Shown here: positions 1 to 14,961 of the stretch, one piece after another
Position numbering within the stretch: the first letter of the stretch is position 1
How the letters are laid out: the number at the start of each line of letters is the position of its first letter
Virus record (IMG/VR): IMGVR_UViG_3300024992_000003
Source of the DNA: a virus
Length of the DNA: 14,961 nucleotides
Strand: one strand, 5' to 3'
Notes under the pieces: model-generated
Told to the model about the DNA's origin: nothing
The model's input: only the letters and a program-made list of their open reading frames with translations
The model's database searches: none
Position numbers and translations under genes: made by a program

Positions 1-127
1 CCCCGCCGCCGACGCGTGTTCGTCGACGGGAAGGGCTTCCCAGGGGCCTGTCCGCCCCTGGGAAGCCGGTGATAGGACCCCCAACGCCCGCCAGGCGAAA
101 GGAACCCCAACGATGAATTCTACATCC
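1..127. repeat. Terminal direct repeat, identical to 14835-14961 (assembly overlap of a circular molecule)
   Basis: Base-by-base comparison: ccccgccgccgacgcgtgttcgtcgacggg...cgatgaattctacatcc occurs at both ends; offset 14834. Confidence 0.95.
35..66. promoter_or_regulatory. Perfect 12-bp inverted repeat (gcttcccagggg / cccctgggaagc) with 8-nt loop; operator or T-tract-less terminator upstream of the 113-331 ORF
   Basis: Arms 35-46 and 55-66 are exact reverse complements; each arm carries the recurrent CCCCTGGGA motif. Confidence 0.5.
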
Positions 128-331
128 TCGTCTACTGCCGAGCCGCCCTCTTCCGACCTGGGGGCGGGCGTGCTCGTCGTCACCGTCGGCGCGTCCGCCC
201 CCTTCGAGCCGACGTCCCCGCCGCCCCTCGCGGCCCCTTGGATCCCGCCTTGGGCCTGGGACGCCGCTTGCCGCTACGGCCCGACCGCCGTCCGGATCGC
301 CGTCGAGGCCGCCATCCGGTACGCATCCTGA
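113..331 (+). CDS. Hypothetical 72-aa protein
   Basis: ATG preceded by aaaggaa; G/C-rich third codon positions; no recognisable motif. Confidence 0.45.
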   Translation: MNSTSSSTAEPPSSDLGAGVLVVTVGASAPFEPTSPPPLAAPWIPPWAWDAACRYGPTAVRIAVEAAIRYAS

Positions 332-499
332 CCATCGAAGGACGGCCCTACGATCGAACCTCCGGGGCGGGGCCGCTCTTCCTACCGAGTTCACGAACGA
401 TCTGTGGAACGCCCCTGGGACACCGGCTGATCCTACCCGATGACGACGGCTTACGCGGGCCGTCAGGCAGGCCCGATGGAATGCACTTCGAGGATCACC

Positions 500-721
500 A
501 TGAGCGTCAACCACACGATCACCGTCAACAACACGAGCGGAGACATCATCCAGGCCGCCCACTACGGGAGCCTAGTCGCCATCCCGGAAGTCGGTGACTT
601 GGTGGGCGTCCGCGACAAGTCGTGCCTCGTGAAGACTCGGACGTTCACGCACGGGCAAAGCCAGGTGTGGGTGGCCCTGACCGTCGTCGAGGTGAAGGAA
701 CTGCCTCGCGGCGAGGGTTGA
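500..721 (+). CDS. Hypothetical 73-aa protein (MSVNHTITV...)
   Basis: Internal ATG at 500 preceded by GAGGA (tcGAGGAtcaccATG); coding-like codon bias; the ORF-track start at 440 lacks an SD. Confidence 0.5.
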   Translation: MSVNHTITVNNTSGDIIQAAHYGSLVAIPEVGDLVGVRDKSCLVKTRTFTHGQSQVWVALTVVEVKELPRGEG

Positions 722-746
722 CGGACGGGGTTCCGGTCGCAGCGAC

Positions 747-798
747 GGGCGGGAGGGAACCCGCCCGGATTCGCTCAAGCGACCATCGACGGTCGCTT
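747..798. terminator. Two GC-rich hairpins between convergent genes (gggcggg/cccgccc at 747-766; aagcgacc/ggtcgctt at 777-798)
   Basis: Exact 7-bp and 8-bp stems; no clean T-tract, so function is uncertain. Confidence 0.3.
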
Positions 799-836
799 AT
801 CCGGACATAAGAGCGATTATCGGACCCTCCCGGCGG

Positions 837-1229
837 CTAGGAAATCCGTCGACTGATCGCCCGACGCCACGCCTGCCACGCCCTCCATCGCCAGCCCACG
901 GCCCGCTCGATCCCCCACGCTCGGCAGATCCGGAGGAGCGTCCCGAAGTCTCCGGACGCCACGCACAGGCCGACCGCGACGCCGGGCGGCTTCCTCATCA
1001 GCAGCAATTCGTCCGCGCCGACCTGGAGCCGCCAGTACTCCTTACTCCCGTCGTCGGCGTCCTCCGGATACCGTTCGGTGACGACGGCTCCGAAGTCCCT
1101 GCAGAGGCGATCAGCGACGTCGGCGAGGGCCGCATGGTCCGTCATGTCGGCGGGGAATTCGAGCCATCCGCCCCATCCACGTCGCATCGAATGGGTCACG
1201 TAGAGATAAGGTCCGTCGGCCGCTTTCAT
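837..1229 (-). CDS. Hypothetical 130-aa protein (MKAADGPYLYVTHSMRRGWGGW...)
   Basis: Internal ATG at 1229 preceded by a G8 SD-like run; the upstream part of the ORF-track ORF runs into AT-rich promoter-like DNA. Confidence 0.6.
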   Translation of the reverse strand: MKAADGPYLYVTHSMRRGWGGWLEFPADMTDHAALADVADRLCRDFGAVVTERYPEDADDGSKEYWRLQVGADELLLMRKPPGVAVGLCVASGDFGTLLRICRAWGIERAVGWRWRAWQAWRRAISRRIS

Positions 1230-1534
1230 CGTCCGCCCCCCCCAGCACGGTCCAAGGCCCGACCAGCCAGCGAACTCAGGGCCGATTATCGGAATATGCC
1301 AGCATGTGCAATGGCCCGAAATATTCAAGCGGCGGTATCCAATACAATAATATTGAAATTCAAATATGTTAGTATGTATTGGGCGATCGCGATGGTGTAC
1401 GCGAGTCCCCGTTAAATTTCCCTTTGCAGCTTGATTCCCCCCGGAGATCACTTATATTTACAGTACAAGGTCCCCCCTGGCAGGTCGTGCCTGTCTATGC
1501 CATGGAGCATGAAGCGATCGATCATGGAGGGGGG

Positions 1535-1882
1535 ATGAGCCAACCGCCAGCGGAATCACGGAAGGGGCTTATGAAACTGACACCCCAGCAGTTCGTTGTC
1601 TTGCGACTCTTGAATGATCAGGGATCGCTCTGGGGGAGGGATATCCGCAGGGGTCTCAAGGCGCAGTCGTTCTATGCGACGAACCAGTCGTTCTACGAGC
1701 TCATGGACCGGCTGCAAGGGGCCGGCCTCGTGACCAAAGAAGTCAAAGCCCGCCCCCTTGCGGGAGGGGCTACGTCGGACGAGCTCCACTACTCCATCAC
1801 CCACGAGGGTGAATTGATCTTGAACAAGGCCTTCGAGTTTTACGATCGCAATCGGAAGATCGTAATTCCCGCAGGCACCTGA
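1535..1882 (+). CDS. PadR/MarR-like winged-helix transcriptional regulator (115 aa)
   Basis: ATG at 1535 preceded by GGAGGGGGG; pattern LRLLNDQGSLWGRDIRRGL...SFYELMDRLQGAGLVTKE...HYSITHEGE resembles the PadR wHTH layout. Confidence 0.6.
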   Translation: MSQPPAESRKGLMKLTPQQFVVLRLLNDQGSLWGRDIRRGLKAQSFYATNQSFYELMDRLQGAGLVTKEVKARPLAGGATSDELHYSITHEGELILNKAFEFYDRNRKIVIPAGT

Positions 1883-1887
1883 AGATC

Positions 1888-1901
1888 GCATGACGTCATG
1901 C
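1888..1901. promoter_or_regulatory. Perfect 14-bp palindrome gcatgacgtcatgc just after the regulator gene
   Basis: Self-complementary by inspection; contains a TGACGTCA core. Confidence 0.4.
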
Positions 1902-1944
1902 TAGTCGTGTCTCGAAAAATCGGAGTTGAGATTGATTCCGATTC

Positions 1945-1994
1945 TTGACTCATGCCAGGGCGTCCCTTATAGTGTGATGACAGGGACGCCCTGG
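1945..1994 (+). promoter_or_regulatory. Sigma70-like promoter (TTGACT-17 nt-TATAGT) interlaced with a perfect 13-bp inverted repeat (1955-1967 / 1982-1994); candidate operator-promoter for 2124-2609
   Basis: -35 at 1945-1950, -10 at 1968-1973, spacer exactly 17 nt. IR arm 1 fills the spacer and arm 2 sits near the predicted +1. Confidence 0.4.
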
Positions 1995-2123
1995 CAGGGT
2001 TAACCTGCTAAATAGGGCGGCCGCAACGGTTATAAGGATAAGTTGAGCAACAAAGGTGAAAGCGACGATGGAGATGATCGCGAGGTTCCCCCCCTGATCA
2101 ACACCTAATTCGAGAGGCCTGCG

Positions 2124-2609
2124 ATGGAGCTGCCCCAAGAGTTCTGGGTCTACATCCTCCTGCTAGTCGTCGTGCCCCGTCTGCTGATGTTGGTCATCCT
2201 CCGCCTCGTAAGGAAGCGAAGCCCCGAAGGATTAGAATTGGCGGACCGAACTCGCCCTACCTGCCGCGTCTGGACGAACGAGTTGGTCCTGAAATCCTGG
2301 CGCCCCCTACTGCTCTTCATCCCCGCTTCAGACCGCGCCCAGTTCTGCATTGAGTCGTTGTCCGAGCGAGCGTCGGATTGCCATGATTGGGTGTTCGTAG
2401 CGACACCCATAGTCGCTTGGTTTCGCTTCATGGTGCAGACCGCCAAGGTCATTTGCGACATCGCTGGATATCACGTCCGTCGCGTAAAAAGACGCCTCGA
2501 AAACGAAGTGCTCTGGATCCTTCGCGTCTGCCTCGCCTACCTCCCCTCGACCGATCCGGCCGACGACATCAACCCCTCGACCGATCCGACTGACGACATC
2601 AACAGCTAA
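2124..2609 (+). CDS. Membrane-anchored hypothetical protein (161 aa) with C-terminal PSTDP(A/T)DDIN x2 repeat
   Basis: N-terminal hydrophobic helix FWVYILLLVVVPRLLMLVILRLV; GAGAGG 7 nt upstream of the ATG. Confidence 0.6.
   Translation: MELPQEFWVYILLLVVVPRLLMLVILRLVRKRSPEGLELADRTRPTCRVWTNELVLKSWRPLLLFIPASDRAQFCIESLSERASDCHDWVFVATPIVAWFRFMVQTAKVICDIAGYHVRRVKRRLENEVLWILRVCLAYLPSTDPADDINPSTDPTDDINS
2543..2602 (+). repeat. 30-bp tandem repeat x2 (28/30 identical) inside the 3' end of the 2124-2609 CDS
   Basis: cccctcgaccgatccggccgacgacatcaa / cccctcgaccgatccgactgacgacatcaa. Confidence 0.9.
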
Positions 2610-2715
2610 TCTAAGCCCAGCCTCCCAGGCCGGACCGCGGCGCACACAGTACGCGCTGATTAGTTCGGAATAACAAGTGAACAGATGTTGACATCTATGC
2701 AAACAGGAGATAGTG

Positions 2716-2901
2716 ATGTTTGCTACGTTCATTCGTTACTTGATCTGCATCCTGCTTAGGCTCGCGGACAAGTTCATCGAAGATTCCGGTTTCATCCGCC
2801 GCCGTCGCCGTCGCATCGCCAGGATGATGTTCTTCATAATCATCCTGCTCTGGGTCCTGGTGTCCGTCGCTCTGGAGATGAGTGTTGAGAATCTGGCCTG
2901 A
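2716..2901 (+). CDS. Small two-helix membrane protein (61 aa) with an RRRRRR loop (holin-like or small-toxin-like topology)
   Basis: AGGAGA SD at 2705-2710, 5 nt before ATG 2716. Two hydrophobic segments (FATFIRYLICILLRLA, MMFFIIILLWVLVSVAL) flank an Arg-rich loop. Confidence 0.55.
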   Translation: MFATFIRYLICILLRLADKFIEDSGFIRRRRRRIARMMFFIIILLWVLVSVALEMSVENLA

Positions 2902-2992
2902 CGCCCTGCATCTCGACACCCAGGAGTGACGGCGCGGAACCATCCGACGGCGTCGAACAGTGTCGCATGTCGAAGGCGTGCAACCTCACAAT

Positions 2993-3040
2993 CCGGCCGG
3001 GCCGCCCCATTCGCGAGGCGGGCCCGGCCGCTCGTGTTTC
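2993..3040 (+). terminator. GC-rich hairpin (ccggccgggccgcc / ggcgggcccggccg, one bulge) followed by gtgtttc, between convergent genes
   Basis: Arms 2993-3006 and 3017-3030; short T-rich tail. Confidence 0.35.
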
Positions 3041-3088
3041 TCGACGCCTCCAGCGTCGCTCAGGCCACCGCACACTCGCTCGTGCTGT

Positions 3089-3700
3089 TCATGAGGCGCT
3101 TCTCGACGCTTCGTCGATCTCCCGGCGAAGTTTCTCCATCCGGGCGAGCCTCGCGGCGTCCAACGGCTCCCGCCCCTGCCTCACGCCGACTTCCGTCCCC
3201 TGGTATGCCGGGTACGTCACCGGGGAGACGTCGAATAGGTCCAGGTCCATCACGTCCCGCTCGATCAGGCGGCGGTTCGTCCCGCGATCCATCGAGCGCG
3301 TGACCGCCTGGCCGCCGGGTCGGATCCTGAACCCGAAGGACGACCCAGTGACGTCGCGCCGGCGGATGAAGATGAGGCAGTCTCGGCCGATGGTGGTGTC
3401 CGACATGTCGACTTCGTAGGCCAGGCCGTGCGAGTCGACCGTAAGCCGGCAGGTCCCGGAGAGCGTCCGGCCCAGCAGCAATCTCGGGTCGTGGTTGAAC
3501 AGGGCCCGGACGTCCTGGCGCTCGCGGATGGCCCTCGCGAACGCCCCGGGCCGGATGCGCTCCCGGATGACGACGTGGGCGTCCTCGTACAGCGTCGTCC
3601 ATTGGTCGAAGACGGCCGCATAGCCGCGGATGACCGGGGGCGCCCCCCCCGAATCCCGCAAGCCCACCGGCCCCGATACGTCTCGATACTCGATGCTCAT
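3089..3700 (-). CDS. HK97-family prohead (capsid maturation) protease, peptidase S78
   Basis: 203 aa with GYAAVF, PGAF, LFNHD (His), LLGRT, GLAYEV, DVTGSSFGF (Ser) and FDVSPVTYPAYQGT, in the order typical of PF04586. Confidence 0.9.
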   Translation of the reverse strand: MSIEYRDVSGPVGLRDSGGAPPVIRGYAAVFDQWTTLYEDAHVVIRERIRPGAFARAIRERQDVRALFNHDPRLLLGRTLSGTCRLTVDSHGLAYEVDMSDTTIGRDCLIFIRRRDVTGSSFGFRIRPGGQAVTRSMDRGTNRRLIERDVMDLDLFDVSPVTYPAYQGTEVGVRQGREPLDAARLARMEKLRREIDEASRSAS

Positions 3701-3762
3701 GGTGCCACCCAGGGGGGGGGAGACGTCCCCGCCCTATTTCGCGGGGACGGGGGCGTCGAAGT

Positions 3763-3999
3763 TCAGACTGAAGCTGCGAACTCCCGACCCGAACGGTAGG
3801 GCCGCGGGGACGTCACGCCGCGGACGTCGTCCGCCCCGGCGACGACTTCGACGGCCCCCGACTCCAACAGGATCTTGGCTTCGACGGGATGGGCGTCGAA
3901 CTCCGTCCCTTTGCGGATCTGGATGAAGTTGCCGTCCCTGAACCCCTGGCGGACGGCTTCGGCGTCCAATACTCGGACCCTTACAGTTTTCGTGTTCAT
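3763..3999 (-). CDS. Hypothetical 78-aa protein carrying one copy of the module repeated in the two upstream paralogues
   Basis: Good third-position GC. FIQIRKGTEFDAHPVEAKILLESGAVEV resembles the KGEV..(V/L)PE...LL segments of 4072-4596 and 4644-5147. Weak SD. Confidence 0.55.
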   Translation of the reverse strand: MNTKTVRVRVLDAEAVRQGFRDGNFIQIRKGTEFDAHPVEAKILLESGAVEVVAGADDVRGVTSPRPYRSGREFAASV

Positions 4000-4026
4000 G
4001 ATTTACTAGCTCTATGCGTCGTCGTG

Positions 4027-4060
4027 AAAGAAAACCCCCGCCGACGTCGGTCGGCGGGGG
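4027..4060 (-). terminator. Rho-independent terminator after the capsid operon
   Basis: Perfect 11-bp stem cccccgccgac / gtcggcggggg (4035-4045, 4050-4060) with a 4-nt loop, followed on the - strand by TTTTCTTT (4027-4034). It lies 12 nt after the stop at 4072. Confidence 0.7.
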
Positions 4061-4071
4061 CGTGGATCGGG

Positions 4072-4596
4072 TCAGGAGTGGTAATTGACGTCGAACGTCA
4101 CGTCCGCGACCATGGCGCGGAGCGTCTCCGGAGGCAGGGTGAATTCGGCCCCCGGGGCGATATTGAACCGGGCATGGACCGGACTTTGGAGCAATCCCCA
4201 AACCACGTCTTCCGGAAGCTCCTGAACCTCGCCTTTCATCAGGATCCGATGGCCGACGCAGGCGTCGTCCTCCGTGCCGATGACTTTGATCTTGGGAATG
4301 ACGCCCAGCTTCCCCACGGGCTCGTCGTAGTACCCGTGACCTCGGCTGCGCAAGAGGATGCTCCCCATCCGCGTGAGCTTGAACGAGTCGATTTCGACCA
4401 TCCCGTTCCAGCACATCTCTCGGATGGCGTCCCGCTCGCAGAGCGAAATCGTCTGGCCTTTCTTCACGGCCTTGCCGCCGATCGCCCCGTCTTGGACGAC
4501 CTTGACGCTGATCCGCGGGCCCTCGAATTCATCCGGCCCTTCGATCGTGCCGTCCGAGTGAAAGAAGCGCTCGATGACTTTGACGGTGGCAGACAT
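4072..4596 (-). CDS. Capsid-cluster protein, paralogue B (174 aa), unknown function
   Basis: ATG at 4596 preceded by GGAGA (cacGGAGAattgatATG). Shares ERDA, KGEV..(V/L)PE and FTL blocks with 4644-5147. Confidence 0.75.
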   Translation of the reverse strand: MSATVKVIERFFHSDGTIEGPDEFEGPRISVKVVQDGAIGGKAVKKGQTISLCERDAIREMCWNGMVEIDSFKLTRMGSILLRSRGHGYYDEPVGKLGVIPKIKVIGTEDDACVGHRILMKGEVQELPEDVVWGLLQSPVHARFNIAPGAEFTLPPETLRAMVADVTFDVNYHS

Positions 4597-4643
4597 ATCA
4601 ATTCTCCGTGATTCGATTTCTTGGCGTCCCCGGCTCGTCGGGG

Positions 4644-5147
4644 TTAGAAGACGTTGAAGGCGTCGAGCTTCGGGTCCGTCCACGCCGCTTCCAACTCCCG
4701 GGACGAGAGCGTGAAGCCCCCCGCCGTCTCCAGGTCGGGGCTGTTGAATCGGTGCCGTCTGAGGAGCACGTAGGCCACCCTCTCCGGCACCTGGACGACT
4801 TCGCCCTTCGTCATCAAGCGGTTGGCGCACATGACGCCGTCCCGCTTGGCGACCATCAGGACGACCGGCCCGGATTCGTCTTTGGGGCCGGCTATGACGT
4901 AGGGCCGGGACCCCTCGCCCGCCAGGTAATCGAGGCCCTGGGGGCTCAACTCGCCCGGCCGGACCTCCACCGTCCCGACGATCGAAGCGTCCACGGCGTC
5001 GCGCTCGCGGAGGTAGACGGGGGCCCCCGCCGGCCAGGCGACGCCCGACCCGTCGGCGACGACGCCCGCCCTGAGGATCTTGACCAGGACGAACGGGCCG
5101 CGAGACGCGGCCGTGCCGCCCCCCCGCCCTCCTTCCGGATTGCTCAT
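4644..5147 (-). CDS. Capsid-cluster protein, paralogue A (167 aa), unknown function
   Basis: ATG at 5147 lies 26 nt after the MCP stop. The long upstream extension in the ORF track (to 5873) overlaps the MCP gene and is an Arg/Gly-rich artefact. Confidence 0.75.
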   Translation of the reverse strand: MSNPEGGRGGGTAASRGPFVLVKILRAGVVADGSGVAWPAGAPVYLRERDAVDASIVGTVEVRPGELSPQGLDYLAGEGSRPYVIAGPKDESGPVVLMVAKRDGVMCANRLMTKGEVVQVPERVAYVLLRRHRFNSPDLETAGGFTLSSRELEAAWTDPKLDAFNVF

Positions 5148-5173
5148 CGATGCGTCCCCGTCGCGGATGGTGT

Positions 5174-6328
5174 TCAGCCGGTGGCGACGTCGCCGACGAC
5201 GCCGAAGCTGAGCAGGTGCAGGAACGCGACGTCGACGTCCTGGAACGCGGAGACCTGGATCACGCCGTCCGTCGACTGCCTGTAGGGGTCCACCAGCAAG
5301 TCCACCGGCGTGAACAGGTTCACGACGCAATCCCGCCAGTTGCCGAACAGCAGCGGCGACAGGTTCGTCCCGCTCCCCTTCGCCAGATTGCTCGGGACGT
5401 TCGTGGTGGCGTAGGCCGGTTTCCCGACGACTCGCTCGAAGTCCGACCAGAGCCAATTCGACCCGTCGGCGATCGTCCGCATCTTCGCCCGGACGTTCGG
5501 CGAGCCGATCCAGCCCATCGAGACGTCCGCCGGCGCGTCGCCGTTGGCCGCCCCGACCAGCCGTTCCAACTCGACCAATGCGGCCCGCGTCGCGGGGCCG
5601 CCGTTCGCCCCGATCGCCACGGAGTTGACGCCCCCCGTGTTCAACAGGCCCGTCGGCTTCCCGACGCCGTCGCCGACCAGGCCGACGCGATCGATCTCGA
5701 CGCCGATGCCGGTCGCGATGTCGGCCAGGACGCGACGCTCGTGGTCGCGCTCGAAGGCCGATTTCAGCAGCCTCCTCGTGACGGCCACCTTCGCCGACAC
5801 CGTCTTCGGCGTCAGCGTCACGGCGTCGGTCGTCGGGTTCGCCTCCGGGGCGCCCGCCCCCTCGGCCGTCCAACCCACCGCCGCCGCCGTCCCACGGCGA
5901 GGGAGCTTCACCTTGCCGCCCTGATCGCGGGGGAGCGACAGGACCCGAGCCCCCAGGCTCCCCAGGACGGTCCGGGCTCGCAAGGCGTCGACGACCCCGA
6001 GGTCCGGCACGACGGTTCTGACCGCCCCCGCCCCGGTCGTCGAATCCAGGGCCCGTTCCTCCGACTCCGCATCCCCCAGGACCGGGACCCAGAACCCCCG
6101 GGGGGAGCGGTTCGGGTGTCGCCTACGAAGCTCAGAGTCGACCTCCCCTTCCAGGCCGTCCACTCTCCCCGGAGGCCGCCCGGCCTTGCTGGCGCTCTCG
6201 ATCGCCCGGAGAAGCGAATATCGATGCCTGCCGTTCCTCGTATTCCCGGGGTCCTGATGCGGAAGAGGGCCCCAGGAACGACCCTCGACCGCCGTACCGT
6301 AGAACTCGCCGAAACTCAACGTCGCCAT
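5174..6328 (-). CDS. HK97-fold major capsid protein (384 aa)
   Basis: Layout typical of HK97-family MCPs (PF05065/TIGR01554): N-terminal YSLLRAIE...GLEGEVDSEL...SPRGFWVPV, central TPKTVSAKVAVTRRLL, GLLNTGGVN, C-terminal PLLFGNW...DGVIQVSAFQDVDV. Start set at MATLSF (ATG 6328, AAGGGA upstream). Confidence 0.92.
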   Translation of the reverse strand: MATLSFGEFYGTAVEGRSWGPLPHQDPGNTRNGRHRYSLLRAIESASKAGRPPGRVDGLEGEVDSELRRRHPNRSPRGFWVPVLGDAESEERALDSTTGAGAVRTVVPDLGVVDALRARTVLGSLGARVLSLPRDQGGKVKLPRRGTAAAVGWTAEGAGAPEANPTTDAVTLTPKTVSAKVAVTRRLLKSAFERDHERRVLADIATGIGVEIDRVGLVGDGVGKPTGLLNTGGVNSVAIGANGGPATRAALVELERLVGAANGDAPADVSMGWIGSPNVRAKMRTIADGSNWLWSDFERVVGKPAYATTNVPSNLAKGSGTNLSPLLFGNWRDCVVNLFTPVDLLVDPYRQSTDGVIQVSAFQDVDVAFLHLLSFGVVGDVATG

Positions 6329-6475
6329 GCTGCTTTCCCTTGATGCTGAACCTTTGATGAAACCGCGCGCGGCGTCGCCCACGGCCCTGGAAGGCCCGTG
6401 GAAGCGTCCGCGAGACGCACCGCTCCGTTTACTCGCCCCTTCTCCGGAAGCCCCGTGCAGGGCCTCCCAGGGGGA

Positions 6476-6709
6476 TCAGACCGCCGGCCGGAGGACGTCC
6501 CCCAGGTCGACGGCCGCCAGACGCCTCAAATCGTCCGGCGTCGTCTTCGCCAGTCGGACCCCGACGCCCGACCTGGACAGCCCGACTATCCGCCCGATGC
6601 TCGCGTTGCTGATACCTCGGACGGCGCATCGGGCGATGATCGCCGACCGGATCGCGTCCGCCCGATCGGCGTCGACGCGCACAACCTCCCCCCGCTCATT
6701 AGGCGGCAT
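6476..6709 (-). CDS. Small helix-turn-helix DNA-binding protein (77 aa)
   Basis: ISNASIGRIVGLSRSGVGVRL looks like a sigma-r4/resolvase-type HTH; GGGGAG 7 nt upstream of the ATG; first gene of the capsid transcription unit. Confidence 0.65.
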   Translation of the reverse strand: MPPNERGEVVRVDADRADAIRSAIIARCAVRGISNASIGRIVGLSRSGVGVRLAKTTPDDLRRLAAVDLGDVLRPAV

Positions 6710-6859
6710 TGTCGCACTCCCCGTTAAAGTCGCCCGCGATGTCGCGGTAGATAGCTCCCCGGCCCCTGATCGCTCGGGGCCGGTAGATTACTGGCCTTCG
6801 GCCGCTACTTCGCTCGGACAGATCGACGTCGAAGCGCGCGGATCCTCGGCACCTTGTAC

Positions 6860-6887
6860 ATAATAGCCACCGCCCAGAACTTTGCAA
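6860..6887 (-). promoter_or_regulatory. Candidate promoter of the HTH-capsid operon (TTGCAA-16 nt-TATTAT on the - strand)
   Basis: -35 at 6887-6882, -10 at 6865-6860, inside the AT-rich island 6860-7010. Confidence 0.3.
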
Positions 6888-7008
6888 ACAGTTTCTCAAA
6901 AGCACGATTTGATCTATGAATTAATATGAATTGTACATTGAATCACAAAAGACGACAGCAATATGACTTGCGTATTCCACGTCAATAGGGAACCCCGGCA
7001 AACCGGCG

Positions 7009-7037
7009 AAAAAAAAATTCCACCCAGGGGGGTGGGG
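7009..7037 (-). terminator. Hairpin (ccaccc/gggtgg, 7020-7035) followed by U9 on the - strand (A9 at 7009-7017)
   Basis: Short 6-bp stem with a 4-nt loop and a 9-nt T run on the - strand; it ends the small-ORF/TerS-remnant unit. Confidence 0.45.
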
Positions 7038-7141
7038 TCGCCTCCCTGGCCCGCGGGGGCGTCGCCGTTGATGCGGCTGGCCCGAGTGCCGGCCGCCACA
7101 GCCAGGGCCGTAGGGGCCGGTTTGGGGCCTCTCCTGCCCAT
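7028..7141 (-). pseudogene. N-terminal remnant of a P27-family small terminase subunit
   Basis: MGRRGPKPAPTALAVAAGTRASRINGDAPAGQGGDPTP matches the GRxGPKPxPTxL...N..P N-terminal signature I recall for PF05119. Strong SD (GGAGGAtaggacgATG). The reading frame then runs through the terminator into AT-rich DNA with no further similarity. Confidence 0.55.
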
Positions 7142-7308
7142 CGTCCTATCCTCCCCCCGACCCCCTCGGGGGCCACCCATGCGGGCGTGTCGTCAATGAT
7201 CCAAATCGCCCGGAAAAAAAACTCGGCATTTCACACGCGCGGGGAAAACGTCGGTGAGGGGCCTTCGATCCCCCAGCGAATCCGACCCCTACCCCCCTGG
7301 GGACTTCG

Positions 7309-7386
7309 CTAGGGCCGCCTCAAAGCGACCTGGAGCGTCCGCAGGAACCAGCCGAGAAGGAAGGCGACGATGCATTTCGTGGCCAT
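7309..7386 (-). CDS. Possible 25-aa hydrophobic peptide (MATKCIVAFLLGWFLRTLQVALRRP)
   Basis: ATG lies 4 nt after the stop of the preceding mini-ORF; very short, weak evidence. Confidence 0.2.
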   Translation of the reverse strand: MATKCIVAFLLGWFLRTLQVALRRP

Positions 7387-7390
7387 GGCT

Positions 7391-7498
7391 TCACTTCCGG
7401 TTCGACTTGCTCGCGGCCCAGAAGAACGCCCACGACACGAGGACGATCATGGCGTAGAACGAGACTTCCTTGATGGCTTCCAGCGTGTTCGCGTCCAT
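7391..7498 (-). CDS. Possible 35-aa single-pass membrane peptide (MDANTLEAIKEVSFYAMIVLVSWAFFWAASKSNRK)
   Basis: AAGGGGA upstream of the ATG; G/C-rich third positions; one hydrophobic helix. Confidence 0.3.
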   Translation of the reverse strand: MDANTLEAIKEVSFYAMIVLVSWAFFWAASKSNRK

Positions 7499-7560
7499 GG
7501 TCACTTTCGCGTCCCCTTGAACAAGATCCACAGTGCGATGAGGGTCGCGGGGTCCACGGC

Positions 7561-7782
7561 TCACTCTCCCGCGGGAGGCCGGACCACGGCCCCGATGGCG
7601 AAGAACAACGCCTCTTCCAGCTTCCCGACCGCAAGGGACTGCTCACGGTTGGGAGGCGTTGCGTCGACGACGACCCTGGCCGCCCTCTTGATGGCCTCGC
7701 GAATCTCATCACACCGGTTGCCGTCCGCCTGCGTGGCCGGACGATGCAGGTCGAAACGACGGTTGATCTCGCACGCTTTCAT
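7561..7782 (-). CDS. Hypothetical 73-aa phage-like protein
   Basis: Clean coding bias. SLAVGKLEEALFFAIGA resembles the ...LEEA.MWA helix seen in many small phage proteins (recollection only). Confidence 0.6.
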   Translation of the reverse strand: MKACEINRRFDLHRPATQADGNRCDEIREAIKRAARVVVDATPPNREQSLAVGKLEEALFFAIGAVVRPPAGE

Positions 7783-7788
7783 GGTCTC

Positions 7789-7905
7789 TCACATCCCCTT
7801 CCCACGCTTGATCCCCTCGCGTTCCGGCCCCGCGACGATGAGGCAGGCCAGGACGACGACCGCGAGGGTGGCGAATCGGCCCAACATGACGAGAAATGCA
7901 ATCAT
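7789..7905 (-). CDS. Possible 38-aa membrane peptide (MIAFLVMLGRFATLAVVVLACLIVAGPEREGIKRGKGM)
   Basis: Its start overlaps the stop of the upstream gene as ATGA (translational coupling); one hydrophobic helix. Confidence 0.4.
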   Translation of the reverse strand: MIAFLVMLGRFATLAVVVLACLIVAGPEREGIKRGKGM

Positions 7906-8162
7906 GTGGATCGATTCTCCAATTTGCGGACTTCGTCGGGCGAGAACCGTCTCGCTATGACCTTCGCGGCGGCTTCACGCGAGCCGAGGAAGCAAGCCCG
8001 ACGGAGTGCCGTTTGAAGCTCCGCATTCATCGAGTGCAGGCCCCTGAGATAGTCCGCCCGGGCTTGCTCGATGTTGCTGAACTTGGCCTGATTAGACGTG
8101 ACGCTCGCCCCTTCCGGGAGCAACGCGGCCGTCTCGACGTTTGATGCGATGCGTGCGTCCAT
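7902..8162 (-). CDS. Hypothetical 86-aa protein
   Basis: AGGA 7 nt upstream of the ATG; coding-like codon bias; no motif recognised. Confidence 0.6.
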   Translation of the reverse strand: MDARIASNVETAALLPEGASVTSNQAKFSNIEQARADYLRGLHSMNAELQTALRRACFLGSREAAAKVIARRFSPDEVRKLENRST

Positions 8163-8171
8163 GGGCGATCC

Positions 8172-8329
8172 TGATGAAGGTGATGAAGGTGATGAAGGTC
8201 AAGCTCTTAATTAATTTAGAAATGAGATTGGTGAGGGTTATGTACAGGAGGCGGTGTACATACGCTGGGAGAACCGCAATAGTGAGTAATCCCTAGAGCG
8301 ACCCTTCATCACCTTCATCACCTTCATCA
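8172..8329. repeat. Two 27-bp arrays of the 9-mer TGATGAAGG (x3 each) in perfect inverted orientation, flanking a 104-bp AT-rich spacer
   Basis: 8172-8198 = (tgatgaagg)x3 and 8303-8329 = (ccttcatca)x3. The spacer holds ttaattaa (8207-8214) and two tgtaca sites. Confidence 0.95.
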
Positions 8330-8638
8330 CCCCCGTTTCCGCCTCCGAAGCTCTTCCAACGTGTGGCATTGCTTGCATAGCGACACGAGGTTATCCAGGT
8401 CCAACGCCAAATCCTGCCGGGTCGCCCTCGGCTCAACGTGATGCACGTCCACGGCGGCCGTCGTCTCGTCCCGGGCCGCACAGTGCTCGCACACGGGGTC
8501 CCTGGCCAGTTTGACGGCCCTAACGCCCTTCCAGCGTGCCGACGAGTAGAAACGCCACGCCTCTTGCCGTGCGGCCTTCGTAGGGGCCTTCCTGGGCTTC
8601 CCCGCGGCCGTCGAACGATAGGGGATGAGCCTCGCCAT
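8327..8638 (-). CDS. HNH endonuclease (phage packaging-associated type), 103 aa
   Basis: CEHC...VDVHHVEP...LDNLVSLCKQCH zinc-finger/HNH motif preceded by FYSSARWKGVRAVKLARDP, as in HK97-like phage HNH proteins. Start at ATG 8638 is tentative (alternative ATG at 8776). Confidence 0.85.
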   Translation of the reverse strand: MARLIPYRSTAAGKPRKAPTKAARQEAWRFYSSARWKGVRAVKLARDPVCEHCAARDETTAAVDVHHVEPRATRQDLALDLDNLVSLCKQCHTLEELRRRKRG

Positions 8639-9386
8639 CAGCCGAGCAGCCAACGGGCGATGAGGAAGCCGATCAACGCCCCTAGCATGAACCCGATCGA
8701 CTCGCCCACGGCCGCGGTTGCCCGGTGCGACTGGGTCGGTAGCGGCCTTCGCTCGACACGGTATCGAGCCGGCCATCCGCCCCCCTGGTTTGCTGCATCG
8801 TGGGGCCGAATCCGACCCGCGATCCAAGTTGGATGACGCTCATCCCGAATGCGCTGGCGACGGGATCATACCCCGGGTATGGCCGCGCTGAAGCCGGTTG
8901 CATCCACCGGACACGCCTGTAGTTCAGACAAGCTCTAGCGGCCCTGGGCGAGTCGCCCATGGCCGCTCTGTGGGGGGGCCTGGAGACCAGATCATTCCCC
9001 GGGAATCAGGTCCGTCATGCGCCGCTCATGACAGGCTCCATGCGCACCTTATGACGGACCTTTCCGACCCCATGCTCGGGCGTCCGGCCGACGAACTTGC
9101 CCCGGTCGACCACTGCTCGCTTCGCCGCGAGCGTCCCGCAGGTCCAATTGATCCAGGCGGGCCGCGTAGCAGGCCCCTCAGATCCCCCCTGGGAGGCCGA
9201 CGACTGCGTCCCCAGGGAGAACGCCCGCCCGCCTCATCGTCGCGTCTCAGCGGCTTCTAGAGGCCCCTACGGATCCGCCCCCGCGTGGCCTCCCAGGGGT
9301 GTGGCTTCGAAACGCGACGGGCGTCGCCGGGCCCTTCGACCCGCGACGCCTGCGCGAGGCTTCGCTTCCCTGGGAACCCGGGGCCG

Positions 9387-9785
9387 TCAGCAAAGGAAGT
9401 CGTCGGCCTCCCAGCCGAGTGGGCAGATGTAGATCACGACGCCCTTGAACGACAGCTCCACGCGATCCCACTTCCTGAGCCAGTTGCGGGACGCGAGCAA
9501 CTTCGCTTCGTTGGACCGATCCGTCACGATGATGGGAAATTCGTCGAGCTCCCCCCACGTCAAATCGAAACGGACGATTTCTCCCAGGTGGCCGAGAGAT
9601 TCGCCCGCCGTCGCCGCGCCGCCCTCCCCTTCCACTCCGTTCGCGGCCGGGATCGGGCCGGGATCGCCCGGGACGGGCGTCGGGACCTCGCTCCCCGCCT
9701 TCCTCGAGCCGCGGGGGGTCGCCTTCGTCTTCGCAGCCTTGGGCTTCGTCGCCTTCCTGGTGGTCGTCACAGTCGCAGTAGTCAT
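9387..9785 (-). CDS. Hypothetical 132-aa protein with a Lys/Thr/Pro-rich basic N-terminal tail and a compact C-terminal domain
   Basis: MTTATVTTTRKATKPKAAKTKATPRGSRK... followed by FDLTWGELDEFPIIVTDRSNEAKLLASRNWLRKWDRVELSFKGVVIYICPLGWEADDF. Confidence 0.65.
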   Translation of the reverse strand: MTTATVTTTRKATKPKAAKTKATPRGSRKAGSEVPTPVPGDPGPIPAANGVEGEGGAATAGESLGHLGEIVRFDLTWGELDEFPIIVTDRSNEAKLLASRNWLRKWDRVELSFKGVVIYICPLGWEADDFLC

Positions 9786-9851
9786 GGTGTGGGCTCGCCA
9801 AAGGCGGATTGGAGATCGGCATGACGTCTAACCGACATCCACAGACTAATC

Positions 9852-9865
9852 CTTGTACGTACAAG
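9852..9865. promoter_or_regulatory. Perfect 14-bp palindrome cttgtacgtacaag in the divergent intergenic region (candidate operator)
   Basis: Self-complementary; lies between the 9785(-) and 9987(+) starts in lower-GC DNA. Confidence 0.5.
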
Positions 9866-9986
9866 AGGTCAACTATGGAGATCGAATTGATTTGACGCTC
9901 CACTAGCGCGGTGTCTACCATGTCGTCTGATCGCAAGGCTTTGGTTATCTTGACGGATCGTCGTTGTTCGAACGGAAGGTGGCGCG

Positions 9987-10196
9987 ATGGCAGGACTTGC
10001 GATGGCCAAGGCAAAGAAGCCCGCCCCGAAGAAATCGGGTGGGACGACTCGGGCGCTCCGTATGAGCCGCGAGTATGCGGAATGGCTTCGAAAAGCCGCC
10101 GCTCGTGACCGCTCTAGCGTCGCCGCCTTCCTCGATCGCGCCGCCGCGTTCTACGCGAAGTCCATCGGAATCGAGGAGGAAGCGCCGCCCAGGTGA
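9987..10196 (+). CDS. Ribbon-helix-helix (CopG/Arc-like) DNA-binding protein, 69 aa
   Basis: Basic N-terminal tail, then TRALRMSREYAEWLRKAAARDRSSVAAFLDRAAAFY (beta strand, helix, helix pattern); GGAAGGTGG upstream. Confidence 0.7.
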   Translation: MAGLAMAKAKKPAPKKSGGTTRALRMSREYAEWLRKAAARDRSSVAAFLDRAAAFYAKSIGIEEEAPPR

Positions 10197-10297
10197 TGAG
10201 GGCGCGCCCCTGGCGGAACCGCTGATGGCGCGCGAAGATATCCGGCTCTGCCGGCCGTCGCAGCCGTTGGAGCCAGTTTGAACCCACAAACGAAAGA

Positions 10298-10330
10298 GCC
10301 CTGACCGGGAGTCGCAATCCCGGCCAGGGC
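10298..10330. promoter_or_regulatory. 13-bp inverted repeat with one mismatch (gccctgaccggga / tcccggccagggc) between the RHH and rep-like genes
   Basis: Arms 10298-10310 and 10318-10330, 7-nt loop; no T-tract. Confidence 0.3.
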
Positions 10331-10354
10331 AGATAGCTTCAAAAGGTAGAAGCC

Positions 10355-11365
10355 ATGATCGGCGTACGCGCTCAGGAAGTCAACCCGGACCCCCGCTCGG
10401 CTCCCCGTCAAATCTCCTTCGCCTTCCGGGCCGATCCCCTGGCCTTGGATGAAATGAAGCTCCCCAGGACGGCGCGCGACGTCTTCGGGCTTGTCCTGGA
10501 CAACGCCCGCCTCCGCGGCGGCCGCTGCCGGCTGTCCAACGGGACCATGGCCCGCATCCTGGGATGCTGCGCCATGACGATCGGCCGCGCCCTGGTCGCC
10601 CTCGAAGCCGCCGGCCTGGTCCGTCGCGAATTGAGCCACGGCGGCCGGATCCGCTCCGGCATCCTGGTGACCTGGGATGGGGTTCAACAGGGATGTTTAA
10701 CTGAACGTCCGTGCGTTCAACAGGAACGTGGAAGGGGTTCAACACCGGCGTTGAAGGGGGTTCAACAGCCGTGTGGCACTAACCAGAGCCCCCATCAGAG
10801 CGTGGACCAGACGGGCCCGATCCTCTCCTCTCAGGGGGGGGAAGACGATCCGGAAGCCGCCGCCCTGTTCGCAACCCTCGGCCCGGCCGCGTTCCTGCGG
10901 GCCATGATCGCCAAGGGTCGCGAGGAAGTCGCCGCCCGGTCGGCCGGGAAACCGGCCCCCTCCCCCGCACCGGCGGAACCCGCCAGGGCTTCCCAGGACG
11001 AGCCGGCGGCCCCGGCCCCGCCGATCCCCGCCCCGGTCGCCGATCGCCCCGCCACGGCCAAGCCAGGGGCCTTCCCCGAGACGCCTCGGCGCGTGGAGTC
11101 CCGCCCGACGTCTCGGACGGTCGTCCAGTCGCCTTCGATGTCCGCCCCCAAGCCTTCGGCCGCCCCGAACGCGCCACGCAGCTACTCCCCCGCCCCGGCG
11201 GTCCCGCCGGACGACGTCATGGCGATGGTGGCCCGGATGACGCGAGGGCTCGCCGAGGGGTTGAAGGCCGAGAACCTGGGACGTCGTCGAGTCGGGCCGA
11301 AGCGACTGGCCCAGCAGCTCGCTGAGGTCCGGAGACGGCACGGACGGGCGGATCGCCGGGATTGA
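10355..11365 (+). CDS. Putative replication initiator: N-terminal winged-helix domain, long Pro/Ala-rich linker, basic C-terminus (336 aa)
   Basis: LSNGTMARILGCCAMTIGRALVALEAAGLVRRE wHTH; iteron-like repeats inside the ORF; located immediately upstream of parA. Function is inferred, not recognised by a family motif. Confidence 0.6.
   Translation: MIGVRAQEVNPDPRSAPRQISFAFRADPLALDEMKLPRTARDVFGLVLDNARLRGGRCRLSNGTMARILGCCAMTIGRALVALEAAGLVRRELSHGGRIRSGILVTWDGVQQGCLTERPCVQQERGRGSTPALKGVQQPCGTNQSPHQSVDQTGPILSSQGGEDDPEAAALFATLGPAAFLRAMIAKGREEVAARSAGKPAPSPAPAEPARASQDEPAAPAPPIPAPVADRPATAKPGAFPETPRRVESRPTSRTVVQSPSMSAPKPSAAPNAPRSYSPAPAVPPDDVMAMVARMTRGLAEGLKAENLGRRRVGPKRLAQQLAEVRRRHGRADRRD
10679..10769 (+). 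repeat. Iteron-like direct repeats (G)GGGTTCAACA(G/C)(G/C) x4 inside the rep-like ORF
   Basis: GTTCAACA starts at 10682, 10715, 10737 and 10760 (spacings 33, 22, 23 nt, about multiples of 11). Degenerate or inverted copies: gtttaac at 10694-10700 and gttgaa at 10750-10755. Confidence 0.6.
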
Positions 11366-11479
11366 CCCCGGTCGACGTTGCTTGAACGTCAGCCGTCTGG
11401 TACTCAGACCGCCAGGTATCCAAGTACCCGGATATCCGGACCGTTCGCCGTCCGCGAGTCCAGGTCCATGAGCAACTGC

Positions 11480-11499
11480 GTACCTGGACGTCCAGGTAC
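11480..11499. promoter_or_regulatory. Perfect 20-bp palindrome gtacctggacgtccaggtac abutting the parA SD (candidate par operator / parS half)
   Basis: Exactly self-complementary; ends 1 nt before GGGGAGGG (11500-11507). Confidence 0.6.
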
Positions 11500-11511
11500 G
11501 GGGAGGGCCCG

Positions 11512-12126
11512 ATTATCGTCACGGTCGCCAGTTTCAAGGGAGGCGTCGGCAAGACGACGACCGCCGTCCACCTGGCCGCGTATCTCCGCAAGCTCGACAC
11601 GACCGTCCTAATCGACGGCGATCCCAACCGCTCGTCCACGGCCTGGTCGGCGCGGGGCTCCCTGCCCTTCGACGTCGCCGACGAAGCGATGACGGCGAAG
11701 GTGGCGAGGGCCTACGAGCATCTCGTGTTCGACACGGCCGCCCGCCCCGACCCCGACGTCTTGCGGGTCCTGGCGGACGGATGCGACATGCTCGTCATCC
11801 CCACTACGGCGGACGGCCTGTCGTTCGACGCGCTCATGCTGACGGTCGCCGCGCTCAAGAAGATCGACGCGATGAAGTATCGAATCCTGGTCACGATGGC
11901 CCCGCCGAAGCCGGCCCGGGATGGAGAGATCGCCCGAGACGCTTTGGCCTCCCAAGGGCTCCCCGTCTTCGACGCTACGGTCCGGAACCTGAAAGCGTTC
12001 AAGGTCGCCGGGACTCAGGGCGTCATCGTTTCGGACGTCCGCGATCCCCGCGCGAATCTCGGATGGTGGGATTACGTCGCTGTGGGCGATGAACTGAGGG
12101 GCTACGTCGAGGGCGGGACGCGATGA
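11512..12126 (+). CDS. parA: ParA/Soj-family partition ATPase (about 204 aa); apparent non-canonical ATT (or ATC) start
   Basis: IIVTVASFKGGVGKTTTAVHLAAYL (deviant Walker A), VLIDGDPN, HLVFDTAA (Walker B-like), MLVIPTTAD. The frame is open from 11386 but has no ATG/GTG/TTG before the Walker A. SD GGGGAGGG lies 4 nt before ATT 11512. Confidence 0.85.
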   Translation: MIVTVASFKGGVGKTTTAVHLAAYLRKLDTTVLIDGDPNRSSTAWSARGSLPFDVADEAMTAKVARAYEHLVFDTAARPDPDVLRVLADGCDMLVIPTTADGLSFDALMLTVAALKKIDAMKYRILVTMAPPKPARDGEIARDALASQGLPVFDATVRNLKAFKVAGTQGVIVSDVRDPRANLGWWDYVAVGDELRGYVEGGTR

Positions 12127-12434
12127 GCAAGAAATTCGACCCGGCCGCGTCGCTCAAGAACATCCTGGACGCGAAGCGTGGGAAGGAAACCATCTCTGAG
12201 GAGTCCGCCCCTCTTCAGGCCCCTCCCCCCTCCCCTGCCCCGGTGGAGTCGCCCCCAGCTCCCAAGGGGAGAGGCGGCAAGAGCAGCGATCCAAAGTACG
12301 TTCAATGCTCGGTTTATCTCCTCAGGACCACGCGAAAGCGTGTGAATCGAGCCTTGGACGACGAAGACGCAGGCCGCGATTTCAGTGAGCTCGTGGAAAC
12401 CCTTCTCAATCAATGGCTTGAGTCGAGTACCTGA
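12123..12434 (+). CDS. ParG-like ribbon-helix-helix centromere-binding protein candidate (103 aa)
   Basis: ATGA overlap with the parA stop; disordered Pro-rich N-terminus, then KYVQCSVYLLRTTRKRVNRALDDEDAGRDFSELVETLLNQWLE (RHH pattern). Confidence 0.7.
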   Translation: MSKKFDPAASLKNILDAKRGKETISEESAPLQAPPPSPAPVESPPAPKGRGGKSSDPKYVQCSVYLLRTTRKRVNRALDDEDAGRDFSELVETLLNQWLESST

Positions 12435-12525
12435 GTACCTAGGCATCGGAAGACGAAAGTATCGGGCTTGTTAGGTATCTAAGTGGCTAGGTATATAGGT
12501 ACTTGATAGGCTGCTTAGGTTAAAG
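12425..12525. repeat. Cluster of short repeats: GAGTACCT x2 in tandem, then six TAGG(T/C)(A/T) hexamers; candidate parS centromere
   Basis: gagtacct at 12425 and 12433. TAGG starts at 12440, 12472, 12488, 12496, 12507 and 12516 (three are exact TAGGTA). Related AGGTA/TACCT copies occur upstream of parA. Confidence 0.45.
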
Positions 12526-12621
12526 CTGATATCTGCTTTTACCGATTATGCGCAAAGGCGATATGGAGGATGACAGGCAAAACGGCAAAGCGTTTTGCAG
12601 GCGAAACCGGAATACGTACAA

Positions 12622-12891
12622 ATGAACGAAGCAGCGAAGCCATCCAGCGGCAAATTGCGAAAGCGGCAAAGCGGCAAGCCCGAAAGCCGGCCAGCATCAT
12701 CGAAGGTTAAAGCTACGATACATCTGAGCATCGAGGCCGATCAACGCTTAAACATTCACTGTGCGATGATGCGGAAGGATCGATCCGAGTTGATCGAAGA
12801 ACTCATCAACACGCATCTTCGCCGGTATGTCGTGTCGGACCGTGGAGGAGGAGAGCAGGGGGCCGGGGACGATGAAACTCCTGCGGACTGA
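12622..12891 (+). CDS. Second RHH-like small DNA-binding protein (89 aa)
   Basis: KVKATIHLSIEADQRLNIHCAMMRKDRSELIEELINTHLRRYVV parallels the RHH core of 12123-12434. Lower third-position GC than its neighbours; no clear SD; start uncertain (TTG 12595 or ATG 12622). Confidence 0.5.
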   Translation: MNEAAKPSSGKLRKRQSGKPESRPASSKVKATIHLSIEADQRLNIHCAMMRKDRSELIEELINTHLRRYVVSDRGGGEQGAGDDETPAD

Positions 12892-13009
12892 CTCCAGCCG
12901 CATGGGCGGGCCAGGGGCAGCGGGGTTCCGTAGGACGTGGGATGTGCTCGCCGGGCGAAGCGGTTTTGACTCTAATAGAGTCAGTCGAGTTCCCAGGGAG
13001 GTAGGCCCT

Positions 13010-13435
13010 ATGTACCATCGAACTATGGCTACAACCCTCAAATCCCCAAACTTCGCTGCTTGGCTGGACAAGGCGGTCGCCATCATGCCCCCGGACCTCG
13101 TCGAGGAACTGCACGTCTACGCGATGGCGCAAATGCGAGAACAGGCCCGTTCCCGCCGCCGGAGCCGACCCCGCAAGCGGAAGTTCCGGGTGGCGTCCAG
13201 CGTCCATACGGCATCCTTCCCGATTCGCCGGCCGACCCTGAATCCCTACGCCTATGCACTCGCGAAGGCCATGGAAGCCAAGGTCGAGGCACGTTTCGCC
13301 AGGGCCGCCCGGCCGCTCCCCGACGAACCTCGTTTCAACGAAGAAACCATGCAGGCCATCCGCGACACCGAGGCCGGGATAGGGGTCTCACGGTACAAGG
13401 ATGCCGCTGAGATGTTCGCCGACATGGGCCTTTGA
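13010..13435 (+). CDS. Type II antitoxin candidate (141 aa), RelB/DinJ-like C-terminal toxin-binding segment
   Basis: GGGAGG SD before ATG 13010. C-terminal FNEETMQAIRDTEAGIGVSRYKDAAEMFADMGL resembles the antitoxin tail commonly paired with YafQ/RelE toxins. Stop is 3 nt before the toxin start. Confidence 0.65.
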   Translation: MYHRTMATTLKSPNFAAWLDKAVAIMPPDLVEELHVYAMAQMREQARSRRRSRPRKRKFRVASSVHTASFPIRRPTLNPYAYALAKAMEAKVEARFARAARPLPDEPRFNEETMQAIRDTEAGIGVSRYKDAAEMFADMGL

Positions 13436-13438
13436 CGC

Positions 13439-13792
13439 ATGCCTGACAAGCGGCGATCGAAGGCGAAACGCAAATCGCGGCCGAAGGCCGAAGCGCCTCC
13501 CGTCCCCGAGGCACCCCGCGCCGACTTGACGGTCGTACCGGGAAGCCGATTCAAGCGTGACCTGGAGCGAATGAAGGCGCGGGGCAAAGACCTGAACAAG
13601 ATCGCGGCAGTGATCGACGCCCTTAAGGCCCATCGCCCCCTAGCGGCCAAACACGTCGATCATGGGCTGACGGGCAACCTGGAAGGGTATCGGGACTGCC
13701 ATGTCGAGCCGGATTGGGTGTTGATCTACAAACGCACCGCCGACCAGCTGCTGCTCTTCAGGACCGGAACCCACTCCGACCTGGACCTCTAG
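13439..13792 (+). CDS. yafQ: YafQ-family (RelE/ParE superfamily) type II toxin, mRNA interferase, with a ~27-aa basic N-terminal extension
   Basis: FKRDLERMKARGKDLNKI...L...HVDHGLTGNLEGYRDCHVEPDWVLIYKR..DQLLLFRTGTHSDL matches the YafQ consensus layout. Confidence 0.85.
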   Translation: MPDKRRSKAKRKSRPKAEAPPVPEAPRADLTVVPGSRFKRDLERMKARGKDLNKIAAVIDALKAHRPLAAKHVDHGLTGNLEGYRDCHVEPDWVLIYKRTADQLLLFRTGTHSDLDL

Positions 13793-13862
13793 GCTCGCCG
13801 CCTGCCAGCGTTATCGCCTGTCCGCCCGAATTCTCGCGAGGGTTGGGCAAGGGCGGGAGAGG

Positions 13863-14171
13863 TCAAAAGCCCCCGTACCTCGGCAGGCCGAGGGCCTTTC
13901 TCACGTTGCCGAGGATGGTCCCGAGATACCCTTGAAGCTCGACATAGGTCGCCTGGGCTTCGATGGCGCGGGACGGGATCGTCTTGGGCCATTGGAAGGG
14001 TTGCAGGTCCGGGACCGCCTTCTCCGCGACCTCCAGAAGTTCGTTGTACCGATCGATGAAATGGCGGCTGGCGTTCTTCACCAGATCTTTGACCGGCACC
14101 GGCCGCAGGGCGTTGGTCAGTTCAAGAATCGCCGCCTCGATCGCCCTGAGCGTTTCGTCCTCAGGTTTCAT
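13863..14171 (-). CDS. Hypothetical helical 102-aa protein
   Basis: ATG 14171 preceded by GGAGGG (cggaacGGAGGGttgagATG); coding-like codon bias; no motif recognised. Confidence 0.6.
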   Translation of the reverse strand: MKPEDETLRAIEAAILELTNALRPVPVKDLVKNASRHFIDRYNELLEVAEKAVPDLQPFQWPKTIPSRAIEAQATYVELQGYLGTILGNVRKALGLPRYGGF

Positions 14172-14638
14172 CTCAACCCTCCGTTCCGTGAAACATGCGT
14201 GGAACGCGGGGCCGATTCTCGCTGTCGCCATGCACGCGGTCAACCGGGCGATCGTCCCTCGACGATGAGGGCGAAAGCGAACCACGGGTCAGCATTCGGC
14301 CCGGTCGCCGATGCTCGCTGGAACGCTCAGGCGGAATTCAGGGCAAGATTCCTGGAATCTCCTGTAAGAAGCCTTAGAGCGTCCTATTTCCTAGATGGCG
14401 GCCCTAGACGCCACCTTCCGCGGCTTTCCCAGAAGCCGCTACGCTGTCAGGCAAGTCAAATAGCAGGGGTCGCATAATCGGCCGGATTCAACGTCTCTGA
14501 CGCCTGCGCCTGACGCGTCTGCCGGAGATGGGCCACTTTCGCGCCTCCTTGATCGTTTGGCGCGCGCATCCTTAGCAAGGCGAGGAATCGAGAGAGACTC
14601 AAGTCTCCTCGATCAAACGTCGATAATTAGCTGGGGGT

Positions 14639-14824
14639 GTGGGCGATTTCGGCCGCAAGCCCCTCAACAGAGCCTCGGTCGACATCAGGAAACGGGATCA
14701 GTGCTCGGACGCCACCCACCCCACAGGGAGGGAGGCCGGTTCGCGGGCCCGCGTGGACATCTATATTCACGCGAGCCCCGTCGCGCGCTCGTCGGAAGAC
14801 GGCCGTTCTACGGTGCCGGTGTAA
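14639..14824 (+). CDS. Possible 61-aa protein (GTG start)
   Basis: Clearly the highest third-position GC of the overlapping frames here; followed by the 12-bp hairpin at 14869-14900 (= 35-66); no convincing SD. Confidence 0.3.
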   Translation: MGDFGRKPLNRASVDIRKRDQCSDATHPTGREAGSRARVDIYIHASPVARSSEDGRSTVPV

Positions 14825-14834
14825 TCTGAGGTGA

Positions 14835-14961
14835 CCCCGCCGCCGACGCGTGTTCGTCGACGGGAAGGGCTTCCCAGGGGCCTGTCCGCCCCTGGGAAGC
14901 CGGTGATAGGACCCCCAACGCCCGCCAGGCGAAAGGAACCCCAACGATGAATTCTACATCC
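14835..14961. repeat. Second copy of the terminal direct repeat (= 1-127)
   Basis: Identical to 1-127, including the start of the 113-331 ORF. Confidence 0.95.

Follow-up and report, generated by a model that had tools for sequence, protein, structure and literature searches.

The question raised by this locus is why a circular DNA would keep the genes for an HK97-fold major capsid protein (MCP) and a prohead protease when it has neither a portal nor a large terminase (TerL) gene. The window, by which we mean the whole analysed stretch of 14,961 nt, is a 14,834-bp circle, with bases 1-127 equal to bases 14835-14961, the assembly overlap that closes it. The junction from 14834 to 1 is spanned by the independent contigs L029, L030, L031 and L059 at 99.7-100% identity, which together with the terminal 127-nt identity confirms the circularity claimed in an earlier note on this DNA. 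The note also stated that there is no portal or TerL and no room for either, and ORF size, profile scans and tblastn agree with this. The window contains no unassigned ORFs of 250 aa or more, Pfam and PHROG scans detected no cryptic portal or terminase among the ORFs, a Pfam scan of the six frames of the unassigned stretches gave no matches, and tblastn with HK97 TerL and portal queries found nothing in the window; the same queries matched the related phage contigs L014 and L015 at 1e-58 and at 1e-27 to 1e-43. It was confirmed that the circle has no portal, DNA-packaging motor, tail or lysis genes.

The rest of the circle encodes a Rep-like winged-HTH protein, ParA, proteins of the RHH type and a toxin module with YafQ. 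The 336-aa Rep-like protein (10355-11365, plus strand) matches phrog_270 'replication initiation protein' (7.4e-6) and is a backbone protein common to four relatives, namely pPL62-4 (63% identity), L056 (67%), L001 and L005. The ParA partition ATPase (11512-12126, plus strand) has the Walker A motif KGGVGKT and matches NF041546 ParA_partition (1.8e-24). A gene for a 103-aa protein in the ParG/centromere-binding position (12123-12434, plus strand) overlaps the parA stop, and GAGTACCT repeats with an inverted partner lie after it at 12423-12506. Further downstream on this strand are a CopG-type RHH protein (12595-12891; PF01402, 8.7e-5) and a candidate antitoxin (13010-13435; 141 aa as called in L030 and L059), the latter directly upstream of the YafQ/RelE-family toxin (13439-13792; PF15738, 1.8e-29; TIGR02385, 1e-21). 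Family searches gave no match for the 103-aa protein or the candidate antitoxin. The rep-like, parA and toxin genes proposed before are present, and 'parG-like' describes a position and not a family. A 132-aa backbone protein on the minus strand (9387-9785) has homologues in L008 (76%) and L056 (52%).

The head genes are all on the minus strand, in the order noted before, except that three small ORFs between the HNH gene and the remnant of the small terminase (TerS) had been missed. The 149-aa HNH endonuclease (8327-8776; PF01844, 9.5e-11; phrog_144, 1e-21) is followed by a fast-evolving 86-aa ORF (7902-8162; 45% identical to a 101-aa ORF of L008, dN/dS 0.94), an Acb2/Tad1-hairpin-domain protein (7561-7782; PF24729, 1.4e-10; phrog_1454, 2.8e-15), by its domain a candidate anti-defence sponge, and a 57-aa ORF (7391-7564; GC3 0.79; called in L029 and L031) with no family match. 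The P27-type TerS stump (7028-7141), with SD and ATG, comprises the first ~38 codons: tblastn with the 168-aa TerS of L007 and with that of L012 matched residues 1-29/1-38 only, and the remainder was detected in no frame of the window. The same truncation occurs in L008, L010 and L011, and the full-length 168-aa homologue sits in the Paludisphaera mucosa element (L007). With a stump of 38 codons, the element cannot redirect packaging by a TerS of its own. Directly upstream of the MCP gene, the HTH gene of the earlier note is present and encodes a 77-aa protein (6476-6709; 96% identical in L008, dN/dS 0.23), the HTH match of which is weak (HTH_AsnC-type, E=0.006) and falls short of the Pfam cut-off. 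The MCP itself (384 aa; 5174-6328) matches PF05065 Phage_capsid (1.6e-28), phrog_617 (3.5e-40) and TIGR01554.

Downstream of the MCP gene lie two element-specific paralogues, module proteins B (167 aa; 4644-5147; 95% identical in L008) and A (174 aa; 4072-4596), which are ~30% identical to each other. The AF2 model of A (pLDDT 71) has two repeats, each of four strands and a helix (beta-hairpin/helix), with no fold match in the PDB. Only 9 of 1.84 billion representative proteins match the family at E<=0.001, and the two with the weakest scores look spurious; no module protein was found in the related phage contigs L014 and L015. The suggestion that the paralogues are cargo gained no positive support, and neither an enzymatic nor any other known fold was recognised in them. 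A 78-aa single-'module' protein (3763-3999) follows, with no match in Pfam and PHROG scans; it is 91% identical in L008 (dN/dS 0.19), and throughout the family its position is conserved and its sequence weakly so, with weak phmmer matches to 69-77 aa proteins at the same position (L006, 7e-4; L001, 0.027; L007, 0.071; L004, 0.21) that can be aligned in a common pattern. Last comes the 203-aa S78 HK97-family prohead serine protease (3089-3700; PF04586, 1.6e-40; phrog_80, 7.8e-45; TIGR01543, 2.9e-25), in the alignment of which the HK97 gp4 catalytic residues His65 and Ser114 fall in invariant columns.

Two non-coding elements accompany these genes. The first (~85 nt; 7210-7300, minus strand), ending CCCCGCGCGTGTGAAATGCCGAGTTTTTTTT, is conserved across relatives: L004, the MCP of which is just 50% identical, has the 30-nt 3' core at 100% identity, L008/L010 match the full extent at 91% identity over 82 nt, and L012 and L056 have the element too. 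It has no stable fold and no Rfam match, and may be a cos/pac or a regulatory site. The second is an iteron cassette (8172-8329) of three tandem 9-mers (TGATGAAGG) and an inverted copy, the 27-nt arms of which are 100% complementary and enclose a ~104-nt AT-richer spacer with a TTGACC -35-like box. In L029 and L031, elsewhere 99.9% identical to the window, the 9-mers are different ones and the spacer has diverged; comparable arrays of 9-mers, built from other repeat units, are present in L008, L056 and L007, and looser inverted arrays of ~8-nt repeats in L004 and L001.

The earlier note considered the MCP and protease to be maintained rather than decaying, and we found the head genes to be under purifying selection. 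Compared with the 90%-identical L008, five head genes gave a pN/pS of 0.31 (p=7e-17). The strongest constraint is on the HNH gene (dN/dS 0.10), with a dN/dS of 0.21 for the MCP (p=5e-10) and a pN/pS below 1 for the protease (p=4e-5); the conserved catalytic His and Ser agree with this. Contigs with the identical MCP number at least 23, and many samples yielded contigs, at least 23 in all, on which the head genes are identical or near-identical. Inactivating changes in close copies, named in the note as a sign of decay, were not seen: full copies from several samples are 99.2-100% identical and have no disrupted head gene.

Sequence comparison places the window in a family of 12.5-15 kb elements of Isosphaeraceae that have in common an MCP and the element-specific beta-hairpin/helix module proteins. 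MCPs 49-94% identical to that of the window occur solely in small elements, never beside a portal or TerL, and the core of MCP, module protein and small protein is kept where the MCPs are only 49-58% identical. In all members but pPL62-4 the module protein genes are directly downstream of the MCP gene. The P. mucosa island L007 carries an integrase, AAA_25, iterons, full TerS, MCP, a module protein and a 76-aa protein; L004 an integrase, HNH_3, DUF5906 primase, iterons, MCP, a module protein and gp10-like and TMP-like genes; and L005/L006 HNH, MCP, module proteins and protease. L001/L002 are circularly permuted copies of an element of at least 13.3 kb with AAA_25 and no integrase, which is probably circular, and pPL62-4 is a 12,514-bp plasmid of the cultured strain SH-PL62 that encodes a primase of the P4 family and an MCP sharing 40% identity with that of the window. 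Several members thus combine an integrase, a P4-type primase or AAA_25 replicase with adjoining iterons, and TerS, the classical satellite layout, and L004, L001 and L005 combine the MCP with gp10-like and/or tape-measure-like genes. The element sizes group around 12.5-14.8 kb, within the range known for satellite genomes in T=4 capsids, such as those of P4 (11.6 kb) and SaPIs (about 15 kb).

In L014 and L015, which are the nearest complete phages, the genes follow the canonical order HNH-TerS-TerL-portal-protease-MCP. Their HNH proteins are 45-49%, proteases 45-54% and MCPs 38-40% identical to those of the window, and their P27-type TerS is 35% identical to that of L007. By gene content they appear to be of the donor or helper type that provides the machinery absent from the element, but with the proteins in common just 38-54% identical they are too distant to be named as helpers. 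Simple deletion of genes from such a phage would not give the gene order of the window, which has the MCP before the protease and element-specific genes in between. A search for an HK97-like phage with cognate genes, as proposed in the earlier note, yielded related HNH/TerS phages and no helper with a matching site: the 26-nt conserved core and both iteron arms were detected in no complete phage of the viral, genome and metagenome collections, and neither a helper phage nor a cos site or packaged form came to light.

Since no helper was found, we infer from selection and family layout that a helper-dependent satellite in plasmid form, the first of two readings offered before, is the best-supported explanation. 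Head genes that are preserved while portal, motor, tail and lysis genes are absent most likely belong to a parasite of some phage. With somewhat better than even confidence, we consider the window to be a low-copy plasmid with partition and toxin-antitoxin stabilisation, which is carried by an Isosphaeraceae planctomycete and doubles as such a satellite. In the resting state it would replicate by means of the Rep-like protein and segregate by means of ParA. Expression of the long minus-strand operon (86-aa ORF, Acb2-like protein, TerS stump, HTH, MCP, module proteins and protease) would accompany the development, in the same cell, of an HK97-like phage of the HNH-TerS-TerL-portal-protease-MCP type. 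The S78 protease of the element would process its MCP and the module proteins would shape it; this MCP would assemble on the helper portal and form either the whole shell or, like Ccm, a defined subset of capsomers, giving a shell that fits a 12.5-15 kb genome. With genes next to that of the MCP, no counterpart found in the phages and very few among 1.84 billion representative proteins, the module proteins show the pattern expected of satellite-specific capsid-remodelling factors. In HK97-like phages HNH acts as a cofactor of cos cleavage, and the helper terminase together with the element HNH might package the plasmid from a cis site, for which the conserved 85-nt element and the iteron cassette are candidates; helper connectors and tail would finish the particle.

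A plasmid that is never packaged could also use the MCP, protease and module proteins to poison or misdirect the capsid assembly of incoming HK97-like phages, and benefit in turn from protecting its host. We consider this unlikely, although the truncated TerS, the lack of a detected phage-common cos/pac site, the purifying selection on head genes of a stably inherited ParA/TA plasmid and the Acb2/Tad1-like gene, which suggests a role in phage-defence conflicts, fit such a function, and suppression of helper multiplication is known for satellite capsid proteins, Ccm among them. Relatives with an integrase, P4-type primase and full TerS have the layout of a transferable satellite, the strongly conserved HNH has no obvious use in interference alone, defence alone does not account for the narrow 12.5-15 kb range, and PADLOC families gave no match except generic HNH similarity. 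Moreover, interference and packaging can coexist. Even less likely is a decaying HK97-like prophage or phage-plasmid fragment without current function. The missing TerL, portal, connector, tail and lysis genes and the TerS stump would agree with decay, as would L056, a relative with the backbone that lost the head module or never had one, so that the module is dispensable for the replicon, and the IS elements, one adjoining the MCP gene in L012 and an IS630-type element within the L007 island. However, the selection on the head genes and their conserved catalytic residues, the survival of the core across diverged lineages, the gene order and the undisrupted identical copies in many samples argue against this. 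The L056 backbone, the IS elements and the TerS stump were also counted against the satellite reading, as were the failure to find a helper, the distance of the nearest phages and the lack of a fold match for the module proteins. The second earlier reading, in which a phage head recently gave rise to a portal-less, encapsulin-like compartment and the module proteins serve as cargo or scaffold, gained no positive support and is very improbable: HK97 MCP and protease (gp5/gp4) expressed alone can form closed portal-less shells, the circle has no portal gene and the module proteins adjoin the MCP, but encapsulin operons are not known to contain prohead proteases, HNH or TerS remnants, which here accompany the MCP together with an anti-defence gene, Pfam/PHROG scans found no cargo-type enzyme or enzymatic domain on the circle, relatives have integrases, P4-type primases and genes resembling gp10 and tape-measure genes, and the lineage is mobile and not chromosomal housekeeping.

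If the satellite reading is true, the window is an autonomous ParA/TA plasmid that parasitises an HK97-like phage with shell genes of its own. P4 can likewise persist as a plasmid, and its capsid is remodelled by satellite proteins; it encodes no MCP or protease, and Sid and Psu act on the P2 MCP. The P4-family primase of pPL62-4, the DUF5906 primase of L004 and sizes of 11-15 kb are P4-like. In L004 inverted iteron arrays adjoin the primase, whereas none were found in pPL62-4, and the window has no P4-type primase. A close parallel in gene content is SaPIbov5 with helper phi12, a cos-type SaPI with Ccm (PMC8569155, PMC5052747). This satellite of about 14 kb has, like the window, an HK97-fold MCP, in this case homologous to that of its helper, and no portal or terminase; it uses helper HNH-type cos packaging, and its own MCP makes the shell assemble in a small form. 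The window differs in its own prohead protease and HNH, the element-specific proteins downstream of the MCP, the lack of an integrase, the ParA/TA plasmid and the planctomycete host, and no cos site in common with a helper was found for it. cf-PICIs have their own genes for portal, head-tail connectors, TerS and TerL, and tails are all that they need (bioRxiv 2022.09.08.507074). They share with the window a satellite MCP, prohead protease and HNH of an HK97-like head module in a lineage diverged from phages, but the window lacks portal, TerL, connectors and integrase, and its TerS is a stump. For EPIPs of Mycolicibacterium, the listed set is TerS, MCP, scaffold, adaptor and tape-measure protein, with no TerL listed, and the text of the paper never uses the word 'portal' (PMC12822802, preprint). 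By description they resemble L004, L001 and L005 with their MCP and gp10-like/tape-measure-like genes; EPIPs have a serine integrase and are free particles, whereas in the window TMP, adaptor and integrase are missing, and a protease and plasmid functions are present. Archaeal pSSVx/SRCE elements join a plasmid-derived replication module to an incomplete virion module (MCP and/or ATPase) (bioRxiv 2025.02.15.638363), in a spindle-shaped virus lineage with unrelated proteins. The view that no such element class has been described was therefore too broad, since MCP-carrying satellites without portal or TerL (SaPIbov5 Ccm, EPIPs), other partial-head satellites (cf-PICIs) and plasmid-form satellites are known; the present combination and family have not been described.

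Two minor observations concern the plus-strand genes. Upstream of the Rep-like gene, a 69-aa ORF (9987-10196), called as 64 aa at this position in L029 and L059, gave a marginal TacA1 match alone (E=0.088) and no stretch passing in family searches, so that an RHH assignment is possible but unsupported. The parA gene has no in-frame ATG, GTG or TTG upstream of the Walker A motif, and its start codon is probably the ATT at 11512, which sits 6 nt past GGGGAGG; position 1 of the NF041546 profile aligns with residue 2 of the resulting protein.

Bases 1-127 of the contig are repeated at 14835-14961, which closes the sequence into a circle of 14,834 bp. The contigs L029, L030, L031, and L059, which are independent and derive from other samples, cross this junction uninterrupted with 99.7-100% identity, therefore the molecule is circular or a head-to-tail concatemer. 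The window has a G+C content of 64% and many spurious open reading frames (ORFs), from which the real genes were told by GC3 profiling. The minus-strand genes begin with an HNH endonuclease (8327-8776; PF01844, 9.5e-11), and a cassette of inverted 9-mer arrays (8172-8329) lies between this gene and an 86-aa ORF. Then follow an Acb2/Tad1-hairpin protein (7561-7782; PF24729, 1.4e-10), a 57-aa ORF, a conserved non-coding element around 7210-7300, a P27-type small terminase gene reduced to its initial 38 codons (TerS, 7141-7028), and a weakly HTH-like protein of 77 aa. The head genes proper are an HK97-type major capsid protein (MCP, 5174-6328; PF05065, 1.6e-28; phrog_617, 3.5e-40; TIGR01554), a pair of paralogues (167 and 174 aa; 4644-5147 and 4072-4596), here called module proteins after their beta-hairpin/helix repeats, a 78-aa protein consisting of a single module, and an S78 prohead protease (3089-3700; 1.6e-40). 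The Acb2/Tad1-hairpin protein, a candidate anti-CBASS/Thoeris sponge, is located within the operon upstream of the head genes, and the backbone relative L056 carries one too.

Genes on the plus strand encode a Rep-like winged-HTH protein (phrog_270, 7e-6), ParA (11512-12126), whose Walker A box is intact, a protein of 103 aa at the position of ParG, a CopG RHH protein, and a candidate antitoxin followed by a YafQ/RelE toxin. The genes listed in the earlier note were thus correct, but the Acb2-like gene and two small ORFs had been missed, and its labels "HTH" and "ParG-like" hold only loosely, the ParG-position protein having no family match. Of the components of a type I partition system, the Walker-type ParA is present, the 103-aa protein would be the small DNA-binding partner by its position, and GAGTACCT direct repeats with an inverted partner at 12423-12506, directly after the ParG-position gene, are a candidate centromere or operator. 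No in-frame ATG, GTG, or TTG was found upstream in parA, and the ATT at 11512, located 6 nt past a GGGGAGG Shine-Dalgarno sequence, is its likely and only plausible start; gene callers annotated just the C-terminal 145 aa. A weak Rfam match to the Methylosinus-1 sRNA (11980-12162, minus strand; 30 bits versus a gathering score of 145, E = 0.0014) overlaps the 3' end of parA and is probably due to chance. Elsewhere on the circle, a 30-nt tandem duplication (2543-2602, 93% identical) at the 3' end of a 161-aa membrane-protein ORF encodes a repeated PSTDP(A/T)DDIN, and the G-run motif CCACCCAGGGGGGGGGAGACGTCCCC and two copies that are 77-81% identical are found at 3705-3730, 7020-7045, and 10827-10852, one of them directly upstream of the protease start. 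No integrase was found on the circle, which has ParA, the toxin-antitoxin (TA) module, and the Rep-like protein instead.

The earlier note had claimed that portal, large terminase (TerL), tail, and lysis genes are missing, and several approaches agree with this. There are no unassigned ORFs of at least 250 aa in the window, neither an ORF nor a Pfam or PHROG match for a portal was found, and a six-frame Pfam scan of every unassigned stretch for cryptic portal, TerL, or tail remnants gave zero matches at E ≤ 1. In tblastn searches, HK97 TerL and portal found nothing at E ≤ 1 in the window or in any locus of the family of related elements; TerL found the complete phage contigs L014 and L015 (~4e-58), and the portal found the same two contigs (3e-27 and 2e-43) and L023 (8e-24). 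Searches of the window with HK97 gp6, gp7, and gp10 were also negative, and the only trace of a connector is a match of the 86-aa ORF to phrog_5938 with an E-value of 0.076. The truncation of TerS to 38 codons is genuine, and is identical in L008, L010, and L011.

To estimate selection on the head genes, dN/dS was calculated pairwise against L008, a contig entered in IMG/VR as a viral genome, with 90% nucleotide identity across window positions 3077-7355. The values were 0.21 for the MCP, 0.30 for the protease, 0.19 for the 78-aa protein, 0.43 and 0.44 for the module proteins, 0.23 for the HTH-like protein, and 0.10 for HNH, and those of the 86-aa and 132-aa ORFs were close to 1. When the five head genes were pooled, 94 non-synonymous differences over 2,227 sites and 109 synonymous differences over 787 sites gave a pN/pS of 0.31 (p = 7e-17 against neutrality). 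The catalytic His65 and Ser114 of HK97 gp4 fall in invariant columns of the alignment with the window protease. A sequence search of the PDB with this protease gave no match. The exact MCP sequence is present on at least 23 contigs, and long copies of the element, drawn from several assemblies, show 99.2-100% identity and have kept their head genes intact. The head genes are maintained rather than decaying, as the earlier note had proposed for the MCP and protease.

MCPs that are 49-94% identical to that of the window were found solely in small elements, and the MCP-bearing members have a conserved core of the MCP, at least one module protein, and a single-module protein of 69-78 aa. The chromosomal island of Paludisphaera mucosa (L007) encodes an integrase, an AAA_25 replicase, inverted 9-mer arrays, a full-length P27-type TerS of 168 aa, the MCP, one module protein, and a protein of 76 aa. 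L004 combines an integrase, HNH_3, a DUF5906 primase, iterons, the MCP, a protein of three modules, a protein of 72 aa, one resembling HK97 gp10, and a tape-measure-like protein of 610 aa. L001 and L002, which are circular permutations of one another and are without integrase, contain AAA_25 and iterons, the MCP, module proteins of 82 and 152 aa, a sigma factor, a 600-aa tape-measure-like protein, and the Rep-like protein, and L005 and L006 contain HNH, the MCP, module proteins of 80 and 225 aa, a 69-aa protein, and the protease. Proteins of approximately 600 aa follow the head genes in L001 (7523-9325), L004 (12079-13911), and L005 (1-1586), and the two that were scanned, from L001 and L004, matched tape-measure PHROGs, down to 4e-47 for L001 (phrog_9483). 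Tape-measure genes are unusual in satellites. Scans of genome collections by MCP alignment gave no related locus, and an HNH homologue search returned near-identical copies only.

A tblastn search of PLSDB yielded pPL62-4 (NZ_CP011277.1), a circular plasmid of 12,514 bp from the cultured Isosphaeraceae strain SH-PL62, with an MCP that is 40% identical, a Rep-like protein that is 63% identical, and a P4-family primase, as is also present in L004. No portal, TerL, protease, or module protein was found in pPL62-4. It is the smallest known planctomycete plasmid, and its MCP gene (8642-9760), which adjoins the primase gene, is its sole structural gene and is not mentioned in published surveys of planctomycete plasmids. 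L056 (1-7735) shows the window backbone without the MCP/protease module, sharing Rep (67%), the 132-aa protein, HNH (75%), the iteron cassette, Acb2 (73%), the non-coding T-run element (83%), and ParA, therefore the head module behaves as a cassette that is gained or lost on a common backbone.

The nearest complete phages, the IMG/VR contigs L014 (G+C 0.67) and L015, have the canonical HK97-like gene order. Their proteases are 45-54% and their MCPs 38-40% identical to those of the window, the HNH protein of L014 is 45-49% identical to the family HNH proteins, and the TerS of L015 is 35% identical to that of the P. mucosa element. In the window, the MCP gene is followed by element-specific genes and then by the protease gene, thus the module is not a simple deletion remnant of a phage of this type. 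Both contigs illustrate the machinery that the element would have to borrow. Their sequences are too distant for them to be named as helpers.

The module proteins are restricted to these elements, are absent from the related phage contigs, and have a fixed place directly downstream of the MCP gene. When 1.84 billion representative proteins were searched with a profile, nine matched; seven of these form the family proper, and the remaining two, P0131 and P0132, seem to be spurious repeat proteins. No match was found in Pfam, PHROG, or PADLOC. A first AlphaFold model was poor (pLDDT 59), and in the better one (pLDDT 71) a unit of four short strands and a helix occurs twice; Foldseek found nothing similar to it in the PDB at E ≤ 0.001. 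Their position and restriction to these elements fit the pattern of satellite capsid-remodelling factors, and we propose that they might act as scaffold or size determinants.

Known satellites only remodel helper capsids (P4, SaPI), add a single MCP homologue (Ccm), or build a complete head (cf-PICI). P4 is able to live as a plasmid, and neither its alpha-type primase-helicase nor Sid, Psu, or Delta has a match in the window. Like cf-PICIs, the window has its own MCP and prohead protease, but it lacks their portal, TerL, functional TerS, head-tail connectors, and integrase or chromosomal island location; the head and packaging set of cf-PICIs is complete (bioRxiv 2022.09.08.507074). With the Ccm-type cos-SaPIs it shares an MCP homologue in the absence of portal and terminase, as in SaPIbov5, where Ccm fills the pentamers of a small T=4 shell (PMC8569155). 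The cos-SaPI integrase, Stl-type repressor, and pri-rep with adjacent ori are absent from the window, and replicase-adjacent iterons are found in L001, L004, and L007. EPIPs are reported to have TerS, MCP, scaffold, adaptor, and tape-measure protein, their listed genes do not include TerL, and the paper never mentions a portal (PMC12822802, preprint). From the EPIP set of TerS, adaptor, stopper, serine integrase, scaffold, MCP, and tape-measure protein, the window has just the MCP and the TerS stump, and EPIPs resemble the relatives L004 and L001. Tape-measure-like and gp10-like genes are confined to relatives. Compared to phage-plasmids, the window has the plasmid maintenance genes but an incomplete virion, packaging, and lysis set. 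The archaeal pSSVx and SRCE also join plasmid replicons with partial virion modules (bioRxiv 2025.02.15.638363). The earlier note did not recognize a described class here; the concept is in fact known from Ccm, EPIPs, P4, and pSSVx/SRCE, and what is new is that an MCP and protease are combined on a partitioned plasmid that lacks portal and TerL. The element-specific module proteins are new as well, as are the phylum and the family as a whole, one member of which is a plasmid of a cultured strain.

Taken together, we lean towards the window being a phage satellite in plasmid form, the better supported of the two options raised earlier, because a ParA/TA replicon is joined to a partial head module that is actively maintained and brings its own protease and HNH, because the relatives show integrase, primase, and TerS layouts within a narrow size range, and because related complete phages hold exactly the missing functions. 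The TerS stump argues against packaging directed by the element itself. A satellite of this kind would be a new step in the known range, supplying its own shell protein and maturation protease yet needing the portal and motor of a helper, and would give Planctomycetota its first proposed satellite family. The family would also show that elements with a common backbone can switch from an integrase-based lifestyle to that of a ParA/TA plasmid or back, and the module proteins would be new candidate determinants of capsid size or shape. pPL62-4 would thereby be reinterpreted, and its culturable strain makes the system experimentally approachable.

Phage interference without mobilisation would be compatible with a satellite, but we regard it as unlikely; a PADLOC scan for defence systems gave generic HNH similarity only. 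That the head genes are a functionless fossil is more doubtful still, since this is contradicted by the selection on them and by their conservation across deep divergence. It is highly improbable that the MCP, protease, and module proteins build a closed portal-less compartment that serves the plasmid or host, as an encapsulin caught at the moment of its derivation on a mobile replicon. The window does have an HK97-fold shell protein, but no cargo enzyme was detected, and it carries genes for phage maturation and packaging, namely the S78 protease, HNH, and the TerS stump. Encapsulin operons lack such genes and hold a cargo enzyme with a targeting peptide.

Two non-coding features recur in the family. 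The ~85-nt element at 7210-7300 (minus strand) ends in a T-run (CCCCGCGCGTGTGAAATGCCGAGTTTTTTTT), and its 30-nt 3' core is identical in L004, the MCP of which is just 50% identical. It is also found at 7822-7905 in L004, 1906-1987 in L008, and 4453-4602 in L056, and is present in L012. The element is far better conserved than the flanking genes and was kept in L056, which has no head module. A structured RNA was considered and rejected, as fold energies were no better than those of shuffled sequences (z +0.3 to +1.7), and there was no Rfam match and no tRNA. Scans with the conserved 26-nt motif gave no related locus in genome collections and only fragments of the same element in metagenomes, and none of the conserved non-coding motifs turned up in a full phage; no helper was identified.

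The iteron cassette (8172-8329) consists of three tandem 9-mers and their perfect inverse, separated by a 104-nt spacer with a -35-like TTGACC. In L029 (3379-3531) and L031, otherwise 99.9% identical copies of the element, the 9-mers are different (CAGGTGTCA) and the spacer has diverged (allele 2). The same inverted architecture with other repeat units occurs as 9-mers in L008 (1223-1383), L056 (~3620-3650), and L007 (8600-8841), and with units of ~8 nt in L004 (7320-7629) and L001 (2951-3120). These cassettes are hypervariable, with tandem 8-9-nt repeats, inverted around a spacer of ~100-200 nt, that differ per lineage. In the window the array follows HNH, and in L001, L004, and L007 its place is directly behind the replicase gene, a layout also known from SaPI and P4 iteron origins. 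The Rep-like, HNH, 86-aa, and other proteins on the allele-2 contigs are identical between the two alleles, therefore the reader of the array is encoded in 11702-14445, the segment outside these contigs, or outside the element. The cassette may be an origin, a centromere or operator, or a packaging site. The further idea that the family is a new satellite class, with the beta-module proteins as capsid size determinants and swappable iteron cassettes setting helper specificity, is tentative, and considerably more probable than an encapsulin-like compartment. IMG/VR scans with both iteron arms returned low-GC coding microsatellites. Two unrelated IMG/VR contigs of lower GC, L049 (5749-5990) and L051 (4020-4281), neither of which is a helper, carry TGTGACACC arrays, direct as well as inverted, on either side of an AT-rich spacer and match iteron allele 2 in both motif and layout.

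Follow-up and report, generated by a model that had tools for sequence, protein, structure and literature searches.

The window (the whole 14,961-nt stretch of viral DNA analysed here, IMG/VR record IMGVR_UViG_3300024992_000003) carries two inverted arrays of a 9-mer around a low-GC spacer, placed between an HNH endonuclease gene and a gene for an 86-aa protein. The 9-mer is present as (TGATGAAGG)x3 at 8172-8198 and as its exact reverse complement, (CCTTCATCA)x3, at 8303-8329; the inverted arrays and the spacer together span 158 bp. The perfect inverted arrays described in a sequence-only reading of this DNA were borne out, with the two arms complementary at 27 of 27 positions and 104 nt apart. 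The same reading was right about the flanking genes, having placed the HNH stop inside the right array and the next gene start at 8162, near the left array. The right array has this stop codon (TGA, 8329-8327 on the minus strand) as its outermost triplet, and the ATG of the next minus-strand gene, at 8162, is separated from the left array by 9 nt. Six exact copies of the 9-mer are present in the window, every one within the two arrays, and nine matches are obtained if up to one mismatch is allowed (2.5 expected); the runner-up perfect inverted repeat of the window has 17 nt. Because the identical region is present in 23 contigs assembled independently (JGI, ENA, Logan), the cassette sequence is no assembly artefact. 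Samples in which the element is present include ERZ28594528, ERZ778027, ERZ27263093, JGI 3300003408 and SRR13325175. The features of the locus, and a separate iteron cluster within the Rep-like gene, are given below.

7902-8162, minus strand: 86-aa gene, directly downstream of the cassette; first 42 aa conserved, C-terminus variable
8148-8359, unstranded: exchangeable cassette, comprising arrays and spacer plus the final ~9 codons of HNH and the RBS belonging to the gene that follows
8172-8198, minus strand: downstream iteron array, exact reverse complement of the upstream array, in the opposite direction
8199-8302, unstranded: spacer of 104 nt with low GC (0.44 vs 0.64 for the window); proposed unwinding region
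8203-8222, unstranded: AT-richest part of the spacer, containing TTAATTAA and adjoining the downstream array
8241-8260, unstranded: central motif TGTACA-N8-TGTACA, found as TGTWCA-N8-TGTWCA-TA(A)CC in 7 of 7 family variants
8254-8265, unstranded: alternating purine-pyrimidine tract GTGTACATACGC, 12 nt
8303-8329, minus strand: upstream iteron array, (GGTGATGAA)x3 on the minus strand in gene-sense orientation; unit RGGTG+N4, 9-bp period
8327-8638, minus strand: HNH endonuclease gene of the terminase-associated type, 103 aa from the ATG at 8638, abutting the cassette
10675-10778, plus strand: iteron cluster of the Rep-like gene, 4 x GGGGTTCAACA, inside that gene (10355-11365)

The TTAATTAA and the two TGTACA sites remarked on earlier in the spacer were located at 8207-8214, 8241-8246 and 8255-8260, and the TGTACA pair is centred exactly at the spacer midpoint, 8250.5. 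The spacer had also been called the most AT-rich DNA of the window, which is wrong: four other 104-nt segments have lower GC, the lowest being 6876-6979 (GC 0.33), and the spacer ranks fifth. Alternating purine-pyrimidine tracts near the spacer centre are significant in 10 of 33 spacers from the family and the wider class, the window's included; those of L107 and L110, two loci described below, stand out as very strong.

The window represents a complete circle of 14,834 bp, as its first and last 127 nt are identical. The HNH protein matches Pfam HNH and phrog_144, and its nearest solved structure is 5H0M, the terminase-associated HNH of Geobacillus virus E2 (E = 5e-12). The 86-aa protein has no match in Pfam, PHROG, PADLOC or the PDB, on which ground a small-terminase identity was rejected, and its AlphaFold pLDDT is only 60. 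The minus strand also encodes a small membrane peptide, a 38-aa membrane peptide, an Acb2/Tad1-hairpin-like protein, a small HTH protein and two head proteins, an HK97-type major capsid protein (its gene, at 402 aa, is the longest ORF of the element) and an S78 prohead protease. Plus-strand genes specify an RHH-like protein (69 aa), a 336-aa Rep-like protein with a weak phrog_270 match, and a YafQ/RelE toxin. No terminase, portal, primase or helicase was found among the tested ORFs of the element, and no real ORF of the circle contains a Walker A motif.

The Rep-like gene has iterons of its own. In L016, whose Rep is 66% identical, the rep gene carries 4 x GGGGTGGATCA at the same position. The cluster changes with the Rep, which argues that the element's own initiator/origin pair lies there in a lambda O-like layout, and the iterons at 10675-10778 are likely the cognate origin of the 336-aa Rep. 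Likeness to lambda O and to iteron plasmids resides in these four iterons, at a separate site and with units unlike those of the cassette. Given these co-varying internal iterons, unrelated to the cassette units, Rep-336 was rejected as the cassette binder.

Near-identical DNA had no match in plasmid and phage collections. As for the host, Cas1 and capsid protein searches returned only matches of 30-40% identity, the CRISPR repeat is absent from GTDB representative genomes, and the idea of a haloarchaeal host found no support. The CRISPR spacers of L042 gave only chance-length matches to these elements.

Seven family variants and two alleles of one element

Relatives of the locus were found via homologues of the HNH and 86-aa proteins and by a pattern built from invariant columns. 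Seven cassette variants were obtained (the window, L015, L016, L019, L020, L039/L042 and L043), all in the same place, after the HNH stop codon and before the ATG of the following gene. Each of the seven has two inverted 9-mer arrays with a 9-bp period, an RGGTG core and a spacer of 104-113 nt. The N4 that completes the unit is ATGA in the window, GTCC in L015, AAGC in L016, TGTC in L019, TCAC in L039/L042, GCAC/GAAC in L020 and AAGG in L043. Both arms always change jointly, with double changes at 22 aligned arm positions in six sequences, and in L043 the upstream units and the sole intact downstream unit have the same two substitutions. The architecture of the cassette and the co-variation of its arms are thereby established. 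Comparison of the window with L043 gives 98 identical positions of 104 in the spacer (94%) and 38 of 54 in the arrays (70%; Fisher p = 1e-4). This difference, together with the joint arm changes, argues that the arrays evolve fast and in concert while the spacer is conserved; higher divergence in the arrays than in the spacer is the pattern that would be expected of a specificity-determining iteron.

The family alignment reveals no conserved fold in the spacer interior. No tRNA was found and no Rfam match was obtained at gathering or permissive thresholds, so a tRNA or known RNA family was rejected. The family pattern is absent from 185,579 GTDB representative genomes, and the 27-mer of the window retrieved from IMG/VR only low-GC coding repeats, mostly in giant viruses and with no second arm.

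One element exists with two unrelated cassettes, which are allele A (the window) and allele B (AGGTGTCAC, in L201 and L203); the rest of the sequence is ~99.9% identical. The array unit is GGTGATGAA in allele A and GGTGTCAC in allele B. The differences of L201 (12.1 kb) and L203 (9.4 kb, no Ns) from the window are limited to 8148-8359, one 17-nt indel and a few SNPs, the first of these being the one substantial difference. Among the contigs obtained, allele A is represented 23 times and allele B four times, and the existence of the two alleles is established. An inverton was rejected, as the spacer has one orientation in 27 of 27 allele A and B contigs and no recombinase was found in the element. 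MITE or transposon ends were rejected as well, since the position is constant while the repeat sequence changes and no second copy of the cassette was found within the window. A small ORF within the spacer was rejected too: type-A spacers have it open, and its frame is not kept in type B.

Mosaic relatives are also present. L039 equals the window over ~330 nt inside HNH and over ~350 nt from the downstream ATG; the ~200 nt between these stretches are unrelated to the window and identical to L042. L034 combines the window cassette with upstream genes that match, at 99-100% identity, the ones preceding the other cassette, that of L042.

With two alleles in an otherwise identical element, no tested gene of the element co-varies with the repeat. 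This holds for Rep-336, RHH, 132-aa, HNH, 86-aa, HTH, capsid and protease, and the absence of a co-varying gene from the covered 82% of the circle is established; the allele-B contigs cover all but 11,701-14,446 (~18%, 2.7 kb). The 86-aa gene is 100% identical in allele A and allele B elements and is thus not the setter of repeat specificity. The mosaics L039/L042/L034 and the pair L201/L203 led us to reject HNH, 86-aa, 132-aa and the upstream genes alike in this role. The reader of the repeat is therefore encoded elsewhere or in the uncovered 2.7 kb, and a small co-varying DNA-binding gene may lie within 11,701-14,446. The suggestion of the sequence-only reading that a helper protein, a terminase or HNH, would act here if the element is a satellite stands in spirit: no gene of the element matches the specificity of the repeat.

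Opposed GGTG-N5 arrays in unrelated viral contigs

We scanned IMG/VR for inverted arrays of three GGTG-N5 units placed 80-115 nt apart, with the central motif of the family dropped and with identical N5 demanded across all units and both arms. The resulting class comprises ~27 non-redundant loci on unrelated viral contigs (genome GC 41-68%), where the chance expectation is well below one. At least 12 of the 27 loci are associated with a primase-helicase gene, the cassette typically lying 0-160 nt past its stop codon, and this link of the class to primase-helicase genes is established. The neighbours are listed here with the position of the cassette.

Toprim/DUF5906 neighbour, cassette 0-160 nt past the stop: L075, L183, L186, L187
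Prim-Pol neighbour, cassette 0-160 nt past the stop: L087, L190, L192, L196
Toprim_3/DUF927 neighbour, cassette 0-160 nt past the stop: L097, L177
DUF3987 neighbour, cassette 0-160 nt past the stop: L130
DUF5906 neighbour, cassette ~700 nt away: L078

Terminase or portal genes stand on the opposite flank in about five loci of the class (L068, L123 and others). L123 is a relative of the head module of the window, with a 50% identical protease, the same unusual order of capsid then protease, and an HNH gene; its GGGTGAC iterons form opposed sets upstream of HNH-TerL. An ORF fragment upstream of the L123 site was suspected to be the C-terminus of an initiator, yet it gave no identification.

Exact units are shared between members of the family and phage contigs. 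L107, a phage-like locus of GC 0.66 with a TerS of the gp3/Sf6 type, TerL and HNH, has a 20-mer in common with the allele-B iterons; its iteron cluster holds ~9 copies and lies ~5 kb from TerS/TerL. L110, part of a 50-kb viral contig, has the 9-mer of L015 together with the adjoining spacer motif TAAGAAATCAC. Two exact N5 coincidences among 91 comparisons correspond to P ~0.004. The flanking ORFs of L107 and L110 include no recognisable initiator. L107 and L110 thus share 9-mers with family members; the window's own iteron, GGTGATGAA, is found in this arrangement in no IMG/VR contig, which leaves no candidate helper there.

Comparison with known systems and rival readings

A cos/pac site, a replication origin and a centromere were the three candidates of the sequence-only reading, with cos/pac preferred. 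The comparative evidence instead favours an origin of the iteron type, and neither the preferred packaging site nor the centromere. A first comparison is with the origins of SaPIs. In these, rep is followed directly by 6-12 short iterons, split evenly by an AT-rich centre, with at least two per side in opposite orientation and with specificities that differ among islands (PMC9371898, PMC7581432). The iterons are bound by the C-terminal winged helix of Rep, apparently as two hexamers (PMC9371898, PMC7581432), and the Rep of SaPI/PICI origins is a self-loading helicase (Ubeda et al. 2007, 2012, as summarised in PMC9371898 and PMC7581432). The cassette likewise has six short iterons, 3 + 3 and opposed around a low-GC centre, a layout kept in seven family variants, and the iteron sequence varies between related elements. 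A site directly 3' of an initiator gene is a feature of the wider class only (at least 12 of 27), unlike the window. The units here are 9 bp long with a constant GGTG core, while those of SaPIs have 5-6 bp; the cassette has a conserved central spacer motif; and the element presents no cognate helicase, no co-varying initiator domain, and two alleles in one backbone.

P4 offers a second comparison. In its record, NC_001609, the type-1 ori iteron is annotated as TGTTCACC, i.e. GGTGAACA; tandem copies recur every 9-11 bp, facing either way, about AT-rich DNA, and crr comes right after the 3' end of the alpha primase-helicase gene. P4 and the cassette have the GGTG(A) core and the period in common, the other bases differ (window GGTGATGAA), and P4 is itself a satellite. 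P4 differs in having its own initiator gene, in its less symmetric iterons and in crr units that face the opposite way relative to the centre. Its alpha protein has no similarity to anything in the window; tblastn of alpha and of 15 class initiators or their C-termini against the window found none.

The HNH neighbour had been the reason for favouring cos/pac, and several properties of the element suit a packaging site. On this account the arrays would bind the small terminase of a helper with HNH assisting, the cut would fall at the central TGTACA-N8-TGTACA, and exchange of the cassette would change the helper terminase. The HNH is of the terminase-associated type (5H0M, phrog_144), and in every family member its stop codon adjoins the site. 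An abutting packaging-type HNH, capsid and protease genes and a satellite size together recall HK97-like cos and the cos-type or capsid-forming PICIs. As the element has capsid and protease but no terminase, its packaging must use foreign machinery, and a cis site read by a helper would also explain both the absent co-varying gene and the repeats common with phage contigs. The exactly centred and partly symmetric motif would suit a staggered cut, hexamer clusters flank the cut site of P1 pac on both sides, and the class members L068 and L123 are close to terminase genes. We nevertheless regard a packaging site as unlikely, though still viable. The element has neither terS nor terL, and the 86-aa gene downstream of the cassette is no recognisable TerS, whereas the class neighbours are replication genes: the dominant one (at least 12 of 27) is a primase-helicase gene that ends just before the arrays, and the terminase genes are on the far side. 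The L107 site is distant from TerS/TerL, and that of L123 lies upstream of HNH, not between HNH and TerL. None of ~30 contigs ends inside the cassette, a count of little weight, given that cos sites seldom interrupt an assembly.

Three further readings, as an operator, a hairpin or a centromere, cover part of the data apiece and fail on linkage, periodicity or missing partners. For transcriptional control, which we consider improbable, the spacer would hold a promoter for the 86-aa, Acb2-like and capsid genes, and a trans-supplied repressor on both arrays, possibly with looping, would silence these late genes until the helper arrives. Lying 9 nt short of the start codon, the downstream array would cover the 5' UTR or promoter-proximal DNA; all family spacers keep TAAGAR/TAATTT and TTGA/CTGA elements just before the downstream array; and the ~113 bp between the array centres are a distance suited to looping. 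However, no sigma-70-like promoter or terminator was found (by a consensus that may not be that of the host), repressor-operator pairs are normally linked and yet no gene of the element co-varies with the arrays, and the position of the class at primase-helicase 3' ends would be left unexplained. A nucleic-acid hairpin is more improbable still. Here only complementarity would matter, the arms pairing in the HNH-to-86-aa transcript (as an RNase III or translational-control stem) or in ssDNA. The 22 compensatory pair changes in six sequences and a fold z-score of -8.3 agree with pairing, the arm mismatch of L019 would be G-U in the sense RNA, and a self-contained element explains free swapping with no partner gene. 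But pairing needs neither the 9-nt period nor an invariant GGTG per unit, in L016 and L043 most units of one arm are mismatched in ways that wobble pairing does not cover, the loop has no conserved structure and no Rfam match even at permissive settings, and identical repeats in unrelated phage contigs are not expected of a purely structural stem. Least of all do we expect a plasmid centromere, served by a small centromere-binding protein and a partition NTPase, with arrays that diversify against incompatibility. R1 parC and omega-type sites resemble this layout, with two blocks of short tandem repeats and a core between them; the element encodes the RHH-like protein of 69 aa, and one of its ORFs weakly matches a ParA-like PHROG. 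That ORF, however, is 145 aa long, and its match is confined to the C-terminal part of the profile; a Walker-type NTPase, and with it the partition partner, is absent from the whole circle; and nothing in the element co-varies with the repeat, the RHH gene itself being identical in allele-A and allele-B elements. Chi-site and G-quadruplex explanations were set aside, as they leave unexplained the invariant TG after GG, the N4 common to both arms and the link to primase-helicase genes.

The cassette as a candidate orphan origin

The reading that we favour, at a probability of about one in two, is that the cassette is an orphan iteron origin, built like those of P4 and the SaPIs, at which an initiator helicase provided in trans would start replication. 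A low-GC stretch of ~104 bp would be the unwinding region, with three 9-bp iterons (RGGTG core, variable N4) on either side in opposed orientation, and the constant GGTG core and 9-bp period would reflect the binding mode of one family of initiator DNA-binding domains. By analogy with characterised systems, two hexamers, one per side, would assemble on the iterons and melt the centre. The element has no gene for such an initiator, and none of its tested genes changes with the iteron; the protein would therefore have to be provided by a different replicon, with a helper phage as the most plausible donor. The element needs a helper for terminase, portal and tails as well. The initiator helicase of a co-infecting helper, the most likely source, would fire the cassette, and arrival of the helper would thus lead to amplification of a capsid-encoding, terminase-less element. 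N4 would set which helper is used, and exchange of the whole cassette would switch specificity. Protein binding, origin activity and the helper source of the initiator are what we infer. Several points speak against this reading. The cassette of the window follows the HNH gene, in contrast to SaPI and P4 origins, which follow the initiator gene; and the spacer is only moderately AT-rich (GC 0.44), with a strongly conserved central motif not described for known origins of this type. Further points are the terminase or portal genes beside about five class members, the lack of a recognisable initiator next to the L107 and L110 sites, the failure to find the family pattern in representative genomes or a helper with the window's iteron in IMG/VR, and the ~18% of the circle beyond the reach of allele-B contigs.

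More tentatively, the orphan origin may be a borrowed one. A plasmid-like satellite that encodes a capsid and lacks a helicase would have copied the iteron origin of its helper, the helper's self-loading initiator would amplify the satellite, and a swap of the ~200-bp cassette would change the helper. One backbone already exists with two alleles, and the iterons of allele B recur in L107. To our knowledge, known autonomously replicating phage satellites have their own initiator beside the origin. If the borrowed origin is true, origin mimicry with modular specificity would be a general hijacking strategy, seen as a GGTG-core origin class in viral metagenomes, and satellites or plasmids could tap the replication initiator of a helper directly and retarget via cassette exchange. 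The signature itself, opposed GGTG-N5 arrays ~100 nt apart, locates candidate origins beside primase-helicase genes in many uncultured viruses, and in metagenomes it could serve to match satellites to helpers.

Circularity and head genes of the element

The first 127 nt of the window (1-127) are identical to the last 127 nt (14835-14961), which identifies the window as a complete 14,834-bp contig that is circular (or terminally redundant). The element carries capsid and protease genes, and its gene set is devoid of terminase, portal, tail, integrase and helicase genes. The order of the head genes is unusual, with the capsid gene ahead of the prohead protease gene (3089-6382, minus strand) and ~1.4 kb of unassigned coding sequence separating the two; no portal gene is found in this capsid/protease region. 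The same capsid-then-protease order is seen in a relative of the head module (L123:3421-5221), which additionally has TerL.

Repeats in and around coding sequences

Three repeat features of the window lie apart from the inverted 9-mer arrays:
10675-10778, four iterons GGGGTTCAACA, within the rep coding sequence of the Rep-like gene 10355-11365
9008-9061, imperfect palindrome of 23 nt with an 8-nt loop, arms AGGTCCGTCATGCGCCGCTCATG / CATGCGCACCTTATGACGGACCT
2543-2603, tandem duplication of 30 nt (2.0 copies, 93% identical), at the 3' end of ORF 2124-2609

The homologue of the Rep-like gene in L016, a relative with the cassette layout, presents GGGGTGGATCA four times at the equivalent place. Judged from these sequences, the iterons within the gene look like a lambda-O-like in-gene origin with co-varying specificity. 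The palindrome is located upstream of the HNH operon, in a stretch of 600 nt that has no genes.

Origin-like spacers repeatedly have, close to their center, tracts of alternating purines and pyrimidines that are 12-29 nt long, for example (GC)n and CGTATGTA. These tracts are carried by the spacers of seven other contigs (L107, L110, L075, L087, L174, L176 and L177) and by the window at 8254-8265, and are significant in 10 of the 33 spacers. Such tracts may ease melting of the duplex, form Z-DNA or serve as a priming site.

In two relatives (L016:3181-3528 and L020:264-632) the HNH reading frame continues through the upstream array, the 9-mer repeats at the HNH stop codon, and gains C-terminal tails encoded by the repeats, (GEA)n and (GTG)n. 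The upstream array is therefore sometimes translated; the tail peptide that it encodes is not conserved. In L208:120-320, from a single contig of low coverage (1.7x), the third unit of the upstream array differs by a T-to-G substitution (GGGGATGAA), which reflects a sequencing error or else is the sole microvariant of the window's cassette allele seen among 23 contigs.

Conserved non-coding stretches

Two apparently non-coding stretches, 7216-7302 and 9238-9385, are kept in otherwise divergent relatives, the former with 97.7% identity in L042 and the latter with 79-81% identity in L042, L040 and L016. A permissive Rfam scan of both returned no match. The lowest-GC 104 nt of the window, which the sequence-only reading had placed in the cassette spacer, have a GC of 0.33 and are found at 6876-6979, upstream of the HTH-capsid gene string; they are probably a promoter region.

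Defense-related and possible maintenance genes

Two further genes of the window have Pfam matches:
7561-7782, minus strand, 73-aa protein matching the Acb2/Tad1 hairpin domain (Pfam E = 1.4e-10)
13439-13792, plus strand, YafQ/RelE-family toxin (Pfam E = 1.8e-29)

The Acb2/Tad1 hairpin domain belongs to an anti-CBASS/anti-Thoeris sponge family, and the 73-aa protein is kept, at ~70% identity, in all relatives with the cassette module. One of them, L042 (the 38.5-kb contig Ga0207420_1000477, with the same HNH/cassette/86-aa/Acb2 module), encodes a type I CRISPR-Cas system (L042:165-9640; Cas7, Cas5, Cas1, Cas2 and Cas4) in whose array a 37-nt repeat, GTCGGCGAGGTCGTTCCACCACAACAAGGATTGAAAC, occurs 42 times. 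Its spacers matched none of the fetched elements, and the repeat was not found in GTDB representative genomes.

The antitoxin of the YafQ/RelE-family toxin is likely the small ORF upstream of the toxin gene, to which the gene table of another fetched contig (L202) gives a faint RHH_1 match. The toxin and its putative antitoxin are consistent with plasmid-like maintenance.
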